Source: a virus (lineage: Duplodnaviria; Heunggongvirae; Uroviricota; Caudoviricetes). Taken from it: a stretch of DNA of 64,000 nt. This document shows positions 1 through 64,000 of this stretch, one piece after another; position 1 is the first letter of the stretch; every line of letters begins with the position of its first letter. The translations under genes and the position numbers were made by a program. The stretch lies in IMG/VR virus record IMGVR_UViG_2609459792_000007; one strand, given 5' to 3'. Under the pieces are notes generated by a model. The model ran no database searches and was not told the origin of the DNA. It was given only the letters and a program-made list of their open reading frames with translations.

Positions 1-1160
1 ACTTCATCGGTAAAGATATTGTTTACTTCCACAGCCTGTTCTGGCCTGCCATGCTGGAAGGCAGCAACTTCCGCAAGCCGACCAACCTGTTTGTTCACGG
101 CTATGTGACGGTGAACGGCGCGAAGATGTCCAAGTCTCGCGGCACCTTTATTAAAGCCAGCACCTGGCTGAATCATTTTGACGCCGACAGCCTGCGTTAC
201 TACTACACTGCGAAACTCTCTTCGCGCATTGATGATATCGATCTCAACCTGGAGGATTTCGTTCAGCGCGTGAATGCCGATATCGTGAACAAAGTGGTTA
301 ACCTGGCCTCCCGTAATGCAGGCTTTATCAACAAGCGTTTTGACGGCGTGCTGGCAAGCGAACTGGCTGACCCGCAACTGTACAAAACCTTTACTGATGC
401 CGCTGAAGTGATTGGCGAAGCATGGGAAAGCCGCGAATTTGGTAAAGCTATCCGTGAAATCATGGCATTGGCTGACCTGGCTAACCGCTATGTCGATGAA
501 CAGGCTCCGTGGGTGGTGGCGAAGCAGGAAGGACGCGATGCCGATCTGCAGGCGATTTGCTCTATGGGCATTAACCTGTTCCGCGTGCTGATGACGTACC
601 TGAAGCCGGTACTGCCGAAACTGACTGAACGTGCAGAAGCATTCCTGAATACAGAACTGACCTGGGATGGTATCCAGCAACCGCTGCTGGGCCATAAAGT
701 GAATCCGTTCAAGGCACTGTATAACCGCATCGATATGAAGCAGGTTGAAGCACTGGTGGAAGCATCCAAAGAAGAAGTGAAAGCCACAGCCGCACCGGTA
801 ACTGGCCCACTGGCTGACGACCCGATTCAGGAAACTATCACCTTTGACGACTTCGCCAAAGTTGACCTGCGCGTGGCGCTGATTGAAAACGCAGAGTTTG
901 TAGAAGGTTCTGACAAACTGCTTCGTCTGACGCTGGATCTCGGTGGTGAAAAGCGTAATGTCTTCTCAGGCATCCGTTCCGCTTATCCAGATCCACAGGC
1001 ACTGATTGGTCGTCACACCATTATGGTGGCTAACCTGGCACCACGTAAAATGCGCTTCGGTATCTCCGAAGGCATGGTGATGGCTGCTGGCCCCGGCGGG
1101 AAAGATATCTTCCTGTTAAGCCCGGATGCTGGTGCTAAACCAGGCCACCAGGTTAAGTAA
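1..1160 (+). CDS. metG: methionyl-tRNA synthetase, C-terminal about 385 aa (5' end outside window)
   Basis: Frame is open from position 3; translation ([20 protein letters not shown]...KMSKSRGT...GAKPGHQVK) is recognisable as enterobacterial MetG including the KMSKS motif; stop TAA at 1158-1160. Confidence 0.95.
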
Positions 1161-1180
1161 TTAAACAACCTCTGTTCGCA

Positions 1181-1207
1181 ATGCCCGGCAACACGCTGGG
1201 CATTTTC
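1181..1207 (+). terminator. putative hairpin terminator downstream of metG
   Basis: atgccc-ggcaacacgct-gggcat stem-loop followed by tttc. Confidence 0.4.
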
Positions 1208-1243
1208 ATATAGACACAATCCCTTCTGATTTACGCATACCCT

Positions 1244-1258
1244 AAAACAATTTGTTTT
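1244..1258. promoter_or_regulatory. operator-like palindrome AAAACAA-T-TTGTTTT (family A)
   Basis: Perfect 15-bp dyad; overlaps presumed -35 region upstream of GATAAT at 1274-1279. Confidence 0.5.
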
Positions 1259-1293
1259 CTGCCTTTTGTTAATTGAGATAATAAGCCACATAA

Positions 1294-1309
1294 GAAAACA
1301 AATTGTTTC
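1294..1309. promoter_or_regulatory. operator-like palindrome GAAAACAAATTGTTTC (family A)
   Basis: Dyad between a GATAAT -10-like hexamer and the RBS of the 1322 gene. Confidence 0.55.
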
Positions 1310-1321
1310 GGAGTGGTTGAA

Positions 1322-1621
1322 ATGTTGAACATTACCCAAGCCTACCAGGTGGCATTGATCAGCTCATCTCATACATCAGAGGAAGATGCTCGCCGATTCA
1401 TGATCGCAAGCAATGAGCTGGATTGGGTTTCACAAATTGAGTACGGTTGCATTGTCCACGCCGGGTTACAGGACGATGACTGGAAAGATGAGTTGCGTCG
1501 ATATGGTATATCCGAGGGCGCGATTGCGAACATTCAGAAAGTACTTGATGTAGGCTTTGACTCTGTACATTTTGATTGTGGCGCACCGGTCGTTGAAGGG
1601 CTTGAGTGCTGGCAATGGTAA
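1322..1621 (+). CDS. hypothetical small acidic protein
   Basis: ORF with RBS ggagtgg 6-8 nt upstream of ATG 1322 (ORF track starts at 1313); preceded by family A operator. Confidence 0.6.
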   Translation: MLNITQAYQVALISSSHTSEEDARRFMIASNELDWVSQIEYGCIVHAGLQDDDWKDELRRYGISEGAIANIQKVLDVGFDSVHFDCGAPVVEGLECWQW

Positions 1622-1657
1622 TCCGGCAATCGCTTCATACTAGATAACGGAGAATTT

Positions 1658-1843
1658 ATGCTTAAAGAAGACTCATATCTACTAAAGGCGCTTGAAATGC
1701 GTGGCGTTGAACCTACAGTGAAAAACGCTCACGATATCTACCTTCAGTTTTCGCCAGAGCTGAAACAGCTCATAAATAAATATGGAGTGAATGACTCCAG
1801 CGTCAAAGCCATGATAGATGATGAATTAGACCATCTCATCTAA
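1658..1843 (+). CDS. hypothetical protein (61 aa)
   Basis: ORF with RBS acggag 7 nt upstream of ATG. Confidence 0.5.
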   Translation: MLKEDSYLLKALEMRGVEPTVKNAHDIYLQFSPELKQLINKYGVNDSSVKAMIDDELDHLI

Positions 1844-1859
1844 CCAAACCGTTGATAAT

Positions 1860-2790
1860 GGCGGTCACAATTTGATTCTTTTCTATAAGAATCCGTTGAT
1901 CGCCACTACTCCCCTTCCATACCCGCAATCACATCCTTAAATATCAATAAGTTATAGTTGTTTATACAATCAAGAAAACAACTGAATAACAGATCAACGA
2001 AACGTCAACGCTTTCACCCGATTTGGTCTAAAAAATTGACGTTTTCACACATCACTGCTTATACCCGTAATTCTACGCAGCAGACAGCGCCACAGCGTCC
2101 AATTTTCACCACAGACGACCCAACACACTACCAACAAAAACACACGCTCAAAATCGTTCCCGTTGCGTTACATAACCATATAAACAACTTATTTTCAGGC
2201 ATAACAAAACAACTAAATAACACATATGCCATTACCAAAAACAACCAACCTCTTTATGGCAGGCTACCGAAAAGACCCACCTCTTCTTCCCAGGCTACCG
2301 GACAACCAACCTAACTTTCACAGGCAATCCGAAAACATTCATACGCGCGATACCCACGATACGCCATTCCCCAAATAGCGAAGCACACCAGAATCACTGA
2401 AACCCCCAACGAAGCCTGTAACCGCAAGGTTTCTCTCAATCCCAAAAGACACGAAACAGAACAATCACGGGAAACGCCATTACCCAACACACGAATAACT
2501 ACAAAAGCCTTTCACGCACTCCAGACAAACACAATAACGAAAGGAATCGCCCACCTGCCATTACTCCATATACGGAGAAGAACAATCACCAAAACGACGA
2601 GAACCCCCCATAGAAGAACCACCGCAAAACGAACGAAACCACATACACCGACAGATAAAACAACACACCCAATTCACCAACAGAAATAGTCGTCGTATAG
2701 AACGTTCTGGAAGGAGTGAGCATTAACGCCTATAGAGAGGTTGAGACAGATAAAACACGAAGAAAACACAACATGTATAGCGAAGAAGCC
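1860..2790. repeat. A+C-rich, G/T-poor non-coding tract (strong strand compositional skew)
   Basis: About 900 bp dominated by A and C on the plus strand; only a low-complexity ORF (1958-2314) with no RBS; recurring caggctaccg words. Confidence 0.6.
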
Positions 2791-2899
2791 AGGTATGTAT
2801 AAGTGGGGAGGGAAGGAGGGGTGTCGCCTCCTTTTTCGTATTTATTCAACTCCTGATTTTATCCCCCGTAACACCCCTACGGTCAGCCTTCGGTCCATA

Positions 2900-3035
2900 C
2901 AGGGAAAAGGTTGCATCCCGCTACAGAAACGGCTGGGTTGCCTTCGGGGAACGGCTGGAGGTTTTCAGGGAAACGGTCGAGTTGCCTGTGTGGATTTCGG
3001 GAGAAGGCTCGATGCCGGTTCAGGAACGGTGGCGT
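2900..3035. repeat. iteron-like direct repeats G(G/A)AACGG(C/T), about 22-bp spacing, 5 copies
   Basis: cagaaacggctgg 2924, gggaacggctgg 2947, cagggaaacggtcg 2967, gggagaaggctcg 2998, caggaacggtggc 3021. Confidence 0.6.
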
Positions 3036-3364
3036 ACCGGTATAGCGAGAGGGAGAGTTGCGGCTACCCACCTGTAATGTGCGGGAAGAAGAGAGGCGCT
3101 CACGTAGGCGGACTTGCTTACCGCTGGATTCCCTCTGAATGCCCAGCTACAGCGTAATTGTGCCAGACAGTCAGCGGGTCACAATCGATTTCAGTAGGTT
3201 TTCGGGGAGGGGATTATTCTGCCCACCAGCCATCTTCGGCCACTAAATCAGAATAATGTAAAAAGTGTACTCGATACTGAACCTGAAAACTCACTGCCAA
3301 AACAACATTCACCGGAATAAAATCCTTTTTAGCCTGTGCGTTATTGCGATAATAACACCAACGA

Positions 3365-3380
3365 GAAAACAAGTTGTTTA
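3365..3380. promoter_or_regulatory. operator-like palindrome GAAAACAAGTTGTTTA (family A)
   Basis: Sits 10 nt downstream of GATAAT (3345-3350) and just upstream of RBS aagga. Confidence 0.55.
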
Positions 3381-3391
3381 AGGATTGCTTT

Positions 3392-3721
3392 ATGTTTGCA
3401 AATATCGACATCAACCAAATCAAGAAATTAACTCAAAAAGAGTTTGATCAGTTTTATGAGTTAGAAGGTTGGTCTTCCACTCTGATCAATTCGCGGTGGG
3501 TGCTTGAGCTGATGACTCGTGATGACGCACCTGCTTTGATGATCAGCGACCTGGGTGAAGATGCTGACTTTATGGATATGAGCGAATTTTGTGTGGACAC
3601 ATACAACCGCAGCCAGAAGTACTACTTCACATGCGATAGCGAAAATGACGTGATTTCTAAGGTCTATCTTCACCTCGTCCAGCATTGGGACGTTCAGGAG
3701 TTTCTTGAAGTATTCGAGTAA
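3392..3721 (+). CDS. hypothetical small acidic protein
   Basis: ATG 3392 with RBS aagga at 3380-3384; ORF track alternative start 3374 lies inside the operator; D/E-rich translation. Confidence 0.6.
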   Translation: MFANIDINQIKKLTQKEFDQFYELEGWSSTLINSRWVLELMTRDDAPALMISDLGEDADFMDMSEFCVDTYNRSQKYYFTCDSENDVISKVYLHLVQHWDVQEFLEVFE

Positions 3722-3728
3722 CCCCAAC

Positions 3729-3757
3729 CAAAGCCAGCATTGCTGGCTTAATTTCTC
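3729..3757 (+). terminator. hairpin terminator
   Basis: aagccagc-attg-ctggctt followed by aatttctc. Confidence 0.5.
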
Positions 3758-3848
3758 TATAGCCGCAGGGAAGAACCTGCATATCGCTCATGCACCTGAT
3801 CAATATGCTTTGTAGCCGTTTTCTTACTGGTATTATTTACGCCATTGA

Positions 3849-3864
3849 GAAAACAAGTTGTTTA
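3849..3864. promoter_or_regulatory. operator-like palindrome GAAAACAAGTTGTTTA (family A)
   Basis: Downstream of TATTAT -10-like hexamer, immediately before RBS acggag. Confidence 0.55.
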
Positions 3865-3874
3865 CGGAGTTGTG

Positions 3875-4186
3875 ATGAAAAAATCATTGGTTCTTGGTCT
3901 GGACAAAGACCAGAAGAGAAAAGAGAAGCCTGCGCTGGTTGCTCAATTAACTTTGCTGGACATCGTTGCCAATGGAACCTCTATTCGTCTGTTCCGTGAA
4001 ACAGCGGTGTCTTTCGATAAAAACACCTTTACTCGTTATGTAATGAATGTTCGTCGCCAGCGTGGAAAAGGCTGGGTGGCATTTCAAAGAATGTGGCCGG
4101 AACATCAGCTCGAACTGGCTTTGATGGAAGTTAACCGCGTGGCCCAGCAAGAGATTCAGAGAGCATCAGTGATGGCAATAGCCTGA
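3875..4186 (+). CDS. hypothetical basic protein
   Basis: ATG 3875 with RBS acggag; ORF track start 3845 lies inside the operator. Confidence 0.55.
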   Translation: MKKSLVLGLDKDQKRKEKPALVAQLTLLDIVANGTSIRLFRETAVSFDKNTFTRYVMNVRRQRGKGWVAFQRMWPEHQLELALMEVNRVAQQEIQRASVMAIA

Positions 4187-4220
4187 TAATGTGCAAGTGG
4201 TAATTAGTCGACAGTACGAC

Positions 4221-4249
4221 AGCCCCGCCATCCTTACGGGGCTTTTTTG
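4221..4249 (+). terminator. rho-independent terminator
   Basis: agccccg-ccatccttac-ggggct followed by tttttt. Confidence 0.8.
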
Positions 4250-4253
4250 TATT

Positions 4254-4269
4254 GTAAGTACATACTTAC
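4254..4269. promoter_or_regulatory. palindrome GTAAGTA-CA-TACTTAC (family B, TAAGTA type)
   Basis: Perfect inverted repeat directly after the terminator and upstream of the 4313 gene. Confidence 0.5.
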
Positions 4270-4312
4270 GATCATAGAATATAAAAATAACCAAAACACT
4301 ACGGAGAGTGAA

Positions 4313-4708
4313 ATGACCGTTAAACGCGAAAAACTGACAGTTGATGTTTACTATGCCTCTGAAACCGCCGAAGGTAAGAATGTGGCAAAAATCACCGTTG
4401 TTACGTACAACACCGAAACTGGTGCCGAAGTCCAGGCCAGTACGATTGTGCGTAAAGGTGATGCCTCCGGCGGCGAGTACGCGACTCAATACCAGTCCAT
4501 TCTCGATGCAACTGACCCGCTGCTGCTGAAAATCGAGAACTACTTCCGCCAGGTTGATGAAGAGGTGTTTGAAACCATGATGAATATGGTTAACACCGTA
4601 TTCGCCTCCAGCCTGAATACCAACACTACCTGGATTGGTCAGTACGGCCTGCGCATTACCTCTGGCATTCCTGCCGACACCTTAATCCCTGAAAGCGTAT
4701 TCGCTTAA
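4313..4708 (+). CDS. hypothetical protein
   Basis: ATG 4313 with RBS ggagag 5 nt upstream. Confidence 0.65.
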   Translation: MTVKREKLTVDVYYASETAEGKNVAKITVVTYNTETGAEVQASTIVRKGDASGGEYATQYQSILDATDPLLLKIENYFRQVDEEVFETMMNMVNTVFASSLNTNTTWIGQYGLRITSGIPADTLIPESVFA

Positions 4709-4720
4709 TCCTCTTTAAAT

Positions 4721-4748
4721 GGCGCGTAAACCGCGCCATTTTATTATG
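4721..4748 (+). terminator. rho-independent terminator
   Basis: ggcgcg-taaacc-gcgcc followed by attttatt. Confidence 0.75.
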
Positions 4749-4751
4749 CCC

Positions 4752-4768
4752 GATAACAATTTGTTTTC
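4752..4768. promoter_or_regulatory. operator-like palindrome GATAACAATTTGTTTTC (family A)
   Basis: Same word plus tctgcc flank as the copy at 1244. Confidence 0.5.
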
Positions 4769-4825
4769 TGCCTTATCTGATTTGTGAAAATGATTTCACT
4801 GAAGCAACTTAATAAGGAAACCATC

Positions 4826-5200
4826 ATGGGACTTGATATCTATATCGAGACGCAGCCTAAAAACGATCTGAATAACGAGGCATCCAGAAAGCAGGTTGCT
4901 TACTTCCGTAAGTTCAATGCGCTCGTTGGGTGGATGGAGCGCAACGTAGGTGAAGTCGAAAATTGTGAGCTTTTAGAATTAACGATGAATGACATTTGTT
5001 TTCTGAAGGCTCATTTGATGCACATAAACGAAAGTAATTGCGAAGAGTACTTGCCTACCCGGGAAGGTTTTTTCTTCGGCAGTCAGGAGTACGATGAAGG
5101 TTACTGGCATGATGTGGGGCAGTTGAAAGAGCTTGTGGAAGATCTGATTAAGAACCACGACTTTCACAATAACAGACTGACCTTCTGCGCCTGGTGGTAA
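4826..5200 (+). CDS. hypothetical protein
   Basis: ATG 4826 with RBS aaggaaac; ORF track start at 4784. Confidence 0.6.
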   Translation: MGLDIYIETQPKNDLNNEASRKQVAYFRKFNALVGWMERNVGEVENCELLELTMNDICFLKAHLMHINESNCEEYLPTREGFFFGSQEYDEGYWHDVGQLKELVEDLIKNHDFHNNRLTFCAWW

Positions 5201-5202
5201 AT

Positions 5203-5346
5203 ATGGGCGATTTCAAGAAACGCCTGAAGGAAAGAGCCGAGATGGTCAGAAAGCGAAACGCCTCTTCTGTCATCAGATACGCAAGGCAGTTTAGTCGCAA
5301 CAACAAATCAGTTGAGGAAAAGATCCTTAGCGTAATCGGGCGATAA
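5203..5346 (+). CDS. possible small basic protein (47 aa), below ORF-track size cutoff
   Basis: ATG 3 nt after the upstream stop; K/R-rich translation MGDFKKRLKERAEMVRKRNA...; ends just before terminator. Confidence 0.3.
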   Translation: MGDFKKRLKERAEMVRKRNASSVIRYARQFSRNNKSVEEKILSVIGR

Positions 5347-5349
5347 TTA

Positions 5350-5377
5350 TTAAGGCCACCAGCATTGGTGGCCTTAA
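5350..5377 (+). terminator. hairpin terminator, copy 1 of a twin element
   Basis: ttaaggccacca-gcat-tggtggccttaa. Confidence 0.6.
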
Positions 5378-5501
5378 ATGACTTTTAATAACCGAAGGTT
5401 AGTTTGAAACCTGGCTATCAACTTCCAGAACCTTTCTTGTGTATTCAGCCTGTATTAACTTCTTTTATGCCTTATCTACACTGCGATAATTACACCAACA
5501 A

Positions 5502-5518
5502 GAAAACAACATGTTTAC
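5502..5518. promoter_or_regulatory. operator variant GAAAACAACATGTTTAC (family A)
   Basis: Preceded by GATAAT (5485-5490) plus tacaccaac spacer as at 3345 and 5970. Confidence 0.5.
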
Positions 5519-5535
5519 GCAGTGAGGATATGCTC

Positions 5536-5817
5536 ATGACTGATTTCACCATTACCCCTAAAGCACAAAATGTATTCCTTGAATCATGGCTGGACTTGCC
5601 GGAAACAGAACAGCAAGAAATGGATCATGTGGATTATGACGAGCAGGTAAGCACGCGATTCTTCCACTTTGAGGGCTGCGTTTACGACATTGCCGACTTC
5701 ATGCGAGATGACCGCTTCCCTGAATGGCACGCCAGTTATCCACTAAACGCCTTTGCCATGCTGATGATCCGTGTGGATGATTCAGGGGATACCATCGACA
5801 TCGGTCTGCTCCACTAA
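5536..5817 (+). CDS. hypothetical small acidic protein
   Basis: ATG 5536 with RBS gagga 7 nt upstream; D/E-rich. Confidence 0.6.
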   Translation: MTDFTITPKAQNVFLESWLDLPETEQQEMDHVDYDEQVSTRFFHFEGCVYDIADFMRDDRFPEWHASYPLNAFAMLMIRVDDSGDTIDIGLLH

Positions 5818-5820
5818 AGA

Positions 5821-5848
5821 TTAAGGCCACCAATGCTGGTGGCCTTAA
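5821..5848 (+). terminator. hairpin terminator, copy 2 of twin element (loop inverted)
   Basis: ttaaggccacca-atgc-tggtggccttaa; same stem as 5350 with loop gcat changed to atgc. Confidence 0.6.
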
Positions 5849-5986
5849 ATGACCATCCTGTTTCCCGCAGGCTAAAAACACCAACCTCTTACCTCCAGGC
5901 AACCGACAAACCCACCTGTTCCCGTCCGGCTACCGCAACTTTCCACTTTGACGCCTTATTCGTACAACGATAATTAACACCAACAA

Positions 5987-6002
5987 GAAAACAATTTGTT
6001 AT
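5987..6002. promoter_or_regulatory. sigma70-like promoter plus family A operator GAAAACAATTTGTTAT
   Basis: TTTGAC (5946-5951), 16-nt spacer, GATAAT (5968-5973), then the dyad, then RBS aagga. Confidence 0.6.
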
Positions 6003-6021
6003 TTACGATAAGGAATTAATC

Positions 6022-6504
6022 ATGAATTTTATCGCTACTGTAAACGCACCCGCACATGGCAATATCGCTGTAACGTTCTCTGACATTGAAAAACGAGTAC
6101 TTGGTGCATGGCGCGACAATGAGACGGTAGAACTGTCAGCACAAGAAAAATGCATTATTGCACGCGACATCATTGGCAATCGTCGTTACTCGCGGGTATT
6201 TGAGAAAGCGTATGTGGTAAATTCTGGGTTCGGAACGTTCGTCTTTCCGGTGCGCTCCGGGCGATTCTGCCAGTCCAAGCTGATTGAGTTCGCTACGCAG
6301 ATTTCTGTCTGGATTAAAACTCAATCGTCGTTCAAATTTTCCGACGATGAAGCAGTATCGCAGGGGATGCGGATCGCCAACAATGCGATTAAATGCAAAA
6401 ACATTACGTATACCGCTGGCGTTGACACATGGAAACTGTTTTGCGCTAACTTTATGCTGAATGTATACGCAAGCAACCGCATCCACATCCTTGATGGCGT
6501 GTAA
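6022..6504 (+). CDS. hypothetical protein (160 aa)
   Basis: ATG with RBS aaggaa; preceded by promoter/operator module. Confidence 0.65.
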   Translation: MNFIATVNAPAHGNIAVTFSDIEKRVLGAWRDNETVELSAQEKCIIARDIIGNRRYSRVFEKAYVVNSGFGTFVFPVRSGRFCQSKLIEFATQISVWIKTQSSFKFSDDEAVSQGMRIANNAIKCKNITYTAGVDTWKLFCANFMLNVYASNRIHILDGV

Positions 6505-6513
6505 CTGAGAAGA

Positions 6514-6535
6514 GGGCCAGAAACGGCCCTTTCTC
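6514..6535 (+). terminator. hairpin terminator
   Basis: gggcc-agaaac-ggccc followed by tttctc. Confidence 0.6.
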
Positions 6536-6553
6536 TATAGCCACCAGCTGCCG

Positions 6554-6633
6554 CAGGGAAATTTTCAGAAACGGCGAGGAACGTATTCATGAGCCGACGG
6601 GAAACGGCCAGGATTTTTTCGGGAAACGGCTGC
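6554..6633. repeat. second iteron-like cluster TTTTC(A/G)GGAAACGGC
   Basis: cagaaacggcgagg 6566, cgggaaacggccagg 6598, cgggaaacggctgc 6620; last two exactly 22 bp apart. Confidence 0.55.
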
Positions 6634-7088
6634 ATTCGCCTTTATGTAGAAAAAACATCGGGAAGCTGGTGGAATCCAACCAGCGGTTGTCGGACAGGCG
6701 AGCGGGGAAAATTATGATGACTTTCGTCGCCTGATACATCCAGATTTCTTTCGTAGCGTAATCACATACGTGATTAAGTGGTGTGATTATGTGAAAAATC
6801 ACGCGCACATAATACGCGAGCGGACACAGAACAACACAAAATGCCGATCCGCGCCGACAAATAAACGCGGATCACATAGCAAGACTAAAAGCCAATGATT
6901 AACCATACGCTATAGCGCAATATAACGCGTTTTAAGCGCGTTAATGTGTTAAGTAATGGGTATGTACTGGCAAGGATATAAAAGCGCGTCTATGGCGTTA
7001 TTTTGGCGCTTATTTTTATGTTGTTGGAGTGAGTTAAAGACAATAAAAAACGCCCCATCATGGGCGGGTTATGGGGGGAGTATTGAAA

Positions 7089-7128
7089 AAAAAAAAAGCG
7101 CCCATGGGGGGCGCTCGATTTTATTTGT
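7089..7128. terminator. bidirectional hairpin terminator
   Basis: A-run, gcgccc-catgg-ggggcgc, T-run; ends the minus-strand 8274-7121 operon. Confidence 0.7.
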
Positions 7129-7351
7129 GTAAACTGATTTTAAATCCCATTTCTACAAACGCTTTTAACATTAAAAATATATCAGCGTCGTTCACGTCTG
7201 CTTTTTTTCGCTCCTGGTCGCTCAATAAATCAATTTTACGCGTTGTTTCATCGATAAACTCGACTGCGCGCCCAGCGTAACCAGCGATCCCAGCGATGCG
7301 ATTAACATAATATTCGTTATGGACGTTAACGCCAGCGATAAGAACAAACAT
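7121..7351 (-). CDS. hypothetical protein (76 aa)
   Basis: ORF in AT-rich minus-strand block. Confidence 0.4.
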   Translation of the reverse strand: MFVLIAGVNVHNEYYVNRIAGIAGYAGRAVEFIDETTRKIDLLSDQERKKADVNDADIFLMLKAFVEMGFKISLHK

Positions 7352-7371
7352 GATTAAGCTCCTTAAAAAAA

Positions 7372-7620
7372 TTAAATAGAATTTTGAAGTTTTCCGATTA
7401 ATGCGCTTAAACGTAAGTATTCACGTTTGCGCTTGCAATCTCGCTTGCTGTTAAGCAAATCAGAAAACGTAAAATTTAATTGGTCGCGTTGCGCGATTAA
7501 ATCATCGATTAATTCTAGTTTATAAGCGCGATACTTTGCGCGATATTCCGCGCGGATCTTGTCATAGCTGACCATTTTCAAAGCTCCTTTAAAGCGCCCA
7601 TAGTGGGCGCTTGATTCCAT
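7372..7620 (-). CDS. hypothetical protein (start uncertain)
   Basis: ORF in AT-rich minus-strand block; K/R-rich. Confidence 0.4.
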   Translation of the reverse strand: MESSAHYGRFKGALKMVSYDKIRAEYRAKYRAYKLELIDDLIAQRDQLNFTFSDLLNSKRDCKRKREYLRLSALIGKLQNSI

Positions 7621-7623
7621 TAA

Positions 7624-8274
7624 TTACGCTTTGAAAGCATCAGCTAAATAATTGTAGAAATCATTTTTAATGAAGCGATATTGCTGAGTACCAGCTTTCG
7701 CGCTCCCAGCTCCTTTGACTTTTTCAACAAGTCCAAGACGTTCGCAAAGATTGATCAACTGGTTGGCTTGAGTATAGCCAGCGTCCAATTTAATTTCACA
7801 CGCTTTTTTAGCTTCATTCATTAAATCGAAAACAGCGCCATTAGTGAACGTGTCGATCTCGTCGTTAATCATATCGATTAAAGCGAATACACGAGATCCT
7901 GACATATCAGCGACGGAATAAACACATTTGCCAGCTTTAATGGATTTAACCAGATAAACCAGTTTTTCCAGAGAATAACTATTAGTCATTGCATCACGGA
8001 AAAATACTTCTGGCGCTTGTTTGCTTGCTTTAATCGCATAGTAGAAAACAGAGCATAATTTTTCGTCTTCTACAGCGTTTACAACGTTGTTGATGAAGTA
8101 AGCAAGTTTAGTGGTCGCAGCTTGCATATTTGCTTTGTCTGCTTTAGTGTGCGTACCATTTTTATAATGTTCATTATATGTTTGAGTTGCCAGATCTGCT
8201 TTTTCGCGCAGTTCATCGGATACAATGGAAGCAGCTTCAACGATGGATTTTTTAGAAATGATAATGTTAGCCAT
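7624..8274 (-). CDS. hypothetical protein (216 aa)
   Basis: Long ORF in AT-rich block; no recognisable motif. Confidence 0.6.
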   Translation of the reverse strand: MANIIISKKSIVEAASIVSDELREKADLATQTYNEHYKNGTHTKADKANMQAATTKLAYFINNVVNAVEDEKLCSVFYYAIKASKQAPEVFFRDAMTNSYSLEKLVYLVKSIKAGKCVYSVADMSGSRVFALIDMINDEIDTFTNGAVFDLMNEAKKACEIKLDAGYTQANQLINLCERLGLVEKVKGAGSAKAGTQQYRFIKNDFYNYLADAFKA

Positions 8275-8558
8275 GATAATTTTTCCTTATGTAAATTTAA
8301 AATTTATTGTCGTTAGCGTCTTCGCTTTCGACGAGTTCAATTATCGATATGCGAAAAAAGATTGCAAGTGTTTTTTTTAAATTTTTTTGCAGGGATGAAA
8401 GTCCTAGAAATAAAAGCGAGATCGTCGAAGGTGTTCCCTAAATAAATAATTGATTGCGGCTTTAGACCTTATATATATTTAGGTTATTTGATTTGTAGAT
8501 ATAAAGAAGTGATGTGAAAAATAATAACCGGACTTAGCCGGTTATTAACCTTATAGAT

Positions 8559-8867
8559 TTATTGAACAGACTCTACAGCCTTACGATTGGTGTCAAATAG
8601 CGCATCAACGAACTGTGCCGATGACTCGCTAGATTCGCAATCCAACATTGCCCGTTCTTCATTTGCCACTTTCTTACACAGTTCCACATTCTCACCTATC
8701 GCTTTTCCTGCTTTTACGGCTGCCGAAAATTGATACATGCAAACTGATACATTCTGAGACGTTGAGCACACGTCATTCATCAGCGACTGAATGACAGGCT
8801 TATAGTCCATTGCATTTGCCGCAACTGAGCAAAGTAAAAATAATGGTGGTAACAATATCGATTTCAT
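8559..8867 (-). CDS. secreted cysteine-containing protein with N-terminal signal peptide
   Basis: MKSILLPPLFLLCSVAANA signal-peptide-like N-terminus; followed on minus strand by a terminator hairpin at 8523-8546. Confidence 0.55.
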   Translation of the reverse strand: MKSILLPPLFLLCSVAANAMDYKPVIQSLMNDVCSTSQNVSVCMYQFSAAVKAGKAIGENVELCKKVANEERAMLDCESSESSAQFVDALFDTNRKAVESVQ

Positions 8868-8870
8868 AAC

Positions 8871-9395
8871 TCAAAAAGGCAAAATTCGTTCAACCCAATC
8901 GAACAAAACAACTATTTTTCTACCGTTCTCGACACGTAGTGTAACCTGACAAGCATCTGCGCCTGCTGACACCCCCTCAATTTCACGGCCATCCGCCATG
9001 TACACCCTTATAGATTTGTTTGCTTTGTAGGCTTGGTTGCAAATTGCAAAAAAATCGCGGCGTGATGGCCGATTATCGACATAATCAGGGTGAACTGTTA
9101 GTCGACCTTTGAAATCGTGAGCGATACTGTCAACCACACCTGATTCAATTGTACTAATGCGTTCAAGTGGGAGCCTTATACGATTTTCTTTGTCAAAAGG
9201 GGCTGGGCAAAGGTCAACTTTGTTACGAGATGGCATGAGGCCATAAACGTACATGCAAAACGCCTGGCCATCTTCGAGAGTGACCCTTACAGGAATTTGT
9301 TCTCTGCGCCAGAACATCAGTAGTTTTTCAACGTTAGTGTAATCTCGCGGCCAGAGTTCAGCTTGGATACCGTAGGTAATATCTTTGGTTGTCAT
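8871..9395 (-). CDS. hypothetical protein
   Basis: ORF; likely start MTTKD at 9395 overlapping upstream stop. Confidence 0.5.
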   Translation of the reverse strand: MTTKDITYGIQAELWPRDYTNVEKLLMFWRREQIPVRVTLEDGQAFCMYVYGLMPSRNKVDLCPAPFDKENRIRLPLERISTIESGVVDSIAHDFKGRLTVHPDYVDNRPSRRDFFAICNQAYKANKSIRVYMADGREIEGVSAGADACQVTLRVENGRKIVVLFDWVERILPF

Positions 9396-9399
9396 GTCA

Positions 9400-9822
9400 T
9401 CACAGAGTTGTTGGCAGAATGTCGATGTCACCAGAATTGCTGGTGAACACCCTGAACGCTTTTGTGTCTCCATTCTTCAGAGTCGTTTCTCGCTCTTGAC
9501 GAGCGGGGTTTAGAGCACATAAACCTGCACCTTCAAGAGATGCACCCACAATTAATTCTCCGGCATTTAAATGGAAAGTCGCTTTTTCGCCTGTAGCCAG
9601 TTTTGCGACAGTTTCGCCATTGATGAAAATGGAAGCATCACATCCAGCTCCTACAAAACCTGTGTCTCTCATTACCACCAACGTAGCTGGCGCTGCGCTT
9701 TGATACTTGAACACTTTGGCCTGCGGTGCTGGTTTGGCGTCATGGATTGATATTGGACGTGATTGGCACGCGGTAAGCATCAACACTGGTAACGTTAGTA
9801 GAGGGAGAAGCGAGTATTTCAT
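9400..9822 (-). CDS. putative lipoprotein
   Basis: MKYSLLPLLTLPVLMLTAC: signal peptide with lipobox LTAC. Confidence 0.6.
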   Translation of the reverse strand: MKYSLLPLLTLPVLMLTACQSRPISIHDAKPAPQAKVFKYQSAAPATLVVMRDTGFVGAGCDASIFINGETVAKLATGEKATFHLNAGELIVGASLEGAGLCALNPARQERETTLKNGDTKAFRVFTSNSGDIDILPTTL

Positions 9823-9890
9823 GATAGTTTTAGAACAGAAAGTGAACAGTATGGGAGACTTCATCTTTGTCTCCCTAATTGATAGCGTGA

Positions 9891-10169
9891 TTATTTTAAT
9901 CTGCTTAATAGCGTTTCGAGATCTTCCTTTGTCATATTAGAGTTCTCATAGATACGCATGATTTTCTCACGAGTCTTAGCGGAAGCCCCGACAGAAGATA
10001 TAACCTTGTCAAAGTCGGCCATTGTCAATTGTTCCAGAATGGTATTTATGACTTCAGCCTTAGACATTTTGATATTTTTTTCTTTTAGTTTCACTTGAAA
10101 CTTTCCAAGTTTGTCATTGGCCTTATCAGACAATGCTACCTGACAGTAAGTTGTTTTCTTTTCACTCAT
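9891..10169 (-). CDS. hypothetical protein (92 aa)
   Basis: ORF directly downstream of helicase gene on minus strand. Confidence 0.5.
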   Translation of the reverse strand: MSEKKTTYCQVALSDKANDKLGKFQVKLKEKNIKMSKAEVINTILEQLTMADFDKVISSVGASAKTREKIMRIYENSNMTKEDLETLLSRLK

Positions 10170-10171
10170 AA

Positions 10172-11731
10172 CTAATCTCGTTTCAGAACTCCAAAATCGA
10201 ATGCTCCATCAATAGGCAATACACCTTCTGCAAAGCCAGGTGTGGTGTCGATGATGTGTTTTCGCTCATAAGAGTGAGACAACAGGTATTTGTTGCTAAT
10301 GTCAATGAAATCAGTGATAAAACACACGTTTGCCTGATTTTTTTTGGCTCGTAAGCCACGACCGACACGCTGTCTCATTTCAACTTCTGCTTTCCCACCA
10401 CCAGCAAGAATGACCGCACCAACGCTTGGCACATCAACACCAACATCCAGAATAGTCGAGCCTATTAAAACATCTATTTCACCAGACGCTAAACTATTCA
10501 GCTTTGCTTGCCTTGTCGTCTGGTTAGATTCCCCATAGATGAAATCAACTTTAAGACCTGACTCCTTCATCATCTCCATCAGGATTTGCCCGTGGCGTTT
10601 AAGACGAACCAGAGTCATGCAGTTGAGTGAATGTTGCTTATAAAGCAATGCCTCGCGCACTATGGCCTCGTTACGTCCCAAATTATACACGATCCCCAAC
10701 TGATAAGCCTTTTGGTAGGCGGTGCCCATACCAACTCTAAAATTGAGGTGTTTGTTGGCAAGTTCGGCCTTGATTCTGGCCTCGTCTGGCTTGTAGGCAA
10801 CTTTATGATAAAGGAAGTACGGCTTTGCCAGAATGCCTCGATCAATCAGGTACTTTTCTGTGACTTTAATTTCAATTCGCCCGGCCACCGCCATCAGGCG
10901 CATGTTGGCTTCCGTCGAATCCTTCATGAACGGCGTGGCTGTAAGCGCCAGACGATAGTCTGCGTTCACACATAATCTGGCAATGTCATAGAAATTAGAG
11001 CCTGAAGACTCATGCGCTTCTTCCAGAATAAGCAGAGACACACTTGAAAGGAAGCGTTTCACCAACTCCCGACGTTTGAGGTGGTAGCTCTTTTTATCTG
11101 GTGTTGCATCGCGTGGTGGTTCTTCAAGGAAACTTGCCAGAGTTTGAACTGTAGCGACGTTGATATGTCGTGATACCTGGAACTCACCCGAGCCAATGAC
11201 TCCAACCTTTTGGCCCTTTAACCACGGTTCGCCATTTTCGGCGCGGTAGTCGATGGATCTCTGGAAGTTTTCGGCCATTTGAAACATCAGAACAGAGCGG
11301 GTTGTTAAAAATAATGTCATTCGACCGATACGTGCAGCTGCTTTGCAGGCAACGTTAGATTTCCCGCCACCAGTAGCGATCTGCGCAATCATCATTCCCT
11401 CTCGAACCAGTGTTTCCACAGTCTGATCCTGATACGCATAATCAGGATTGTATGGGAATGGGTTAACCGCCGGATTTGGTTTACCAAGCGCCGGGGCTTT
11501 GTCTTTGCGGATATGAACACATTTGATGCCCGCCTTGTTCAAGTTCGCCGCTACAGGCTTGGCAAAGCCAGCAGGGAACGAGTTTTTACTCCAGTTGAAC
11601 ATCGTGCTTGTGCCCTTCCAGTCGCCAGTCTCGACTTCGTAGCTCAACATTTGCTGCACCAGTTGCTTTACCTTGTCATCTGCGCCAGAAATAAGCGCAT
11701 TTACTGCGTTAGATACAATCCGAACAGTCAT
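10172..11731 (-). CDS. superfamily 2 DNA/RNA helicase
   Basis: Walker A-like TGGGKS, motif II LILEEAH (DEAH-type), C-terminal helicase-domain-like region. Confidence 0.75.
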   Translation of the reverse strand: MTVRIVSNAVNALISGADDKVKQLVQQMLSYEVETGDWKGTSTMFNWSKNSFPAGFAKPVAANLNKAGIKCVHIRKDKAPALGKPNPAVNPFPYNPDYAYQDQTVETLVREGMMIAQIATGGGKSNVACKAAARIGRMTLFLTTRSVLMFQMAENFQRSIDYRAENGEPWLKGQKVGVIGSGEFQVSRHINVATVQTLASFLEEPPRDATPDKKSYHLKRRELVKRFLSSVSLLILEEAHESSGSNFYDIARLCVNADYRLALTATPFMKDSTEANMRLMAVAGRIEIKVTEKYLIDRGILAKPYFLYHKVAYKPDEARIKAELANKHLNFRVGMGTAYQKAYQLGIVYNLGRNEAIVREALLYKQHSLNCMTLVRLKRHGQILMEMMKESGLKVDFIYGESNQTTRQAKLNSLASGEIDVLIGSTILDVGVDVPSVGAVILAGGGKAEVEMRQRVGRGLRAKKNQANVCFITDFIDISNKYLLSHSYERKHIIDTTPGFAEGVLPIDGAFDFGVLKRD

Positions 11732-11777
11732 AAACCTCTTTCCTTAGTGCCTTTTGTATGTTATTTGGCTATTATAA

Positions 11778-11796
11778 TAAGTAAGTGATTACTTAG
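11778..11796. promoter_or_regulatory. family B motif TAAGTAAGTGATTACTTAG
   Basis: Inverted TAAGTA / TACTTA in divergent intergenic region between helicase and ParB-like genes. Confidence 0.45.
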
Positions 11797-11813
11797 TGGA
11801 TTGTAGCAATAAA

Positions 11814-12494
11814 ATGGATGTAAAAATCACGATTTTGCAGGTTGATGTTGCCAACCTTCGCCCGAATACCTGGAACACCAATTCGGTTGGTGCGCAGAAT
11901 TTTGAAAAACTGAAAGGTTCTATCGAAAAATTGGGCTTTTTTAAGCCAATTTTGGCTCGTGAACTTGAAGATGGATTTTTTGAAATCCTCGGCGGCGAAC
12001 ATCGCTGGCGTGCTGCTATTGAGCAAGGAATTTCAACGGTTCCGGTGCTTTCTGTGGGCAAAATTAGCGATGTCGTAGCTAAACAGATGTCACTGGTGGA
12101 CAACGAGCGATACGGTGAAGACGACCAAATCGCATTGCAACGCTTCATTGAAGAAATTCAGTCAGAACTTGACTATCAACTGTCTGAAATCGCCCCGTAT
12201 GACGACGAAATCTCGATGGTTTTAGCAAAAGAGGCGGCAATCGACCTTGAAGCACTGGAGGCGTTGTCTCGTGGTAGTGATGAGCCTGTCGATACCGACA
12301 AACGAGAGAAAACCGAACGTGTGGGTGCGGAACATCAGACCATGCGCTTCAAAGTAACTTTCGATGCGTCAGATCGTGTTGCAGAAACCATAAAAAACAT
12401 CATCAAAGAGCAGGCTATTAACACCGGTAATGAAATGGAGAACGCTGGTGAGGCTCTGGTGTGGCTGGTCGACTACTACAAGGAGCGTATGTAA
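11814..12494 (+). CDS. ParB N-terminal domain (ParB/Srx-like) protein
   Basis: ILGGEHRWRAA motif typical of ParB-NTD; ATG 11814 (track start 11796). Confidence 0.7.
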   Translation: MDVKITILQVDVANLRPNTWNTNSVGAQNFEKLKGSIEKLGFFKPILARELEDGFFEILGGEHRWRAAIEQGISTVPVLSVGKISDVVAKQMSLVDNERYGEDDQIALQRFIEEIQSELDYQLSEIAPYDDEISMVLAKEAAIDLEALEALSRGSDEPVDTDKREKTERVGAEHQTMRFKVTFDASDRVAETIKNIIKEQAINTGNEMENAGEALVWLVDYYKERM

Positions 12495-13162
12495 TGACCA
12501 AAAAGTTTGAAATCGTATATCGCGACCCGGCAGATCTTATTCCCTATGAGATGAATGCCAAAAAGCATGATGAACAGCAGATCAGAGATCTGGCCGCAGC
12601 CATTAAAAAGCGCGGATTTGACCAGCCAATTACGGTCGATAAGAACGACGTAATTATTACTGGCCACGGCCGCCGTGAGGCTGCAATTTTTGCTGGACTT
12701 GAGCGCGTACCGGTTATTGTTCGCGATGATCTCAGTGATGACGAGGTTCGTGCGAAGCGCCTTGAAGATAACCGACTTGCCAGCATTGATTACGATGCAA
12801 TTAAGCTACAGAAAGAGCTTGAGTCGCTTGTTCTGGACGATATCGAGGTTTTCGGCTTTGAAGAGCGTGAGTTGAATGTTCTCGTTGGCAGTATGACAGA
12901 AGAAATGGACACCGACTCGCTAGTTATCGATCTTGGCGAAGAAACTAAACGACAGAAGGATGAACACACCGAGATCAGTCGTGAAGTTGCAGCGGAAGAA
13001 GTACGTGTTGTCGACGTATTGGGCTTTAAAACGCTCCCTGCTGGCTCTGCCATTGTTGTTGGTGATTTGCTTGCCCATATGGAAGAAATGACGGGAGAAA
13101 GCGGGGTAGACGCATTTGTGGCATATGCGGAGAAGATCTCTTCCGGGGAGATGGCTGCATGA
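12494..13162 (+). CDS. ParB N-terminal domain protein, second copy
   Basis: ITGHGRREAA motif; ATG 12494 overlaps upstream stop (TAATG); RBS aggagcg. Confidence 0.7.
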   Translation: MTKKFEIVYRDPADLIPYEMNAKKHDEQQIRDLAAAIKKRGFDQPITVDKNDVIITGHGRREAAIFAGLERVPVIVRDDLSDDEVRAKRLEDNRLASIDYDAIKLQKELESLVLDDIEVFGFEERELNVLVGSMTEEMDTDSLVIDLGEETKRQKDEHTEISREVAAEEVRVVDVLGFKTLPAGSAIVVGDLLAHMEEMTGESGVDAFVAYAEKISSGEMAA

Positions 13163-13824
13163 GCAAATACATCATCAACGTATCGTTTCAGACACGCGTA
13201 AATAAAACCACGCGCACGTTGGAAATCGCTGAGTCGTTCGGGCTTGGCCTGGACGAAAAAGAGTGGACGCTTTACGACAATCTGGAGCTGGAAGTGAAGC
13301 AGGGCGATGTGGTGTACATCACCGGCCAATCCGGTTCCGGCAAATCCGTTGTGCTGCGCGAGTTGCAACGACAGATGAAGGATGAAGGGCTGTCTGTAGC
13401 CTCCATCGATGATTTTACCTTCGATAATGAGGTTAACGTCATCGATCAGTTGGGCAAAACGACCAGTGATGCGCTTGGGTTGTTATCTATGGCTGGTCTG
13501 AACGATGCATATCTGTTTGTTCGCAAGCCTTCTGAAATGTCAGACGGCCAGAAATATCGTCTCAAGATTGCCAAACTGATTGAGTCAGGCGCTAAAGTAT
13601 GGGCTGCTGACGAGTTCGGCGCTGTTCTCGACCGTGTAACCGCTCAGGTTGTGGCGTCTAACCTCCAGCGTGCCGCGCGAAAGGTTGGTGCGACGGTAAT
13701 GGTGGCGACGACTCACGAAGACCTGAAGAACGCGCTGCGCCCGGATATGCAGATCACCAAGCACTACAAAGAACGCGTGAAGGTGGAATATCACAATGGT
13801 AGTCATGATGAGGTCCATTCATGA
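13159..13824 (+). CDS. minimal ABC-type ATPase
   Basis: Walker A GQSGSGKS, signature-like MSDGQKYRL, Walker B VWAADEFG, H-loop ATTHE. Confidence 0.7.
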   Translation: MSKYIINVSFQTRVNKTTRTLEIAESFGLGLDEKEWTLYDNLELEVKQGDVVYITGQSGSGKSVVLRELQRQMKDEGLSVASIDDFTFDNEVNVIDQLGKTTSDALGLLSMAGLNDAYLFVRKPSEMSDGQKYRLKIAKLIESGAKVWAADEFGAVLDRVTAQVVASNLQRAARKVGATVMVATTHEDLKNALRPDMQITKHYKERVKVEYHNGSHDEVHS

Positions 13825-14711
13825 CGGACATCATCATTAAACGCTACCGCCCTGAAGAGTTTCCGCGTCATCTGGACTTTCTGGAGCGAATGACTGTTAC
13901 AAAGGGAACTGTAGAGGACTGGCACGCTCTTAAGTCGCTTCACTACAAAACAGACGGCAAACCTTTCGCGCCAACTTACTATCGCTGCGAACTTGATGAC
14001 CGTCTGGTGGGCGTCGTGGTTATGGCTTACCCGAAACTACTGTTGGCACCTCGCCACCGCATGTTTCCTAAGTTGAAACCAACCACTAATACCACCGTGG
14101 CTAACCAGTACTGGGGTCGGTACGTGAATAACAACTTTGCGGTGATCAGTCGCTCAGTTGTGGATACTCAGTATCGTGGCGTAGGCGTCTCTTATCGAAT
14201 GATTAACCTGGTTAGCAGGATGCATGACCGGCCAATCATTGAGATCCAGTCCTCGATGAGCAAATACAATCCCTTCGCCATGAAAGCAGGGTTTAAGTTC
14301 ATCCGCCCTGAGCGACCGAAGAGCTATGAAAGTGCACTGCGTGTGTTCCAGCGCCATTTCCGCTCCGACCCGGGTGATAACGAGGCGATCGTCAAAGAGT
14401 TGTTCGCTATGAGCGAGTCTCGTCGTCGCCGTGCGCTGCGCGATTTGGTGGCGGACTACCATAAGAACAGTTCCCTGGCAAAAGCTGGGCGGAATCGTGG
14501 CACGACGATTCAGGACATTGCCGACAGTCTGGTGGACGAGGCCAGCATTGTGAAGCTGCTCAAGGACATTCACAACCTGAGCTTTACGTCTCCGTTGTAT
14601 GGTGTGTACCGAAACCCTGACTTTGGCCGTCGACTGCCTGACACGCTGCCACTGCTGGCATTCGACAAACAACCTTTGGATAAACCGTTAGAAATTGCTT
14701 TACCAGCATAA
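13821..14711 (+). CDS. hypothetical protein, possible acetyltransferase-like fold
   Basis: Translationally coupled to ATPase; segment VVDTQYRGVGVSYRMI resembles GNAT motif A (weak). Confidence 0.5.
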   Translation: MTDIIIKRYRPEEFPRHLDFLERMTVTKGTVEDWHALKSLHYKTDGKPFAPTYYRCELDDRLVGVVVMAYPKLLLAPRHRMFPKLKPTTNTTVANQYWGRYVNNNFAVISRSVVDTQYRGVGVSYRMINLVSRMHDRPIIEIQSSMSKYNPFAMKAGFKFIRPERPKSYESALRVFQRHFRSDPGDNEAIVKELFAMSESRRRRALRDLVADYHKNSSLAKAGRNRGTTIQDIADSLVDEASIVKLLKDIHNLSFTSPLYGVYRNPDFGRRLPDTLPLLAFDKQPLDKPLEIALPA

Positions 14712-14720
14712 GGATTTGCC

Positions 14721-14987
14721 ATGACGTTAACCGACAAACAAAAGGACATCATCAAAACGCTCAATCTCGGTTATGAGCGAGGTCATCTACTTGACCTGGA
14801 CGAATTGCTTGAAGTTTTGCCGTACAAGACAACCAAGCAAAGTATCCAGTTCTCAATTCGCGCTCTGATAAAAAAGGGGCTGGTGGAGAAAGGGCATACG
14901 CGCCAACGCAGTGACAATCGCTATCACCGCCGGACTCTTGGGTTAACCACTTTAGGTCGAGCCAAAGCGAAGTTACTGGTGATGTAA
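14721..14987 (+). CDS. putative winged-helix DNA-binding protein
   Basis: 88-aa basic protein; helix-turn-wing-like segment SIQFSIRALIKKGLVEKGH. Confidence 0.45.
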   Translation: MTLTDKQKDIIKTLNLGYERGHLLDLDELLEVLPYKTTKQSIQFSIRALIKKGLVEKGHTRQRSDNRYHRRTLGLTTLGRAKAKLLVM

Positions 14988-15011
14988 TCGGTCTGGGAGC
15001 TTATTTAAAGA

Positions 15012-15066
15012 CCTGCATCTGTATATATAAATAATAAGTAACTTATTAAATATATACGGAAGCAGG
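15012..15066. repeat. 55-bp imperfect palindromic element, copy 1
   Basis: cctgcatctgtatatataaataataagtaacttattaaatatatacggaagcagg; near-identical copy at 47817-47871. Confidence 0.8.
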
Positions 15067-15102
15067 CTTCGTAAGACATGCCAGACCTAATTAAACACCC
15101 CA

Positions 15103-15144
15103 GAAAACAAGTTGGTTAGCAGATGCAGTAAACAAGTTGTTTTA
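15103..15144. promoter_or_regulatory. two family A operator copies upstream of terminase operon
   Basis: gaaaacaagttggtta (15103-15118) and taaacaagttgtttta (15129-15144), then hairpin gagcgc-atggac-gcgctc. Confidence 0.5.
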
Positions 15145-15182
15145 GAGCGCATGGACGCGCTCTGTGTGTTTTAGAGGGATCT

Positions 15183-15815
15183 ATGACGGTCGAAAAAGAC
15201 GAGGTAAAAACTCGCCTGACACCAGCGGAGTGGGCCGAAGCTGAAGCCAAATGGACGTCAGGCGAATATACACTCTCAAAGCTGGAGGAAGAGTACGGCA
15301 TTCGTCGTGAAACACTCTCCAGACATTTCAAAAAGCGAGGATTAGAGAAAGGCGCGGACTCTGTTGGGAAGATGGTTCGTGAGTCTCTTAAATCTGACGC
15401 AGAGCTTCGCGCTAAAGCCCGTGCGGAAAAGATAGAAGAACGTCGTACACGTTATGACGGCTGGGCGTATGCGTTGGGGCAGATGGTGATGGTCGAAGTC
15501 ACTACGGCCAAACGTGAGGGTAAGCCTTTAGGGGCGATTGAGGATTCTCTCAAGAGCTTACAGAGAGCCAGTAATACCCTTGCAAAATGCTTTGAAGTTT
15601 CGTCCAAAGCATTGGGCATGGATCATGCGGAAAATGACGAGGAAGAAATTCCGAACCTGGTATTTGGTGAGCTTACGCCTTCCCAGGTGGCGAAATTACG
15701 TCAGGAAGACGACGAGCCTGAAATCATCGATGACGAATTGCTTGAGACGTTGGAAGAAGAAGCTCTAAGCGAATTTGATGCGACAGATGATGGAAGTGAA
15801 GGGGAGGACGAATAA
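15183..15815 (+). CDS. putative terminase small subunit
   Basis: HTH-like N-terminus, acidic C-terminus, immediately upstream of and overlapping large terminase. Confidence 0.55.
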   Translation: MTVEKDEVKTRLTPAEWAEAEAKWTSGEYTLSKLEEEYGIRRETLSRHFKKRGLEKGADSVGKMVRESLKSDAELRAKARAEKIEERRTRYDGWAYALGQMVMVEVTTAKREGKPLGAIEDSLKSLQRASNTLAKCFEVSSKALGMDHAENDEEEIPNLVFGELTPSQVAKLRQEDDEPEIIDDELLETLEEEALSEFDATDDGSEGEDE

Positions 15816-17071
15816 TGGCAATCCCGTCCTCGCTCAGTCTTGTGCAACTGCATTCTGGACAGATGAAAGTCTTCCAGTCTCCGCATCGATTTAAAGTTGT
15901 TTGTGCTGGTCGACGCTGGGGAAAATCCCGGTTGTCGATCTCCACTATTATTCGTGCGGCGGCAAAGGAAAAAAAGCAAAGAGTCTGGTATGTCGCTCCT
16001 ACTTACCAGATGGCTCGCCAGATTTTGTGGGACGATCTACAGGAAGTTCTGCCTCGTAAGTGGGTTAGGAAAAAGAACGACACCACGATGACAATCGTGT
16101 TGAAGAACGGTTCGGAGATCGCCCTCAAAGGTGCTGATAAGCCTGACACTCTGCGCGGCGTAGCGTTGCATTTTGTAGTGCTTGATGAATTTCAGGATAT
16201 GAAGGCTGACACCTGGTACAAGGTGTTACGACCTACTCTTTCATCGACACGCGGCGGTGCACTGATCATTGGTACGCCAAAAGGCTTCTCGGAATTTCAC
16301 AAACTGTGGACTATAGGCCAGAACGTAGAGCTGCAAAGAAAGGGACAGTGGAAGAGCTGGCAGTTTGTAACTGCCGATTCTCCGTTTGTACCTACGGCGG
16401 AAATTGAAGCTGCTAAGAACGATATGGACCCGAAATCGTTCGCTCAGGAGTACCTGGCGAGCTTTGAGAACATGTCCGGGCGCGTTTACTACCCGTTCGA
16501 TCGTAACGTGCATGTAAAACCGCTTCAGTTCAACCCTCGGTTGCCTATATGGGTAGGGCAGGACTTCAACATTGACCCGATGTCTTCAGTAATTTTGCAA
16601 CCTCAGCCAAATGGTGAGCTATGGGCAATTGATGAATTGGTGCTCTTTTCCTCTAACACGGCAGAGGTTTGTGATGAGCTTGAGAGACGCTTCTGGCGCT
16701 GGAAATCACAGATAACGGTATTTCCAGATCCGGCAGGTGCTTATCGCCAACATGCTCGCGGGGAGTCTGACGTCGACATATTCAAAGAGAAGGGATTCTT
16801 ACGTGTCGATTATTCGAAAAAGCACCCGCCAATTGCGGATCGTGTTAATGCTGTTAACCGAATGCTGATGACCGCATCTGGAGATATCCGGCTGTATATC
16901 GATCCGAAGTGCAAGCATTTGATTGATTCACTGGAAAAAGTCATCTACAAGCCTGGAACACGAGATATGGATAAGACAGGTGGCATTGAGCATAGTGCAG
17001 ACGCATTGGGCTATCCAGTACATCGTAGGTATCCAGTCAAAAACCGTGTTATTCTTGGTGGTTCTCGATAG
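15815..17071 (+). CDS. terminase large subunit
   Basis: ATPase motif VVCAGRRWGKS, Walker B-like VVLDEF, C-terminal nuclease-like region; precedes portal. Confidence 0.8.
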   Translation: MAIPSSLSLVQLHSGQMKVFQSPHRFKVVCAGRRWGKSRLSISTIIRAAAKEKKQRVWYVAPTYQMARQILWDDLQEVLPRKWVRKKNDTTMTIVLKNGSEIALKGADKPDTLRGVALHFVVLDEFQDMKADTWYKVLRPTLSSTRGGALIIGTPKGFSEFHKLWTIGQNVELQRKGQWKSWQFVTADSPFVPTAEIEAAKNDMDPKSFAQEYLASFENMSGRVYYPFDRNVHVKPLQFNPRLPIWVGQDFNIDPMSSVILQPQPNGELWAIDELVLFSSNTAEVCDELERRFWRWKSQITVFPDPAGAYRQHARGESDVDIFKEKGFLRVDYSKKHPPIADRVNAVNRMLMTASGDIRLYIDPKCKHLIDSLEKVIYKPGTRDMDKTGGIEHSADALGYPVHRRYPVKNRVILGGSR

Positions 17072-17084
17072 GTAAGTAATTATC
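17067..17084. promoter_or_regulatory. family B motif GATAGGTAAGTAATTATC
   Basis: Between terminase stop and portal start. Confidence 0.45.
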
Positions 17085-17097
17085 TAAGGTTATTCAA

Positions 17098-18672
17098 ATG
17101 GAATTGAACGACAAACAAATTAAGGATCTGGTGGCGCGACGCCACCCGGAATACGAAAAGAAAAAAGAACATTGGGACTTCCTCGCCAGCACTTACGCTG
17201 GCGGGCGTGGTTGGTTTACAGACAATATCTTTCGTTACTTTAAAGAGGGAGATCAGGAGTTTAAGGAGCGAGTTGAACGTGCTTATCGCTTCAACCACAC
17301 TCGTGAGGTGGTAAACCTCATCAACAAATATCTCTTTAAAGAAGACATTCATAGAAATATCGAAGAGGCACCAGAGCAGATCCGCAATTTCTGGAAACGT
17401 GCGACTCGCCAGAATGCCTCTATTGACTCATTTATGGCCGCTATTGATTTGCAGTCGTCTATTTACGGTCGCATATGGGTTGTTGTCGATAGCACGATGA
17501 GTGGTGATGTTGAGTCAGTAGCTGACGAGAAAAAGAAAGATGCTCGCGCCTACGCCTACTGGATTTCACCTCAGCAAATGCTGGATGTGGCATGGGACGA
17601 CGACGGGAATATGTTGTGGGCGTTAATTGTGGAAGTCGCTCGTGATGACGCAGATCCTTTTACTTCTACAGGTCAGGAATACCAACGTTATCGTCTGTGG
17701 ACACAAAACGAGTGGTATCTGTTCCGTGAGGAAGTGAAGAAGGGCGCTGGTGGAGCAGGTCGCCGTCAGGCAAAAGTTATTTTAGAGGATAGCGGTGAGC
17801 ATAATCTCGGCGTAGTTCCTGTGTTTCCTGTTGATTGTATTGGAGAAAGTGAATCACCGTATTTCAGCCCATCGTTGATCGATGATATCGCTTATCTTGA
17901 TCGTGCGGTTGCAAACTATCTGTCAAACCTTGATGCCATTATTCAGGATCAGACATTTAGCCAGTTGGCTATACCGGTACAGTCGCTTTTACCTGGTGAT
18001 GAAAACCACACTAAAGTGCTTGAAATGGGCACAAAGCGAGTCTTCACCTACGATTCTGAAGGTGGAAACCAGCCGTTTTATCTGTCACCAGACCCGAAAC
18101 AAGCTCAGATGATCATCACTACGATTAAGACGGTGATTAACGAAATCTACCATTCAGTTGGTGTAGCTGGTGAGCGAACGAAGCAGGACAACGCACAGGG
18201 AATCGATAATTCATCTGGTGCCGCAAAAATGTATGACTTCCAGCGTGTAAATAGCTTGCTTGTCACAAAAGCAGAGCGTCTGGAAAGGGCTGAACGCCAA
18301 ATCATGCTACTGGTTGCGAAATGGATGGGGGTAGATCTGGACGAAGACCACTCTTTAATTGCATATCCAGAAAGTTTCGATATTCGTGGCCTTACTGATG
18401 AATTTTCTGTTGCCGAGAAACTGTCATTACTTCAGGCACCGGACTCTGTACGTCGTCACCAGATGGAAATGCTTATTGAGAAGATTTTCCCGAACATTAC
18501 TGAGGCGATGAAAAAGGAATTTGATAAAGATCTCTTGAATTTTCCTCCAAAAAATGATCTAAATACCCTTGAAAATAAGTCAGTACTTACTTATGATCGT
18601 GGTGCAGCCCAAGAAAGCGGGCAAGATCAACCCCGAGGGAATGGGGACTCATCTACTCAAGAGAACGAGTGA
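17098..18672 (+). CDS. portal protein
   Basis: 524-aa ORF between terminase and scaffold genes; RBS aaggttattcaaATG. Confidence 0.75.
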   Translation: MELNDKQIKDLVARRHPEYEKKKEHWDFLASTYAGGRGWFTDNIFRYFKEGDQEFKERVERAYRFNHTREVVNLINKYLFKEDIHRNIEEAPEQIRNFWKRATRQNASIDSFMAAIDLQSSIYGRIWVVVDSTMSGDVESVADEKKKDARAYAYWISPQQMLDVAWDDDGNMLWALIVEVARDDADPFTSTGQEYQRYRLWTQNEWYLFREEVKKGAGGAGRRQAKVILEDSGEHNLGVVPVFPVDCIGESESPYFSPSLIDDIAYLDRAVANYLSNLDAIIQDQTFSQLAIPVQSLLPGDENHTKVLEMGTKRVFTYDSEGGNQPFYLSPDPKQAQMIITTIKTVINEIYHSVGVAGERTKQDNAQGIDNSSGAAKMYDFQRVNSLLVTKAERLERAERQIMLLVAKWMGVDLDEDHSLIAYPESFDIRGLTDEFSVAEKLSLLQAPDSVRRHQMEMLIEKIFPNITEAMKKEFDKDLLNFPPKNDLNTLENKSVLTYDRGAAQESGQDQPRGNGDSSTQENE

Positions 18673-18693
18673 TAAGTAACAAAAGGAATTTTT

Positions 18694-19581
18694 ATGAATC
18701 TGTGGCAAATGCTTTTGGCCCGTCGTGGTCTGATGGATGTCGCTGAAGCGCATGAGCGTGGAGGCGCTGGCGGTGTAGCTGCTGATAATGAGCAGAGTAC
18801 ACAAGATCCTGACAAACAGGGTGAACAAAAAGAGCAGCCGAAGGGCGATGACGAATACGCTGGCATGACTCAGGAAGAGTTACTGGCCGAACTTCGTAAA
18901 ACCAAGAAAGCTGGTGCTGAACTGCTGAAGGAGAACATGAAGCGCAAAGAGAAAGAGCGCACATTGGCCGATCAGCTTGCTCAGTACGGTGATATCGATC
19001 CGGCTCGTGCTCGCCAGCTTTTAGAAGCTGAACAGGCCGCAGAAAACGCACGTCGTGAGGCGGAGCAAGCTGAACTGGAGCGTCGTGGTGAGTTCGATGC
19101 TGTTAAAAAACAGATGATCGAAGCACACCAGGCAGAGCTGGCACAGCGTGACGAACGTTATGCAGCACTGGAAAGTGAAAACGCATTACTGAAATCTCAA
19201 TTAGTCGAGATGACCGTGGGCGCTTCCTTCAGTAACTCTCTCTTCCTACGTGACAAAGTTCTGATGACCCCGGCAAAAGCCCGCGTGATCTACGGTTCTC
19301 ATTTTGAAGTGGGTGAAGACGGTAGCGTAGTGGGTTATGACAAACCGGCAGGTCACAAAGAACGAGCTGTTCTGGTTGACGGTGAAGGTAAGCCGTTGCC
19401 GTTTGAATCCGCGATTGAACGCATTGTGCGGGCAGATCCGGAAGCTGACGCATTGATGCGTAGCGAAGCCAAGCAGGGTGTAGGCTCACATTCCAAATCG
19501 ACCTACACAATATCCCAACCGAAGAACAAGTCGACTATGGATAAGTTGGCCTCCGGTCTGGGGAAAATTGGACTTAAGTAA
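18694..19581 (+). CDS. scaffolding protein
   Basis: Charged, coiled-coil-like 295-aa protein between portal and capsid genes. Confidence 0.6.
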   Translation: MNLWQMLLARRGLMDVAEAHERGGAGGVAADNEQSTQDPDKQGEQKEQPKGDDEYAGMTQEELLAELRKTKKAGAELLKENMKRKEKERTLADQLAQYGDIDPARARQLLEAEQAAENARREAEQAELERRGEFDAVKKQMIEAHQAELAQRDERYAALESENALLKSQLVEMTVGASFSNSLFLRDKVLMTPAKARVIYGSHFEVGEDGSVVGYDKPAGHKERAVLVDGEGKPLPFESAIERIVRADPEADALMRSEAKQGVGSHSKSTYTISQPKNKSTMDKLASGLGKIGLK

Positions 19582-19606
19582 CATCTAAATCAAAGGGAAT
19601 TGATAG

Positions 19607-20482
19607 ATGCCATTACTGCGTGAAGAAGCTGAAAAGCTGTCTAACAACGAACTTGAACAGGGTGTGATCGAAACTATCATCGATCGCGATGACCTGTTTG
19701 CCATCCTGCCTTTTATGAAAATTAATTCAAAGGCATATCTGTACAACCGTGAAAAAACGCTGAGTGAAGCTACCTTCATCGACGTTAACGACACCATCCC
19801 TGAAGGTGCAGCAACCTTCGAAGAATGCGTTGCGAAACTGCGTATTCTGGCTGGTGACGTAGACGTTGATAAATTCCTGGCGACCACTATGGCCGACACC
19901 AACAACCAGTTGGCTATTCAGGTTCGTCAGAAAGTTAAAGGTCTGGCTCGTGCGTTCCGTCGCAACCTGATTTTGGGTGACTCCAGCTCCAACAACAAGG
20001 CGTTTGACGGCATTCCACGCCTGATGCACGCAGATCAGAAGATCGATATCGCCGGTGCATCTATGACTTTCTCTATGTTCGACGAACTGGTCGATGCGGT
20101 GAAAGATCTTGGTGCTGACTGCATCATGATGCGTTCAGAGCACCTGCGTGCTTACCGTGCGCTGCTGCGTACAGTAAACGTAGGTCCGTCTGAAATCATG
20201 ATGGAGAACTTCGGTCGTCCGATGCTGTGTCATAACGGCGTTCCGTTCATCATCAACGACTTCATCCCGACCGATTCTGGCAAAGCAAGCATCTACTGCC
20301 TGCATCTGTCAGAAGAGAACGGCGTTACTGGTCTGTATGGCGGCGACAACGCAGGTATCGTTGTTGAAAACATTGGTACTGTACAGAACAAAGACGCAGT
20401 ACGTACCCGTGTGAAGTGGTACTGCTCTCTGGCGAATAAGCACGATAAGGCTATCGCTGCACTGACCAATGTAAAAATTTAA
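19607..20482 (+). CDS. major capsid protein
   Basis: Position after scaffold; RBS aaagggaattgatagATG; size consistent with a capsid subunit. Confidence 0.7.
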   Translation: MPLLREEAEKLSNNELEQGVIETIIDRDDLFAILPFMKINSKAYLYNREKTLSEATFIDVNDTIPEGAATFEECVAKLRILAGDVDVDKFLATTMADTNNQLAIQVRQKVKGLARAFRRNLILGDSSSNNKAFDGIPRLMHADQKIDIAGASMTFSMFDELVDAVKDLGADCIMMRSEHLRAYRALLRTVNVGPSEIMMENFGRPMLCHNGVPFIINDFIPTDSGKASIYCLHLSEENGVTGLYGGDNAGIVVENIGTVQNKDAVRTRVKWYCSLANKHDKAIAALTNVKI

Positions 20483-20493
20483 TCAGTGAAGTA

Positions 20494-20507
20494 GATAAGT
20501 AATTATC
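20494..20507. promoter_or_regulatory. family B motif GATAAGTAATTATC
   Basis: Same word as at 17067; sits between capsid stop and hairpin. Confidence 0.45.
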
Positions 20508-20515
20508 TATGTTAA

Positions 20516-20541
20516 AGGGTGGGCTATACGCCCACCCTTTT
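20516..20541 (+). terminator. rho-independent terminator after capsid gene
   Basis: gggtgggc-tatac-gcccaccc followed by ttttt. Confidence 0.8.
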
Positions 20542-20555
20542 TGTAGGAGCGAGAA

Positions 20556-21476
20556 ATGCCAGAACAAAAGATGAAGATTACGGAAGAGGCATTTTCGGAT
20601 TTTACGGGGCATATGTGCCGTGCCGGATTTACCAATTCTATCTCCGATGAACCTTTAACCGAGCGACAACAAAGTCAGCTATCTGCTTGTTTGCAGGCGG
20701 TTCCCTTCTCCCGATCCGTAAACATAACCCCGGCTTCACCGTCAGTTTTGGTTGGGAAAACTGTTCAACTTAGTGCAGGTATTACTATGGGTAAGAGTGC
20801 CAGTTCATTCACCTGGAAGTCAGCCAATGATCAAATTGCAACCGTCAACGGCACTGGATTAGTAACTGGCGTAGCACCAGGCAAAGTGAAAATTACCGCA
20901 ACTGATCAGGAAACCCAGCTTTCCGCGTCAGTGGAAGTCACCGTAAATCCGGTAGCCGTTCAATCCGTAACGGTAACGCCAGACTCAACCTCTGTTGAGA
21001 AAGGGAAATCAGTCAGTCTGAAAGCGAATGTTCAGCCGTCAAATGCGACGAATAAGGCAGTTACTTGGTCTTCCAAAAATGAAGACAAGGCAACGGTAGA
21101 CCAGAGCGGGAACGTTACTGGTGTAGAAGTTGGCACTGCGACGATTGAGATCGTTTCCCAAGATGGCAGCAAAAAGGGAACTGCAACGGTGGAAGTAACT
21201 GCGCCTGTTGTGGCTGTTACCGGCGTCGAAATCGACCCAAATAGCACAACCGTTGAGGCAAACAAAACTGTTCAGCTGACCGCAAATGTCGAGCCGGCAG
21301 GAGCAACAAATAAAACCGTTACTTGGGAATCCAAAAATACCGAGTTTGCAACGGTGGATAGCGAAACCGGTGTTGTAACTGGCGTTGCGGCTGGTACTGC
21401 CACAATCGAGGTTACTACCCAAGATGGTAGCCACAAAGCGACAGCGACCGTAGAAGTCACTGCTGCACAGGAATAA
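20556..21476 (+). CDS. Ig-like (BIG2-type) domain protein, likely capsid decoration
   Basis: Three repeated Ig-like segments (VTVTPDSTSVEKGKSVSL..., VEIDPNSTTVEANKTVQL...); follows capsid gene. Confidence 0.65.
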   Translation: MPEQKMKITEEAFSDFTGHMCRAGFTNSISDEPLTERQQSQLSACLQAVPFSRSVNITPASPSVLVGKTVQLSAGITMGKSASSFTWKSANDQIATVNGTGLVTGVAPGKVKITATDQETQLSASVEVTVNPVAVQSVTVTPDSTSVEKGKSVSLKANVQPSNATNKAVTWSSKNEDKATVDQSGNVTGVEVGTATIEIVSQDGSKKGTATVEVTAPVVAVTGVEIDPNSTTVEANKTVQLTANVEPAGATNKTVTWESKNTEFATVDSETGVVTGVAAGTATIEVTTQDGSHKATATVEVTAAQE

Positions 21477-21520
21477 TCAATATTGGGCGGCGAAAGCCGC
21501 CCATGTAGAGAGAATGCGTT

Positions 21521-21955
21521 ATGAAACCAGCAAAAATTGTTTTATTAGAACCGCAATTTTCCGGTTATTCGGGAATGTTGTGCGGCGTTCAGTTCGAGAA
21601 CGGGGTGTCCGTAGCGGAGTTGCCTTTTATCGATCAGCAAAGGATTTGTGCCTCAATGCGAGCATCAACAGTCGAGGGCAAAAATGTTTCTCCGTCTGCC
21701 GCATACAGTGATCGTGGCGAGTTGACCGCAGACCTGATTACCGAGCCAGCAGCACCTGACATTGTGCCAATGAAACGTGGGACACCAGATGAACCGGCCA
21801 AACAGATCCAGACTTTCACACGAGAAGAGTTGGAGTCAATTGCAGACAATGAAGGCATTGCCGGTCTACGTGTGATTGGTAATCAGGTTGGTGTCAAAGC
21901 GAAAGGAATTGTCGAGATGATTGAAGGCATCCTGAAAGCACAAGGCGGTGAGTAA
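21521..21955 (+). CDS. hypothetical head/neck protein
   Basis: ORF in morphogenesis block; preceded by hairpin gggcggc-gaaa-gccgccc at 21486-21503. Confidence 0.5.
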   Translation: MKPAKIVLLEPQFSGYSGMLCGVQFENGVSVAELPFIDQQRICASMRASTVEGKNVSPSAAYSDRGELTADLITEPAAPDIVPMKRGTPDEPAKQIQTFTREELESIADNEGIAGLRVIGNQVGVKAKGIVEMIEGILKAQGGE

Positions 21956-22788
21956 TGGCGCAGATCGACTCGTATCGTAGCGGTGAAGCTGTTTCCCTTT
22001 CATTTGCCTTCAACGTGCTGGATATCGAATCTGCTACCTACACAGTAAAGGACAGCACCGGGGCTATTCTCGTTGATGGCGAGCCGCTAGAAATTACCAG
22101 CGGTCAAATGTCGATTCCGGTTGTCGTGTCGGCTGAATATAACCAGCTCTCTGAGAAAGAACGCGATCTGCGGTACGTCATTGTGAAGGCTGTTGCATCG
22201 GGTCTGACGCATGAAGAGCGGCAAATGTATGTTCTGCTGAATAGTTTTGAACTGTCGATACCAGAACAGTCGTTTGCAACTGTCGCTGATGCTCAAATGC
22301 AGGCGATCGATATGCTGAATGGGGACACTTTGCTGTCGGATGGTGAAGGCTTAATGCGCAAGCGTCTCATTGAGGCTACCAGACGAATTAAAACTTTACC
22401 GTTCTCAATCCGCAAAATTCTACGTATCGACTTTGACCGATACGATCGCCCTCAAAATATGCTGAATGTGTATGACATTCCGTGGGGAGCAGATGGAGCG
22501 TACCGGCATGATTTAGTCGATTGGGAAAAGATGACGCAGGAGAAGTTTGAAGAGTTCCCTGACTACTTCAAAGAAGCGTTGATGCTTGCCGTTGTCAACG
22601 AAGCGTGTGAGATCGCAAATGGCAATGATGTTGCCGCAGCACGAGAGGATGGCATTTTGTCAGAGTCAATCGGTGAAACAACCAACATGTACCGTACCGG
22701 TAAAGCTGCAAACGTTCATGTGGCTCGCAGTACCTGGCGCTTGCTGGTCAGTTACATCAACAACCGTATGATTGTTCGCCGTGCGTAA
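21955..22788 (+). CDS. hypothetical head-tail joining protein
   Basis: ORF translationally coupled to upstream gene. Confidence 0.5.
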   Translation: MAQIDSYRSGEAVSLSFAFNVLDIESATYTVKDSTGAILVDGEPLEITSGQMSIPVVVSAEYNQLSEKERDLRYVIVKAVASGLTHEERQMYVLLNSFELSIPEQSFATVADAQMQAIDMLNGDTLLSDGEGLMRKRLIEATRRIKTLPFSIRKILRIDFDRYDRPQNMLNVYDIPWGADGAYRHDLVDWEKMTQEKFEEFPDYFKEALMLAVVNEACEIANGNDVAAAREDGILSESIGETTNMYRTGKAANVHVARSTWRLLVSYINNRMIVRRA

Positions 22789-22867
22789 CGCCAGTCGCAT
22801 TATTTACTTTTGGTCGAAAGGGTTTTTGGCCAGTAATGAGAGCGACCGACAACAACAGAGAGAGAGC

Positions 22868-23212
22868 ATGAATATTTCGTGGCAAACAGAAATTGCGATC
22901 TACCGCTTTGGCGCAAAGAACGTTTACGGCGAGGCGCAATTACAATTCGTCAGGAAGACGAATGTCGGCGTGGTTAAGTTCGAACAGAGTAATGAGAAAT
23001 CGTCAGTTCGTGCTGATAGCTCTGGTAGTCGTGGTAAGGCGAGTCTGGAGCTGTTTGATGCTGTGTTAGTTGTCCCTTTAGAAGCGGCTGTACAACTTGA
23101 TGATGTGCTGATCCTTGAAGGTCAAAAATTAAAGGTGTCCAGTGTTCATCGCCGCTGGGGGCTACGAGGAAGACCTGGGCATCTTGAAGTAGGGGCGAAT
23201 ATATGGGTCTGA
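22868..23212 (+). CDS. hypothetical head-tail protein
   Basis: ATG 22868 after RBS gagagagag; track start 22772 overlaps upstream gene. Confidence 0.45.
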   Translation: MNISWQTEIAIYRFGAKNVYGEAQLQFVRKTNVGVVKFEQSNEKSSVRADSSGSRGKASLELFDAVLVVPLEAAVQLDDVLILEGQKLKVSSVHRRWGLRGRPGHLEVGANIWV

Positions 23213-23676
23213 AATACGATGCGCATCAGTTCAAACGTGCGGGGAATCGACTCAACAACAGCCAGAAAGCATTTAAGCGATATCTTATCCGGGACATGGA
23301 AAAGCTGGCGCGTTTGGTTGAGCGTCTCAGCCGTGCAATGGCCCCGCTGGAAACCGGATCTCTGGAGACAGCCATCTTTGCCAGGGTGATTAAAGAAGGT
23401 TATTCAGGGCTGCGTATTGAGCTTTCTGTGTCTGGAGCAAAACCACGTCAGGGGCATCCGGGCGTAGAAGTAGGTGACTATGCTAAGTACATGGAGCTGG
23501 GTAAATACCGACTCGGTTATCTTTCTCGAATGAAGAACGTGACAAACCCACCAATTGCCGGTGTTAAACCCCGTGTTGGGCCACACTTTCTGGAAAGAGC
23601 GGTGGAAATTAGCGAGAAGCAGTTCTCAGAAGCGATTCTTGAGGCTGCCAGAAAAGCCGGATTTACGAGAGGTTAA
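23203..23676 (+). CDS. hypothetical head-tail protein
   Basis: ORF overlapping upstream stop. Confidence 0.5.
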   Translation: MGLKYDAHQFKRAGNRLNNSQKAFKRYLIRDMEKLARLVERLSRAMAPLETGSLETAIFARVIKEGYSGLRIELSVSGAKPRQGHPGVEVGDYAKYMELGKYRLGYLSRMKNVTNPPIAGVKPRVGPHFLERAVEISEKQFSEAILEAARKAGFTRG

Positions 23677-23677
23677 T

Positions 23678-24061
23678 GTGTTTATTGAAGCGTTTGCAAG
23701 TTTGATGCAGAAGGCAAAGATTGGCACGGTCGGGACTGACATTTTCTGTCACTACTTGCCTGCCAATGTGAAATCTGGCGTCCTGCTTATTAACCCAAAT
23801 ACCGGCATCAGCATCGATCATGAGCTACAGGGCTTTTATCACGAATCATTCACAATCATTGTGCGTGGTTCGTCAATTACTACGACGGTTGAGAAAGCCC
23901 ATAAAATCATTGAGATGTTTCCAGTAGAGGAAACGGAATCTGGTGGTGTTTATTTTCGACTTGTACGACCGATGGCGATGCCAATCATTTATCCCAAAAA
24001 TGATGGGGCATTAATAGAAGCAGGCATTCCTGTTGAATTTGCTGGCTATTTATTGAATTAA
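23678..24061 (+). CDS. hypothetical tail completion protein
   Basis: GTG 23678 two nt after upstream stop, RBS gagagg. Confidence 0.5.
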   Translation: MFIEAFASLMQKAKIGTVGTDIFCHYLPANVKSGVLLINPNTGISIDHELQGFYHESFTIIVRGSSITTTVEKAHKIIEMFPVEETESGGVYFRLVRPMAMPIIYPKNDGALIEAGIPVEFAGYLLN

Positions 24062-24066
24062 CTCAA

Positions 24067-24086
24067 TTAGTAAGTATATACTTACT
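24067..24086. promoter_or_regulatory. family B perfect palindrome TAGTAAGTATATACTTACTA
   Basis: 20-bp perfect dyad just upstream of major tail gene. Confidence 0.5.
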
Positions 24087-24134
24087 ATTAGCGCAATGAA
24101 TGCGTAGAATTAACGGAAAAAGGAGTTTTCCATC

Positions 24135-24882
24135 AATGTCTAATACCCATGTAAAAAACATCAAACTTGGTGCCTGTAAGGTATCGTTTGGTGGTGTGGA
24201 TTTGGGTTACACCAAAGGTGGTGTTCAGGTTGAAGTAGCCACTGAAACGCTGAAAGTCACCGTCGATCAGTTGGGGCAGACCGTAATTTCCGAATTAGTT
24301 CAGGGGCGCAACATTACCATCACCGCGCCTCTGGCTGAGTCTGTACTCCAAAACATGGTTGACCTGATGCCTGGTTCTACTCTGAGCGAAGATGACAACT
24401 CTGTCACGATCACATCTGCACAGGGCGTTAACCTGATTGATGTGGCGAAGGAGCTGGTTCTGACTCCGCAGGACACCACCGACTATGTGTTGACCATCCC
24501 GAAAGCGGCAACCGCGGGCAACTTCACTATGACCTACCAGTCTGATGATGTTCGTGTGTTCTCTGTTCAGTTCAGCGCATACCCGGATGATGAAGGCGTT
24601 CTGGGCAAAATGAGCGGTCCTAAACCGGTAAAAACTGTGTCGATCTCACCGGAATCTCCAACCGTAAAAGCTGGAGAAACTGTGCAACTGACAGCCGAAA
24701 TCACTCCAGCTGATGCCGCAGACAAAACCGGTGTTTGGGAATCCGAAGACCAGGAAAAGGCCACGGTAGATCAAACGGGTCTGGTACGTGGTGTGGCGCA
24801 GGGTTCTACAAATATCTCCTTCACCAGCAATAGCGGTGGTAAGAAGGCAACTAAGTCAGTAACGATTAACCCCGCAGATTAA
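24135..24882 (+). CDS. major tail protein with C-terminal Ig-like domain
   Basis: ATG 24135 with RBS aaaaaggag; C-terminal BIG2-like segment VSISPESPTVKAGETVQL...; followed by terminator. Confidence 0.7.
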
Positions 24883-24895
24883 TCAGTAATTAAGC

Positions 24896-24923
24896 AGAGG
24901 CTCAGGATGGGCCTCTCTTTTAA
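24896..24923 (+). terminator. rho-independent terminator after major tail gene
   Basis: agaggctc-aggatg-ggcctct followed by cttttaaaa. Confidence 0.7.
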
Positions 24924-24937
24924 AAGGATTTTAACCA

Positions 24938-25255
24938 ATGACCAAATTACTCGATCTCGATTCCATTCTGCCTCCGAAGAAAAGCATCAAATTTGGCGGT
25001 CAGGAATATCCCATCGTTGAAATGACGGTAGGTCTGTTCGTTTCCATCAAGCAGATGGAAGGCAAAGATCTCATGAACATGTCTCCTGTTGAGCAAGTGA
25101 CAGCTTATGCAGATCTGGTTCGTAAGGTTATCCCTTCAGTACCTGACGAAGTTCTTGAAAAACTGACTGTTCCGCAACTCCAGCAGATCTTCACCTTCGC
25201 TATGGAAGTGATTGATGAAGAAAACGAAAAAGCGGCTGGCGAAGGGGCAAAGTAA
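24938..25255 (+). CDS. tail assembly chaperone (G-like)
   Basis: Small acidic ORF immediately before tape measure gene. Confidence 0.6.
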   Translation: MTKLLDLDSILPPKKSIKFGGQEYPIVEMTVGLFVSIKQMEGKDLMNMSPVEQVTAYADLVRKVIPSVPDEVLEKLTVPQLQQIFTFAMEVIDEENEKAAGEGAK

Positions 25256-25605
25256 TTTCCCGCGATGAATCCGGGACAAGGACCGTCTCAATAGATCTCG
25301 GATTCTATTTCAGTCGTGTAGTTGCTCACTACGCCGTGTCGCCATTAGAGCTACTGAACGTTCCTCTCACGATGTTCTGGATGCTCAGTCGCAATATAGA
25401 CCGTCTGCGTGCGGAAGAGGATGTCCGCAACTTACAAGTCGCTCGTGCGTCCCAGGCGGATGGCGAGGCTGTGAAGGCGTTCATGGAGGGTTTGCAACTC
25501 AGGATTGGAAGACCAGTCGTAACAGATAAAGTCTACGATCCAAGCCAGGATAAGGCAGACCCTGACGCCAAAGAGCAACTGATGCAAATATTTGGCAGAG
25601 GATGA
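24938..25605 (+). other. putative G-T fusion via programmed -1 frameshift
   Basis: -1 frame is open from 25219 to 25605 overlapping the end of G; A-rich stretch gaa-aaa-gcg at 25226-25234 could allow slippage. Confidence 0.4.
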
Positions 25606-25612
25606 CAAGGGA

Positions 25613-28600
25613 ATGTCACAAAACGTAGAGTTTATCCTGTCGCTGGAAGACAAACAGTTTACAGCGTCAATCGATCGTGCGGGGAAACTGCTTACTCGAT
25701 TTGGTGAGCAGGTAACAAAGCCTGCTCAAAAAATCCAAACCTTTGAACGCTCTTTGGGTTCGGTCGCCCGTATCATTGGCGTTCTGGAAAGCAAGCTCGA
25801 TTCTACGGCAGATAAACTACAGGATGTAGCTGCCGGTTTTGAGCTTGCTTCAGATGCTACGCGTAAAATGCGTGGCAACATCACCAGCCTCAATTCTGGT
25901 CTTAAAGCCCTGATTGAGCGCGTCGATACGACAACTTCTTCAGTAGATAAACTCACCGCGTCATTACGTAAAGTGCAATCAGAGCTAAATGATTTCTCTG
26001 ATTGGGCGACCTATGCAAGCAAAAGCGCAAGCCGCTTTGGTACGGAGGCCAAAGAAGCCTCTGCGTCCGTGAGTGGCATGAATACGCGCCTTAATACCAC
26101 GACGAAGCGACTCAGTAATTGGGGTGTCACAACGAGTCAGGCTGCCGAGGGACTGAAAAAGGTTCGTGAGCAGATGGACGAAGTTATCGGACGTCAGCAA
26201 CTGATTAGCAAGCCGGTACGCGTTCGTACATCTGGAAGTGGCGATGGTGGTAGCGGGCGGCGTAGCGGCGCTTCTGGCCATAGCGGTAAAAGTAACGAAG
26301 GAGGTATGTTCTCTGGCCTTCGTGGCAACATTTTCCTGCTTGGCGAGATCGGAGATGCAGCCAGAACGGTTACTGACATCATGTTTGGGTGGCAGAAGCC
26401 TATTGTTGAAGCTGCGGCCGAAATGGAACGTATGCGGGTGATGCTTCGAGGGTTGAATAAGGAGAAGTCCAACCCGGGCCAGGCTGCCGCTGATGATATG
26501 AAGTACATCGTAGACATGGCGCAAAATGCGCCGTTCGCGATGCAGGCGTTAACAGATTCCTTCGTGAAGTTTCGTTCTGCTGGCTTAGATCCAACCGATG
26601 GTTCTCTGAAGGCGCTGGTGGACTCCGTTGCTCGTTTTGGTGGTGATAGTGAGCTGTTGAAACGTGCGGCTGTGGCCGTTCAGCAGATGTCCGGTAAGGG
26701 CGTTGTGTCAATGGAAGAGCTACGTCAGCAATTAGGTGAAGCCGTTCCTAACGCGATGCAGGCAATGGCAGACGCCGCAGGCATCACTATGGGGGAACTG
26801 ACTAAAGCCGTTGCCAGCGGTACGGTTGAGGCAAAACAGGCGTTGTCTCTGATGTTTGTTGGTCTGCGTGCGGAGAATGAGAACGCAGCGAAAGACATGA
26901 TGCAAACCTACACAGGTGCGCTGGCGCAACTTCAGACGTCATTCACGTTATTTGCTGATCGGGTTGGTCAGGCCGGATATCTGGATTCTCTATCGAAGGG
27001 GATGAAAGAACTGGCTTCAATCATGAATAGCGCCGAAGGGATTTCGTTTGCCAATTCTTTAGGCTCGGGGTTAACGACGGCAATCGATGGGTTGCGTCAG
27101 CTTGCTCAATGGTTAGCAAAGAACCAAGAGCTGGTAATTAATCTCGGTAAGGTCGTGGCCGCGATGGTTGCGTTCAAACTGATGCGAGCAGGGATCATGG
27201 GGGTAGTTGGCGCAGGCAGCCAGATGGTTAGCACCTTTGCCACGATGGCGACCGCCATACAGACTCCATTTAACCTCGGCGCTACAGCAGTAACCCGATT
27301 CAATCGTGCGGCACGTATGGGGCTGGCTCCGATCCCCTCTCTTATTTTCGCCATCCGTGGGGCGATTACGGGGCTTAAAGGCGCTTTTGCTGGATTAACG
27401 GCGTTCATTGCAGCAAACCCTATAGGGGCAGCATTTACAGTTGCCACTGTAGCTGTTGCTGGCCTAATCACGTACATGACCATGCTCCGCAGCGAAACTT
27501 CAAAGGTCGTTGACGAGATTAGGAAAATACCAGAGGCGATGACGGCGGCCAAACGTGCACAAATGGCCGACCGCGCAGAAAAGCTCGAAAAGCAGATTCT
27601 TGCTGATCAACGAGCATTAAAAACTGGTGAGGGTGTTAATTACGTATCTAACTCTGCCGGTGTTATTACTCACAAAGAGTCGAAGGCTGACATCGAAGCA
27701 CGCCTGAAAAAAAATCAGGAAGAGTATCAAAAGATAACCGGCACGATAGCTCTTGGTGACGGCGCTGTAGCAAAGCGTTTGGCTAAAGAGGCTGCCGAAT
27801 CTCAGATTGAGAAAATTCGAGCGGAAAACCAGATTTTCGCGGCAACATTCGTGAAAGCCCGGCAGGAGGCTCTGGATAAGATCCAGAAAATCAATGATGA
27901 CGGTTCACTTTCAGATGACGAAAAGAACAAGCTATTGGCACCGTTACGTGAAACGGTAAACAAAAGCTATCTGGAGCCTGCGCAAAAACTGGTTGATTCA
28001 CTTTCTTCTCGTAAGAATGCGACCGAGAAGCAAATTGCGACTCTTAATGATCAGCTTGAAAAAGCCAAAAAGGATGGAAATACCGAGCAGATCCAGAAAC
28101 TGCAAGGCAGTATTCGTGGTTATCAGGAGCATTTGGAAGCCGTTGCTCAGGAGCTGACTCAGGCAGAGTTCGAGAGAGATAACGCGGCCAAAACTGGTAA
28201 GGGCGTAATGTCAAACCAGGGGACTGTTCTTGGGTTAGGTACAACTGATAAAGCTGCTCAGAAGGCGTTGGCGCAATATATGCGAAACCAGATGGATTCT
28301 GCGACTTATCAGCGTACTTTGCCTGACGGCACTCCGATGATGGACTTCGAAGGTAAGCCGATTATTGGGCCTAAACAACTCAAGACGCAGCTTAATTTGC
28401 AGAAAGCATCCAGTGCCAGCTCTCTGGAGAAAATGAGCGATGAAGAGCGTGCCGCAGCCATTGCCGCACTTACTAAAGCTCGTGAACAGGATGCAGCAGC
28501 TGCCGAGAAAGCAGCCCAACGATCAGCTAACGCCTCGCAGCGTGCGGCCAAGAAGGAACAGGCAGCGCAACAGAAACTGGCAGCCGGATACCAGAAGGCT

Positions 28601-30184
28601 CTGGACAAAGCTGATCAGCTTATGGGGCAAATGGGTGAAAGCTCTAAGGCTACGGTATCGTTTGATCAGTCTCTTCGCGATACAACGAAATCGCTGACAG
28701 ATTTGGCTAATGCGGTACCTAACGAGTTCATCACTCAAGAGATGATCGACAAGGCGAAAAAACGTCTTGAAGACCTCAAAAATGCGACACCTGAATATCG
28801 CGAGATGTTTAATCGCCGCAATGTTGAGCAGATGATCTCCACTTGGGCACCGGAGGCGGATTCCATTATTAGTGCTGGCTATACGCCGTCTCGCGAAGAG
28901 AAAGTTGCTGATTTCGAAGACACCTACAACCGCAATCTCAAAGCGTTGATAGAACTTCGTGATAAGGCGTCTGATCCTAAAGTTGTGGCGCTTTATACAA
29001 AGAAAATCAATCAACTGATTGCTGCTGGCAATACCGCGCTTATTAAAGAGACGGGGACTGCGACGCAGAAGTTGGCACTGGAATACGAAAATCTGGCAGA
29101 GCAGATCGAAAGCACCTGGACTGATTTGTTTAGTGGCTTAACTGATGTCCTGACTGATTTCGTTATTAACGGGAAGATGAGCTTCTCCAGCCTATCTCAG
29201 TCCATTTTGAAAGATATCACCAATATGGTCGTGAAGTCGCAGATCACGCTGCCTCTAATGAACATGTTGGGGATGGGAACCACCGCAGCTGGTAGTTCAC
29301 AGAGTGGTAATTTGCTCACCGGGGTTGCTTCCGCAGTTGCCAATCAAGGTGTGCGCATAAGCAACACTGTTAATGGCGACAAGTCGGTAGGAGAAGCCAC
29401 GAAGGAGACGTCCAGTTCGGTAACTGGATTGGGGCAAACGACACAGCAGACCACCAGCGCAATTGGCACAGCAACAAATGCGATTGGTAGCTGGGTATCA
29501 GGGCTATTTAATAGCACCGAAGCCAAAGATGCTGAGACAAAAGCAGTGAAGGACTCCATCTTCTCGATGCAGAACCTCAGCTCTGTTACCGGCGCTCTGT
29601 CTGCCGCGTTTGCAATGCTTGGAGCTAATGCTTCCGGCTCTGGTAATAAGTGGTTGAATTTCGGCGCGACAGTTGCATCTGGTTTGGTTTCAGTATGGGC
29701 TGGTGGTGGATTCGATGGATTGATGTCCGGTTCTTCTGGCTCAACTTCCGGGTTCAACAATCTGACCAGTTCTGCTGCCGATGGCACGAATGGTATTCCT
29801 GCAATTCCGAAGTTTGCAAATGGTGGCATATTCGGAAAAGACGGCGTGATCCCGCTCCGGGCATACCAGAAAGGCGGTATCGCCAACTCACCTCAATTGG
29901 CGTTGTTTGGGGAAGGCGATATGAATGAGGCGTATGTTCCATTGCCTGATGGTCGAACAATCCCTGTAACGCTCAGTACCGATGGTATGAGTGGAGGAGG
30001 AAATGTTCTTTCTCCTGTATCAATTGAGATCAACGTCCATAGTGACGGTAGCACAACTGAATCCGGCGATACAGAAAGCATATGGAACAATGCCGCTCAA
30101 CGGATGAAAGCAATCGCGCTTGAGACTATCGCTCAAGAGAAACGCCCTGGCGGATCACTCAACCCAAACACTCAACGTAACTAA
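25613..30184 (+). CDS. tail tape measure protein
   Basis: About 1520-aa mostly alpha-helical protein downstream of G/GT; ATG 25613 with RBS aaggga. Confidence 0.85.
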   Translation: MSQNVEFILSLEDKQFTASIDRAGKLLTRFGEQVTKPAQKIQTFERSLGSVARIIGVLESKLDSTADKLQDVAAGFELASDATRKMRGNITSLNSGLKALIERVDTTTSSVDKLTASLRKVQSELNDFSDWATYASKSASRFGTEAKEASASVSGMNTRLNTTTKRLSNWGVTTSQAAEGLKKVREQMDEVIGRQQLISKPVRVRTSGSGDGGSGRRSGASGHSGKSNEGGMFSGLRGNIFLLGEIGDAARTVTDIMFGWQKPIVEAAAEMERMRVMLRGLNKEKSNPGQAAADDMKYIVDMAQNAPFAMQALTDSFVKFRSAGLDPTDGSLKALVDSVARFGGDSELLKRAAVAVQQMSGKGVVSMEELRQQLGEAVPNAMQAMADAAGITMGELTKAVASGTVEAKQALSLMFVGLRAENENAAKDMMQTYTGALAQLQTSFTLFADRVGQAGYLDSLSKGMKELASIMNSAEGISFANSLGSGLTTAIDGLRQLAQWLAKNQELVINLGKVVAAMVAFKLMRAGIMGVVGAGSQMVSTFATMATAIQTPFNLGATAVTRFNRAARMGLAPIPSLIFAIRGAITGLKGAFAGLTAFIAANPIGAAFTVATVAVAGLITYMTMLRSETSKVVDEIRKIPEAMTAAKRAQMADRAEKLEKQILADQRALKTGEGVNYVSNSAGVITHKESKADIEARLKKNQEEYQKITGTIALGDGAVAKRLAKEAAESQIEKIRAENQIFAATFVKARQEALDKIQKINDDGSLSDDEKNKLLAPLRETVNKSYLEPAQKLVDSLSSRKNATEKQIATLNDQLEKAKKDGNTEQIQKLQGSIRGYQEHLEAVAQELTQAEFERDNAAKTGKGVMSNQGTVLGLGTTDKAAQKALAQYMRNQMDSATYQRTLPDGTPMMDFEGKPIIGPKQLKTQLNLQKASSASSLEKMSDEERAAAIAALTKAREQDAAAAEKAAQRSANASQRAAKKEQAAQQKLAAGYQKALDKADQLMGQMGESSKATVSFDQSLRDTTKSLTDLANAVPNEFITQEMIDKAKKRLEDLKNATPEYREMFNRRNVEQMISTWAPEADSIISAGYTPSREEKVADFEDTYNRNLKALIELRDKASDPKVVALYTKKINQLIAAGNTALIKETGTATQKLALEYENLAEQIESTWTDLFSGLTDVLTDFVINGKMSFSSLSQSILKDITNMVVKSQITLPLMNMLGMGTTAAGSSQSGNLLTGVASAVANQGVRISNTVNGDKSVGEATKETSSSVTGLGQTTQQTTSAIGTATNAIGSWVSGLFNSTEAKDAETKAVKDSIFSMQNLSSVTGALSAAFAMLGANASGSGNKWLNFGATVASGLVSVWAGGGFDGLMSGSSGSTSGFNNLTSSAADGTNGIPAIPKFANGGIFGKDGVIPLRAYQKGGIANSPQLALFGEGDMNEAYVPLPDGRTIPVTLSTDGMSGGGNVLSPVSIEINVHSDGSTTESGDTESIWNNAAQRMKAIALETIAQEKRPGGSLNPNTQRN

Positions 30185-30226
30185 CTATCGACTGCCCCGA
30201 CCGGGGCAGTCTCACAAGGATGTGAG

Positions 30227-30562
30227 ATGGAAAGACAAACGTTTAATTGGTATCCAGATTACGAATCTGAAAAAAGCGTAAAACCGAATGTAACGGTACT
30301 TAATTTTGGTGATGACTACGAGCAGCGACAGGCTCAAGGTCTTAATCGTATTAAAGAAGAATGGTCGTTAACCTTTACCAGATCATACAACGAAATTAAT
30401 GCAATCGATGACTTCCTGACTGAGCGAGCAGGCGTTGAGTCGTTCTATTGGGTTAATCCAAGAGGAAAACGGATTGTAGTTGTATGTGACAGTCATACGG
30501 TCAAGCGATATCAGGGGTACTGTGTCTTAACTGCTACATTCAGACAAGTATTTGAGGCTTAA
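30227..30562 (+). CDS. minor tail protein (lambda M-like position)
   Basis: First ORF after tape measure; preceded by hairpin gactgcccc-gacc-ggggcagtc at 30189-30210. Confidence 0.6.
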   Translation: MERQTFNWYPDYESEKSVKPNVTVLNFGDDYEQRQAQGLNRIKEEWSLTFTRSYNEINAIDDFLTERAGVESFYWVNPRGKRIVVVCDSHTVKRYQGYCVLTATFRQVFEA

Positions 30563-30611
30563 GTATCTGGATAAGTAAGTACTAATTTACTATCATTGTG
30601 GCGCTGACAGG

Positions 30612-31343
30612 ATGTTAGCGCCTACTTATTTCAAGGATGAAACAATGGGAATTAAAGCTGATATTCAGAGCTTATCTCCCTCTGCACTCATTGAGTTGTT
30701 CGTACTGGATATGTCGAACACAACTTCAGGGGGGAAGTTATTCTTCCACGCCGGAACAAACGAACTGATGCAACCGGTCGTCTGGCAAGGAGTGACATAC
30801 GAGCCGTGGCCAATCAAAGCATCAGGCTTTGACAAAACTGGCCAGGGAACGTTGCCACGTCCAAAAATTCAGGTATCGAACTTTGCCGGAACCGTCTCTG
30901 CGGAAGTTCAGGCGAACGACGATCTTGTTGGCTGCCGCATTATTCGCAAGATGACGCTGGCTCGCTTCCTCGATGCCGTTAATTTTAAAGACGGCAACCC
31001 AACAGCAGATCCAAACCAACATTTCCCGGATGAAATGTGGTTTATCGAACAGAAAACTCTCGAAACTCATCAGGTTGTCGAGTTTGAATTGTCCAGTGTG
31101 TTCGATTTGATGGGGGTGCAACTGCCGTATCGTCAGATCATTAAAAACACCTGCCCGTGGAAATACCGAGGGCCAGAATGCGGCTATACCGGTCCATATT
31201 TCGACAAAAATAACCAGCAGACGTCTATGTCTGGTGCGGATTACTGCACAAAACGTTATGACGCCTGTAATGCGCGTCGGAATTATTTTGCCGACGGTGT
31301 GATCCATTTTGGCGGATTTATTGGAGCTACGCGGTATGGGTAA
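30612..31343 (+). CDS. minor tail protein (lambda L-like position)
   Basis: 243-aa ORF with several cysteines; start may be ATG 30645. Confidence 0.6.
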   Translation: MLAPTYFKDETMGIKADIQSLSPSALIELFVLDMSNTTSGGKLFFHAGTNELMQPVVWQGVTYEPWPIKASGFDKTGQGTLPRPKIQVSNFAGTVSAEVQANDDLVGCRIIRKMTLARFLDAVNFKDGNPTADPNQHFPDEMWFIEQKTLETHQVVEFELSSVFDLMGVQLPYRQIIKNTCPWKYRGPECGYTGPYFDKNNQQTSMSGADYCTKRYDACNARRNYFADGVIHFGGFIGATRYG

Positions 31344-32133
31344 TAAAGCAATCCCTGAGCTTGGCTCTGACGTTATGCAGCAAATCTATCTCTGCGCCAT
31401 AAATCGCTACCCTAATGAAGCGTGTGGCTTTCTGGTTAGAACTAATGGCGACAAATATCGCTTTATGGAAGCGCGGAATGTTTCGGAGAACCCGCAGAAC
31501 ACTTTTGTAATGCACGTTGACGACATTATGGCGGCAGAGGATGCGGGTGATGTTATCGCAATCTGGCATTCACATACTGATGAATCAGCAGAAGCATCTG
31601 ATGCCGATCGTGCAGGCTGTGAAGCGACGGAAGTTCCGTGGATGATTCTGGCTATTCGCAAGAATGTTGAGGGAGATGCCCCTTTCCATTTTAGCGAGAT
31701 GAATGTGATCACACCTGATGGTTTCGAAATGCCATACCTGGGCAGACCGTATGTATTTGGCGTATTCGATTGCTGGATGTTGTGTCGGGACTATTTGAAG
31801 CGTGAGTTTAACGTCAAACTAAACCCGAACGCACACCTGCATATTCCATCGTGGTACACCGGCGATAACGACATTCTCGATCAGAACTACCGAAACGAAG
31901 GATTGGTACGGCTTGCGCCCGGAACAGAACCTCAACGTGGGGACGTCTTCTTTATCCAATACGGAAAAATGCCTGACCACTGTGCGGTTTATATCGGCGA
32001 TGGAATGATTCTTCATCACCAGATCGACCGCCTTAGTTGTCGTGCTTATTACGGCGGGATGTATCAGAAACATACGACGCATCACTTGCGTCACAGAGAC
32101 TTGCTCAAGGGAGATGAGACGTGTCTGAGTTAG
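31309..32133 (+). CDS. tail tip assembly protein (lambda K-like; JAB/MPN plus NlpC/P60)
   Basis: JAB-like motif HSHTDESAEASDAD and Cys/His pair (DCWMLC ... HCAVYIGDGMILHH). Confidence 0.7.
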   Translation: MADLLELRGMGNKAIPELGSDVMQQIYLCAINRYPNEACGFLVRTNGDKYRFMEARNVSENPQNTFVMHVDDIMAAEDAGDVIAIWHSHTDESAEASDADRAGCEATEVPWMILAIRKNVEGDAPFHFSEMNVITPDGFEMPYLGRPYVFGVFDCWMLCRDYLKREFNVKLNPNAHLHIPSWYTGDNDILDQNYRNEGLVRLAPGTEPQRGDVFFIQYGKMPDHCAVYIGDGMILHHQIDRLSCRAYYGGMYQKHTTHHLRHRDLLKGDETCLS

Positions 32134-32711
32134 TTCATGTGCAGCTTGGCGGCCCTATGGCCAAACATTTTGGCCGCCACTGGCATCTAAAGGTGCGCAA
32201 TACAAAACAGGCTCTGGATTTAATTGAGGCCAACAAGCCAGGGTTTAAAGCATGGATGAAGCGCAACATCAAAACCTATGACAGATACCACATCCAGATC
32301 ACCAATAAACAGGGCCACAAGTGGTCTGTGGACGAGAGTGAATATCAGATGATGGGGCAGTCTGACAATATTGCAAAAATCCGCATTACCCCTGTTCCGC
32401 GAGGAAGTGGTGGATCTGCTTTTGGATGGTTTCAGACGGTTGTTGGAGCAGTATTAATGGTTGCCTCGATATGGGTGCCCGCTCTTGCGCCTCTCGGTTT
32501 GTCACTGATGATGGGCGGTATAGCGCAAATCATATCTCCGCAAGCCACTAACGAAAGTGTGAGGCAGGCGGATAACTCGAACTCTTATTACTTTGATGGA
32601 CCTCAAAACACAACAAACCAGGGGAACCCTGTACAGCTTATCTATGGCGAGGAAATTTTAGTTGGCTCACAGGTCGTGAGTTCTTCTATCACCATCGACC
32701 AGCTTATGTAA
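32121..32711 (+). CDS. tail assembly protein (lambda I-like)
   Basis: Position between K-like and J-like genes; hydrophobic central segment. Confidence 0.6.
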   Translation: MSELVHVQLGGPMAKHFGRHWHLKVRNTKQALDLIEANKPGFKAWMKRNIKTYDRYHIQITNKQGHKWSVDESEYQMMGQSDNIAKIRITPVPRGSGGSAFGWFQTVVGAVLMVASIWVPALAPLGLSLMMGGIAQIISPQATNESVRQADNSNSYYFDGPQNTTNQGNPVQLIYGEEILVGSQVVSSSITIDQLM

Positions 32712-32722
32712 TCAAGGATTTT

Positions 32723-35700
32723 TTGGACATGGAACAGTTCAAGAAGAAAAAATTACCGCTTCTTATTGCCGGTGCTGGTGGCAAGAAAAGTAAAAGCTCC
32801 AGCCGTACCCCGGTTGAAGCTGATGATACTGTCAATTCTCGTGCTATGGCAGCCATCCTCGACCTTCTTGGCGAGGGGGTTATCGGTGGCCTGGTAAATG
32901 GCGCAAAGTCGATCTTCATCGACGATTTACCGATCTTGAATGAAGATGGCTCTTCCAACTTCAGCGGTATTACATGGGATTTTCGTGACGGCTCACAAGA
33001 CCAGACGCCAATGGCTGGTTTTGATTTTGTTGAAACGCCTAAGTCCGTAAATATTCAGCTTAAAAAAACACACGACGTTACGGTTTCAATCGATAACGAT
33101 GAAGCTGATCGCGTTCGTGTCATCATGAAATTCCCCTCTTTACGTAGCGTTGATAAAAGCTCTGGCGATACAAATGGCACTACGGTGAAGTACAAATTCC
33201 AGATCGCCAACGGAGACGCAACATTTTCTGATGTAGTGGCAGAAGGTGAGAAAAGCGTTGATATCACGCTAACGGCAAAGAAAACAGGCGTGTATTACCG
33301 TAGCTATGAGCTGAAACTACCTAAGCCTGGTCGTGCATACAAGGTTAGGGTGATTCGTCTTACAGATGATAACAGTAGCCAGTACCTCTACAACGACACA
33401 TGGGTTGATTCCATAGGTGAGATTGTCGACACGCCAATGAACTACCCTAACTCTGCTCTTGTTGGCTTGAAGGTCAATTCAGAGCAGTTTGGTAGCACAA
33501 TGCCTTCCCGTTCGTATTTGGTGCGCGGTATCAAAATCCGAGTACCGTCAAACTACAACGAATACACCAATACTTATGTCGGCGTATGGGACGGTACTTT
33601 TAAGCTGTTGTCTTCTTCAAACCCTGCGTGGATTCTCTACGATTTGCTTACCAATACTCGGTATGGTCTTGGGCAATTTGTGTCGGAATCCATGATTGAC
33701 CTCGGCCAGCTCTACCAGATTGGTCGATATTGTGACGAAGAGGTCGATGATGGCTTTGGGGGTAAAGAGAAACGCTTTGCAATCAATACGCAGATCACCA
33801 GTCGACAAGACGCATACCGATTAATTCAGGATATTGCCGGTGCATTCCGCGGCATGGTGTTTTGGGCTGGTGGCATGGTTAACATCATGCAGGATAGCCC
33901 ATCAGATCCGGTAATGATGTTTACCAACTCCAACGTCAAAGATGGACTGTTTACCTATAAAGGTTCTGCGCGTAAAGATCGCCCATCCGTTGCGCTCGTA
34001 ACCTACAACAACAAGGAGGACGGTTATAAGCAAAATATCGAGTACGTTGAAGATCAGGACGCAATGCGCCGTTATGGTGAGCGTAAAACAGAAGTCGTAG
34101 CATTTGGATGTACAAGCCGAGGCCAGGCTCACCGAGTTGGTTTGTGGCTTTTGTATACCGCCAGAATGGAGTCGGATGTAATTACATTTACTGCCGGCTT
34201 AGACGCCTCATTTCTGATGCCCGGTGAAACCGTTCTGATTCAGAACAAATATCGTGCAGGTAAACGTAACTCCGGTCGAATTGTGGAGTTTACCAAAAAC
34301 AGCATCACTCTCGATGCGCCTGTGTCGTTAGCTAAAAGCGGCAGCTTTATTCGGATATTGAATCAGGAAGGCAAAATCGTTGAACGTGATGTTCTTGAAA
34401 CTGGCGAAAACATAACAAAGGTTACGTTTTCAAAAGCTCTGTCGTCAGCGGAAACGCCTGTTTTGAACGGTGTCTGGACAATTACAGAACCAGATCTCGA
34501 ACCTATGCGCGTTCGCATCGTTAACATCGCGCAGGGGGAAACGCCGGGTAGCTTTGACATCACCGCTGTTGAGAACAATCCGTCTAAATATGAGGCAATC
34601 GACAATGGTGCAACGCTTATCCCGCAGAATACGACGGTATTGGACCCGACTTACTCTAAGCCATCTAATTTGCAAATCACTGAAGGGACTTATCTCTCAA
34701 GCCCGGGCAACCTGTCAGTAAAACTGACTGCAACATGGGAAGGAAAATCTCCAGAGTATTGGATCAGTTGGCGACGTTCTGATGAAAACAATGTATCGAA
34801 CTGGCAATCGGCGCGTGTAACCGAAGAGCAATACGAAATCGTTAATGTCGCGGAGAATGGACGCTACGACTTCCAACTGTATGCGGTTTCATTCAACGGT
34901 AAAAAAACAGAGATTATCAGTACCGTTTATCAGGTGTTGGGCACAATGACACCGCCGGATGCCCCAACGTCATTAACGGCCGTTGGAGACTATCGTAATG
35001 TGATACTGAATTGGGTTAATCCAGATTCGGTAGACCTTGATCACATTAATGTTTACGCATCCCAGACCAACAATCTGGATACGGCGAAACTGATCGCAGA
35101 GTCTGCAAGCACCACCTTTACACATGCTGGTCTTGGGGATAGCGAAACGTGGTATTACTGGGTTCGAGCATCGAACAAGCGAGGTATGTTAAGCCCTCCG
35201 AACTCAAACTTGGGTACAGAGGCGACAACTCGCGATGTACTGTCGTTCCTGGCTGGCAAAATTACATCTTCCGAGCTTGGTCAGGCTCTGCTTGAGGACA
35301 TCAACAGTAAAGCCTCTCAAGAAGCAGTTGACGAGTTAAATGAGCATATCAACCAGAGCGTCGAATCTTTGGAGGGGTCGGTAAACGACGTTAAGGAAGA
35401 TATAGCTGAATTAGATAAGCAGTTCAGCGATAACCTCGCGGGTTTTGAAATAAAATTCAACGAGCGTAGCGATGCTTTGGAGAACGCACAAACCGAGCTT
35501 AAAGGTGAGGTTTCGGCAACGATCGACAAGGTCAATGAAGCGTTTGAAAAAATTGATGCTACTGATGCTGCAATTGTTGAAATCGAAAACACCGTATCTG
35601 AACACGATAAAGCTCTCGCTAATACAGTCGAGGCAATAAAGGCTGCAAGAGACGAAGCGGCGGCTCTTATTGCTAAGGAAAGCGAGGCTCGTGTAGAAGG

Positions 35701-37453
35701 TGATGCCGCAAACGCTAAACAACTGGAAGTGTTGCAGTCGACGGTAGAGGAAAGTTCCGCAGCTGTTGAAGAAATGAAAAAGACGGTTGCAGAGGTCGAT
35801 CGTGCCAGTGCAGAACTGACTACGAACATTGAGGCGTTAGCCAAAACAAATATTGACCTGGCTCTTCGTCAAGATGAAGACCAGCACAAGCAGATGGTCA
35901 ATAACGCGAAGATCGCAACAACACAGAAAACCTTTGCTGATGATATGTCTGCAATGGCCACGAAGGTTGAGGAAATTCGCGTAGAAATTGGCGAAGACAT
36001 TAAGGCCAGTATTCTGGAAGAGTCCACCGCTCGTGCCGATGGCGATGAAGCGTTGGCAAAGCGTGTCACTCAGCTGCAATCTAAGTTTGAAGGAGATATC
36101 AGCGCGGCGATTAGTACAGAACAGGAGGCTCGTACATCTGCCGATGAAGCTTTGACGAAACAAATAACTCAGCTTGAGTCGAAAGTAAGCAACGATATTG
36201 TCGCAGCCATTAAGGAAGAGCAAGAAGCCCGAGCAACGGAAGATTCGGCTCTGGCAAGCCAGATCACCCAACTTCAGGCAAAAGTTGATGATGATATTTC
36301 TGCTGCAATACGCAGTGAGCAGGAGGCGCGTGCGAGCGGAGACTCTGCGTTAGCTAAACAAATAAACCAGCTTCAAGCAAAGGTTGACGGTGATATATCC
36401 GCCGCCATCACTCAGGAGCAGGAGGCCAGAGCAAGTGCTGACGAGGCGCTCTCACGAGAAATTAACAGCCTGCGGGCGCAGACCGGAACTGACATTGCCG
36501 CAGCCGTTGCTGTAGAGACAAAGGCAAGGACTGACGCCGATAGTGCATTGTCCAGCCAGATTACATCTCTTACAGCAAAAGCTAATGATCTCGAGGCGTC
36601 TCTTGCCAAAGAAACAACGGCTCGTGCAGATGGCGATACCGCTTTAACAAAAGAGGTTTCAAGTTTAAAAGCACAGACTGCGAAAGATATTAGTGCGGCC
36701 GTTGCAGTGGAAACGCAGGCTCGAACTGATGCTGACTCGGCGCTATCGTCTCAGATCACCAAGCTGACCTCTCAATACAAAGAGGATATTAAAGCGGCTG
36801 TAGCAACCGAAACGAAAACGCGTACAGAGCAAGATGCGGCACTGGCGACTCAAATCACAAACTTAGAGTCTCAAACAGCAGCCAACATTTCTGCGGCGGT
36901 CACAACTGAAACGACAGCGAGAACGCAGGCAGATAATGCACTAAGTGGGCGAATCGATACTCTGAAAGCAGAGGTGGATGGAAATACCGCGACAATTCAA
37001 CAGCAGGCAACAGCCATTGCTGATACCAACAAAAAAGTCTCAACCGCGTGGACGTTGAAAATGGAGACTTCAACGAGCGGAGGGCAGAAGTATGTTGCCG
37101 GTATTGCGCTTGGTATCGACACCACCGGTCTTTCTCAGTTTTTGGTGCAGGCGGACAGATTTGGTTTGGTCAACTCTGTTAACGGGAAGATCACCACGCC
37201 ATTTGTTATCGAAAACAGTATCGCCTATATGAATGGTGCGTATATCAAGGATGGCACAATCACCAATGCAAAAGTAGGCGATCTGCAATCTACCAATTTT
37301 GTTAGCGGTAGATCTGGATGGCGGTTCGGCAAAAATGGAACGCTTGAGATCAACGGTAATAGCGGCGGCAATGGGCGACTGGTCATAAATGGTCAGCGGA
37401 TTGACGTTTATGACGATAACAACGTCCTACGAGTAAGAATTGGCCTTCTGTGA
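32723..37453 (+). CDS. tail tip / host specificity protein (lambda J-like) with internal tandem repeats
   Basis: 1576-aa ORF after the M/L/K/I-like series; central block of about ten 33-aa repeats. Confidence 0.8.
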   Translation: MDMEQFKKKKLPLLIAGAGGKKSKSSSRTPVEADDTVNSRAMAAILDLLGEGVIGGLVNGAKSIFIDDLPILNEDGSSNFSGITWDFRDGSQDQTPMAGFDFVETPKSVNIQLKKTHDVTVSIDNDEADRVRVIMKFPSLRSVDKSSGDTNGTTVKYKFQIANGDATFSDVVAEGEKSVDITLTAKKTGVYYRSYELKLPKPGRAYKVRVIRLTDDNSSQYLYNDTWVDSIGEIVDTPMNYPNSALVGLKVNSEQFGSTMPSRSYLVRGIKIRVPSNYNEYTNTYVGVWDGTFKLLSSSNPAWILYDLLTNTRYGLGQFVSESMIDLGQLYQIGRYCDEEVDDGFGGKEKRFAINTQITSRQDAYRLIQDIAGAFRGMVFWAGGMVNIMQDSPSDPVMMFTNSNVKDGLFTYKGSARKDRPSVALVTYNNKEDGYKQNIEYVEDQDAMRRYGERKTEVVAFGCTSRGQAHRVGLWLLYTARMESDVITFTAGLDASFLMPGETVLIQNKYRAGKRNSGRIVEFTKNSITLDAPVSLAKSGSFIRILNQEGKIVERDVLETGENITKVTFSKALSSAETPVLNGVWTITEPDLEPMRVRIVNIAQGETPGSFDITAVENNPSKYEAIDNGATLIPQNTTVLDPTYSKPSNLQITEGTYLSSPGNLSVKLTATWEGKSPEYWISWRRSDENNVSNWQSARVTEEQYEIVNVAENGRYDFQLYAVSFNGKKTEIISTVYQVLGTMTPPDAPTSLTAVGDYRNVILNWVNPDSVDLDHINVYASQTNNLDTAKLIAESASTTFTHAGLGDSETWYYWVRASNKRGMLSPPNSNLGTEATTRDVLSFLAGKITSSELGQALLEDINSKASQEAVDELNEHINQSVESLEGSVNDVKEDIAELDKQFSDNLAGFEIKFNERSDALENAQTELKGEVSATIDKVNEAFEKIDATDAAIVEIENTVSEHDKALANTVEAIKAARDEAAALIAKESEARVEGDAANAKQLEVLQSTVEESSAAVEEMKKTVAEVDRASAELTTNIEALAKTNIDLALRQDEDQHKQMVNNAKIATTQKTFADDMSAMATKVEEIRVEIGEDIKASILEESTARADGDEALAKRVTQLQSKFEGDISAAISTEQEARTSADEALTKQITQLESKVSNDIVAAIKEEQEARATEDSALASQITQLQAKVDDDISAAIRSEQEARASGDSALAKQINQLQAKVDGDISAAITQEQEARASADEALSREINSLRAQTGTDIAAAVAVETKARTDADSALSSQITSLTAKANDLEASLAKETTARADGDTALTKEVSSLKAQTAKDISAAVAVETQARTDADSALSSQITKLTSQYKEDIKAAVATETKTRTEQDAALATQITNLESQTAANISAAVTTETTARTQADNALSGRIDTLKAEVDGNTATIQQQATAIADTNKKVSTAWTLKMETSTSGGQKYVAGIALGIDTTGLSQFLVQADRFGLVNSVNGKITTPFVIENSIAYMNGAYIKDGTITNAKVGDLQSTNFVSGRSGWRFGKNGTLEINGNSGGNGRLVINGQRIDVYDDNNVLRVRIGLL
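35990..36980 (+). repeat. about ten tandem 99-bp (33-codon) repeats inside the J-like gene
   Basis: Repeating EQEARxxADxALxxQITxLxxKVxxDISAAI units. Confidence 0.8.
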
Positions 37454-37482
37454 TGGTAGAAAAAAATATTTATATCGGTAAA

Positions 37483-37525
37483 AATAAGTAGGTACTTACT
37501 TAATGGTGGGCAAGGATAGCCCACC
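37483..37525. promoter_or_regulatory. family B motif plus GGTGGGC hairpin upstream of fibre gene
   Basis: aaataagtaggtacttactta then ggtgggc-aaggata-gcccacc, then RBS aaggag. Confidence 0.5.
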
Positions 37526-37546
37526 AAATCAAGGAGCATATTCAAC

Positions 37547-40500
37547 ATGTGGTACAGGGAAGGTACTATCACATTTACACAGGGTAGTAATACTCTGGTT
37601 GGGGTTGGGACAGCCTGGAACGTAACAGCTAATGGTGTGTTGCCGGGGATGATCGTCATTGGCCCCGACAATAAGCTGTATGAGATCAAGCGCGTAACAA
37701 GCGATACGAACATTGTTCTCTCAGAACCTTATACCGGTGAAACTCAGTCTGAAGTTCCGTGCCGAATCATTACTACCTATGAAGGCGACTTAACACAGTT
37801 TAGCGCGCGCTTTACCGCGCTAATGTCGCGTATGTCGGCTGATTCCAAGTCCATGCGTAGTTGGTTGACTGCTCTGGATGAGGTGACAATCGAGCGTGAA
37901 GACGGTACAGAAGTGACCGTTAAGCCGCTGATGCAGATCGTCAACGAGCACAACGAAAACGTTGAGTGGTATAAAAATAACACTGACGCGATTGATGCCG
38001 CTGGTGACAAAGCTCGTGAGGCGGCGGCCAGTGCTGCCGCAGCAGCAGAAAGCGCCAATACCGCTGGAGAAAAAGCATCTCAAGCGTCTCAAAGTGCATC
38101 CGCTGCGGCATCCTCACAAAGTGCCGCAAGTGCGAGTGCAACTGCTGCGAAAAAATCTGAAACGAACGCAGAATCAGCATATCTATCGGCAGCAGAATCA
38201 GCGTCTGTAGCGTCGACCAAAGCATCGGAGGCAGCAACATCTGCGTCCAGTGCCTCTGCATCTAAGGATGCAGCCAAAGCATCAGAGACTAACGCTTCAT
38301 CGAGTGCAAACGCGGCTGCATCATTTGCAACAGAAGCTGAAAATTCGTCTAAGGCAGCAAAAGCGTCAGAGACAAACGCAAAAGCATCTGAAACGGCAGC
38401 CGGGCAGAGTGCATCGTCTGCAAACAGTTCGAAATCTGCGGCAGAAGCGTCAGCAAGCGCAGCCTCAGCAAGTGCGGATAGTGCTTCATCAAGTGCAACT
38501 GCGGCAGGAAAATCTGCGGAAAGCGCGTCGTCATCAGCGACAACAGCTACCGCAAAAGCGACTGAGGCGACGAATCAGGCTACAGCTGCTAAAAATTCAG
38601 CATCGGCAGCAAAATCCTCTGAAACAAATGCAAAGGCTTCTGAAGATAATGCCGCTTCCTCTAAAGAGGCAGCTGCTGAATCTGCAAGTTCTGCGTCTGC
38701 ATCAGCCACCTCGGCATCTGCTTCAAAAGATGAGGCGACCAAGCAGGCATCAGCTGCGAAGGGGAGTGCTTCAACGGCATCCACGAAAGCAACAGAGGCG
38801 GCAGGTAGTGCGACGGCTGCATCTCAGAGCAAAGCTGCTGCTGAATCCGCTGCGACCCGTGCAGAAGCTGCCGCTGATCGTGCTGAAGAGATCGCCGGTG
38901 CAGTTGCGATGGAAGACGCAAGCCTTACCACCAAAGGTGTTGTGAAACTTAGCAGTGCTGTCGATAGCACCAGTGAATCGCTGGCCGCAACGCCAAAGGC
39001 AGTTAAAGCAGTCAATGACAATGCGAACAGCAGGGTGCCATCTAACCGAAAAATTAACGGGAAAGCACTGACTGCGGATATCACATTAACGCCGAAAGAT
39101 ATTGGTACTTTAAATTCAATAACGATGTCTTTCTCTGGCGGGGCCGGGTGGTTCAAACTGGCTACTGTTACAATGCCACAAGCGAGTTCCATCGTTTACA
39201 TCGCATTGATTGGTGGCGCTGGTTACAACGTCGGCTCCCCACATCAGGCAGGCATTTCAGAACTGGTTCTACGAGCAGGCAATGGAAACCCCAAAGGGAT
39301 TACAGGTGCTTTGTGGAAGCGTACAGCTGTCGGATTAACGAATTTCGCCTGGATCAACACATCCGGCGATACATATGATATTTACGTTGAAATTGGCAAT
39401 TATGCGACGAGTGTAAATATCCATTGGGATTGTACTGCAAATGCGTCAGTTTCTATTTATACATCGCCAACATATTCAGCGAGTAAGCCTTCCAGCGTTA
39501 CCGATGGTGTTGTTTATACGTTGTATAGCACACATCAGAAACCGACGCCGTTAGATATTGGAGCACTGCCAACAACCGGAGGAACAGTTTCAGGTCCGTT
39601 GTCTGTTACTGGTGGGATCACCGGAACATTAAATGGTAATGCAAGTACAGCAACGAAATTGCAGACGGCAAGATCTATCGGTGGAGTTGTTTTCGACGGT
39701 TCTGCAAATATTAACCTTCCAGGTGTAAACACTACGGGTAATCAGAACACCACTGGTAATGCTGCAACTGCTACAAAACTTCAGACGGCACGCACAATTG
39801 GCGGGGTAGCATTTGATGGCAGTGTCAATATCGACCTGCCGGGCGTGAATAAAGCAGGCAATCAGAGCACTACCGGCAATGCTGCAACCGCTACAAAACT
39901 ACAGACAGCGCGTACAATCAACGGTGTTAAGTTTGATGGTTCTGCGGACATAACGCTGACTCCTGCGAACCTTGACGTATACAGCAAAAGCGAAATAGAC
40001 AATAAAAAAGGGATGAGAAAATACACTTTTTCAGCGCCTGCAAATGCAGTAAGCGGTAAGTGGTATCCTATAGTCTTTCGCCGATCTGGAGGCAGTACCG
40101 ATGAATTAGCCTCACGAGTTGTGATAACTACTTATTCCTCAGCTGGCGGATACGCCATGAATAATTGTGAATTTAATGGGTTTGTTATGCCTGGCGGTTG
40201 GTCTGATCGCGGTTCATATGCGGCTGGTTTTTTCTCAATATATTCTACTGCTGAGCGAGCTATACACTCGATTATTTCAAGTGTGAAAGATGACGATTTG
40301 TGTAGTGTATTTTACGTTGAAGCCAGAGCATTCCCTATCAAGATATTTGCTGAGGAGGGCTTGAACGTAATTGTTCCAACGGCTGATTATGCAGTTGGTC
40401 AAACCACTTATAAGTGGGGGGCAACTGATCCTTTATCAGAAAGTACGAATGCACAGATAATTTTGGACTTTAAAAATGGACGAGGTTATTACTGTTCACA

Positions 40501-41704
40501 TCCATTTATTTCAAGTCTTTCAGGAAATGCTGCTACAGCAACGAAATTGCAGACTGCAAGAACTATCGGCGGCGTGGCCTTCGATGGATCTGCGAACATA
40601 AATTTGCCTGGTGTAAACACGGCAGGTAATCAGAATACAACGGGCAACGCGGCTACTGCTACGAAGTTGCAAACAGCGAGAAACATCAATGGTGTTAAGT
40701 TTGATGGCTCAGGCGATATCAACATTAATACATTGGTATCTCGTGGCCGAGTTACGGCGTTAAGCGGCTCTACTCAAGGCACTGCTGGCATTCAAATGTA
40801 CGAGGCGTACAACAATAGTTATCCGACCACGTATGGCAACGTATTGCACATGAAAGGTGCGAGTGCTGCTGGTGAGGGCGAGTTGCTTATTGGCTGGAGT
40901 GGTACGAGCGGTGCACATGCGCCGGTTTTCATTCGCTCCCGAAGAGATACCACTGATGCGGCATGGTCAGCGTGGGCGCAGGTATATACCGCTAAGGATT
41001 CAATCCCTGGTGTGAATACAACCGGTAATCAGAACACTACTGGTAATGCCGCAACCGCCACAAAATTGCAGACAGCAAGGAAAATTGCTGGTGTGGCGTT
41101 TGATGGCTCTGCCGATATTACTTTGACTGCGGCTAACCTTAATGCTTACACGAAAACAGAGGTAACAAACCTTCTAAGTTCCTATGCAAGCAGATCATCA
41201 CTGACAGGCTATAGTGGCAACCTGGATATTATTGCTGAAACACTGGTTGTCAAATCAGGCGGTAGTGGAGGGTTTGCTATATGGGATATTGGCACAACTA
41301 CTAGCGGTGCCAATATGTACATTGATCCAAACCCAGGTATCAATACAGTTTGGCGTTCAACATCTTCAAGGCGCTATAAAAAGGATATTGAAACATTACA
41401 AGATCGATATGCTGATGAACTTTTGTCATTAAGACCTGTTTGGTATCGTTCAATTTGTCGAGGTGACCGAAAGGATTGGGGGTATTACGGCCTTATTGCT
41501 GAAGAGGTTGGTGAGATTGCCCCGCAATATGTCCATTGGCGTGAACCAACAAATAATGATTCTCCAGAAGATATTTCCTCCAATGGTATGGTCGCTGAAG
41601 GAGTGATGTATGAACGTTTGGTTGTACCACTCATTCATCATATTCAGCAATTGACCAAAAGGGTTGAGGAGCTTGAAAAGAAGTTAAATTCACCTAAAGA
41701 ATAA
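37547..41704 (+). CDS. long tail fibre with C-terminal intramolecular chaperone (peptidase S74-like)
   Basis: 1385 aa; Ala/Ser-rich segment; repeats NTTGNQNTTGNAATATKLQTAR; C-terminus ...DWGYYGLIAEEVGEIAPQYV... typical of autoproteolytic chaperone domains. Confidence 0.8.
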   Translation: MWYREGTITFTQGSNTLVGVGTAWNVTANGVLPGMIVIGPDNKLYEIKRVTSDTNIVLSEPYTGETQSEVPCRIITTYEGDLTQFSARFTALMSRMSADSKSMRSWLTALDEVTIEREDGTEVTVKPLMQIVNEHNENVEWYKNNTDAIDAAGDKAREAAASAAAAAESANTAGEKASQASQSASAAASSQSAASASATAAKKSETNAESAYLSAAESASVASTKASEAATSASSASASKDAAKASETNASSSANAAASFATEAENSSKAAKASETNAKASETAAGQSASSANSSKSAAEASASAASASADSASSSATAAGKSAESASSSATTATAKATEATNQATAAKNSASAAKSSETNAKASEDNAASSKEAAAESASSASASATSASASKDEATKQASAAKGSASTASTKATEAAGSATAASQSKAAAESAATRAEAAADRAEEIAGAVAMEDASLTTKGVVKLSSAVDSTSESLAATPKAVKAVNDNANSRVPSNRKINGKALTADITLTPKDIGTLNSITMSFSGGAGWFKLATVTMPQASSIVYIALIGGAGYNVGSPHQAGISELVLRAGNGNPKGITGALWKRTAVGLTNFAWINTSGDTYDIYVEIGNYATSVNIHWDCTANASVSIYTSPTYSASKPSSVTDGVVYTLYSTHQKPTPLDIGALPTTGGTVSGPLSVTGGITGTLNGNASTATKLQTARSIGGVVFDGSANINLPGVNTTGNQNTTGNAATATKLQTARTIGGVAFDGSVNIDLPGVNKAGNQSTTGNAATATKLQTARTINGVKFDGSADITLTPANLDVYSKSEIDNKKGMRKYTFSAPANAVSGKWYPIVFRRSGGSTDELASRVVITTYSSAGGYAMNNCEFNGFVMPGGWSDRGSYAAGFFSIYSTAERAIHSIISSVKDDDLCSVFYVEARAFPIKIFAEEGLNVIVPTADYAVGQTTYKWGATDPLSESTNAQIILDFKNGRGYYCSHPFISSLSGNAATATKLQTARTIGGVAFDGSANINLPGVNTAGNQNTTGNAATATKLQTARNINGVKFDGSGDININTLVSRGRVTALSGSTQGTAGIQMYEAYNNSYPTTYGNVLHMKGASAAGEGELLIGWSGTSGAHAPVFIRSRRDTTDAAWSAWAQVYTAKDSIPGVNTTGNQNTTGNAATATKLQTARKIAGVAFDGSADITLTAANLNAYTKTEVTNLLSSYASRSSLTGYSGNLDIIAETLVVKSGGSGGFAIWDIGTTTSGANMYIDPNPGINTVWRSTSSRRYKKDIETLQDRYADELLSLRPVWYRSICRGDRKDWGYYGLIAEEVGEIAPQYVHWREPTNNDSPEDISSNGMVAEGVMYERLVVPLIHHIQQLTKRVEELEKKLNSPKE

Positions 41705-41764
41705 ACAACTTCAATCGGGGCTGGAACTAAACCAGCCCCTGCTTAAAAGTATAAGGATATATTT

Positions 41765-42019
41765 ATGAGCTATGGTGCACAGGTTTGGTCGCCATCAAGA
41801 CAGGAGATGGTCGATGCGTTGGCCCCTGTTTATTACCTCGATTATTTTACTCCCTCTGGTTCTGGAAGTAGAACATATGAGGTTGAGGCGGGATTGGGAA
41901 TCGACTATTACATAATGGACGTAACCAATGGGAAATACACAAGTCTTACGGTTTCTGGAAATACCATTTCATGGTCTGGAGCTAGTGGCAATTTAAACAT
42001 ATTGGTTTTTCAAAAATAA
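41765..42019 (+). CDS. hypothetical protein (84 aa)
   Basis: AT-rich ORF after fibre gene; RBS aaggatatatttATG. Confidence 0.5.
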   Translation: MSYGAQVWSPSRQEMVDALAPVYYLDYFTPSGSGSRTYEVEAGLGIDYYIMDVTNGKYTSLTVSGNTISWSGASGNLNILVFQK

Positions 42020-42627
42020 TGTACGGAAGCAAGATATATCGATCTGACGGGAAGGTCTGGATGTCTCCTTCTTTGTCTCCTATCGTTTTTCAGAGAAAGC
42101 AGGTTGTTTCTTTGTCTGGCGGGACAGAGTTTAACACCCAAATATCTCCAGATCGTTCACCGATGATTTTTGTTGCCTATTCGAAAGCTGTTTCATTAAT
42201 AGCCAACAGAATAGTGCGTAACAACCAGGTGATTTACAGTTTCGGAGGTCAGGGTAGCGACTCTAGTGCCACGATATACGTATTTTCGAAAGGTATAGCC
42301 AAAAAAGAAACTTGGGGCATGAGTTTTTTCAATGCGCGAGGAGAGGAGATCTATAATACGGCAAATATCCCACTTTCATTTACCTTTCTTAATAATACGG
42401 AGTGGAACAGTTCTGGAGGGCATGTTTTTGATTACCCGCCAGCGATAATCCCAACATATGCAAATGTGTTCGCGGTTCCAGTACCGGGCGGGGCCATGAC
42501 AATGGTTTATGGATATGCGGCATATGGAAATACTGTTAGTTCCATATTCGTAAACCAACTTAATGGCGGCCATAGTTTTAGCGTAAATGGCAGAGTACCG
42601 GTAATAAATAGAAATCTGTATAACTGA
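42019..42627 (+). CDS. hypothetical protein (202 aa)
   Basis: AT-rich ORF coupled to upstream gene. Confidence 0.5.
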   Translation: MYGSKIYRSDGKVWMSPSLSPIVFQRKQVVSLSGGTEFNTQISPDRSPMIFVAYSKAVSLIANRIVRNNQVIYSFGGQGSDSSATIYVFSKGIAKKETWGMSFFNARGEEIYNTANIPLSFTFLNNTEWNSSGGHVFDYPPAIIPTYANVFAVPVPGGAMTMVYGYAAYGNTVSSIFVNQLNGGHSFSVNGRVPVINRNLYN

Positions 42628-42637
42628 TGAGTAAACG

Positions 42638-42868
42638 ATGAAAAGATTATTTCTAACAATAGCTGTTGTTCTCTCTCTTACTGGCTGTCAGAAATTGCCG
42701 ACACCCATATGTTATGGTGAGGCTATCATTGGTGGACAGGAGACAGTCATACCTATATATGCTGTTAAAAAGGTTAACGGCTATACCTTATACAAAGCGG
42801 GTAGCATCTATAACTGGCGATGGGTTGGAGTAGGTGCTTTCTCATCAGTGCGTTGCAATGCTGAATGA
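42638..42868 (+). CDS. small lipoprotein
   Basis: MKRLFLTIAVVLSLTGC: signal peptide with lipobox LTGC. Confidence 0.6.
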   Translation: MKRLFLTIAVVLSLTGCQKLPTPICYGEAIIGGQETVIPIYAVKKVNGYTLYKAGSIYNWRWVGVGAFSSVRCNAE

Positions 42869-42888
42869 TAAGTAAGTACACACCTACA
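42864..42888. promoter_or_regulatory. family B motif GATAAGTAAGTAC
   Basis: Upstream of lysis genes; followed by TTGACT -35-like hexamer at 42925. Confidence 0.45.
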
Positions 42889-42949
42889 ACAAAAGGGTGA
42901 AATGTGATATAAATCCGCCATCCCGATTTGACTTTTCATGGAGGAAAAC

Positions 42950-43273
42950 ATGTCGAACGAGATGGCGGGCGTTACAACAGAGCAAGTTGAGCGTATTGCC
43001 GCGATCGTTGCTCGGGAGGTTGTTGGCAAATTAGGTAAAGAGCTACGTGAAGAAATTGGCCAGGAGGTCAATGATCAGCTGAAAACCTACTTTGGTGATA
43101 TGACCCCGGCGCAACATAGTATTCAACACTCCAATCTGGACAAACTCCTTAACCGGTTAGATTCCATCTCCAGTGGGTTCTTTGGCGGCATTGTTTCTAA
43201 AATAACGTCGTTCATTATTACCGCACTGCTTTTGGGGTTAGCCGCGTATGGCGTAAAAAATGGACTGCAATAA
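42950..43273 (+). CDS. putative holin-like membrane protein
   Basis: Single C-terminal hydrophobic helix (ITSFIITALLLGLAAYGV); first gene of lysis cluster; start uncertain (42938 or 42950). Confidence 0.4.
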   Translation: MSNEMAGVTTEQVERIAAIVAREVVGKLGKELREEIGQEVNDQLKTYFGDMTPAQHSIQHSNLDKLLNRLDSISSGFFGGIVSKITSFIITALLLGLAAYGVKNGLQ

Positions 43274-43286
43274 CAGGAGATCAAGG

Positions 43287-43979
43287 ATGAAGACTCCGAG
43301 AGGCATTCGTAATAATAACCCCGGTAATCTTGATAAAGGATCACCGTGGCAAGGTCTGGTTGCGAATCCAGACGAACCGCGTTTTTGCACGTTTAAAGAC
43401 CCTGTTTGGGGGATTCGTGCGCTGGCGGTGACTCTAATTACCTACCACGACAAACGTCGCGCAAAAGACGGCTCAAGTATCGATACCATTCGTGAAGTTA
43501 TTGAACGTTGGGCACCGCCGAATGAAAACAACACTGACGCCTACATTAATGAGGTGTCTAAAGCCGTTGGTGTAACCGCAGACATGATCATCGATCTGCA
43601 TGATTACGACATCCTTCGACCTTTGGTTGAGGCAATCATTCGCCACGAGAATGGCCGGGGTCCGCTAAAAACGCTGAACACCTGGTATGCGGCAGAAGTT
43701 ATTGAGGAAGGTCTGCGTCGAGCTGGCGTTGTTAAGCCGGTGAAAACCGTGAAGGCTGTTCCTGTAACTAAAGAAACAGCAGGCGCAACTGTTACAGCAG
43801 GTATTGGTCTGGCGCAACTGGCCGATGTTATGCCGCAGGTTTCCGCTGCTATGGATAAGGCACAAGGCCATATCTCTAGCGGGGATACAGTACGCATCAT
43901 CTTCGGTATTGCCACTATTGTTGTGGCCGGATTCATTGCCTGGTCGCAGGTAAGAAAACACCAGAAAGGGATGGTCTAA
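43287..43979 (+). CDS. putative endolysin with C-terminal membrane anchor
   Basis: ATG 43287 with RBS caggaga; position between holin-like and spanin genes; C-terminal hydrophobic helix; catalytic class not assignable. Confidence 0.45.
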   Translation: MKTPRGIRNNNPGNLDKGSPWQGLVANPDEPRFCTFKDPVWGIRALAVTLITYHDKRRAKDGSSIDTIREVIERWAPPNENNTDAYINEVSKAVGVTADMIIDLHDYDILRPLVEAIIRHENGRGPLKTLNTWYAAEVIEEGLRRAGVVKPVKTVKAVPVTKETAGATVTAGIGLAQLADVMPQVSAAMDKAQGHISSGDTVRIIFGIATIVVAGFIAWSQVRKHQKGMV

Positions 43980-43980
43980 T

Positions 43981-44232
43981 ATGCTAGGCAGCCTGATGAC
44001 AAAGCTAAAAGTTGCTTTGATTACGCTGGCTGCCGTTCTTTTCGTTCTGGTCGGCGCTTACACGATGGGCGGGAATGCAGCACGACGAGCAATGGAAGAG
44101 AAGGCAAAACAGGAAGACAGAAAACGACTTCAAAGCACAGTGGACGTCAAAAATGAAACACTTGATGAGTTACGGCGCAAGGATGCTTCTTCTGTTCATC
44201 ATGAGTTGCACAATAAGTGGTTGCGTGATTAA
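43981..44232 (+). CDS. i-spanin (Rz-like)
   Basis: N-terminal TM helix then charged periplasmic region. Confidence 0.6.
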   Translation: MLGSLMTKLKVALITLAAVLFVLVGAYTMGGNAARRAMEEKAKQEDRKRLQSTVDVKNETLDELRRKDASSVHHELHNKWLRD

Positions 44233-44383
44233 GCCTCAACCCGCTGGTGTGCTTTTCTGCGATGCGGCTACACCGCTATACATCAGCCGTGATGATCTCA
44301 TGACCGAAGAGACTGAAAGAGAGGTGCTTTTTCACAATATGATAGGGGAGCGATTGTGTGGATGGGGCAGAAAAGTACCATAA
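44153..44383 (+). CDS. o-spanin (Rz1-like lipoprotein), overlapping i-spanin in another frame
   Basis: MKHLMSYGARMLLLFIMSCTISGC lipobox; begins inside i-spanin gene. Confidence 0.55.
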   Translation: MKHLMSYGARMLLLFIMSCTISGCVIKPQPAGVLFCDAATPLYISRDDLMTEETEREVLFHNMIGERLCGWGRKVP

Positions 44384-44560
44384 CAGAAGAGGAGTTTTCT
44401 AACATAAAATTTGCATATTATTAGAGCACAAGGTAGATTTGGCACATGGATGTCAAGTAAATCATCCCTTGCATTAATGCTGCGACGCATACTCGTAGCC
44501 TCTAAACCCTGACAAGGGTCGCCGCTATGACATTAAGTTAATACCGGCTAAGGTGGACAC

Positions 44561-44944
44561 ATGCTGAACGAAAAACGTTCTATACAAACAATTCGCGATT
44601 GCACGAGTGTTATCGCAACTCATGTGCTGAATAAGCGCAAACTTGAGGTGCGTAAACTTAACAACGATGCGACTGCGCCAAAAGACACTCGCTTCATCGT
44701 AACTTTCAAAGACGATGTTGAGAATGCTGGTGCCAGTGTAAAACCGTTGGCTGAAGCGATTTTCCTGAACGATCGTGTTCGTTTCATTGTGAAGCCAGCA
44801 AAACAATACCCTGAATTAGCACGGTTTAGTGACCAATTCTCTGAAATTATTGAGAGTGCAATTCGCCGCTTTCTTAATACTCATGGTAGCATTGTCAGCA
44901 ATACAACTGCTGATGGTACTGCTCTAAGATGGCACCTACACTAG
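44561..44944 (+). CDS. hypothetical protein
   Basis: ORF with RBS aaggtggacacATG. Confidence 0.5.
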   Translation: MLNEKRSIQTIRDCTSVIATHVLNKRKLEVRKLNNDATAPKDTRFIVTFKDDVENAGASVKPLAEAIFLNDRVRFIVKPAKQYPELARFSDQFSEIIESAIRRFLNTHGSIVSNTTADGTALRWHLH

Positions 44945-45681
44945 AACGCACATACTCTAAAAATCTTTATGAGTTTCCTCACCGTGGGGAAACTCGCGTT
45001 TCACGTTTTGGCTACCTCATCAACGAAGCATCGCTTTTCAAAATATCTGAAATAACCATTATCGAGCCTGATGATGATATCTGTCTGTATATCCTGATGG
45101 AGAAAGTTGGAGCACGAGATCAGGGTGAACTGATGGACTTCATTCTGGACAGAGGCGAAGATGGAATGTCTGATTCGGACATTATTCAAGCAATTCTGCG
45201 TTCCGACATGCTCGATCAGAGCAGAAACACGATAGCAGGCAGAATTGCATTGCGTGAATACACATTCATCGAGGATGGGGTAGAGATTGACTGCTATCAG
45301 ATTGCAGGTGTTGAAACAGAAAGAGCAATAAGGCAAAGGGGACTGTGCAACCTCACGTATCGCTTCCTCCTTCATTGGTACGAACATCTTGTCTGTGATT
45401 ACAATCAGACCATTCCTGGCGCAAAAATCTGGGCCGGTCCATTAATGCGAACAGGTGATGTAAGAATTTACAACGCAAAAACTGAGACGTTCGAGGATGT
45501 GTTAGGCGAATATGGGATGGGAAAAGAAACCGGCTTTTTGCCGTGGAACAGAGGATTGTTACTTGATCCAGAATTAAGCTCTTGGTTTCCAAATAAGGTG
45601 CAAGTTAACGTTGAGAAATTTATCGTACTTATCATCTCCCGCAAAACAAGAACCCCAGTTGGTTTATATCTAAAAGATTAA
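44929..45681 (+). CDS. hypothetical protein (250 aa)
   Basis: ORF followed by terminator. Confidence 0.55.
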   Translation: MAPTLERTYSKNLYEFPHRGETRVSRFGYLINEASLFKISEITIIEPDDDICLYILMEKVGARDQGELMDFILDRGEDGMSDSDIIQAILRSDMLDQSRNTIAGRIALREYTFIEDGVEIDCYQIAGVETERAIRQRGLCNLTYRFLLHWYEHLVCDYNQTIPGAKIWAGPLMRTGDVRIYNAKTETFEDVLGEYGMGKETGFLPWNRGLLLDPELSSWFPNKVQVNVEKFIVLIISRKTRTPVGLYLKD

Positions 45682-45685
45682 CAAT

Positions 45686-45708
45686 TAGGCGACTTCTGTC
45701 GCCTTTTT
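45686..45708 (+). terminator. rho-independent terminator
   Basis: aggcgac-ttct-gtcgcct followed by tttttt. Confidence 0.8.
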
Positions 45709-45807
45709 TGTTAACAGCCATTGATTCTCGCCTAAAAATTCTAAGGCAGCACCTACCATTTAACCTTTACACAGCAGCCGTAGGCATTTAGGCTATATCA
45801 CATATAA

Positions 45808-45823
45808 GAAAACAAGTTGTTTC
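45808..45823. promoter_or_regulatory. family A operator GAAAACAAGTTGTTTC upstream of partition operon
   Basis: Dyad between promoter-like sequence and RBS of ParA-like gene. Confidence 0.55.
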
Positions 45824-45857
45824 AGACAATAATAATAGACGCAAAGGGAACTCTCCA

Positions 45858-46526
45858 ATGACCAAGATCTTTGTGGTTGGCGGCACAAAGGGCGGGCCTG
45901 GCAAATCCACCGTTGCCCAGCAAATTGCCGTTTGCCTGAAAGTCAAAAAGAAGAAGAAGGTTTATATCACTGATATAGATATTCAGCGCACGACAACAAG
46001 CTGGTGTGAAGACCGTCGACAGAACGAAGACCTTGAGCTGATTCCTTTTGCATACGTTCAGGATGACATCATTAAGCACCTAAAATCGCTTCAGGGTAGA
46101 GCTGAGTTTGTAGTGGTAGATGCTGGTGGCTTTGACTCCGAAATTCAGCGACAAGCGATGCTGATGGCCGACGTTATCATTATCCCGCTTCGTCCTAAGC
46201 GTCGTGATTTGAAATCTCTGCGTGACATCGATCCTATTATCGACAATGTTCGTAATGTAAACGATAAAGTGAAGGTCCGCGCGGTCATGAACCAGTGCCC
46301 GGCTTTGCCATCACAAGTGTCTCGCATTCTGGCGGCTAAAGAGATTGTCGAGACGTTTGGCATCGAGTCTGCGCCAGTCAATCTATATAACCGCAACGTC
46401 TACGATGATGCGGAAGAGTCAGGTCGTTCTATCTTTGAAATGACCGGTAGCGAGCGCGACAAAAAGGCGGAAGCCGAGTTTGAAGAATTTGTAGATTATC
46501 TGTTGAGTCTGGAGGAAGAAGAATAA
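45858..46526 (+). CDS. ParA/MinD-family partition ATPase (small type)
   Basis: Deviant Walker A GGTKGGPGKST; about 220 aa. Confidence 0.8.
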   Translation: MTKIFVVGGTKGGPGKSTVAQQIAVCLKVKKKKKVYITDIDIQRTTTSWCEDRRQNEDLELIPFAYVQDDIIKHLKSLQGRAEFVVVDAGGFDSEIQRQAMLMADVIIIPLRPKRRDLKSLRDIDPIIDNVRNVNDKVKVRAVMNQCPALPSQVSRILAAKEIVETFGIESAPVNLYNRNVYDDAEESGRSIFEMTGSERDKKAEAEFEEFVDYLLSLEEEE

Positions 46527-46885
46527 TGTCCATGAAAATGGGTGACCTAGCAAAGCGCAAAGAGCCTGATGCACCGGCTAAGAACACAACTCCTTTGCGC
46601 CAACCAGTCAGACCACAAGGACGCCCGACTCGTGGCAAAGAGAAAATTAAAAGCCGCACTATGTCACTGGAAGACGAATACTTCGAGCTTCTGGAAATGA
46701 TGAAGTTTATCCCTCGTTTCGAGAAGTTCACCCGCTCTGATGTGATTCGTGCTGCTATTTTCCATCTGGCAGAGAAGTCACCGCAGGAAATCGAGGACAT
46801 CGTGAAACTTAACGAGGCGATCACCGCTGCCGATGTCACGATGCGTACCGATGAAATCAAACGAGAGTTGATGAAGAAAGGTTAA
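46526..46885 (+). CDS. putative partition centromere-binding protein
   Basis: Coupled to ParA-like gene (ATGTCCATG overlap); basic N-terminus and ribbon-helix-helix-like C-terminal half. Confidence 0.5.
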   Translation: MSMKMGDLAKRKEPDAPAKNTTPLRQPVRPQGRPTRGKEKIKSRTMSLEDEYFELLEMMKFIPRFEKFTRSDVIRAAIFHLAEKSPQEIEDIVKLNEAITAADVTMRTDEIKRELMKKG

Positions 46886-46890
46886 AAATC

Positions 46891-46921
46891 ATGCATTGGC
46901 GCGTACATTGCGCCAATGCAT
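46891..46921. repeat. perfect 12-bp inverted repeat atgcattggcgc-N7-gcgccaatgcat
   Basis: Directly downstream of partition operon, between convergent genes. Confidence 0.7.
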
Positions 46922-46937
46922 AACTACAGTGTCAGCT

Positions 46938-47705
46938 TTATGCCGCGCTAACACTATGTTCAGTCCTAACCACCCCAACCTTCACAAAAGGGCTACCGTA
47001 GCTTGGTGGCTTCTTGATTAATTTGCCTACATACAGTTTTCTAATATGCTCATCGGCTATTCTGCCAACAAATTCATATCGTTTTGTGTCGGGGCCAAGA
47101 GCTATATCCCTTGTAAAGTACTGCTGAGAACCGGCTTTGACCCAGCATTCAATCTGATAAACTTCCATTATTAGCCCACCATATGTAGCGTAGGCATATT
47201 TGAGATTCTCGTCTCTTGGAACCTTTGCCCATACGCCACGCGTAGCTTCATATAATGCCAGAGCGGACATTCCTGATTTGTAGGTGCTGTTTAGCAGGAA
47301 GGCAAGACCGGCGTGCTCAGGAGCAATTTCAGTTTCCTCTTGCAGCACTAAGTGATGGTAGGCGTCCAGTGATATTCTGCCCATCATGGAACCACTTCCT
47401 CGAACCTTATTCGTAAGCTCTCCGACCCCCATAAGGTCGATGCATGTCGCCTCAACAAGTTTGGCTGTGGTTTCATCCATACCATGACGAAGAATATCTA
47501 TGCCTAATTTTTTATTAGCCAAAAGTTCTTTGATCCGCATGGATTTGGGAGAGTCATCGGGATACTTGATGTGATCGAGACAACGAGTCGATTTGCCTTT
47601 TCCTATGTAAAACGGTCTTTTCATCTTGTCTTCTGTATCATAGAGACAGTAAACATAGTATTTAGCCTTATCCAAGGATCTCGCGTATACCGATAAATCG
47701 TCCAT
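46938..47705 (-). CDS. GIY-YIG nuclease domain protein
   Basis: N-terminal YYVYCLY ... FYIGKGK motif. Confidence 0.6.
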   Translation of the reverse strand: MDDLSVYARSLDKAKYYVYCLYDTEDKMKRPFYIGKGKSTRCLDHIKYPDDSPKSMRIKELLANKKLGIDILRHGMDETTAKLVEATCIDLMGVGELTNKVRGSGSMMGRISLDAYHHLVLQEETEIAPEHAGLAFLLNSTYKSGMSALALYEATRGVWAKVPRDENLKYAYATYGGLIMEVYQIECWVKAGSQQYFTRDIALGPDTKRYEFVGRIADEHIRKLYVGKLIKKPPSYGSPFVKVGVVRTEHSVSAA

Positions 47706-47816
47706 TATTGCATCTCTTAGCTACTGACTAATGCGTTCTATTTTACACATAAGTTTTTAATCAATTTAACAGGCTCAAAGTGTAGAGCTTCTGGGCGTCT
47801 AAGACGACAAGTTATG

Positions 47817-47871
47817 CCTGCTTCTGTATATATAAATAATAAGTAACTTATTAAATATATACGGAAGCAGG
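47817..47871. repeat. 55-bp imperfect palindromic element, copy 2
   Basis: Identical to copy at 15012 except one base (cctgcTtctg vs cctgcAtctg). Confidence 0.8.
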
Positions 47872-47952
47872 TCTTTTAAAAGACACCACCAGAACAACTC
47901 CCTTCCGTTTCCACTTCCAAAAACTGCCACCAGTCGCTATCATCCGCTCATT

Positions 47953-47976
47953 GTGATAAGTAAGTAACTACCTACC
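47953..47976. promoter_or_regulatory. family B motif GATAAGTAAGTAAC
   Basis: About 25 nt upstream of the 47988 gene. Confidence 0.45.
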
Positions 47977-47987
47977 AGGTGAGCCAC

Positions 47988-48728
47988 ATGAGCCAAATCT
48001 TTTTCGATACCATCGACAACGACCAGTACGACTTCATGACAGAGTGGAATACCGCTGTTATGGACAAGTGGGTCGCTGAAAACATTGGTTTGTCGCGCTG
48101 TAAAGACGAGGCTGAACTCTTCGAGACGAAGTGGTTTGATTACCGCGACATGCATCCTCTCATGGCCACCTGTCTTTTTACGGAGGCATACAAACGTCAG
48201 TACTCAAATATCATGCTGACGCACGGTCGCGAACACTTTGAAACAGCTCCGTTCACCACCGGGTTAAAACGCCTGCCTTATCAGGAGTTGTCGACTGCCA
48301 ATAAAACGTCGCTATGGAAAGCACGCCAGTTTGCGGATCGCTATTGCTGCTCATACGACTATTTTATCTCCACCGTTCTTTCCGCAGCTGCACGACGGCT
48401 GTGGGACAAGCTGCCGCGCCCACAGCATTTATGGCAGCCAGAGCTGGTTGAGATATTCGAAGAGAAATTAGCCAGACGCGCAACAACCCGTCTGGATGAC
48501 TCTCTGGTTAGTTTTAAGCATATGGGAGACATGCAGTTCAACCCGATTCAGGAAAGCTATTTTGAGTGGATTCTGGAGCGTTTACGCGCCATCCCCCGCA
48601 GCAAGCGCATACGCGCAATTTTCTCCGCTATCTGGCTAATGGAAATCGTTCCAGAGCGCCTTATTTCCGCCCACTTTCCAGAAGAACTGGAAGAAGCACG
48701 GCGGTTTATTGATCCCCTATCTAATTAA
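47988..48728 (+). CDS. hypothetical protein upstream of replicative helicase
   Basis: ATG 47988 with RBS aggtgag; position suggests a replication accessory role. Confidence 0.55.
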   Translation: MSQIFFDTIDNDQYDFMTEWNTAVMDKWVAENIGLSRCKDEAELFETKWFDYRDMHPLMATCLFTEAYKRQYSNIMLTHGREHFETAPFTTGLKRLPYQELSTANKTSLWKARQFADRYCCSYDYFISTVLSAAARRLWDKLPRPQHLWQPELVEIFEEKLARRATTRLDDSLVSFKHMGDMQFNPIQESYFEWILERLRAIPRSKRIRAIFSAIWLMEIVPERLISAHFPEELEEARRFIDPLSN

Positions 48729-48737
48729 CTAATACTA

Positions 48738-48753
48738 GAAAACAATTTGTTTA
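48738..48753. promoter_or_regulatory. family A operator GAAAACAATTTGTTTA upstream of helicase gene
   Basis: Dyad followed by RBS aaaggaaag. Confidence 0.55.
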
Positions 48754-48771
48754 AAAAACAAAGGAAAGCAC

Positions 48772-50112
48772 ATGACCGAACTTTGCCATACAGGACGCGG
48801 GCTGTCCGAAGAGTTTGATGAAGATTTCCAGAACAGACTGACGGCATATTTTTGTCGTGATCACGAGTTTCTTACTCGTGCGGGAGATCTGGTTGTGCCT
48901 AGCCAATTTGCCAATGCGGCCAATGCCATATTGGTTAATATGGTTTCGGGCTATTACCGTATGTACAAGAGCGCGCCCTCTTCATCTGCAATTCTGGATA
49001 TGCTTAAGCGTGCGAAACGCGATAAGACTATCCGTGAGGAACTATTCGCCGATGTTGTTGCTGCGTTTAAGCGCATCCTTGCAGAAAAATTGTCCGATAC
49101 CTCGTACATGGTTGACCAGGTATCAACCTTCGCAAAAAGCGTAGCGTTTGATGATGCTCTGATTAAGGCTGCTGAACTGAAAGAGAAAGGCGACTTTCAG
49201 GGGGCGATGGCAATCATGGCCAAGGTTCAGCAGATTGGATCGAACGAAGCGACCGGAATCTATGACTACTACACCTCCGCAAGTGAGCGATTGAAAGCGC
49301 GTGAATATGAGGCTTCAGAGGAGTATGTGCCAAACAGCATTACAACTGGACTCCCTCTGCTCGATAGGTTGCTGTACCAAAAAGGCTGGGCGAAGCGTGA
49401 AATGGTGCTCTTCATGGGGTTCGCTAAATCCGGTAAATCGACCGCAATGGGTGAGTTTTCCATAAACGCAACGCTTGCTGGCTACAATGTTCTGTATCTC
49501 TCGCTGGAGGTTCACACCAACATTTTGTCCGACCGTTTTGATGCAAGATTGTCGGAGACGGAAATGTCCAAGTTGGTGGAACGGCGCGATGAAGTTCATC
49601 GTAAGTTGGCAGAGTTGGGAGCCTCTAAGGGGATTGGTAGTTTGTGGGTTGTTGAGCGTCCGTCAGGAAGTATGTCACCGGCAGATCTGGACCGTATGCT
49701 TAACAGCATGAAAGCCAACGGCATGGTGCCTGACATGGTTGTTGTCGACTACGCAGATTTGATGCGTGCCAGTTATGACCTTCGTGATGATCGCGCCAAC
49801 ATTCGTAGTATCTACACCGATTTACGTGCTCTTTATGACAAGCATAACGTTGCTGGTATCACGGCGTCGCAAACAAACCGTGAAGGTGGCGCGTCAGAAG
49901 TTGCCACAATGATGCACGCTGCCGACAACATCGAAAAAGTACGTATTGCTGACCTGGTAATAACGATCAACAAAACCGAAGAAGAAGAAGCGAAAGGAGA
50001 GGCTCGTCTCTACTTTGCTGGTTCGCGTAACCAGCAGGGAGGGATCAGCATTCGCGTTAAACAAAACCTCGAACAAATGCGCTTCATTGAGCGGATCTTA
50101 GACGTTACCTAA
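48772..50112 (+). CDS. DnaB-family replicative helicase
   Basis: RecA-like C-terminal domain with Walker A GFAKSGKST and Walker B VVVDYADLM. Confidence 0.75.
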   Translation: MTELCHTGRGLSEEFDEDFQNRLTAYFCRDHEFLTRAGDLVVPSQFANAANAILVNMVSGYYRMYKSAPSSSAILDMLKRAKRDKTIREELFADVVAAFKRILAEKLSDTSYMVDQVSTFAKSVAFDDALIKAAELKEKGDFQGAMAIMAKVQQIGSNEATGIYDYYTSASERLKAREYEASEEYVPNSITTGLPLLDRLLYQKGWAKREMVLFMGFAKSGKSTAMGEFSINATLAGYNVLYLSLEVHTNILSDRFDARLSETEMSKLVERRDEVHRKLAELGASKGIGSLWVVERPSGSMSPADLDRMLNSMKANGMVPDMVVVDYADLMRASYDLRDDRANIRSIYTDLRALYDKHNVAGITASQTNREGGASEVATMMHAADNIEKVRIADLVITINKTEEEEAKGEARLYFAGSRNQQGGISIRVKQNLEQMRFIERILDVT

Positions 50113-50121
50113 AAAATAAGC

Positions 50122-51375
50122 GTGGAGAACACCTCCACGCTTGATTCATTGGTGAAACAACTTTTCTTTTGCCAAACCACAAAAGAAAAACACATGAGCC
50201 TTTATGTTATATCAACATTTAGGTTGGTCACAATATTGCCTGTTAAAAGTGGAATTATCGTGAGCGAGCTGAAAGAGCTAATTACCGAATTAGATTTTGA
50301 ACAATGGTTGGACACTGAAGGTATCGTTTATCGACGTGGAGGCGTGAGTGCTCGCGGTCGTGAAGTGAATATCAAGGAGTGTCCGGTATGCGGCAGCTCC
50401 AACTGGAAGGTATATTTCAATCTGACCAGTGGCGTCGGCAAATGCTTTGCTGGTGATCATCCCGAAGAGATTCAGTTCAATAAGCTGGTCTTCCTCAAGC
50501 ACTACAGCGGTAAATCACGACGACAGTTCGAGGAATATGTGCAGAACGCTCTTCTTTCCCAGGGGTGGGCACCAAAGAAAGAAGAGCTAGTGCTTGCAAG
50601 CACAGTCGAGTTAGAGGGGCCAGTTGCACTCCCTCGTCATTACGAGCTTCCTATAGATGGCCGTCTTCCAGACTATCTGGTTGAACGAAACATATCACCT
50701 GAAATGGCAAAGTATTTTGACCTACGATACTGCGTCGAAGGCAAGCACGCTTATGTAGATCCGTATACAGATCAGGTAAAAGGGCAGATATTCGATATGC
50801 GAGTACTGATACCGGTTTACGATCTGGATGGGGTAATGAAGACATTTCAGGGACGAGACATTACCGGTACAGCAGAACGCCGCTACCTCTTTCCTATGCA
50901 GCTTCCAGCTTCAGGTAAATTTCTCTACAACGGCCATAATGCAGTCGGCAAACAGACTGTAGTTGTCTGTGAGGGTGCGTTCGATGTTATGGGGGTCAAA
51001 CGAGCTATTTTCGACGAAGAAACATTACGTGATTACGTGGAGCCAATAGGAACGTTCGGGATGCATCTATCTGGTAACACCACTCAGGATGCAGAAGATC
51101 AGTTAGGCGCGTTCCTGACGCTCAAGGCGCGTGGGTTACGTAATGTGATCATGATGTGGGATAGTGAAAAGCAAGCTATACGCAACACTATGGCCGCAGC
51201 CAGGCGACTGACCAGTATCGGTCTTAATGTCAAAGTTGCGTGTTTGGGTGAGGAAGGACTCGACCCGGGCGGTGCAACGCCAGAACAAATTATCAAAGCC
51301 TATTATCGGGCAAAACCGTATACCAAACAGTTGGAGTTGCAAAGCAAGGTTTTGGGCATTAAGGCGCTATCGTAA
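50122..51375 (+). CDS. DNA primase (zinc-binding plus TOPRIM)
   Basis: CPVCGSS...KCF zinc-ribbon-like segment and TOPRIM-like VVVCEGAFD; start codon uncertain. Confidence 0.7.
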   Translation: MENTSTLDSLVKQLFFCQTTKEKHMSLYVISTFRLVTILPVKSGIIVSELKELITELDFEQWLDTEGIVYRRGGVSARGREVNIKECPVCGSSNWKVYFNLTSGVGKCFAGDHPEEIQFNKLVFLKHYSGKSRRQFEEYVQNALLSQGWAPKKEELVLASTVELEGPVALPRHYELPIDGRLPDYLVERNISPEMAKYFDLRYCVEGKHAYVDPYTDQVKGQIFDMRVLIPVYDLDGVMKTFQGRDITGTAERRYLFPMQLPASGKFLYNGHNAVGKQTVVVCEGAFDVMGVKRAIFDEETLRDYVEPIGTFGMHLSGNTTQDAEDQLGAFLTLKARGLRNVIMMWDSEKQAIRNTMAAARRLTSIGLNVKVACLGEEGLDPGGATPEQIIKAYYRAKPYTKQLELQSKVLGIKALS

Positions 51376-51386
51376 CAAGTGCCGCT

Positions 51387-51410
51387 AAAATAAGTAGATG
51401 ATTACTTATC
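51387..51410. promoter_or_regulatory. family B motif, reverse orientation
   Basis: aataagtagatgattacttatc. Confidence 0.45.
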
Positions 51411-51450
51411 TTTCTGTAAGAATACTTTCATCTGTTAGCTAGGAGTTGGT

Positions 51451-52233
51451 ATGAAAGACGAAATTCACAAATTAGCCTGCGACATCATTGATAAAACTGG
51501 TTTAGAAATCAGCGAGAGCAATCGACTAGACATCATTGAAAAAGCGGTAAAAACAGCAATGGATCATATCGCCACTCGTTTGGTTGAGATCCCGCTACCA
51601 GGGCTACCTTATCTGAAAGTTGAGTTACACGTATGGGGTGAACCTTCTTGTGCACGGCGTTCTGCATTAGTTGTTTTTATTAGCAAAGAAAACCCGCTCA
51701 GTCTTAAAGTGCAGGTTGGTGCATGGATGGATGGCAAAGTGATCTACACAAATACCGTTTTTTGTGCGCCAAACGACAGTATTATTGAAGAGGCTATTCA
51801 GGAATCACTTCTAACTATGCATAGCTTAGTTTTGCTGGAAGACAAGCAAAACTACGAAGAGTACTTACGGTCGATAAAAGGTGAGAGAACATTGTCACTT
51901 AGAGCCGATTTCGTTACCCCGACAAACCTGTTGGAAGTCTTGCTTAATAAAGGGGCTAATGATGCCGTAAATGTAATCAGAGAGAGTGAGTATGCGTCTC
52001 TTTGCGACATGTGCAAAAGCCAGTTGGATCTGGTGCATATCGTTATTGATGCTGGGAAGGCATGTGATGGCGTAATGGCGGAATTTGCTGGGAAGATGGT
52101 CAGGATTGCTAACGAATTACCGATGATAGAGCAAGAGGCTAAATCATACGCCACCAATCATGTCACAGAGCTTCTTGTCCCCTATCGCTTAGAAAGCAAT
52201 CAGCGCAAGATGATTAGCTGGGGAAGTTGGTAA
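51451..52233 (+). CDS. hypothetical protein (260 aa)
   Basis: ORF with RBS aggag. Confidence 0.55.
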   Translation: MKDEIHKLACDIIDKTGLEISESNRLDIIEKAVKTAMDHIATRLVEIPLPGLPYLKVELHVWGEPSCARRSALVVFISKENPLSLKVQVGAWMDGKVIYTNTVFCAPNDSIIEEAIQESLLTMHSLVLLEDKQNYEEYLRSIKGERTLSLRADFVTPTNLLEVLLNKGANDAVNVIRESEYASLCDMCKSQLDLVHIVIDAGKACDGVMAEFAGKMVRIANELPMIEQEAKSYATNHVTELLVPYRLESNQRKMISWGSW

Positions 52234-52265
52234 TCTCTCCGCGCGTCGTTTTTTTACGCAAACAA

Positions 52266-52285
52266 TGATAGGTAAGTACAAGATT
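52266..52285. promoter_or_regulatory. family B motif GATAGGTAAGTAC
   Basis: Ends about 12 nt before the ATG of the 52290 gene. Confidence 0.45.
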
Positions 52286-52289
52286 ATTT

Positions 52290-52772
52290 ATGGCGATAGT
52301 TGTGAAAGCTGATTTGTCAAAAATCCCCTCTATTTCAGGAAATAATGGTTATTCACTTCGTTGTGAGGAAGTAAAGATAAACGGTGAGTCGGCATATTGC
52401 AGTTACTCCGTTTGCCAGCACACCATTCTTGCCTTCAAAGAAAACCGTCTTCCTCGAACTTCTTTCCAGTCGTGCGCAACCGCTATTAAAGCAGGCAAAT
52501 GCAAGGCGTTAAAAATGATGGTTGAAGAGATTCGTAAAGGAGAATCTCTGTATTTCGAAGATATGACCGCACTCATTAAGGAGGTTGAAGAACGGAATAA
52601 ACAAGCCAGAACTATAAAACGAAAACGTGACAGTGTAACGATTAATAGCATGGTTAAGAAGAGCGCCACATCACAAACAGCGATCACTGACGTGTATGCG
52701 GCGTTGCTTGAAGAAACAACAAAAGAAACACATGAGCAAATCGATCAACATATGGAGGCAAAACAACAATGA
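52290..52772 (+). CDS. hypothetical cysteine-containing protein
   Basis: ORF between primase and ligase genes. Confidence 0.5.
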   Translation: MAIVVKADLSKIPSISGNNGYSLRCEEVKINGESAYCSYSVCQHTILAFKENRLPRTSFQSCATAIKAGKCKALKMMVEEIRKGESLYFEDMTALIKEVEERNKQARTIKRKRDSVTINSMVKKSATSQTAITDVYAALLEETTKETHEQIDQHMEAKQQ

Positions 52773-54091
52773 AAAAGTTGATCGCACTTAAGCATAAGCT
52801 GGACGAAATGAAAGCTATGGGAACCAATGCAAAAAAAGAGGCATTGGCCAACATGGATGACTTTGAACAAAGCATGGTTTCATTGATGCTCAACCCTTTC
52901 ATCCGTTTTGGGGTAAAGAAATACAAAGTGGCAGAGCCGCTTAGTGAGTCCGTCCCAAGTGACGAAAAAGCCATTGATGTACTGAATAAGCTGGCCTCTC
53001 GCGAGCTGACGGGGAACGCAGCAATAGTTGCTGTTGAGTCTATCGTAGCGTCAATGTGCGCCGATGGGCAGGACGTGTTCCGTCGTTTCCTCTTAAAAGA
53101 CCCGAAAGCAGGTGTTGGGATTAGCCTATGCAACAAGGTTTTTGAGAATCCCATTCCGAAATTCGAGGTGCAGCTGGCGTCACCGTATAAAGAAAAAGGC
53201 GACAAATACCCCTTCAAGCCAAATCCTAAAGCAAAATGGCCGATGATTGGCAGTCTTAAGCTCGATGGTTTGCGAGTAATTTGCGAGGTTATTGTTGACG
53301 AGGAAGAGGTTAACTTCCTTTCTCGTACTGGTAATCCAATCACGTCTCTCGATCACCTAAAGCCAGCAATGCTCGAATTAGGCAAACTTTCAGGCCACAA
53401 ACACATCTTCTTCGATGGTGAAGGAACAGCCGGTTCATTTAACCAGTCCGTATCTGCATTGCGCAAAAAGAACGTGCAGGCAATTGGCGCTATTTATCAT
53501 GTTTTCGACTTCTTCCTACCGGAATGGCGGGCACAGGCTAAATCCAAAGAGTATGCAAAGACAGGTATGAAGCTGAAAGAGCGCCTGGCTATGCTGGTGG
53601 CGTTGTTCAAAAACGATCGCAGTGAAGGCTACGGACAAGACATTCACCTGCATCCGTTCTATATCATCCATAGCCACGAAGATTTCATCGAACGCTTTAT
53701 GAAACGCCTGGACGATAACGAAGAAGGGGAGATGGGCAAAGATCCGAACTCTGTTTACGAGTTTAAACGTACCCGCAGCTGGTGGAAGTTAAAAGACGAA
53801 GATTCAGAAGATGGTGAAATTATCGACTTTGAGCCGGGCGACCCGGACTCTGGTTTTGCCAACACACTTGGAAAAATTGTTATTCGTCTTGAAAACGGCG
53901 TCATCGTTCGTGCGAGCGGCATTAAGCATAAATATCTGGACGAGATCTGGAACAACAAAGAGAAGTACCGTGGTCGTATTGTTGAGGTTCATTGTCACGA
54001 GAAAACGCCGGATGGCAGCTTACGCCACCCACGACTGAAATGGCCGCGTTGCTTACGCGATACAGAAGATCGAATCGGAGATAAAGAATGA
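52769..54091 (+). CDS. ATP-dependent DNA ligase
   Basis: Adenylation motif KLDGLR (SLKLDGLRVICEV) and downstream nucleotidyltransferase-like motifs. Confidence 0.8.
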   Translation: MKKLIALKHKLDEMKAMGTNAKKEALANMDDFEQSMVSLMLNPFIRFGVKKYKVAEPLSESVPSDEKAIDVLNKLASRELTGNAAIVAVESIVASMCADGQDVFRRFLLKDPKAGVGISLCNKVFENPIPKFEVQLASPYKEKGDKYPFKPNPKAKWPMIGSLKLDGLRVICEVIVDEEEVNFLSRTGNPITSLDHLKPAMLELGKLSGHKHIFFDGEGTAGSFNQSVSALRKKNVQAIGAIYHVFDFFLPEWRAQAKSKEYAKTGMKLKERLAMLVALFKNDRSEGYGQDIHLHPFYIIHSHEDFIERFMKRLDDNEEGEMGKDPNSVYEFKRTRSWWKLKDEDSEDGEIIDFEPGDPDSGFANTLGKIVIRLENGVIVRASGIKHKYLDEIWNNKEKYRGRIVEVHCHEKTPDGSLRHPRLKWPRCLRDTEDRIGDKE

Positions 54092-54267
54092 TGCTCGGCT
54101 GGATGATTGCATTTTTAGCGGTTGGTTTTTTAATCGGTATTGTGGTGATGTCCAGTTGCATCAATGACTACATTAAAAGCGGTGTTATAGAACGACGCGG
54201 TCGTATTTATCGCATTGTAGAAATAACCCACACAGTGAAGGAGATTAAGGATGATCGTATTAAGTAA
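54088..54267 (+). CDS. small membrane protein (59 aa), not in ORF track
   Basis: ATGA overlap with ligase stop; N-terminal TM helix; C-terminal RIYRIVEIT resembles the ORF at 54463. Confidence 0.35.
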   Translation: MMLGWMIAFLAVGFLIGIVVMSSCINDYIKSGVIERRGRIYRIVEITHTVKEIKDDRIK

Positions 54268-54466
54268 GCGGGAGAAGGAAACGCTTCATGAAATCAGTAA
54301 GTGGCCGGAGTTCCCTGAGTACTGGAAGCCTAAAACGCGGGCTAAGTTAGAGCGGTTAGGGTTGGTTGCAAACGTTTCTGAAACGTGGTGTTCGGCCAAC
54401 TACCAGTTAACTGATAAAGGGAAAGTATTGCTACAGCAATTAGTAGAATCAGGAGCGTTAAAATGA
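54251..54466 (+). CDS. hypothetical protein (71 aa)
   Basis: ORF with RBS gaaggag. Confidence 0.45.
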   Translation: MIVLSKREKETLHEISKWPEFPEYWKPKTRAKLERLGLVANVSETWCSANYQLTDKGKVLLQQLVESGALK

Positions 54467-54615
54467 TTCCATACATCTCATTAGCTTTTATGGGTGGCTT
54501 CCTTATTGGCTTCGGCATCTGTCGTGATTTAATTAAGCAGGAACTTAAAACCAAAACACTGTGCATCGGAAAGCGTGTGTATCGGGTAGTTCATGAAACA
54601 AAGGTTAGAAAATGA
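54463..54615 (+). CDS. small membrane protein (50 aa), paralogue-like, not in ORF track
   Basis: RBS aggagcg; starts with the ATGATTCCATACATC word; TM helix then RVYRVVHET. Confidence 0.35.
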   Translation: MIPYISLAFMGGFLIGFGICRDLIKQELKTKTLCIGKRVYRVVHETKVRK

Positions 54616-54902
54616 GCAATTTAACTTCTTGGGACTGGTGGTTGGTCACCTATTTCTTAGCGGCTGGAGTAGCATTCGCCTTTTACGTAGGTCAGTTAGT
54701 CGTAAAACTGTTGCTGATTAAATTTGCTAGTCATAAACGTATCGATGATGGTCTGTGGCGTCTTGGCACCTTGGTGGAAACTCGCTACGGGCAACTTAAG
54801 GAGAACGAAACCATTACTATCCAAGCGAAACGATTCACTGCCACCATCACAAGAACACCTAGTCGTAGAGTGGCCTTGATCAAAAAAGTCACAACCGAAT
54901 AA
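54612..54902 (+). CDS. membrane protein (96 aa)
   Basis: N-terminal TM helix WWLVTYFLAAGVAFAFYV. Confidence 0.45.
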   Translation: MSNLTSWDWWLVTYFLAAGVAFAFYVGQLVVKLLLIKFASHKRIDDGLWRLGTLVETRYGQLKENETITIQAKRFTATITRTPSRRVALIKKVTTE

Positions 54903-54910
54903 AAATACAA

Positions 54911-54933
54911 TGATAAGTATTTACTTACTTATC
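54911..54933. promoter_or_regulatory. family B motif GATAAGTA-N7-ACTTATC
   Basis: Inverted GATAAGT arms at the start of the structured region before the tRNAs. Confidence 0.45.
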
Positions 54934-55681
54934 TTATATGTATAAGATGACTTTGTTTTCGTTGAGACGCGACTGTTTGAACTTAAATACAAGTGCAAAC
55001 GAAGAAGTCTATCTGGCAGTAGCCTAATAAGCCAAACACCAGCGAGGTCAGTTTCCAGCCTCGTTACCGAAATGGGACACACTGAGCGAGTGTGATTGCA
55101 GAACGCAGGAGGGAACATTCATGTTCCCTCCGATGAAGTAACAGAATGGGCGGTTGGTATATTTTCAACTCCATATGACTCCCGGATTCTTAGCCACTGA
55201 CCGCCCATTCTGTTACGTCATTTTGTTCAATTATGTCGTTTATACTGGGTTAAAAAGCGGCGACGTAGCCCGGCTGGTATGGTCAGCCAGCACACAACGT
55301 TGAGGCCATTACATTTTTATCAATTCTAAGGTTCTATTCACAGAGATACCGGCGAGCGTTGATATGTAACATGTTGGGCAAACATTCAATCGGAGTAGTG
55401 GCCTCAACGTTGTGAAAATAGGATAGTTGTGTAGGTTTAACCACTGTTGCCATTGGTACCTGTTTTCACAACAAATGATTCCATACATCACATTGTATAA
55501 ATTACAAAGTAGGTGCTGTCCTCAGAAACATCATCTACTTAAATAATTTGCCTTCTACTATTGAGCGAAGTCGAAAGCGTCTGGCACTAACGAAAAGTGC
55601 AAGTAGCGGTGCGTTTCCTGGCAGAAACTAACACCGCCGCGATTGGCACTGTTGAGTAATAAATACTGGCAGTGCTGAATT

Positions 55682-55756
55682 GATGGTGTAGCTCAGCGGT
55701 AGAGCAGTTGGCTGTTAACCAACTGGTCGGTGGTTCGAATCCACCCACCATCGCCA
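55682..55756 (+). tRNA. tRNA-Asn (anticodon GTT)
   Basis: Manual cloverleaf: acceptor gatggtg/caccatc, D arm gctc-agcggta-gagc, anticodon loop ctGTTaa, T loop ttcgaat. Confidence 0.85.
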
Positions 55757-55761
55757 ATTTA

Positions 55762-55848
55762 GGGGAGTTAGTCCGTAGAGGTAGCGGGGTAGACTGTAAA
55801 TCTACTGTCATGGAGACTCGGGTGGTTCGACTCCATCACTCCCCACCA
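55762..55848 (+). tRNA. tRNA-Tyr (anticodon GTA), long variable arm
   Basis: Acceptor ggggagt/actcccc, anticodon stem-loop gtaga-ctGTAaa-tctac, long variable arm, T loop ttcgact, 3' CCA. Confidence 0.7.
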
Positions 55849-55852
55849 AATT

Positions 55853-55928
55853 GCCGGTTTAGCTCAGTTGGTAGAGCGCCTGCCTTGTAAGCAGGATGTC
55901 AGCGGTTCGAGTCCGTTAACCGGCACCA
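55853..55928 (+). tRNA. tRNA-Thr (anticodon TGT)
   Basis: Acceptor gccggtt/aaccggc, D arm gctc-agttggta-gagc, anticodon loop ctTGTaa, T loop ttcgagt, 3' CCA. Confidence 0.8.
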
Positions 55929-56152
55929 ATACAACGATAAGATCATTACGGTTAATCGTCGTTCATGTGCACAATGACTGGTCGAAAGGTAGTGATCTTA
56001 CCGTTGTGGTGGATTCGCAGACTGATGCGATAGCTTTCTTGGATGTTAGGGAAATGCGGCCGCAAATCTTCCCTTTCGCGAGCGGTGATCGTCCGTAGTC
56101 CTAATTGGCTGCACCGTATGCCGGAGATTCAGTACCGGCCACCACAACGGCC

Positions 56153-56239
56153 GGAGAGTAGGGAGCATGGTGCTCAAGCGGTCTTGAAAACCGTCCCATT
56201 GCGCAAGCGATGATGGTTCGATTCCATTACTCTCCGCCA
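56153..56239 (+). tRNA. tRNA-Ser (anticodon TGA), long variable arm
   Basis: Acceptor ggagagt/actctcc, anticodon stem-loop gcggt-ctTGAaa-accgt, long variable arm, T loop ttcgatt, 3' CCA. Confidence 0.7.
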
Positions 56240-56396
56240 GACACAGCGTTGAGCGGTTTGGCCTTTTAATCAACTCGATTAAGACTCCGCTAACATAAAC
56301 CAGACCGCTCAACGCTGTGATAGACAATTACGGCAGACGTTCTTAACCATAGCTTGCTAACATCCTAGCAACACTTTTTTTCAGCGCAAAATTCAA

Positions 56397-56423
56397 AGGG
56401 GCTTCGGCCCCTTTTTTGCAACT
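56397..56423 (+). terminator. rho-independent terminator after tRNA cluster
   Basis: aaaggggc-ttcg-gcccctttt followed by ttgc. Confidence 0.85.
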
Positions 56424-56460
56424 GAAAGAGTCAAGTCTACGAACTTTGTAGGGAGAAATA

Positions 56461-56811
56461 ATGACCAGCAAAGAGAACACACCACTAAAAGTCACCCCTG
56501 AACACATTGAACAACTCATTCAAAGTGAACATTATTTCACTGCATATGATGCCAGCCACGGGGATAACTTCATCTCTGTTTACAATTCAAAAACAGATAT
56601 CGACAAAGGTCATGAGTCGTTAAAACTCTTAACGTTCTGCGTTATGGTTCTCAAAAATGGATATACCGTAACGGGAAAATCTGCGTGCGTAAGACCAGAA
56701 ATCTTCAACTTTGATGTTGGTCGTGAGTACGCTCGAAAAGATGCTATCGATCAAATCTGGCCCCTGGAAGGCTATCTCCTGAAGCAAAAGTGGCATGAGG
56801 CAAAGCAATGA
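56461..56811 (+). CDS. hypothetical protein (116 aa)
   Basis: ORF with RBS gggagaaataATG; coupled to glutaredoxin gene. Confidence 0.5.
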   Translation: MTSKENTPLKVTPEHIEQLIQSEHYFTAYDASHGDNFISVYNSKTDIDKGHESLKLLTFCVMVLKNGYTVTGKSACVRPEIFNFDVGREYARKDAIDQIWPLEGYLLKQKWHEAKQ

Positions 56812-57053
56812 CGATCACTATCTACGGACGAGATAACTGCTCATACTGCAAACGTGCGGTCGAGCTGGCGAAGCAACTAAAGGGACATGGCTACGGTGAT
56901 TATGAGTACATAGACATCACCACTGCCGGTATCGACAAGAAAAAACTAAGTGAAATTGTTGGTAAACCGGTAGAGACTATCCCCCAAGTACTGATCGATG
57001 GTCAACCGATTGGCGGATACACAGAACTGGCTGCATACGTCAGCACCCTCTGA
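56808..57053 (+). CDS. glutaredoxin-like (NrdH-type) redox protein
   Basis: CSYC active-site motif near N-terminus; 81 aa. Confidence 0.75.
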   Translation: MTITIYGRDNCSYCKRAVELAKQLKGHGYGDYEYIDITTAGIDKKKLSEIVGKPVETIPQVLIDGQPIGGYTELAAYVSTL

Positions 57054-57131
57054 TTTTAACGGCTCACAGGAGCCGTTTTTATTACCACCAAACTCACTCC
57101 CATTTCCCTTAAAATTCAAAAAACAACGTCA

Positions 57132-57164
57132 AAATGATTCCATACCTACTATGTATGGAATCAT
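57132..57164. other. candidate site-specific recombination site: perfect 13-7-13 inverted repeat
   Basis: AATGATTCCATAC-ctactat-GTATGGAATCATT, 100 bp upstream of tyrosine recombinase gene. Confidence 0.55.
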
Positions 57165-57217
57165 TAGTGAAAATGAGTTACTTTTACTCTTGATCCTATA
57201 AGAATCTATGCCTAATA

Positions 57218-57237
57218 TACTGTTTACTTATACAGTG
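57218..57237. promoter_or_regulatory. LexA-box-like sequence upstream of recombinase gene
   Basis: TACTGT-ttacttat-ACAGTG fits CTGT-N8-ACAG; 27 bp upstream of ATG 57264. Confidence 0.45.
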
Positions 57238-57263
57238 AATCGGCGTAACTCGGTGATTGTCAT

Positions 57264-58367
57264 ATGAAAAATAGCTTTGACAGAGCACGCGCTGCGGAGA
57301 ACACCTCAAAAGAGGCGATTGAGTATCTCGAAAGAGCATCTCAAATGCAGGCCGTTATGATCTCGCAGGTTAGCATTGATATGAGATTCTCGGACGCATT
57401 CATGTTATTCACTCGCTTATCTCTGCTGATAACCAGACGTCGGCCAGAGATCGCTGTTCATTGTATTTTGATACATGTTTTGCCGCACATTGCCGATGTA
57501 AAAGTAAGTGACATTAATAGGTTCATGGTGAACCAGCTGGTCAACCCACTAATACTGGATGGCAAAATTGTTATGGGCCGCCGCGTTTTCTCTCTGATGA
57601 AACAGTTCCTTAGCTGGTGCGCCTTCCAGGGGATGATAGACGTGTCACCGTTAAACGATATGTCACTAAACAAAGTTGCCGGTGGCGCAAAGCCCACACC
57701 TCGCGAGCGGAAGCTGACCGACGCAGAGGTATGGGTGTTCTGGAATATATGGGACTACTTCAATGTGTGCGCTGGTACAAAATGGGCGGCCAGGCTGTGT
57801 CTTGTATCAGCAAGACGACCTGACGAAGTACTGCGGGCTAAAAAAAGTGAGTTCAATCTTAAGCGTGGGGTTTGGAATCAAGGCAAGAGAAACAAGTCAG
57901 CACGTGAGCATTCGCTGCCTTTAAGCACATTAATGCGCACATGCATTGAAGAGTTGTTCGAATACGGTAAAGACAGCCAGTGGCTCGTGCCTTCGAATAA
58001 AAAAATCGGGAAAGACCTTCCTATGTCTAAAGTGGCAATAGCCCAGGCATTACGTCGTATTCTGGAACGACCAGAACTGATGGAGCTTGAGCCATTTACA
58101 CCCCGAGATTTGCGCCGTACTGCGCGTAGTTACTTCCCAGCATTAGGCATAAGCCAGGAGGTATCACGCAAAATCATGAACCACAGTCTTGAGGGGATAG
58201 ATCGGGTCTACGACCGGCACGATTATATGGACGAGATGCGAGACGCCTTAGAAAGTTTCTCGACGTACATCGCATCAATCGTAGAGCAACCGGATTTAGA
58301 CGAAATTGACCACAAATTCAAGGGAGATCGTCTATCAACAGAGCTTATTCGTGTAAATTTTTCATAG
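57264..58367 (+). CDS. tyrosine recombinase / integrase family protein
   Basis: C-terminal catalytic-domain-like residues (ARRPDE, DLRRTARSY, MNHS, RVYDRHDY). Confidence 0.7.
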   Translation: MKNSFDRARAAENTSKEAIEYLERASQMQAVMISQVSIDMRFSDAFMLFTRLSLLITRRRPEIAVHCILIHVLPHIADVKVSDINRFMVNQLVNPLILDGKIVMGRRVFSLMKQFLSWCAFQGMIDVSPLNDMSLNKVAGGAKPTPRERKLTDAEVWVFWNIWDYFNVCAGTKWAARLCLVSARRPDEVLRAKKSEFNLKRGVWNQGKRNKSAREHSLPLSTLMRTCIEELFEYGKDSQWLVPSNKKIGKDLPMSKVAIAQALRRILERPELMELEPFTPRDLRRTARSYFPALGISQEVSRKIMNHSLEGIDRVYDRHDYMDEMRDALESFSTYIASIVEQPDLDEIDHKFKGDRLSTELIRVNFS

Positions 58368-58748
58368 AGACTTTATGGCCTCAACAACCTTTTGTGATGC
58401 GCCTTTCTCTTTACCGAATCGCTCGTTATACGCAGCAAGAACCTGTTTTTCGTCCTCGTTAAGAGGAGCGGTGCCTTCTTTGTATAAAAATGCTGCGAGT
58501 TCAGGTTGGCGTTCTTCCAGCACCATCATCATAAGACGACTTGGTTCAATACCCAGCGCCAGCGCCAGCGGACGAACCTTATCGATAGGCAAAGGAATTT
58601 TGCCACTTTTAATTAAAGAAAGGTTGTTGGCATTTTTATAACCAATAAGTCTGGCTATTTGGGCCTGACTCATAGGTGAGGATTCAATCAGCCCTGCGAT
58701 AAAAGCAGCATAGCGACTTTCTATAAATTCAATCTTGTTGTCAGACAT
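58362..58748 (-). CDS. XRE-family helix-turn-helix transcriptional regulator
   Basis: HTH-like segment SQAQIARLIGYKNANNLSLIKSGK in a 128-aa protein. Confidence 0.7.
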   Translation of the reverse strand: MSDNKIEFIESRYAAFIAGLIESSPMSQAQIARLIGYKNANNLSLIKSGKIPLPIDKVRPLALALGIEPSRLMMMVLEERQPELAAFLYKEGTAPLNEDEKQVLAAYNERFGKEKGASQKVVEAIKSL

Positions 58749-58786
58749 TGTTACAACCTTTGCGCGTTTAATTCTCTCTGGTAAGT

Positions 58787-58800
58787 GCTTACCGATATTA
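58787..58800. promoter_or_regulatory. palindrome GGTAAG-TG-CTTACC upstream of regulator gene
   Basis: Perfect dyad about 40 bp upstream of the regulator start; related to family B. Confidence 0.45.
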
Positions 58801-58999
58801 CATCAAAGGTTAGGGTTGTAAAGCTATTATCATTTTTTTCGGCAGGCACTTGTAAGACCGAGCAAAGGTCCATGCATGGAGAAAAACTAGCCCAAAATAG
58901 GTAAGAAAATTAACTTGCATCTGATATAGATGTATTCAGTATTGATACAAATTTTAGTAGTATTCCTTACCATAGTATAAGTTAGAATGGATTGATTGA

Positions 59000-59212
59000 A
59001 TGAAAACCACTATTTCCAGCCTAATCGCTCTTGAGATCGGACACGTACAGAAATTAGCTGATGAGTGTGTAGCTGACATCCTCACCGATCTACCGAATGA
59101 GCAGATTCAGGTTGGTGTGAATGACACAACTGGCTTTATATTCGAACTTAACAACAAACGCTTCACGCTTCTCAATACCGGCTCCGGGTCTTTAGCCGTC
59201 AGAATCTGTTAA
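59000..59212 (+). CDS. possible small protein (70 aa)
   Basis: ORF in AT-rich intergenic region; followed by hairpin ctgcgcgaa...ttcgcgcag. Confidence 0.3.
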   Translation: MKTTISSLIALEIGHVQKLADECVADILTDLPNEQIQVGVNDTTGFIFELNNKRFTLLNTGSGSLAVRIC

Positions 59213-59310
59213 CCCCTCTTCTCCCTGCGCGAATGGCTTAGTTCCCTGTTCGCGCAGTGCTACATTAAACACACTAGTAAATAATTTGTTTTCATAACAA
59301 AGGATTAGCC

Positions 59311-61419
59311 ATGTCTAAAAAACGTTCCATCAAAGAGGTTCAGGACTTCCGTGACAGTGTAAAACGAGTAGTCGCTCTCCTTTCAGGTAAAAACATCCCT
59401 GTTGCAGAACGAGGGGACGACGCTTATGTACGCTATAACGATGATGGAGAGCCAATTCTCGTAAACATCCCATCAATCCCGGATAACGCAACACCGGCAT
59501 TGATGAATGCTGTGCGCGGATTTCTCGATCATGAGGTTGCTCACATTTTGTTTACCGATATTCGTGTGTCCAACAAAATGAGAGAAAAAGGACGCGTTCC
59601 TTCCTGGTCGCTATGGAATGCCTTAGAAGACGTGTTCATCGAGCGAAAAATGGGTCAGGTCTTTAACGGAACAAGACGTAATCTGATGGCAACTCAGCGC
59701 CTTATAATCGAAAAAGTCTTTAAACCAAAGGCTTCAGAGGCTATTGCTTATTGTGGCAAAGATCAGCGCGCGCTTTTTCTAAACTTCTTTCTCTGTCCGG
59801 TTGTAAGAGCCTGGGATGGCCAAGCACCGTTCGTAGATTTCATGGATGAATATTGGCCTGTCATTGAGAAACCAATTTCATTATTAAAAGAACATGGTAT
59901 CGATGTGGCCGTGCGTAACATGTCTTGCACCGAGGATTGTGTAAAGGTGGCTGCGACCATAGCTAAGATCCTCAAAGACACTGAAAGTGAAAGCAAAGGT
60001 AAGGAGTCAGCTCCGGGAAAAACTTCCGATCCTTCAGACGCTGACCAGACGGATGCCTCTGGAGAAAACAATGAAGACAACGAAGATCATGAGACACCCT
60101 CATCGTTAGATAATCACAAATCTATTAAATCAGAGTCACATAGTAAGCACAAACATGATAATAACGACAGTGATGATTCAGATAATCCTGAATCATCAGA
60201 AACAATATTCGATGATACAGAAAATGATAAAGCGGTATCAGATTCTGATGCTTCTGATAACGCGGCGTCAGAATCATTAACCGCTGACCACGAAAAAAGA
60301 AAAACGACAGAAGACGGCTCTTCAGACATTCCAACTCCGTCAAAAATGAGTCTGGAAGAGGCTTTAGAGGAGTTGGATAGCATGGAAGATGAAGTCGGAG
60401 GCATGACAGAAGATGCGCTATCCGAAACGATTAAAAGCGAGTTAACAGAAAGCTCGAAAAGCGAATACAGGCCATACAATCGCTCATACGACTTCATCGG
60501 CTCGATTGATCAGGCAGAAGCCCATATCAAACGGCTTATTAAAACATTCTCCGATATTGATTTAGGTGGATATCCAATCAGCCGTTATCGCATCGTTCCT
60601 GAAGGCAACCAACTCTTCGACAAATATATTGAAAAGCACCTTTCGTCAGGTGTTTCGTCGACGCTGGCAAAAGACCTGGAACGTGCAATAGCAAGCAGAA
60701 ACAGAGTTCAGTTTATACCTGGCCAGCGTCGGGGGCGCATTCATGGTTCAAGTATCTACAGATTAACAATGAATGATGATCGCGTGTTTCGTAAAAAAGA
60801 AGAATCTAAAGCCGTTAACGCCTGTGTTCAACAAGTGATTGATTTATCGGGTTCAATGAGTGGCGAAACGATAAAACTAGCTCTTGCAAGTGCATATACC
60901 ATCGCCGATGCACTTGATCGAATAAATGTTCCCAACATTATCACCGGCTTCACTACATTTGGCAGTCATATGGCAGCAGGAGAACTTAAGGCTATCAAAT
61001 ATGAGTTCTCTCGCTTTGAATCTTTAATGCTACCTATCATCAAAAATTGGAATGAAAAAGCAAATTCTCGCGAAGTTCGCTCACGTATGGGGTGCGTAGG
61101 CTACACATTCCCACTTCTTAATAACGTGGATGGTGAAAGCATAGCCAGCCTTGCATCGTTATTTTCCGGTCGCTTGGAGGACAGGAAGATCATGCTTGTT
61201 CTGAGCGATGGCGCGCCGTGGGCTGTTGGGAGAGGTTTTGACGCCCATTTGCGTTCGGTTACGAAGCAAATTGAAACGCAGACTGACATTGATTTGATGG
61301 CAATTGGCATCATGACTGATGCACCGGAGAGATTTTACGCAAATCATGCCCTGGTAACTAGTGTTGATAGTCTTGGTTCATCTGTAGTTACTGAACTATC
61401 TCGTATCATTTTGAAGTAA
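59311..61419 (+). CDS. CobT-like von Willebrand factor A domain protein with acidic linker
   Basis: MIDAS-like motif VIDLSGSMSG; long D/E/S-rich low-complexity region. Confidence 0.65.
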   Translation: MSKKRSIKEVQDFRDSVKRVVALLSGKNIPVAERGDDAYVRYNDDGEPILVNIPSIPDNATPALMNAVRGFLDHEVAHILFTDIRVSNKMREKGRVPSWSLWNALEDVFIERKMGQVFNGTRRNLMATQRLIIEKVFKPKASEAIAYCGKDQRALFLNFFLCPVVRAWDGQAPFVDFMDEYWPVIEKPISLLKEHGIDVAVRNMSCTEDCVKVAATIAKILKDTESESKGKESAPGKTSDPSDADQTDASGENNEDNEDHETPSSLDNHKSIKSESHSKHKHDNNDSDDSDNPESSETIFDDTENDKAVSDSDASDNAASESLTADHEKRKTTEDGSSDIPTPSKMSLEEALEELDSMEDEVGGMTEDALSETIKSELTESSKSEYRPYNRSYDFIGSIDQAEAHIKRLIKTFSDIDLGGYPISRYRIVPEGNQLFDKYIEKHLSSGVSSTLAKDLERAIASRNRVQFIPGQRRGRIHGSSIYRLTMNDDRVFRKKEESKAVNACVQQVIDLSGSMSGETIKLALASAYTIADALDRINVPNIITGFTTFGSHMAAGELKAIKYEFSRFESLMLPIIKNWNEKANSREVRSRMGCVGYTFPLLNNVDGESIASLASLFSGRLEDRKIMLVLSDGAPWAVGRGFDAHLRSVTKQIETQTDIDLMAIGIMTDAPERFYANHALVTSVDSLGSSVVTELSRIILK

Positions 61420-61432
61420 TTAAAACAGCCTT

Positions 61433-61457
61433 AATGATAAGTAACTACTTACCATAG
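61433..61457. promoter_or_regulatory. family B motif GATAAGTAACTAC
   Basis: Between the CobT-like and CobS-like genes. Confidence 0.45.
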
Positions 61458-61514
61458 TTAATGGTATATTTATATAAGAACTTGAACGCTCATTAGAGAA
61501 CAAAGGAAAAGCGC

Positions 61515-62750
61515 ATGACTACTACTGCACTGCAAAATGATAAAAATCCTTCTGATTACCTTGTTTGCAAGTGGTGCGGCAAATCATTTCACTATTTTAA
61601 GTCCCATGTAGCCAATGGTAATTGCGAGGGCATTCCTGAGTCAGTAAAAGATGCCGATCCTGACACCGTACTGAAAATGTACACAACGCAGTTTCCAGAT
61701 GAACCAACGCTATCGAAAAAGGCACTTGATGCAATTCAAGCTAAACGTGCCGAGCAAAAAAGCGAAATGGCGAAATCTTCTGGCTTGACCAGTAGCCCAG
61801 GCTACACAGGCACAGTTGAGTACAAGACAGATCTGGTCGCAGCTCACGAACTGCTAAACGTAACGGTGGAAGAACTCGGAACAAAACGTGGGACGCCGCT
61901 CATGGTTAGCGTCAACGTCAATACGCCGTATCCAGAGTTCGTTCCAGAAGTGAAGAAGGGCTACGTATATGGCGACTTCGAACTTATCAAAGATATTTTC
62001 ATGATGCTTGAACTTGGCATACCTGGCTATTTGTGGGGTCATGCAGGAACAGGCAAATCGTCATTGCCTACACAGCTATGTGCTTTGCTCAATCGTCCGT
62101 TGATCCGTGCCCAACATACAGCATCAATGGAAGAGGCACATGTTACGGGGCAAATTCTGGCGCGTGATGGCTCTACGTATTTCGAGCCTGGCTTGCTTGC
62201 GCTCGCAATGAAGCATGGCTGGGTTTACCTCGCGGATGAATACGACTTTGCGTTTCCACAAATTCTTGGCGTGTATCAGCCAGTGCTGGAAGGTGAGGCG
62301 TTGGTCATCAAAGAGGCAACTCCAGAATGGCGTCGCATTACTCCGCATGAACGGTTTGCTTTCATTGGCACTGGCAACACAAACGGTTCTGGTGATGAAA
62401 CCGGCTTGTACCAGGGTACAAACATCCAGAACGCCGCGAACTTTTCACGTTTTGGCATCGTTTCGAATGTGAAATACATGAGCAAAGAGGCAGAGATCAA
62501 CATGTTGATAAATGCCGGTATCGTGGATGAATACGCAGAAAAGATGGTTAAGTTTGCCGGTATCGTTCGCGATGGATACGAAGAACACCTTATCAGTCAG
62601 CCAATTGGCCCTCGTGAACTTTTGTTGTCGGCCAAGATTGGAATGATGCGAGGCGACTTTGTGACAGGTATTGAGCGTTCTTTCATTAACAAACTCCCTT
62701 CAGCTTCTGCACAAGCGGCTCGTGAAGTTGTTCAAAAAATATTTGGTTAA
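61515..62750 (+). CDS. CobS/MoxR-like AAA+ ATPase
   Basis: Walker A GHAGTGKSS, Walker B VYLADEYD. Confidence 0.7.
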   Translation: MTTTALQNDKNPSDYLVCKWCGKSFHYFKSHVANGNCEGIPESVKDADPDTVLKMYTTQFPDEPTLSKKALDAIQAKRAEQKSEMAKSSGLTSSPGYTGTVEYKTDLVAAHELLNVTVEELGTKRGTPLMVSVNVNTPYPEFVPEVKKGYVYGDFELIKDIFMMLELGIPGYLWGHAGTGKSSLPTQLCALLNRPLIRAQHTASMEEAHVTGQILARDGSTYFEPGLLALAMKHGWVYLADEYDFAFPQILGVYQPVLEGEALVIKEATPEWRRITPHERFAFIGTGNTNGSGDETGLYQGTNIQNAANFSRFGIVSNVKYMSKEAEINMLINAGIVDEYAEKMVKFAGIVRDGYEEHLISQPIGPRELLLSAKIGMMRGDFVTGIERSFINKLPSASAQAAREVVQKIFG

Positions 62751-62929
62751 TCGTGCGTAAAGGATGTTTCGGCTCTCTTATCGCTGCTTCTGAAACTGGT
62801 AAGGCTTGTCTGGTGTGTCCAGACAAGCCCGATTGTCACCAATCAGCAAAAGAAGTTGCGATTTCGATGCATGGGAAGTTCGTAGGCTTCCCCAATGACA
62901 AAATCAAAAAACCAGAAAGGTAAAAACAC

Positions 62930-64000
62930 ATGAAGGCACTGATGGTTCGAACTGACTTCTCACTTGGGGAGTCGGCTCTAAAAGCAGAAAACGCGGTGAA
63001 GATTGCCAGAGAAGCTGGCTACACCGCTGTAATTTCAGCAGATAGCATGAATATTGCGAGCGTTATTCCACTACAACGTGCCGCTGGTGACGACATGGCG
63101 GTTATTTGTGGTGTGAAACTAAACATTGTTGATGATCCCACATACGAGCACCGGGCTAAACTTGCTAAAGAATCTATGAGATGTATGGAATCATTAGAGC
63201 GGGGACGTAACTACTCGTTTACCGCTCTAATTAAAAATGAGCAAGGATATCGCGACATCTGCGAACTAATGACGGCGGCCAACACACGAGAACAGTTCTA
63301 CTTTGTACCGCGTCTCTCGCTCGAACAGTTGGTTTCTACATATGCCAAAGGCAACATCATCCTGCTTACTTCCGACATCGGTAGCGTGTTCCAACGCAAC
63401 GATTTTGCAAAAATCATAAGCACACTGATTACAGCGGGTGGAAAAGACAACTTCTATAGTGTGGTTTATCCGCACCCTACCCCATTCTACGACCAGATTA
63501 ACGTCCGGGCGATGAAAGTCGCCAGCGCATTGAAAATAGAGCCAGTGGCGTTCTATCCCGCTTATTACGAATCGATCGACGATGCAGACATTAAAGACAT
63601 TGCGCACATGGTTACGAACAACATAAAAATCGACCAGCCGCATCGTCTGCGTATCCCCCACCAGCGAGATAACGCCGTCAATGGTCGCCGCCATCTCCTT
63701 GAGGCGCTTAAAGCCTTCTCCGTTCGCATGGATGTGCCGGTAACAGCTGCAATGGCCTCAACAACGCAGGACTCCATTATCGAAGCCTGTACATGGCGCT
63801 GGCATGAATTGCCACCAGCACTGCCCAAGATGGCAGACGACGAGCCTGCAACGCTGATGAAACTGGCTGTTGCAGGGCTGCGCAAACGTCTTACCACAAA
63901 AGAGTTTGGCTACACACCACCGGCTTCTGAGAACAGGGTTTATGTTGAGCGACTTAAGTACGAAATGGACACGCTTACTCGCCTGGGATTTTGTGGTTAC
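62930..64000 (+). CDS. DNA polymerase III alpha-like protein, N-terminal PHP region (3' end outside window)
   Basis: Open frame from ATG 62930 (RBS aaagg) to window end, absent from ORF track because it has no stop; layout resembles DnaE N-terminus. Confidence 0.6.
   Translation, partial: MKALMVRTDFSLGESALKAENAVKIAREAGYTAVISADSMNIASVIPLQRAAGDDMAVICGVKLNIVDDPTYEHRAKLAKESMRCMESLERGRNYSFTALIKNEQGYRDICELMTAANTREQFYFVPRLSLEQLVSTYAKGNIILLTSDIGSVFQRNDFAKIISTLITAGGKDNFYSVVYPHPTPFYDQINVRAMKVASALKIEPVAFYPAYYESIDDADIKDIAHMVTNNIKIDQPHRLRIPHQRDNAVNGRRHLLEALKAFSVRMDVPVTAAMASTTQDSIIEACTWRWHELPPALPKMADDEPATLMKLAVAGLRKRLTTKEFGYTPPASENRVYVERLKYEMDTLTRLGFCGY

Follow-up and report, generated by a model that had tools for sequence, protein, structure and literature searches.

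The DNA analysed here (hereafter the window, 64,000 nt) is that of an SSU5/pHCM2/pMT1-like phage-plasmid, and the region under study is the 3' tail of its lytic DNA-replication operon (Table 1). This operon, which is about 7 kb long, encodes in order a protein without assigned function (47979-48728), a DnaB helicase, a primase, two further such proteins, the ligase and, on the 3' side of the ligase, four overlapping genes in the order ORF1, ORF2, ORF3 and ORF4. The four genes are co-oriented with and translationally coupled to the helicase-primase-ligase operon. The start of ORF1 overlaps the stop codon of the ligase gene as TGATG, and this junction, ...GGAGATAAAGAATGATG, is kept in relatives; ORF2 shares 17 nt with ORF1 and the sequence ATGA with ORF3, and a Shine-Dalgarno motif lies 7-10 nt 5' of each of the four starts. 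Note that the ATGA/TGATG-type start/stop overlaps are kept even in the distant loci L018, L020 and L023. Neither a convincing terminator nor a convincing sigma-70 promoter was found on the + strand within 47500-56500, and a simple consensus scan of both strands identified no promoter-like site between 54000 and 54900.

Table 1. Genes at the 3' end of the replication operon and the two palindromes flanking it (positions are those of the window)
Feature	Position	Strand	Remarks
TAAGTA-NN-TACTTA palindrome, copy TAAGTAACTACCTA	47961..47974	.	immediately 5' of the gene that opens the replication block
ATP-dependent DNA ligase, 440 aa	52769..54091	+	phrog_114, E 2e-125; PF01068, E 1e-12
ORF1, single-pass membrane miniprotein, 59 aa, or 58 aa when counted from the conserved ATG	54088..54267	+	phrog_4381
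ORF2, soluble protein, 71 aa, probable winged helix-turn-helix	54251..54466	+	phrog_4054
ORF3, single-pass membrane miniprotein, 50 aa, paralog of ORF1	54463..54615	+	phrog_6302
ORF4, bitopic membrane protein, 96 aa	54612..54902	+	phrog_4507
TAAGTA-NN-TACTTA palindrome, second copy	54914..54927	.	12 nt past the ORF4 stop; columns invariant in eight diverged relatives

The palindrome is a recurrent element: nine distinct sites with at most one mismatch were found in the window, versus 0.06 expected, and nearly all of them are intergenic and lie 5' of + strand gene blocks. The upstream copy is probably the operator/promoter of the transcription unit that has ORF4 as its last gene; the downstream copy marks the end of this unit and the head of the next one, which comprises a structured RNA plus tRNA genes. 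A repressor is encoded further on, at 58362-58748. The covarying structured RNA, of approximately 340 nt (54960-55299, predicted on the + strand), lies immediately 3' of the cluster. A search of Rfam returned no family for it, only a sub-threshold tmRNA-like match.

The original prediction had proposed that small membrane proteins with one helix each are clustered at this site, two of them encoded below the cutoff used to list open reading frames. The three membrane ORFs are present with the extents and lengths given in Table 1, and ORF1 and ORF3 were unlisted solely because of the 60-aa cutoff. Two details required revision: ORF2, which lies between the miniproteins and belongs to the same cluster, had been passed over, and the ATG of ORF1 that is conserved among relatives is the second one, at 54091, not that at 54088.

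The comparison with relatives indicates that ORF1 to ORF4 are real conserved genes under purifying selection. Each protein matches its PHROG family over the whole profile (E 7.9e-39 for ORF1, 1.1e-45 for ORF2, 8e-37 for ORF3 and 1.4e-58 for ORF4), and all four ORFs were already annotated in SSU5, pHCM2 and pMT1 as hypothetical proteins (SSU5_045-048). Conservation of the frames in relatives, on which the original prediction had staked itself, was borne out: reading frames, starts and ribosome-binding sites are kept at 54-78% protein identity and beyond, and dN/dS for the four ORFs is 0.06-0.20 (0.08-0.20 for ORF1, 0.12-0.20 for ORF3 and 0.06-0.09 for ORF4), with synonymous sites near saturation in the relatives compared. 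Codon comparison also revealed an excess of third-position changes across the ORFs; in ORF2, the differences by codon position are 19/11/36. The possibility that these ORFs are spurious, a non-coding spacer 3' of the ligase left open by chance, draws on their shortness and on their absence from some annotations (ORF1 in Cyrano, ORF3 in some others), but it is effectively refuted by the dN/dS and codon-position results, and it does not fit the conserved frames, starts and ribosome-binding sites or the invariant motifs described below.

As anticipated by the original prediction, ORF1, ORF3 and ORF4 each contain, near the N-terminus, a single segment that is strongly hydrophobic: averaged over the best 19 residues, the Kyte-Doolittle score reaches 2.60 in ORF1, 1.84 in ORF3 and 2.00 in ORF4. 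AlphaFold2 renders these segments as long helices. The membrane helix spans approximately residues 7-25 in ORF1, with G13xxxG17, and residues 2-20 in ORF3, with G12xxxG16; that of ORF4 carries a conserved G19/A23/G27. In all three families no K/R residue precedes the helix and 2.9-4.2 are found in the 15 residues after it. For ORF1 and ORF3 we predict an N-terminus of about 5 residues outside and a cytoplasmic C-terminus. The tails, with a net charge of +2 to +6, are better conserved than the helices (column identity of 0.93-0.96 for the motif versus 0.61-0.83 for the helix). The tail of ORF1, which is predicted to be cytoplasmic, contains the invariant R39-x-Y41-R42 within RRGRIYRIVEIT, the motif GKRVYRVVHE of ORF3 is invariant, and ORF4 possesses a basic domain, likewise predicted to be cytoplasmic, with an invariant KRIDDxLWRLG.

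In the AlphaFold2 model of ORF1, a helix at residues 3-30 (pLDDT 81-94) is followed by a beta-hairpin formed by residues 34-37 and 40-43 (pLDDT ~57-64), whose turn is the conserved R37-G38, and by a second helix at 45-55. With low confidence, the segment G-[KR]-R-[IV]-Y-R-[IV]-[IV] is predicted to form a cytoplasmic beta-hairpin. The model of ORF4 proved too poor to rely on (pLDDT 59.9); besides the membrane helix, a helix plus a beta-hairpin are predicted in this protein. Residues E52, D55 and D56 at the C-terminus of ORF1 are also conserved, but they coincide with the ribosome-binding site and the ATG of ORF2 and therefore need not reflect ORF1 function.

The two miniproteins had been proposed to be paralogs sharing a basic tail. 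This tail reads RIYRIVEIT in ORF1 and RVYRVVHET in ORF3, and in support of the proposal BLASTP, a shuffle test and profile-profile comparison agree. BLASTP aligned ORF1 and ORF3 over 45 residues with 33% identity (E=2e-5); a shuffle that kept the helix and tail segments separate gave p ~0.0008 for their similarity, and the tails alone gave only p ~0.05. Comparison of the two family profiles with hhalign gave a probability of 85% (E 6e-6). When every six-frame ORF of 25 aa or more was scanned across the 64 kb window, the pattern R[IVLF]Y[RK][IVL][IVA] matched only the tails of ORF1 and ORF3. The merged MAFFT alignment of both families contains no gaps; M2, R39, Y41 and R42 are invariant across it, and G13, G17 and T47 nearly so. 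The layout is colinear: a short N-terminus, a membrane helix with GxxxG, a linker of ~14 residues and R-x-Y-R-[IV]-[IV]-x-x-T. Moreover, the families are bridged by the intermediate sequences P0117 (MMIPYI...RRRVYRVVEIT), P0112 (...IKSGIVRFGNRVYRVVHET), P0111 and P0123. Judged by these comparisons, ORF1 and ORF3 are paralogs belonging to one family, and phrog_4381 and phrog_6302, which are kept apart in the databases, are a single family. Two other candidates were rejected as members. ORF4 is not a third paralog (hhalign probabilities of 0.4% and 1.2%, shuffle p = 0.1-0.7), and P0125, a protein of 238 aa with three matches to the motif, looks like the spurious translation of a DNA repeat.

ORF2 is probably a winged helix-turn-helix protein. 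Its matches are weak and every one of them is to a winged-helix domain: HTH_45 (E 0.16), the C-terminal domain of Csa3 (E 0.0015) and, in the PDB, PA1607/HxlR and TubR (E ~0.7), with the wing ..Y.LT.KG.. aligned. The ORF2 homolog in Cyrano is labelled 'putative transcriptional regulator'.

The miniprotein family was found only in SSU5-like elements of Enterobacterales of approximately 100-110 kb. ORF1 is represented by 36 protein clusters, those named being all from Enterobacteriaceae, and ORF3 by 32; ORF3 and ORF4 are carried by more than 650 PLSDB plasmids. SSU5, pHCM2 and pMT1 keep the same order 3' of the ligase, and in every architecture seen the ligase is followed by one or two miniproteins and then by an ORF4-like gene. 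Two copies with ORF2 between them occur in the window, SSU5, pHCM2, pMT1 and L018; two adjacent copies occur in L020, and a single copy in L016 and L023. An ORF4-like gene lies directly 3' of the miniprotein in these distant relatives too (L016, L018, L020 and L023). ORF4, always encoded right after a miniprotein, is likely to be the membrane partner of ORF1 and ORF3.

ORF1 is dispensable in nature. Among Escherichia plasmids of the SSU5-like type, ORF1 is present in 139, versus 218 with ORF3 or ORF4, so that about a third are without ORF1; in L003 ORF1 has been precisely deleted, and in some Klebsiella plasmids the module is degraded. Identity to relatives is 63-79% for the miniproteins and ORF4, versus 84-91% for the ligase. 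The downstream neighbours in relatives include Tad2-like, Acb2/Tad1-hairpin and Lar proteins, in an island that differs between relatives.

Published RNA-seq data from an overnight LB culture of E. coli LF82 lysogenic for the phage-plasmid Cyrano, the one transcriptome that was located, bear on the expression of these genes. In this data set, which covers one strain, CYRAN_38 had an FPKM of 0 and CYRAN_37 and CYRAN_39 of ~0-3, with the Cyrano repressor at ~96 (PMC9928086, Table S1). CYRAN_36-39 were all near the FPKM floor, the homologs CYRAN_37-39 being low like the ligase, and CYRAN_37-39 are absent from the list of lysogen-expressed genes given in that study (PMC9928086). Given this silence of the homologs in the lysogen, a prophage-expressed role in immunity or exclusion is unlikely.

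Searches against known proteins did not assign a function to the cluster. Scans of the four proteins with Pfam, NCBIfam and PADLOC gave nothing above threshold, without a Pfam hit at E<=1 to Hok/Gef; apart from a weak holin match of ORF4 (see below), no toxin, holin or defence family was matched among PHROG, Pfam, PADLOC and NCBIfam, and no functional PHROG was matched either. When the profiles of ORF1/3 and of ORF2 were searched against PDB sequences, nothing but noise or weak winged-helix hints came back, and Foldseek of both models against BFVD gave no match at E<=0.001. The name 'C-type natriuretic protein', which NCBI applies to ORF4 homologs, is only a propagated label: neither Pfam nor NCBIfam gave a natriuretic-peptide match at E<=1. 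In the literature we found nothing on ORF1 to ORF4 or on the locus tags and names of their homologs, and the paper on Klebsiella p2 says nothing of the ligase, of membrane proteins or of exclusion (PMC8969562).

Taken together, these data lead us to favour, tentatively and at less than even confidence, the idea that the proteins constitute a lytic-phase inner-membrane platform holding a cytoplasmic partner, perhaps the replication machinery. After induction, the helices of ORF1, ORF3 and ORF4 would pack into a hetero-oligomer, and on the inner side of the membrane the Arg/Tyr-rich hairpins would capture the partner, most plausibly phage DNA or a replisome/ligase component; the embedded winged-helix protein ORF2 could assist in this capture. 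The outcome would be the localisation of lytic replication at the membrane, as with p16.7 and p1 of phi29. Here we infer the topology, the hairpin, the contact between ORF1/3 and ORF4 and, most of all, which partner is bound. In favour of this platform are the position of the genes in the replication operon, which runs from helicase through ligase, and the palindromes at 47961 and 54914 on either side of it. Against it stand the natural dispensability of ORF1 (L003, the Escherichia plasmids) and the degradation of the module in some Klebsiella plasmids. Moreover, since the downstream region of relatives holds accessory and anti-defence genes, the cluster could be an accessory host-interaction module riding the operon.

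There is a precedent for such an organisation, since the phi29 membrane proteins p16.7 and p1 organise replication at the membrane; they are small, early or replication-associated, membrane-anchored phage proteins whose cytoplasmic part binds DNA or replication proteins (PMC4974454). ORF1, ORF3 and ORF4 resemble them in being products of replication-operon genes with N-terminal anchors and basic tails predicted to be cytoplasmic. However, they have no sequence or fold similarity to p16.7 or p1, and no homology to these or other characterised proteins was detected in PHROG, Pfam, PADLOC, NCBIfam, PDB or BFVD. The replication of phi29 is protein-primed and takes place in a Gram-positive host. 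Protein p16.7, of ~130 aa, has a defined dimeric DNA-binding domain, whereas the tails of ORF1, ORF3 and ORF4 measure ~25-60 aa. The more specific proposal, in which ORF1/ORF3 and ORF4 would form a platform recruiting the lytic replisome, the ligase or phage DNA, a functional analog of p16.7/p1 in enterobacterial siphophages with a new R-x-Y-R hairpin as the capture element, is doubtful.

Another explanation, which we also regard as somewhat unlikely, is that the proteins are regulators of host takeover: the miniproteins and ORF4 would bind a host inner-membrane protein (of the divisome, a transporter or a protease) by way of the cytoplasmic hairpin and of packing between helices, and would block or divert this protein while the phage grows lytically. 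Small membrane proteins that inhibit division are exemplified by SPO1 gp56 and Caulobacter SidA. The GxxxG motif kept in both paralog families and the G19/A23/G27 zipper of ORF4 are consistent with this, as is the fact that the genes are dispensable, lineage-specific and faster evolving than the ligase, which is typical of host-interaction genes; in addition, the homologs group with early/replication genes and are not lysogen-expressed. However, the proteins have no homology to known inhibitors, the coupling to the ligase is kept in all relatives, and the helix of ORF3 is its least conserved part (0.61 column identity) and therefore a poor fit to a specific helix-helix target.

Superinfection exclusion or immunity, in which the membrane proteins would stop the entry of DNA from incoming related phages, is a less probable role. 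Small phage inner-membrane proteins such as T4 Imm, T4 Sp and P22 SieA are the classic exclusion agents; ORF1, ORF3 and ORF4 are likewise small, phage-encoded and predicted to reside in the inner membrane, and the family is lineage-specific. Since T4 produces Imm and Sp at an early stage of lytic infection, exclusion does not strictly need expression in the lysogen. Nevertheless, the resident homologs were silent in the LF82 lysogen, in which the repressor and the listed lysogen-expressed genes were active, the conserved determinant of ORF1/3 is predicted to be cytoplasmic, and no homology to the Sie, Imm or Sp families and no match to PADLOC models was detected. A lipoprotein of the T5 Llp/phi80 Cor type was also considered. 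This reading was rejected: ORF1 reads ..VMSSC.., the lipobox sought ([LVI][ASTVI][GAS]C) is missing, position -1 before C24 varies among S, I and R, ORF1 has no N-terminal K/R, and ORF3 has no equivalent Cys.

It is also quite improbable that these membrane proteins serve in counter-defence, neutralising a membrane-associated abortive-infection or other defence effector of the host. The Tad2-like, Acb2/Tad1-hairpin and Lar proteins among the downstream neighbours in relatives, together with the accessory nature and variable presence of the genes, could be read in this way. However, the argument is one of neighbourhood alone, the proteins have no similarity to known anti-defence proteins, and their linkage is to the upstream ligase, not to the variable downstream island.

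Very unlikely, finally, is that the proteins are toxin-like or pore-forming peptides of the type I toxin, holin or pinholin kind that depolarise the membrane. Their shortness, hydrophobicity and Gly-zipper-like helices would suit such a role, and ORF4 has a weak match to the holin family phrog_2359 (E 0.042), which is limited to residues 8-34, that is, to the helix, and is typical of a composition-driven match. Like Hok/Gef, ORF1 and ORF3 are peptides of about 50 aa that have a single helix and are encoded on a plasmid, but they match neither PF01848 nor any other toxin family, and they have neither a conserved periplasmic Cys pair nor an antisense-RNA or mok-type arrangement. A Hok-like reading was rejected, Cys24 being conserved only in ORF1, at the end of the helix, and ORF3 having no conserved Cys. 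This and the lipoprotein reading had been prompted by the strings ..SSC.. and ..TLCIGKR.., and both fail for want of conservation at the Cys residues and the positions around them. Moreover, the consensus scan gave the genes no promoter of their own, they are coupled inside a long operon, the soluble tail is better conserved than the helix, and the cluster neighbours are ligase, primase, helicase and tRNA genes, with no lysis cassette, endolysin or spanin adjoining. A depolarising pore made alongside replication proteins would also be counter-productive.

Thus, the observation behind the original prediction was confirmed and its interpretation only partly supported. The immunity, exclusion or toxin roles that it suggested are disfavoured by the location of the genes inside the replication operon, the silence of the homologs in the lysogen, the tail being the most conserved part and the lack of any clear toxin, holin or defence match, although the proteins may act in exclusion in the course of lytic growth or be toxic when over-expressed.

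The miniproteins are an ordinary but real uncharacterised family. Phage-plasmids of the SSU5/pHCM2/pMT1 type occur very frequently in clinical Escherichia, Klebsiella, Salmonella, Enterobacter and Yersinia pestis, and the module is a conserved, uncharacterised part of these widespread elements. For their annotation, our results mean that ORF1 and ORF3, one or the other of which is often missed, should be called, that the spurious name given to ORF4 should be dropped, and that the two PHROG families merge into one, with GxxxG and R-x-Y-R as a defined motif for mutagenesis. If the proteins do tether replication to the membrane, or manipulate a host membrane complex, a further mechanism would become known in the lytic programme of these phage-plasmids, which is poorly studied; otherwise, they would represent an ordinary lineage-specific accessory module.

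Over 53900-55100, Escherichia phage CMS-2020a, phage Cyrano (pLF82) and an E. albertii plasmid share 98-99% identity with the window; for Salmonella phage SSU5, S. Typhi pHCM2 and Y. pestis pMT1 the figure is ~77-78%. Based on these sequence identities, the window is an SSU5-type phage-plasmid. The three ORFs of the original prediction (ORF1, ORF3 and ORF4) were all present, each with one strongly hydrophobic N-terminal segment (Kyte-Doolittle 19-residue maxima of 2.60, 1.84 and 2.00, respectively) which is a long helix in the AlphaFold2 models, in agreement with the single membrane helix claimed for each protein. A fourth gene, ORF2, absent from that prediction, lies between the two miniproteins, ORF1 and ORF3.

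Features of the window in and around the ORF1-4 cluster
Feature	Position	Strand	Remark
ATP-dependent DNA ligase	52769-54091	+	phrog_114 at E 2e-125; directly 5' of cluster
ORF1	54088-54267	+	59 aa
ORF2	54251-54466	+	71 aa
ORF3	54463-54615	+	50 aa
ORF4	54612-54902	+	96 aa
Palindrome TAAGTA-NN-TACTTA (14 nt)	4255, 11782, 18576, 24071, 30572, 37485, 47961, 54914, 61438		nine distinct sites (<=1 mismatch)
Palindrome ATCTTATA-TG-TATAAGAT	54930-54947		after the 54914 site
Structured element	54960-55299	+	unannotated; flanking conserved sequence 54913-55489
Inverted repeat, 20-nt arms	55293-55312 / 55395-55414		between ORF4 and tRNA genes
Inverted repeat, 14-nt arms	55409-55422 / 55459-55472		same intergenic region
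Four tRNA genes	55682-56239		3' of cluster
tRNA-Ser (anticodon TGA)	56152-56239		ARAGORN
N4 gp49/Sf6 gp66-family protein	56461-56811
Glutaredoxin	56808-57053
Integrase	57264-58367
HTH repressor	58362-58748	-

All four starts have a Shine-Dalgarno-like motif 7-10 nt upstream, and the genes overlap one another (ligase/ORF1, TGATG; ORF1/ORF2, 17 nt; ORF2/ORF3 and ORF3/ORF4, ATGA); these signals and overlaps are retained even in loci with strongly diverged proteins. The ORF1 start kept in relatives is the second ATG, at 54091. Compared with SSU5, pHCM2, pMT1 and Klebsiella/Escherichia plasmids, dN/dS was 0.08-0.20 for ORF1, 0.12-0.20 for ORF3 and 0.06-0.09 for ORF4; for ORF2 synonymous sites were saturated, with codon-position differences of ~19/11/36. 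ORF1-4 match PHROG families of unknown function (E 1e-37 to 1e-58), and all four are already annotated, as hypothetical proteins, in SSU5 (SSU5_045-048), pHCM2 and pMT1. Judged from sequence, they are genuine genes, and it is hardly credible that they are spurious ORFs.

The kinship of ORF1 and ORF3, proposed from their shared helix and basic tail (RRGRIYRIVEIT in ORF1, GKRVYRVVHET in ORF3), was borne out. BLASTP aligned them with 33% identity across 45 residues (E 2e-5); shuffling with helix and tail permuted separately gave p ~0.0008 (tails alone, p ~0.05), and the two family profiles aligned end to end (85% probability, E 6e-6). A MAFFT merge of 28 sequences from both families had no internal gaps, with M2, R39, Y41 and R42 invariant and G13, G17 and T47 near-invariant. 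An exhaustive profile search over 1.84 billion representative proteins returned 22 hits in all, clear intermediates among them: P0117 (MMIPYI...RRRVYRVVEIT) joins a head of the ORF3 type to an ORF1-type tail, and P0112 (...DWIKQDIKSGIVRFGNRVYRVVHET) combines a linker of the ORF1 type with the ORF3-type motif. No further copies of the tail motif turned up when the window was translated in six frames. ORF4 was also considered as a relative of ORF1 or ORF3, and no homology was detectable.

The ORF1, ORF3 and ORF4 families have essentially no K/R before the helix, 2.9-4.2 K/R in the 15 residues that follow it, and a net positive charge over the whole tail. By the positive-inside rule, this asymmetry predicts an outside N-terminus and a cytoplasmic C-terminus. 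In the miniproteins the tail motif is the most constrained part (column identity 0.93-0.96; helix 0.83 in ORF1, 0.61 in ORF3). A GxxxG is kept in the helix of both miniprotein families, and G19/A23/G27 in that of ORF4; such patterns are classic helix-packing motifs. AlphaFold2 with the merged alignment gave a helix at 3-30 (pLDDT 81-94), a beta-hairpin at 34-37/40-43 with its turn at the conserved R37-G38 (pLDDT only ~57-64), and then a short helix; the ORF4 model, which is poor (pLDDT 59.9), has the membrane helix, a second helix and a hairpin. Note that the conserved E52/D55/D56 at the ORF1 C-terminus are encoded by the same nucleotides as the ORF2 ribosome-binding site and ATG, and that this end is not conserved in relatives without the overlap. 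The matches of ORF2 are weak, yet every one is a winged helix-turn-helix domain. Homologs of ORF4, including SSU5_048, are widely named 'C-type natriuretic protein' in NCBI and PLSDB; no natriuretic-peptide or other family match bears this name out, and it appears to be a propagated mis-annotation.

In distant relatives of ~104-112 kb, the ligase is followed by one miniprotein and an ORF4-like protein (L016, L023) or by two adjacent miniproteins and an ORF4-like protein (L020); in the window, SSU5, pHCM2, pMT1 and L018, ORF2 separates the two miniproteins. The overlap with the ligase is retained in all three architectures, and E values for the distant ORF4-like proteins against the ORF4 profile are 1e-17 to 7e-4. 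One related locus (L003) has a precise deletion of ORF1 (163 nt) that re-creates a ligase/ORF2 overlap, and in some Klebsiella plasmids ORF1 or ORF3 is truncated and the N-terminus of ORF4 replaced. ORF3 was found in 10 of 50,697 phage records, all SSU5-like.

Occurrence of the ligase and cluster genes in PLSDB (tblastn)
Records	Ligase	ORF4	ORF3	ORF1
All	758	653	682	532
Salmonella	49	48	49	49
Yersinia	43	43	43	43
Citrobacter	23	23	23	23
Enterobacter	91	90	89	86
Escherichia	220	218	218	139
Klebsiella	287	210	241	178

On the same strand, the cluster is preceded by phrog_2500 (unknown), the genes for a DnaB-like helicase and a primase, two unknowns and then the ligase. Copies of the palindrome TAAGTA-NN-TACTTA at 47961 and 54914 flank exactly the helicase-to-ORF4 block, and simple scans of this block detected no internal + strand terminator or sigma-70 promoter. 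Thus, the cluster is most likely the 3' end of a ~7 kb replication operon. The nine palindrome sites (0.06 expected) are nearly all intergenic, just 5' of + strand gene blocks and sometimes directly after a terminator-like hairpin. The palindrome looks like an operator or promoter sequence serving a regulon that spans the genome, much as C1 operators are scattered over P1; the HTH repressor and ORF2 are candidates for binding it.

The sole relevant expression data that we found come from E. coli LF82; its phage-plasmid Cyrano is ~98% identical in the region of the cluster. In overnight LB, CYRAN_36 (the ligase) to CYRAN_39 were at or near the FPKM floor (normalised read counts ~5-8, floor 4.99; repressor ~96, CYRAN_43 ~7000), and the list of lysogen-expressed 'morons' includes none of them (PMC9928086). 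In its expression, the cluster thus resembles lytic replication genes and not a lysogenic-conversion or immunity function. The near-floor levels of its homologs CYRAN_37-39 in this lysogen oppose a prophage-expressed version of the immunity role suggested originally (PMC9928086).

CYRAN_43 (L001 6030-6584, - strand), a hypothetical gene flanked by those for glutaredoxin and integrase, was expressed ~700-fold over background in the same lysogen. It has no counterpart at 57053-57264 of the window, where integrase directly follows glutaredoxin, and the equivalent region of E. albertii plasmid pEA11_2 is occupied by a different gene, of 420 aa; this is another variable cargo slot.

The region 3' of ORF4 is itself a variable cargo site. 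The window has four tRNA genes, Cyrano three and SSU5 one; caf1R of the F1 capsule operon lies ~500 nt 3' of ORF4 in Y. pestis pMT1 (L004 2134-2404), and in metagenomic relatives (L016, L018, L023) genes for NinH-, Lar-, Tad2-like and Acb2/Tad1-hairpin proteins occur a few kb past the cluster. The tRNA-Ser gene best matches the Rfam tRNA-Sec model (46.6 bits, threshold 47), probably just because class II tRNAs have a long variable arm. In one relative, P0099 (106 aa, Logan contig) fuses the N-terminal half of ORF4 (through ...DDGLWRLGSLLE) in frame to the C-terminal half of the N4 gp49/Sf6 gp66-family protein encoded at 56461-56811 of the window, which implies a natural deletion that took out the structured RNA and the tRNA cluster along with the tail of ORF4.

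The structured element, which is non-coding and follows ORF4 directly, is more conserved than the genes on either side: it shares 78-81% identity with SSU5, pHCM2, pMT1 and Klebsiella plasmids (neighbouring coding DNA, 70-77%) and 72.6% with L022/L023, though their proteins are far more diverged. The consensus fold comprises 15 helices and 97 pairs (95.7% of cells paired), with compensatory changes in 22 of these pairs (3-7 in slid controls; none of 500 shuffles equalled the observed value). The many invariant G-U pairs point to an RNA from the + strand. Rfam held no family for it, only a sub-threshold tmRNA-like hit (54976-55078, 17.3 bits). It may be a novel RNA of the phage-plasmid or a leader on the tRNA transcript, or conceivably a single-stranded DNA origin structure. 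The 20-nt-arm repeat overlaps the 3' end of its closing helix, which leaves room for alternative folds or a second RNA domain. Both this element and the dispersed palindrome may deserve separate follow-up.

Our results show that ORF1-4 make up a conserved and translationally coupled module, consisting of three membrane proteins (two being paralogs) and a small, probable DNA-binding protein; it closes the lytic replication operon and is silent in the lysogen. Our best guess, a tentative one, is a membrane hetero-oligomer. The helices of ORF1, ORF3 and ORF4 would pack together, and the basic Arg/Tyr hairpins would keep a partner from the cytoplasm at the inner membrane face. Phage DNA or a replisome/ligase component is the most plausible such partner, and phi29 p16.7 and p1 are the analogs that we invoke for this arrangement (PMC4974454). 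That the proteins regulate a host membrane complex seems unlikely, and superinfection exclusion in the lytic phase somewhat more so: no defining feature of lipoprotein exclusion factors or known Sie/Imm proteins was found. Counter-defence is improbable. Least probable of these is a toxin or pore: no defining feature of Hok-type toxins is present, the cluster does not lie in a lysis cassette, and among holin profiles there was one weak match over the ORF4 helix (phrog_2359, E 0.042). The exclusion and toxin-like roles proposed originally are not supported.

These genes were already in databases as hypothetical proteins, and small phage membrane proteins are a familiar kind, so the value lies in solid annotation and lead generation and holds no surprise. 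What is new is the demonstration from sequence that two PHROG families are one, the signature GxxxG plus R-x-Y-R, the finding that the miniproteins are constantly paired with ORF4 and with the ligase, and the argument against a prophage-expressed role.

Follow-up and report, generated by a model that had tools for sequence, protein, structure and literature searches.

The window, the whole 64-kb stretch of DNA analyzed here, was searched with ARAGORN, which returned exactly four tRNA genes, all on the + strand: tRNA-Asn(GUU) at 55682..55756, tRNA-Tyr(GUA) at 55762..55848, tRNA-Thr(UGU) at 55853..55928, and tRNA-Ser(UGA) at 56153..56239. The CCA end is encoded in each of them. Against the Rfam tRNA model RF00005 (gathering score 29), the Asn, Tyr, and Thr genes passed with 75.5, 43.5, and 74.9 bits, respectively; the gathering score of this model was not reached by tRNA-Ser. 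The set had been proposed in a preliminary description, and its identity, coordinates, and strand all proved right (four of four genes by ARAGORN, three of four by Rfam). The long variable arms that it had assigned to two of the tRNAs belong to Tyr and Ser, class II genes of 87 nt each, and prediction software, to which these two folds had been left for judgment, accepted both. When the genes were aligned with those of E. coli K-12, tRNA-Asn was identical to asnT in 50 of 77 columns, tRNA-Tyr (discriminator A) to tyrU in 63 of 90 columns, and tRNA-Thr to thrU at 61 of 76 positions. An origin of the tRNA genes as an attachment-site duplicate was ruled out: they are full-length and just 65-80% identical to host genes.

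Judged by its sequence, the window is an SSU5-like E. coli phage-plasmid. Escherichia phages CMS-2020a and Cyrano showed 97-98% identity to it and SSU5 about 80%, and terminase, portal, tape measure, and tail fibre genes occupy 15-42 kb. A tyrosine recombinase was detected with Pfam at 57264-58367, downstream of the tRNA set, where a recombinase had been noted before. The term membrane-protein cluster, previously applied to the small upstream ORFs (54088-54902), is plausible, given that three of the four carry one hydrophobic segment each. Two hairpins resembling the hairpin-1 module described below were found on the + strand outside the tRNA block. One of them, with a 20-bp stem (CACAACGUUGAGGCCAUUAC / GUAGUGGCCUCAACGUUGUG; fold z = -4.3), lies upstream at 55293..55414 and is probably part of the tRNA-operon transcript. 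The other, a perfect 20-bp hairpin that starts with CACAGCG, lies directly 3' of tRNA-Ser at 56242..56319 and is 98.6% identical in Cyrano; the fold of 56240-56420 gave z = -7.5, and none of 200 shuffles folded as well. An intrinsic terminator, GGGGCUUCGGCCCC followed by U6, was read in the sequence and its fold at 56395..56418 (+ strand), and it is the probable end of the noncoding operon. This terminator matches the terminator portion of one Rfam sRNA model and was missed by a terminator pattern scan because the stem takes up part of the U-run. No sigma-70 promoter was found by a scan of 54800-56600.

The tRNA-Ser gene is atypical. Its D-arm is compact, with a 4-bp stem and a 5-nt loop, and its variable arm consists of 5-6 bp closed by a GCAA loop. 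Like K-12 serT, it has the pairs G1-C72, G2-C71, and A3-U70, discriminator G, and a long variable arm, and these features agree with the identity rules of tRNA-Ser. The gene scored 46.6 bits against the Rfam tRNA-Sec model RF01852, whose gathering score is 47. A tRNA-Sec identity was rejected on the basis of this score and of the anticodon loop CUUGAAA, which contains UGA (Ser codons UCN) and no UCA. Relatives carry compensatory substitutions that support the predicted cloverleaf. In a Klebsiella plasmid copy, the acceptor AG/CU is changed to GA/UC and a D-stem A-U to G-C; in an E. marmotae plasmid copy, a variable-arm C-G is replaced by U-A; and the tetraloop is changed from GCAA to GAAA among relatives. 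The GenBank note for D6 states that the isotype of its tRNA-Ser was not called by tRNAscan-SE, and in P7 the gene was found by ARAGORN and is unannotated in the P7 record.

The gap between tRNA-Thr and tRNA-Ser spans 55929-56152. It measures 224 bp instead of the 225 bp given in the preliminary description, whose finding that no tRNA could be folded there was upheld by ARAGORN and by Rfam at E<=10. The gap is made up of two conserved structured-RNA modules. The first, a 12-14-bp hairpin termed hairpin-1, was identified by MFE folding at 55936..56002 (+ strand) and has a conserved ACAACG just before it; its arms, GAUAAGAUCAUUAC (55936-55949) and GUAGUGAUCUUACC (55989-56002), are paired at 13 of 14 positions and enclose a 39-nt apical region. 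The second, at 56001..56150 (+ strand), is a tRNA-shaped scaffold RNA of ~150 nt, which we call type A. It was delimited by folds, nhmmer, and covariation and is 97.5% identical to P7 and D6. The closing stem P1 pairs 56001-56012 with 56139-56150, with a 7-bp family core (56005-56011 with 56140-56146), and 2 nt separate the end of the unit from tRNA-Ser. Inside this stem lie hairpin Pa (56015-56019 with 56026-56030, loop GACUGA), a structured cargo insert (56031-56117), and hairpin Pb (56120-56124 with 56135-56139, loop AGAUUCAGUA). Between the two hairpins, ACUGA in loop a (56021-56025) and UCAGU in loop b (56129-56133) are complementary, and the loop-loop pair contains an A-U in the window in place of the family G-C. 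A search with nhmmer and half-profiles of the family detected a single scaffold copy in the window (E 1.7e-5 and 1.1e-6), and the helices of its cargo covary with those of a Jedunavirus homologue.

Related units are widespread. The scaffold family has at least 93 distinct members, which come from phages as well as prophages of Gamma- and Betaproteobacteria; their inserts are 9-338 nt long and fall into at least 55 sequence classes. About 55 scaffold nucleotides, loop bases and those of the loop-loop complementarity among them, are near-invariant from Enterobacterales to Janthinobacterium and Marinobacterium. In an alignment of 73 homologues, 88.9% of the cells were paired, compared with 24-48% when the partners were slid; double changes occurred in 11 pairs, and four of the five Pb pairs covaried. 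The 25-nt search pattern fixed the 5' half of this alignment, and the independent evidence is that from the 3' half and the outer stem. Hairpin-1 lies upstream of 56 of the 93 units, with none expected from shuffles, and its arms show compensatory variants. One CRISPR spacer targets the scaffold. A same-strand tRNA was present within 600 nt of only 15 of 92 units, and a general, tight association between scaffold and tRNA is thus only partly borne out.

These data bear on the earlier idea of a possible degenerate tRNA gene in the gap. The helix order of the scaffold is cloverleaf-like, and a T-arm-like GGTTCGAnTCC is found in the hairpin-1 apex or cargo of relatives (D6, L110, L014, L035, and L269). 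However, no tRNA model matches the gap, the window copy has neither a T-loop nor a D-loop consensus, and most scaffold copies lie away from tRNAs; the number of units, their covariation, and their hypervariable insert point to a maintained RNA instead of decay. A pseudo-tRNA is therefore very improbable. Nor did the gap match other known RNAs: none of the Rfam 15 families matched it in the window or at 16 homologous loci, a minimal unit of 66 nt among them. Models of hammerhead and other ribozymes and Y RNA-like models gave no hit either, and we regard CUGAUG in loop a as a coincidence. A coding reading was dropped as well, since the insert lengths of the family modulo 3 are spread as 25/34/34 with no 3-nt periodicity, and the ORFs over the gap (55868-56098, 56043-56213, and 56046-56327 on the - strand) run into the tRNA genes.

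The inverted repeats could also act at the level of DNA, for example as an operator, as a signal for replication or priming, or as the attachment site of a recombinase. Part of the element is palindromic, and the tyrosine recombinase gene lies 1 kb downstream. We nevertheless find this hardly credible. Where only one side of a helix has changed, the result is mostly G-U or U-G as read on the tRNA strand, and the opposite strand would then have an A-C mismatch; folding of the gap is more stable for the + strand (-76.5 kcal/mol) than for the - strand (-65.5 kcal/mol); 46 of 48 tRNAs at the family loci share the strand of the unit; and the insert varies over the whole length range given above.

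It is rather improbable, too, that the gap RNA itself lacks a function and consists of spacers for RNase III/E processing or insulation, or of a selfish module spread by homologous exchange between conserved flanks. Units are indeed gained or lost between near-identical elements: Cyrano reads Thr-ACACAATT-Ser, and the window has ACAAC...ACAAC on both sides of the unit. The operon is punctuated by long perfect hairpins, and a scaffold homologue adjoins an HNH endonuclease in one case. Against this, the conserved nucleotides and the loop-loop complementarity exceed what a spacer needs, and the window-type cargo keeps its helices through compensatory change. Moreover, most copies stand alone, and several type-A units have a terminator-like hairpin and a U-run downstream in place of a tRNA.

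We therefore regard the gap as a separate structured RNA gene, and we compared it with known small RNAs. STnc100 (RF02076) and PasD are prophage sRNAs of Salmonella and pathogenic E. coli, and the scaffold is likewise phage-borne. The window scaffold has the architecture of STnc100. In both, the RNA is closed by a 7-bp stem (CAUGGUG/CACCAUG versus UGUGGUG/CACCACA); AAU links this stem to the first hairpin, a variable region comes next, and a 5-bp hairpin with CCGGN lies directly against the 3' strand of the closing stem. RF02076 (gathering score 47 bits) gave no match at E<=10 on 55300-56500, and nhmmer half-profiles of type A revealed no sequence similarity to 120 STnc100 loci. Units of a second type, type B, which occupy the same slot in P7, D6, and Ro157, scored 38-43 bits against RF02076. 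The proposed link between the scaffold and STnc100 is drawn from their shared architecture and from this intermediate unit. They differ in their surroundings. STnc100 has a promoter-like sequence upstream (read by eye) and a 3' tail with a terminator hairpin downstream, whereas the window unit lies between tRNA-Thr and tRNA-Ser, with hairpin-1 upstream and neither tail nor terminator, unlike the stand-alone STnc100. RIL-seq targets are available for PasD and not for STnc100. Another parallel is offered by the T4 species 1 and 2 (rnaC and rnaD), which are non-tRNA stable RNAs of about 120-140 nt within the tRNA gene cluster. Species 1 and 2 are matured together with the tRNAs. T4 was absent among the 60 phage records that matched the gap spacer.

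The scaffold has a tRNA-like layout and may have a distant evolutionary link to tRNA. In this layout, a 7-bp acceptor-like stem would be followed by a 2-3-nt linker, a D-arm-like hairpin, and the cargo at the place of the anticodon arm; a 5-bp T-arm-like hairpin would then abut the 3' strand of the acceptor-like stem, with the two hairpin loops complementary to each other. In the window, cleavage by RNase P at the 5' end of tRNA-Ser would leave the scaffold with a 3' end 2 nt past the closing stem. Because a tRNA is nearby for just 15 of the 92 units, such RNase P-linked maturation cannot be general for the family. The scaffold would most likely lend its cargo domain stability and defined ends. 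A regulatory or decoy role, after the example of STnc100 and PasD, is a guess.

The tRNA set itself is already known, and the records of P7, D6, Cyrano, and Ro157c2YLVW carry annotated homologues of its genes. Elements of both the SSU5-like and the P1-like kind repeat the order Asn-(Tyr)-Thr-(0-3 RNA units)-Ser, indicating that the cassette is modular, and 1052 PLSDB plasmids match it. P1 and P7 (Asn, Thr), D6 (Asn, Thr, Ser), and Ro157c2YLVW (Asn, Tyr, Thr) agree with the window in isoacceptors, order, and orientation. The P7 and D6 copies are 89% (Asn) and 87-88% (Thr) identical to those of the window, the Asn-Tyr-Thr block of Ro157c2YLVW is 91% identical, and the block of scaffold and tRNA-Ser in P1-like cassettes is 96-97.5% identical. 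The backbones differ, being that of a myovirus in the P1-like elements and that of an SSU5-like siphovirus in the window. Further differences concern the number of RNA units between Thr and Ser, which is one in the window and two in P7 and D6, and the downstream tci genes and tRNA-Met/Ile, which are found in P1-like cassettes and not in the window. The closely related Cyrano lacks tRNA-Tyr, which the Punavirus Ro157c2YLVW has.

The preliminary description had proposed a comparison of the codon usage of late genes with the host tRNA supply. We compared the structural block of the window with a host reference of only 38 K-12 genes, and enrichment appeared for two of the four tRNAs. Codons read by Ser-UGA numbered 46.5 per 1000 in the structural block versus 29.3 in the K-12 genes (1.59x), and those read by Thr-UGU 55.2 versus 41.7 (1.32x; ACA alone, 1.54x). 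No enrichment was seen for Asn (1.12x) or Tyr (1.01x) codons. TCT, TAC, TCA, and ACA were among the 12 most enriched codons of the structural block; the top ones, AAG (2.5x), GAG, and AGA, are served by no phage tRNA. One annotated K-12 gene was found per anticodon for UGU (thrU) and UGA (serT), presumably the sole K-12 copies, whereas four tRNA-Asn genes are annotated within one 50 kb stretch of K-12. The codon usage of the structural genes thus agrees with the presence of Thr(UGU) and Ser(UGA), although the enrichment is modest.

Three of the four window tRNAs, Asn(GUU), Thr(UGU), and Tyr(GUA), have anticodons that are targeted by PARIS, P2-OLD, or retron-Eco7. The cut made by AriB of PARIS in tRNA-Lys(UUU), Thr(UGU), and Asn(GUU) separates positions 40 and 41, beside the conserved U36AAU39; U39A in tRNA-Lys abolishes cleavage, and T5 variants of the AriB-target tRNAs rescue infection (PMC12409363). 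T5 tRNA-Lys with the site put back was still uncleaved, so position 39 is not the sole determinant (PMC12409363). P2-OLD cuts Thr(UGU), and PtuAB of retron-Eco7 cuts Tyr(GUA) (PMC12445682). The window accordingly shares target anticodons with the tRNA-Lys/Thr/Asn of T5, with phage tRNA-Thr directed against P2-OLD, and with phage tRNA-Tyr directed against retron-Eco7. tRNA-Lys(UUU), the prime AriB target, was not found in the 64-kb window by ARAGORN.

An AriB-target anticodon together with a change at positions 39-41, the combination that we sought in an anti-PARIS tRNA, was present in both Thr and Asn. The anticodon arm of the window tRNA-Thr is CCUGC-CUUGUAA-GCAGG, that is, U36-A-A-G39-C40-A41, and that of thrU is ACUGA/UCAGU with U36AAU39C40A41, so the host UAAUCA is UAAGCA in the window (U39G). 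For tRNA-Asn, the arm is GUUGG-CUGUUAA-CCAAC, that is, U36-A-A-C39-C40-A41, compared with U36AAU39C40C41 in asnT; the host UAAUCC is UAACCA in the window (U39C and C41A). Escape tRNAs of virulent coliphages and the window Thr and Asn genes thus have in common anticodon-stem changes beside the cleavage site, at position 39 in both, but the tested substitution was U39A. The P7 Asn allele is UAAUCA, and position 39 is thus not uniformly changed among phage copies. Resistance of tRNA-Thr to P2-OLD is marked by an altered paired CNG motif and/or a shortened anticodon stem (PMC12445682). The window allele retains the C28UG30/C40AG42 motif and a 5-bp stem, and resistance to P2-OLD is not predicted for it. 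A sister Thr allele, GUCGC/GCGAA, which has 4 bp and has lost the CNG motif, occurs in CMS-2020a SCU-175, Ro157, and others.

Could codon supplementation alone account for the set, with the tRNAs matching a limiting host pool in late expression and their likeness to nuclease targets being coincidental? The enrichment of Ser-UGA and Thr-UGU codons, the rank of TCT, TAC, TCA, and ACA, and the single K-12 genes thrU and serT speak for it. The absence of enrichment for Asn and Tyr, the multiple host tRNA-Asn genes, and the unserved top codons speak against it, as does the fact that three of the four anticodons are experimentally defined nuclease targets and two of the copies are altered at position 39. 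We consider this explanation unlikely.

The reading that we favor, with some reserve, is an accessory noncoding operon that combines four functional elongator tRNAs, serving both codon top-up and replacement of nuclease targets, with the separate structured RNA gene. The four tRNAs would be co-transcribed and freed by host tRNA-processing enzymes, with the transcript ending at about 56418. Thr-UGU and Ser-UGA would top up isoacceptors whose codons are over-used in the structural genes, and Asn-GUU, Thr-UGU, and Tyr-GUA would replace host tRNAs destroyed by PARIS AriB, P2-OLD, and retron-Eco7 PtuAB. The Thr and Asn copies, with their changed position 39 in the UAAU element beside the AriB cut site, may be resistant to cleavage. 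Nuclease-escape tRNAs are known from virulent coliphages; the carrier in the window is a temperate phage-plasmid. The cassette is a compact natural test case for phage tRNAs as counter-defence tools, and near-identical phage-plasmids, which are common in clinical E. coli and Klebsiella, carry alternative alleles at critical anticodon-stem positions.

About 650 nt upstream, a tmRNA-like unit was recognized at 54940..55140 (+ strand) by a regular expression and translation, with weak Rfam matches. Its tag template (54995-55027) reads GCA AAC GAA GAA GUC UAU CUG GCA GUA GCC UAA and encodes ANEEVYLAVA*, which we compared with ANDENYALAA, the tag of E. coli ssrA. Like ssrA, the unit has a 10-codon tag that starts with GCA AAC GA and finishes with an Ala-type end and a stop, and the tag is followed by hairpin and pseudoknot-like elements, as in tmRNA. 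The stop codon lies in the loop of a conserved helix, and an alignment of nine tmRNA-like homologues contains covarying helices. A start codon is absent in most of these homologues, whereas the window copy has in-frame TTG and ATG upstream. Unlike in ssrA, no alanine-accepting tRNA-like domain (acceptor stem with G3-U70, T-arm, and 3' CCA) was found for the unit: inspection of 54850-55420 by eye revealed neither a T-arm nor CCA, and ARAGORN calls no tmRNA. The window unit scored 22 bits against tmRNA_permuted and 17 bits against beta_tmRNA; tmRNA models overall gave 17-32 bits, far under their gathering scores of 47-84. Templates of the form AN[DE][DEN]xxx[AMV][AV]A* occur in P1-like, SSU5-like, and T1-like phages. 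From orientation and synteny, we infer a link between this unit and the tRNA operon.

Taken more broadly, 54.9-56.4 kb may be a dense noncoding operon of exchangeable modules, two of which, the cargo scaffold RNA and the tmRNA-like tag template, may represent undescribed classes; we put this forward tentatively, as the less probable of the two proposals. If it is true, the scaffold would be a naturally occurring counterpart to the engineered tRNA scaffold, and the tag template could join trans-translation via a separate acceptor piece or disturb the host tmRNA system. No prior description of the scaffold RNA or the tag peptides was found in the literature, and the supplement of the Pas sRNA preprint contained no matching sequence. 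The scaffold family is absent from Rfam, and its annotation was absent in all 40 records among the matches listed. Naming and modeling it would improve the annotation of phages and plasmids and raises the question of what role the cargo plays. The family was present in 1348 of 5426 complete E. coli genomes, about a quarter. Gene callers sometimes place spurious ORFs over scaffold units.

ARAGORN called four tRNA genes in the entire window and no further ones, all on the + strand: tRNA-Asn(GTT) at 55682-55756, tRNA-Tyr(GTA) at 55762-55848, tRNA-Thr(TGT) at 55853-55928, and tRNA-Ser(TGA) at 56153-56239. Their identities and coordinates exactly matched those of the preliminary description, and the Tyr and Ser folds were accepted along with the other two. 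The Rfam tRNA model (RF00005, gathering score 29) gave 75.5, 43.5, and 74.9 bits for Asn, Tyr, and Thr, respectively, and tRNA-Ser fell below the threshold. The best Rfam alignment of tRNA-Ser was to the tRNA-Sec model (46.6 bits versus a gathering score of 47); despite this match, its anticodon loop, CUUGAAA, gives UGA. The 3' CCA was encoded in all four genes. According to the D6 GenBank record, the isotype of the D6 tRNA-Ser was left uncalled by tRNAscan-SE. Among relatives of tRNA-Ser, two acceptor pairs and one D-stem pair were altered on both sides in a Klebsiella plasmid, a variable-arm pair changed from C-G to U-A in an E. marmotae plasmid, and the variable-arm tetraloop alternated from GCAA to GAAA; G1-C72, G2-C71, A3-U70, and the discriminator G were common to tRNA-Ser and K-12 serT. 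The tRNA-Ser fold, though atypical, is kept by selection. By every available sequence criterion the tRNA set is real and functional, and it is already known from related phage-plasmids.

The gap between tRNA-Thr and tRNA-Ser was also real, although it spanned 224 bp (55929-56152) and not 225 bp as first described. The suggestion that it might hold a degenerate tRNA gene was contradicted, since the gap holds a member of a structured phage RNA family; no tRNA was found in 55929-56152 with ARAGORN, or with Rfam even at E<=10. The + strand of the gap folded better than the - strand, into two domains (-76.5 kcal/mol, z = -2.3). In domain 1, hairpin-1, the arm at 55936-55949 is paired to that at 55989-56002. 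A stem of CCGUUGUGGUGG (56001-56012) and CCACCACAACGG (56139-56150) closes domain 2, which contains hairpins Pa (56015-56030) and Pb (56120-56139) with a structured insert, or cargo, between them; its 3' end lies 2 nt short of tRNA-Ser. Such a scaffold (type-A unit) occurred once in the window. The helices of its cargo covaried with a Jedunavirus homologue, with 8 of 44 pairs altered on both sides.

BLAST with the gap as query turned up divergent copies in unrelated phages (Jedunavirus, T1-like Klebsiella and E. coli phages, and 72-kb podophages), where they lay in stretches without annotation, and a 25-nt pattern from the 5' part retrieved at least 120 IMG/VR loci, from which 93 distinct units were extracted. 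Each consisted of a conserved 5' UGUGGUGAAUGCGCAGGCUGAUGCGC, an insert of 9-338 nt (median 70), and a conserved AAGCCGGAGAUCAGCACCGGCCACCACA; the inserts fell into 55 sequence classes, and their lengths showed no 3-nt periodicity across the 93 units. Covariation was assessed in 73 equal-length units after swapping the insert for a placeholder. Paired cells amounted to 88.9%, versus 24-48% with slid partners, with both-side changes in 11 pairs; because the search pattern dictated the 5' half, the independent evidence comes from the loop partner, the outer stem, and the 3' half. Within the closing stem, pairing of the 7-bp core reached at least 97%; covariation was seen in four of five Pb pairs, and G-U or U-G on the tRNA strand accounted for most one-sided changes. 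Loop a (GCUGA) was complementary to loop b (UCAGC) in 98.6% of cells, and the window loops, ACUGA and UCAGU, represent a compensatory A-U. Hairpin-1, whose arms also covaried, lay upstream of 56 of the 93 units, versus 0 expected from shuffles. The scaffold is arranged like a tRNA: a stem of 7 bp is followed by a linker of 2-3 nt and a first arm, the cargo takes the place of the anticodon, and a second arm, of 5 bp, directly adjoins the 3' strand of the stem.

Neither in the window nor in 16 homologous loci did the type-A unit match any Rfam 15 family. Paralogous type B units, found in the same slot in P7, D6, and Ro157c2YLVW (Ro157), scored 38-43 bits against STnc100 (RF02076, gathering score 47), and their architecture was the same as that of STnc100 in alignment. 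The STnc100 copies read CAUGGUG-AAU-hairpin-variable-CCGGGAGGCACCCGG-CACCAUG, followed by a tail and terminator, and were preceded by promoter-like sequence, as read by eye. STnc100 is a prophage sRNA for which common ancestry with PasD has been proposed, and RIL-seq targets of PasD have been reported (bioRxiv 10.64898/2026.05.13.724894; PMC12370729). Half-profiles of type A found no match in 120 STnc100 loci. Because the architecture is alike and the half-profiles match nothing, we place the window unit in an STnc100-like sister class outside RF02076. The gap RNA belongs to a large family of structured phage RNAs that has gone unannotated and is related to STnc100 in architecture. Separately, sub-threshold RprA-like Rfam matches (41-51 bits, gathering score 70) were seen in three fetched loci that also have type-A units (L105 3064-3181, L018 2944-3046, and L023 4362-4460), and these may represent RprA-like sRNAs carried by phages.

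Over the 24 kb around the tRNA site, identity was 97-98% to Escherichia phages CMS-2020a, Cyrano, and PhiR41_1 and about 80% to Salmonella phage SSU5. The stretch at 15-42 kb codes for terminase, portal, major tail, tape-measure, and tail-fibre proteins, and genes for an ATP-dependent DNA ligase, a Gp49-family protein, glutaredoxin, and a tyrosine recombinase flank the RNA region, as do four small ORFs, of which three have a single hydrophobic segment. On the basis of the relatives' identity, structural genes, and flanking genes, the window derives from an SSU5-like E. coli phage-plasmid. In the Cyrano and SSU5 relatives, the region homologous to 40000-64000 carries annotated cobalamin-related genes, unusual cargo for a phage (dimethylbenzimidazole phosphoribosyltransferase, cobalamin synthase, and "porphyrin biosynthesis").

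The tRNA region was matched by 1052 PLSDB plasmids, 115 of them over at least 80% of its length. Asn and Thr homologues were present in the same order in P7, D6, and Punavirus Ro157c2YLVW (89% identity for Asn and 87-88% for Thr in P7 and D6); the Asn-Tyr-Thr block was 91% identical to that of Ro157c2YLVW, which also has the Tyr gene, and the Ser gene was found in D6 and in P7, in whose record it is not annotated. These elements thus share a modular cassette, its architectures varying in optional parts only: Asn-Thr-Ser with a Thr-Ser spacing of 8 bp in Cyrano, Asn-Tyr-Thr-[RNA unit]-Ser both in the window and in E. coli plasmid p4_0.2, Asn-Thr-[two units]-Ser-[one unit]...Met in P7 and D6, Asn-Tyr-Thr-...[another unit type]-Ser in an E. 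marmotae plasmid, and Asn-Ser in a Klebsiella plasmid. Taken together, tRNA-Ser and the last 162 nt of the gap before it were 96-97.5% identical to P7 and D6, closer than the adjoining tRNAs, which points to recent exchange of the scaffold-Ser block. Two "hypothetical protein" CDSs on the - strand, CYRAN_40 of Cyrano (L001 3506-3718) over tRNA-Thr and tRNA-Ser and one of BUCT610 (L007 1866-2168) over the scaffold RNA, are probably spurious gene calls on RNA genes.

Of 5426 complete E. coli genomes, 1348 carried the scaffold, with chromosomal and plasmid copies, and there was no annotation at the site among the 40 matches listed. In GTDB (one genome per species) it occurred in 63 loci, from many Enterobacterales genera and from Aeromonas, Marinobacterium, Chromohalobacter, Salinicola, Massilia, Janthinobacterium, and Undibacterium; its neighbours in three GTDB genomes were RecT, a DnaB-like helicase, and O/P-like replication proteins. 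As a same-strand tRNA lay within 600 nt of only 15 of 92 units, embedding in a tRNA array is one scaffold context among several; a tRNA followed within 15 nt in 8 of 92, and was Ser(UGA) in five of these eight. Spacer 16 (L271 929-960) of the CRISPR array of Undibacterium sp. Jales W-56 (31 repeats, repeat GTTCACTGCCGCACAGGCAGCTTAGAAA) matched the 5' half of a scaffold in another Undibacterium genome (L300) at 31 of 32 positions. Hairpin-1 and scaffold in their enterobacterial version, followed by tRNAs, also appeared under a Geobacteraceae MAG label (L269), in an Acidobacteriota MAG (L273), and in Martelella alba (L268), which suggests contamination or mis-binning and not true host range; the L269 cargo has D-arm-like and T-arm-like sequences. 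In Escherichia phage 24-32N (L006 2140-2700), the scaffold unit is followed by a 1.5-kb unannotated gap containing one tRNA of undetermined type and several sequences with T-arm motifs (GGTTCGAGTCC, GGTTCGATTCC) that ARAGORN did not call.

We infer the functions of the tRNA set and the gap RNA from sequence. The codon use of window ORFs was set against a host sample of 12,057 codons from 38 annotated K-12 genes. Within the structural block, Ser-UGA codons reached 1.59 times and Thr-UGU codons 1.32 times the host-sample frequency (ACA alone, 1.54 times), and Asn (1.12 times) and Tyr (1.01 times) codons were not enriched; the most enriched codons, AAG, GAG, and AGA, have no phage tRNA. The PARIS nuclease AriB cleaves E. 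coli tRNA-Lys(UUU), Thr(UGU), and Asn(GUU) at 40/41, adjoining a common U36AAU39; U39A stops cleavage of tRNA-Lys, and T5 variants of tRNA-Lys, Thr, and Asn jointly neutralise PARIS (PMC12409363). P2-OLD cuts the tRNA-Thr(UGU) anticodon arm at a paired CNG motif, damage that phage Thr(UGU) genes rescue, and retron-Eco7 PtuAB targets tRNA-Tyr(GUA) (PMC12445682). When the window genes were aligned to fetched K-12 genes, positions 36-41 read UAAGCA in Thr (host thrU, U36AAUCA41) and UAACCA in Asn (host asnT, UAAUCC). Position 39, in the anticodon stem, is therefore altered in both (UAAG and UAAC versus UAAU), and these two copies may be nuclease resistant; the missing tRNA-Lys argues against full PARIS evasion. 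The window Thr keeps the CUG/CAG motif and 5-bp stem, so escape from P2-OLD is not predicted. Comparison with L253, L255, L004, and L015 for Thr and L002/L003 for Asn revealed a second Thr(UGU) allele, GUCGC/GCGAA versus CCUGC/GCAGG in the window, which has lost the CNG motif, has a stem of 4 bp, and is carried by the near-identical CMS-2020a SCU-175 and by other elements; two tRNA-Asn(GUU) alleles, C39 and U39 (UAAUCA in P7), were also seen. Thr and Asn alleles segregate among closely related phage-plasmids, as an arms race with anticodon-arm nucleases would predict. We propose a mixed function, in which Ser and Thr would meet codon demand and Asn, Thr, and Tyr would substitute for nuclease-sensitive host tRNAs.

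The noncoding region extends beyond the cassette on the + strand. A perfect 20-bp hairpin 3' of tRNA-Ser (56242-56319) is followed by a U-rich stretch and an intrinsic terminator (56395-56418), with z = -7.5 for the fold of 56240-56420, and another perfect 20-bp hairpin of the hairpin-1 type lies upstream (55293-55414, z = -4.3). Both hairpins start with CACA(A/G)CG, like hairpin-1, and punctuate the region; they could mark module boundaries or serve as sites for RNase III-type processing. Further upstream, a tmRNA-like tag template at 54995-55027 (+ strand; unit about 54940-55140) reads GCA AAC GAA GAA GUC UAU CUG GCA GUA GCC UAA, giving ANEEVYLAVA*. ARAGORN called no tmRNA at this unit, no acceptor/T-arm domain was found there, the Rfam tmRNA models gave 17-32 bits only, and a literature search by the tag strings returned no description. 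In the fetched loci, which include P7, D6, Ro157, Cyrano, and T1-like phages, 33 tag instances encode ten peptides (for example ANDDLMMVAA, ANDDVVLMAA, and ANEEMYLAVA). Most lack a start codon and have an in-frame stop eight codons upstream. Variation at the last Ala codon is synonymous, and a covarying helix has the stop codon in its loop.

Follow-up and report, generated by a model that had tools for sequence, protein, structure and literature searches.

A 33-bp palindrome beside int in an SSU5-like phage-plasmid as the probable core site of a tyrosine recombinase

The recombinase gene and its upstream region

The window, meaning the whole 64-kb stretch of DNA analyzed here, is assigned to an SSU5-like phage-plasmid. 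Its nearest relative is Escherichia phage Cyrano (97% identity across 92% of a 4.6-kb query). Further relatives are CMS-2020a, PhiR41_1, SSU5, and Klebsiella phage-plasmids (PMC9928086). The phage-plasmid genomes measure about 108-110 kb. The locus contains int, which encodes a tyrosine recombinase (Int), and the convergent gene of a helix-turn-helix (HTH) protein. Upstream of int lie a palindrome, a predicted promoter, and a predicted LexA box. Copies of a single palindrome arm are found on both sides (Table 1).

Table 1. Position of the features described in the text. Coordinates refer to the window.
Feature	Position	Strand	Sequence or remark
Single site c1	54463-54477	+	ATGATTCCATACATC; kept at its place while the flanks diverge
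Single site c2	55475-55489	+	ATGATTCCATACATC; intergenic, ~190 bp upstream of the tRNA cluster
A/T-rich element	57110-57123	none	TAAAATTCAAAAAA; 10-23 bp left of the core
Core site	57133-57165	none	13-7-13; read from the sequence and an inverted-repeat scan
Core left arm	57133-57145		AATGATTCCATAC
Core spacer	57146-57152		ctactat, 7 bp
Core right arm	57153-57165		GTATGGAATCATT
Sigma-70-like int promoter	57190-57218	+	TTGATC (57190-57195), 17 nt, TAATAT (57213-57218)
Predicted LexA (SOS) box	57218-57237	none	TACTGTTTACTTATACAGTG; reaches from the end of the -10 hexamer over the expected transcription start
Int, tyrosine recombinase, 367 aa	57264-58367	+	core-binding and catalytic domains
Decayed single site in int	57870-57880	-	reads TGATTCCAAAC
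HTH protein gene, 128 aa	58362-58748	-	convergent with int, overlapping its end
Single site c5	63180-63194	-	ATGATTCCATACATC; in the DNA polymerase III alpha gene, 250 bp into the gene

The initial annotation described a perfect inverted repeat at 57132-57164, about 100 bp upstream of the recombinase gene. The repeat exists, with 13 perfect base pairs per arm and a 7-bp spacer, and lies one base further on than annotated. Its end precedes the -35 hexamer by 25 bp and the int ATG by 98 bp. The repeat tool gives it 16-nt arms of 94% complementarity and 1 nt between them. This corresponds to the 13 perfect pairs, then one mismatch and two more pairs (15/16 paired). It is the best of the 13 short-spaced inverted repeats in the window, and none of the others has perfect arms longer than 12 bp. 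As single-stranded DNA, the palindrome folds with -12 kcal/mol, against -2.6 for shuffled sequences (z = -7).

Most left-flank classes have motifs related to the A/T-rich element (cAGAATTTAAA / TTCAAAAAA) at a similar place, 10-25 bp to the left of the core. The element may serve in DNA bending or as an accessory sequence. Loci with 99%-identical Int switch their left-flank class close to the arm and carry different cargo beyond it. The stretch from the glutaredoxin gene to the palindrome (57054-57132 and its equivalents in relatives) is a hot spot for such cargo. It holds a 555-bp gene in Cyrano and, elsewhere, a YafO toxin pair or a gadW-like regulator. Citrobacter-type relatives present a 157-aa gene plus variable neighbors. 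In the relatives compared, no second site bounds these genes. Among ~99% identical loci, the bases just outside both arms (57125-57130 and 57166-57168) are polymorphism hot spots, and the 31-bp site is invariant. In PhiR41_1 (L002, 5998-6039) and L035, the palindrome grows to perfect 17-bp arms (cagtAATGATTCCATAC / GTATGGAATCATTactg), so that the left flank now mirrors the right one.

Int matches the Pfam family PF00589 (Phage_integrase; E = 5.4e-10, 39.7 bits, cut-off 27.1) and, weakly, the central core-binding domain PF22022. Its catalytic domain and catalytic residues are those of the tyrosine recombinase superfamily. The arm-binding domain PF13356 was not detected in Int by the Pfam search; it is present in distant relatives of 26-34% identity. 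The best curated family is the P4-type PRK09692. It aligns with Int residues 71-336 from model position 137, and its score of 33.7 bits is far under the family cut-off of 434. The AlphaFold2 model of Int has a pLDDT of 82, with residues 1-70 at the N-terminus predicted as helical. According to Foldseek, this model is closest to the core-binding and catalytic domains of Tn1549 Int and lambda Int. Xer (XerH, XerA), IntI, and Cre rank after them, and the probability is 1.00 for all. The Cre structures are 35th and below, with a TM of ~0.45. A search of the PDB with the single Int sequence gave no match at E <= 0.01. With the family profile, the matches at E <= 1 were limited to XerH and a phage-integrase core-binding domain, both weak. 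Likewise, neither the single-protein nor the family-profile search gave significant similarity to Cre.

The catalytic residues were assigned via the motifs RxxE, HxxR, NH, and YxR, without structure superposition. In an alignment of 24 homologues (42-87% identity), R185 (RxxE), K211, R284, H307, and Y316 are invariant. The position of the first catalytic histidine consists of an invariant arginine, R281 (TPRDLRRT, codon 58104-58106). Since the catalytic set is retained and the arm-binding domain is absent, Int looks like an active enzyme of the simple, arm-less type. Its predicted origin is a P4-type integrase minus the arm-binding domain.

The int promoter was left unflagged by the promoter scan, with 8/12 positions against a threshold of 9/12. 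Its hexamers and spacing are kept in nearly all the enterobacterial-clade loci shown; L057 has variant hexamers. The box TACTGTTTACTTATACAGTG is the only exact TACTGT-N8-ACAG in the window, and its place at the int promoter is that expected in the LexA regulon. All enterobacterial-clade loci have CTG-N10-CAG at the same position, mostly as CTGT-N8-ACAG, and the inner 8 nt vary. Box and hexamers are absent from L065, and no LexA box was seen upstream of int in the distant loci L074-L076. Because this conserved box overlaps the promoter, int is probably SOS-inducible. Integron integrases are SOS-inducible as well; Cre and Xer are not known to be.

The 128-aa protein presents a weak HTH_19 match and is annotated in Cyrano as a putative repressor. 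Its gene neighbors int in all the phage-plasmids examined.

Other structured elements are present in the window. The tRNA cluster at 55682-56239 comprises four genes (Asn, Tyr, Thr, Ser); Cyrano is annotated with three. A part of it is ~94% identical to the tRNA regions of phages P7 and D6, which suggests that tRNA cassettes are exchanged between unrelated phage-plasmids. Between 53.5 and 64 kb, tRNAs are the only known RNA families found. Three long stems (55133-55221, 55293-55414, and 56242-56319; 20-22 bp, 95% complementarity, 38-82-nt loops) sit in the non-coding stretch around the tRNA genes. None of them matches Rfam, and two have CACA(A/G)CGTTGAG in common. A 14-bp stem at 55409-55472 stops right before c2. 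Another perfect palindrome, 12-7-12, is located at 46891-46921 (ATGCATTGGCGC-gtacatt-GCGCCAATGCAT) and starts 6 bp past a 222-aa/119-aa ORF pair (45858-46885). This palindrome is a candidate partition (centromere) site because the adjoining pair resembles that of L076, a ParA-like protein plus a small protein. Finally, identical perfect 12-4-12 hairpins (TTAAGGCCACCA....TGGTGGCCTTAA) are placed 471 bp apart at 5350-5377 and 5821-5848. They could be terminators or a repeated element.

Co-occurrence of the palindrome and Int

We gathered ~100 loci encoding Int relatives from IMG/VR, GenBank, and genome contigs. The palindrome is upstream of int in every locus with an intact homologue (~100 loci, 42-100% identity). 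The distance to int is 19-130 bp; in Pantoea, 19 bp separate it from the ATG. The sole exception is L088, where a ~1.9-kb insertion lies between palindrome and int (4963-7001).

The arms comprise 10-14 bp, and the spacer has exactly 7 bp in all the lineages examined. Down to an Int identity of 56%, the arms consist of the invariant TGATTCCATAC. In L065, the outermost arm position is altered on both sides in a compensatory way (TTGATT...AATCAA). Homologues of 42-48% identity show TGACTCCAGAC on both sides, as in Pantoea, Xenorhabdus, Providencia, and Rahnella, or hybrids of both arm types, as in Photorhabdus and L108. The spacer is still 7 bp in them.

At least 10 spacer sequences occur. They include ctactat, ctattaa, ttgtaag, ttggtag, ttggaag, tccttag, tctttag, and ttatata. 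The remaining ones, atagtag and ttaatag, are the exact reverse complements of ctactat and ctattaa. PhiR41_1 has atagtag and its near-twin L035 has ctactat, with both flanks identical. Likewise, the Buttiauxella lineage presents ttaatag, against ctattaa in its relatives. Judging from these alignments, the spacer has inverted in place at least two times. None of 214 E. coli plasmids has the flipped spacer (all ctactat), so flipping happens rarely and is no switch. Two routes fit it, repair after mis-aligned recombination by Int and template switching during replication from one perfect arm to the other, and it favors neither model over the other.

Of 5426 complete E. coli genomes, 252 have the int/palindrome module. 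It occupies 262 places in them, every one on a plasmid (some plasmids are large, 198-231 kb) and none on a chromosome. We also scanned one genome per species, for 100,044 species, with the exact pattern TGATTCCATAC-N7-GTATGGAATCA. This full-site scan gave six places, each within 130 bp of an int homologue, and no stand-alone site apart from int. One of the six belongs to a Yersinia pestis contig whose 108 kb match plasmid pMT1 in size.

The pair is also found amid non-phage genes, on a 507-kb Pantoea vagans plasmid and a 723-kb Rahnella replicon; L108 is a third non-phage context. Both large replicons are megaplasmid-like, and their palindrome is intact, not split into attL/attR. In Pantoea L074 and in Rahnella L107 and L108, the HTH neighbor is gone and the palindrome is kept. 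Therefore, the site is tied to Int and not to another phage-plasmid protein. The HTH gene appears as a neighbor of the palindrome, not as a required partner.

Single half-sites on both sides of the core

The initial annotation reported two further copies of the arm plus ATC (aaatgattccatacatc), at 54461 and 55473. Both are exact. The total is higher, at least three plus one decayed copy. A fifth exact 13-mer copy is located in the DNA polymerase III alpha gene (63183-63195, minus strand), and the copy inside int has one mismatch; both were missed earlier. We counted the 11-mer TGATTCCATAC with up to one mismatch. It occurs seven times in the window against 0.98 expected, and none of 100 shuffles reached seven, so the copies are non-random. 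For an exact 13-mer, the estimated chance expectation is ~0.002 in 64 kb, both strands.

The sites differ in their context. The c1 site lies where one ORF ends and the next begins, and it overlaps the stop codon of the former and the start codon of the latter, which encodes 50 aa (54463-54615). The intergenic c2 is kept in diverged relatives. The site in int, decayed here, is a perfect TGATTCCATAC followed by ATC (sometimes ACC) in L065 and in many loci with ~86% Int identity. The plus strand of c5 encodes the residues CMESL. More precisely, its 11-mer is invariant in 80/80 clade-A loci (28 haplotypes), and the adjacent codons vary synonymously and non-synonymously. This check is unbiased, for the site was placed through the protein alignment. 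The CMESL peptide is missing from distant phage-plasmids. The single sites are read in different frames (MIPYI, CMESL, VWNQ). Invariance of the sites while flanks, frames, and encoded peptides change points to selection at the DNA level. In L033, a 9-bp tandem duplication (atgagatgt) lies right beside c5 (~6935-6965).

In the ~108-kb genome, the motif is restricted to a stretch of ~9 kb around int. Its copies are 0.7-6 kb from the core, on both sides, and have no second arm. In every lineage, the left sites are all on the plus strand and the right ones all on the minus strand, each pointing to the core. Taken alone, such convergence of three or four sites has a chance of no less than 1-in-8 to 1-in-16. 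Three of the four overlap or sit inside coding sequence; c2 is intergenic. The ATC on their spacer side is unlike every core spacer. No single sites were found in the distant Int clade or in the megaplasmid copies. Thus, they are unneeded for the basic reaction, and the distant clade offers no single sites in which co-variation could be compared.

The copies had been proposed as accessory or secondary sites. This is borne out in part: they are real and show DNA-level selection. As crossover partners, they are unlikely: they are one-armed, kilobases off, different from the core on the spacer side, and absent from the distant clade. A role as crossover partners or cassette boundaries was rejected on the missing second arm, the ATC unlike core spacers, and the two sites inside ORFs. 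Shufflons (Rci/sfx) have several one-armed sites with shared spacers and invert the segments between them. Here, the order + + / core / - - is fixed in all loci, which rejects shufflon sites, and the spacer-side sequences differ between single sites in most lineages. The c1 and c5 sites were also considered as ends of an invertible segment. They have 20 bp in common in this window, but identity past 14-15 bp is lost in other lineages, and from the reading of the sequence, the inversion would truncate the polymerase. No rearrangement between single sites was seen in any locus examined. Most simply, the single sites are extra putative Int monomer-binding sites that arose in the enterobacterial clade, and probably not crossover sites.

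Function and comparison with known systems

We consider it likely that the 33-bp palindrome is the core recombination site of Int, most likely for multimer resolution. The initial annotation had proposed a core site of the adjacent recombinase gene, and the observations support it. The palindrome accompanies every Int homologue, its arms co-vary symmetrically, and the 7-bp spacer is fixed. In addition, the pair occurs on non-phage megaplasmids without the HTH gene, and the site never occurs without int. The same annotation left resolution or integration as alternatives; resolution fits, and integration has against it the 262/262 plasmid-borne places in E. coli and the lack of an arm-binding domain. 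Multimer resolution is favored because of the plasmid lifestyle, the absence of the arm-binding domain, and the absence of a separate target site.

In the proposed mechanism, the 12-13-bp arms would be occupied by two Int monomers, with the DNA strands exchanged across the 7-bp spacer. The spacer asymmetry would set the direction of the site. The main job of the system would be to convert plasmid multimers into monomers. It might also circularize or monomerize the genome around the lytic cycle. With a LexA-repressed int promoter, Int activity would rise in the SOS response, a time when homologous recombination and prophage induction both increase. The analysis shows how the site is built, that site and gene occur and vary together, that the pair is restricted to plasmids, that the catalytic residues are retained, and that the single sites are conserved as DNA; we infer that Int binds and cleaves the site and resolves multimers, that LexA controls int, and whatever role the single sites may have.

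Some observations stand against this reading. A symmetric palindrome with a free spacer also resembles the operator of a dimeric regulator, and binding of Int by its own promoter could be purely autoregulatory. The first catalytic histidine is an arginine in Int. SOS control is unusual for a housekeeping resolution system, and a plain resolution model leaves the single sites unexplained. No natural dimers or cointegrates joined at the site were found among the carrier plasmids outside the 198-231 kb class.

Regulation is rather unlikely as the whole explanation. Palindrome and single sites would then form a network of operators for Int, or for an Int that only binds DNA, with int itself and the nearby replication and tRNA genes as targets and crossover incidental or absent. 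The single sites are one-armed, yet conserved as strongly as the arms, and the core adjoins the int promoter (25 bp from the -35 hexamer here, 19 bp from the ATG in Pantoea). On the other hand, the distant clade and the megaplasmid copies have the palindrome alone, and of the four single sites, three fall wholly or partly in coding sequence instead of intergenic promoters. A 7-bp crossover (overlap) region is typical of lambda-family integrases, and the strict 7-bp spacer of the whole family has this length. A precedent for regulation is MrpR of phage SPbeta, a recombinase-fold master repressor with a dispersed 15-bp element, SPBRE (PMC10516654). MrpR has lost its catalytic residues, while the Int family keeps all of them invariant. 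Binding by a different phage-plasmid protein, with the site merely beside int, is very unlikely. The 128-aa HTH protein would be the obvious example, as a constant neighbor of int in phage-plasmids. The C1 repressor of P1 does have dispersed asymmetric operators plus palindromic ones. However, the arm sequence follows the divergence of Int, and the HTH protein was rejected as binder, as the palindrome persists by int in L074, L107, and L108 without its gene.

Even less probable is an attP core at which Int inserts the element into a chromosomal attB. Annotators name the gene "integrase", the nearest curated family is that of P4-type integrases, and cluster summaries place some homologues on 0.2-0.9 Mb contigs. 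Among close Int homologues, for which contigs of 0.3-0.9 Mb are listed, the places inspected were plasmid-sized, with the same neighbors. Nevertheless, the two large replicons are megaplasmid-like, with an intact palindrome and no attL/attR split. The arms are perfectly symmetric, which typical attP cores are not, and Int has no arm-binding domain. Above all, the complete E. coli genomes contain no integrated copies (0/262 places), and the 100,044 species genomes no site apart from int; we rejected a chromosomal attP on these two results. The least probable alternative is selection for the fold and not for protein recognition, with a hairpin or cruciform that works, for instance, as a terminator, in single-strand initiation, or as part of an origin. 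The stable DNA hairpin (z = -7), the compensatory arm changes, and the two in-place spacer inversions, a known behavior of hairpin loops, are in agreement with it. Conversely, a purely structural stem does not need an arm sequence that stays invariant where the flanks are unalignable, and the same sequence is conserved in unpaired single copies. The palindrome also has no T-run, and a real terminator lies upstream at 57058-57077.

A second function of Int, concerning the single sites, seems unlikely. The converging half-sites might act as polar roadblocks, a fork trap, or a guiding array, or they might form an Int-dependent switch of replication and tRNA genes during induction. The array would be + + / core / - - over ~9 kb, partly in coding sequence, including the replicative polymerase gene of the element itself. 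This reading likens an array centered on a resolution site to the Ter sites and KOPS that flank dif.

In the literature on SSU5-type phage-plasmids and on phage-plasmid integrases and resolution, we found no description of this recombinase/site system. SSU5-like phage-plasmids are common; among them are plasmids of the Yersinia pestis pMT1 type and some that carry resistance genes. The literature searched gives no account of what protects them from loss through multimers. Their stability would be accounted for by a defined recombinase/site pair, which would in turn offer a means of curing or tracking such plasmids. The pair would moreover add an orthogonal tool of the lox kind, and the natural variants of its spacer may fail to cross-react. 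The predicted LexA box would tie site-specific recombination to the SOS response outside integrons. Finally, oriented half-sites inside genes are unexplained by current models of simple tyrosine recombinases.

Among known systems, simple arm-less recombinases have inverted arms around a 6-8-bp spacer and no arm-type DNA-binding domain. Int and the palindrome (13-7-13) show both features. Cre/loxP of P1 resembles them in its single tyrosine recombinase without an arm-binding domain, and in its two 13-bp inverted arms with a short asymmetric spacer. It is also borne by a plasmid-prophage, and multimer resolution and genome cyclization are expected of both. In contrast, the loxP spacer has 8 bp instead of 7, and Int is not a relative of Cre and stands outside the Cre family proper. 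Moreover, there is a LexA box in the promoter here, and conserved half-sites lie kilobases away.

XerH/difH, XerS/difSL, and the archaeal XerA/dif likewise comprise one recombinase and a near-palindromic site near its gene, and they resolve dimers. The fold of these single-recombinase Xer proteins resembles that of Int (Foldseek matches to XerH and XerA). Their arms of ~11 bp and spacers of 6 bp differ from the 12-13-bp arms and 7-bp spacer here. In addition, Xer/dif systems are chromosomal and under FtsK-type control, while the present pair is plasmid-borne and Int is nearer in sequence to P4-type integrases. Indeed, the heterobivalent integrases of the P4/CP4-57 type are the closest sequence family for the core-binding and catalytic domains of Int. 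They differ by their N-terminal arm-binding domain, and for Int no attB and no integrated copies were found. The lambda/P4 attP/attB type also has separate arm-type sites. Here, the extra sites carry the core-arm sequence and no distinct arm-type sequence.

TnpI/IRS of Tn4430 shares with the palindrome perfectly symmetric core arms and a spacer that sets direction. Its accessory sites DR1 and DR2 are the same recombinase-binding motif, adjacent to the core on one side (PMC2847244). Here, the extra motifs are 0.7-6 kb off, converge on the core from both sides, and lie in part within genes. MrpR (YopR) of the Bacillus phage SPbeta has a recombinase fold and is catalytically dead; its SPBRE element occurs at several places of the genome, in promoters (PMC10516654). 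Int keeps its catalytic residues and has a palindromic core, and most single sites are in or overlap coding sequence, with only c2 and the core intergenic.

In integrons, a LexA-controlled integrase gene lies next to a recombination site, and variable cargo genes follow beyond that site. Int resembles IntI/attI in the LexA-box promoter, the adjacent site, and the variable cargo of the left flank. However, the variable genes here have no attC-like bounds, the site is a perfect duplex palindrome, and IntI and Int are related by their shared fold only. Overall, the predicted mechanism of the int/palindrome pair is lox/dif-like, outside the Cre and Xer families. The LexA box and the conserved array of oriented half-sites set it apart from the known lox/dif-like systems.
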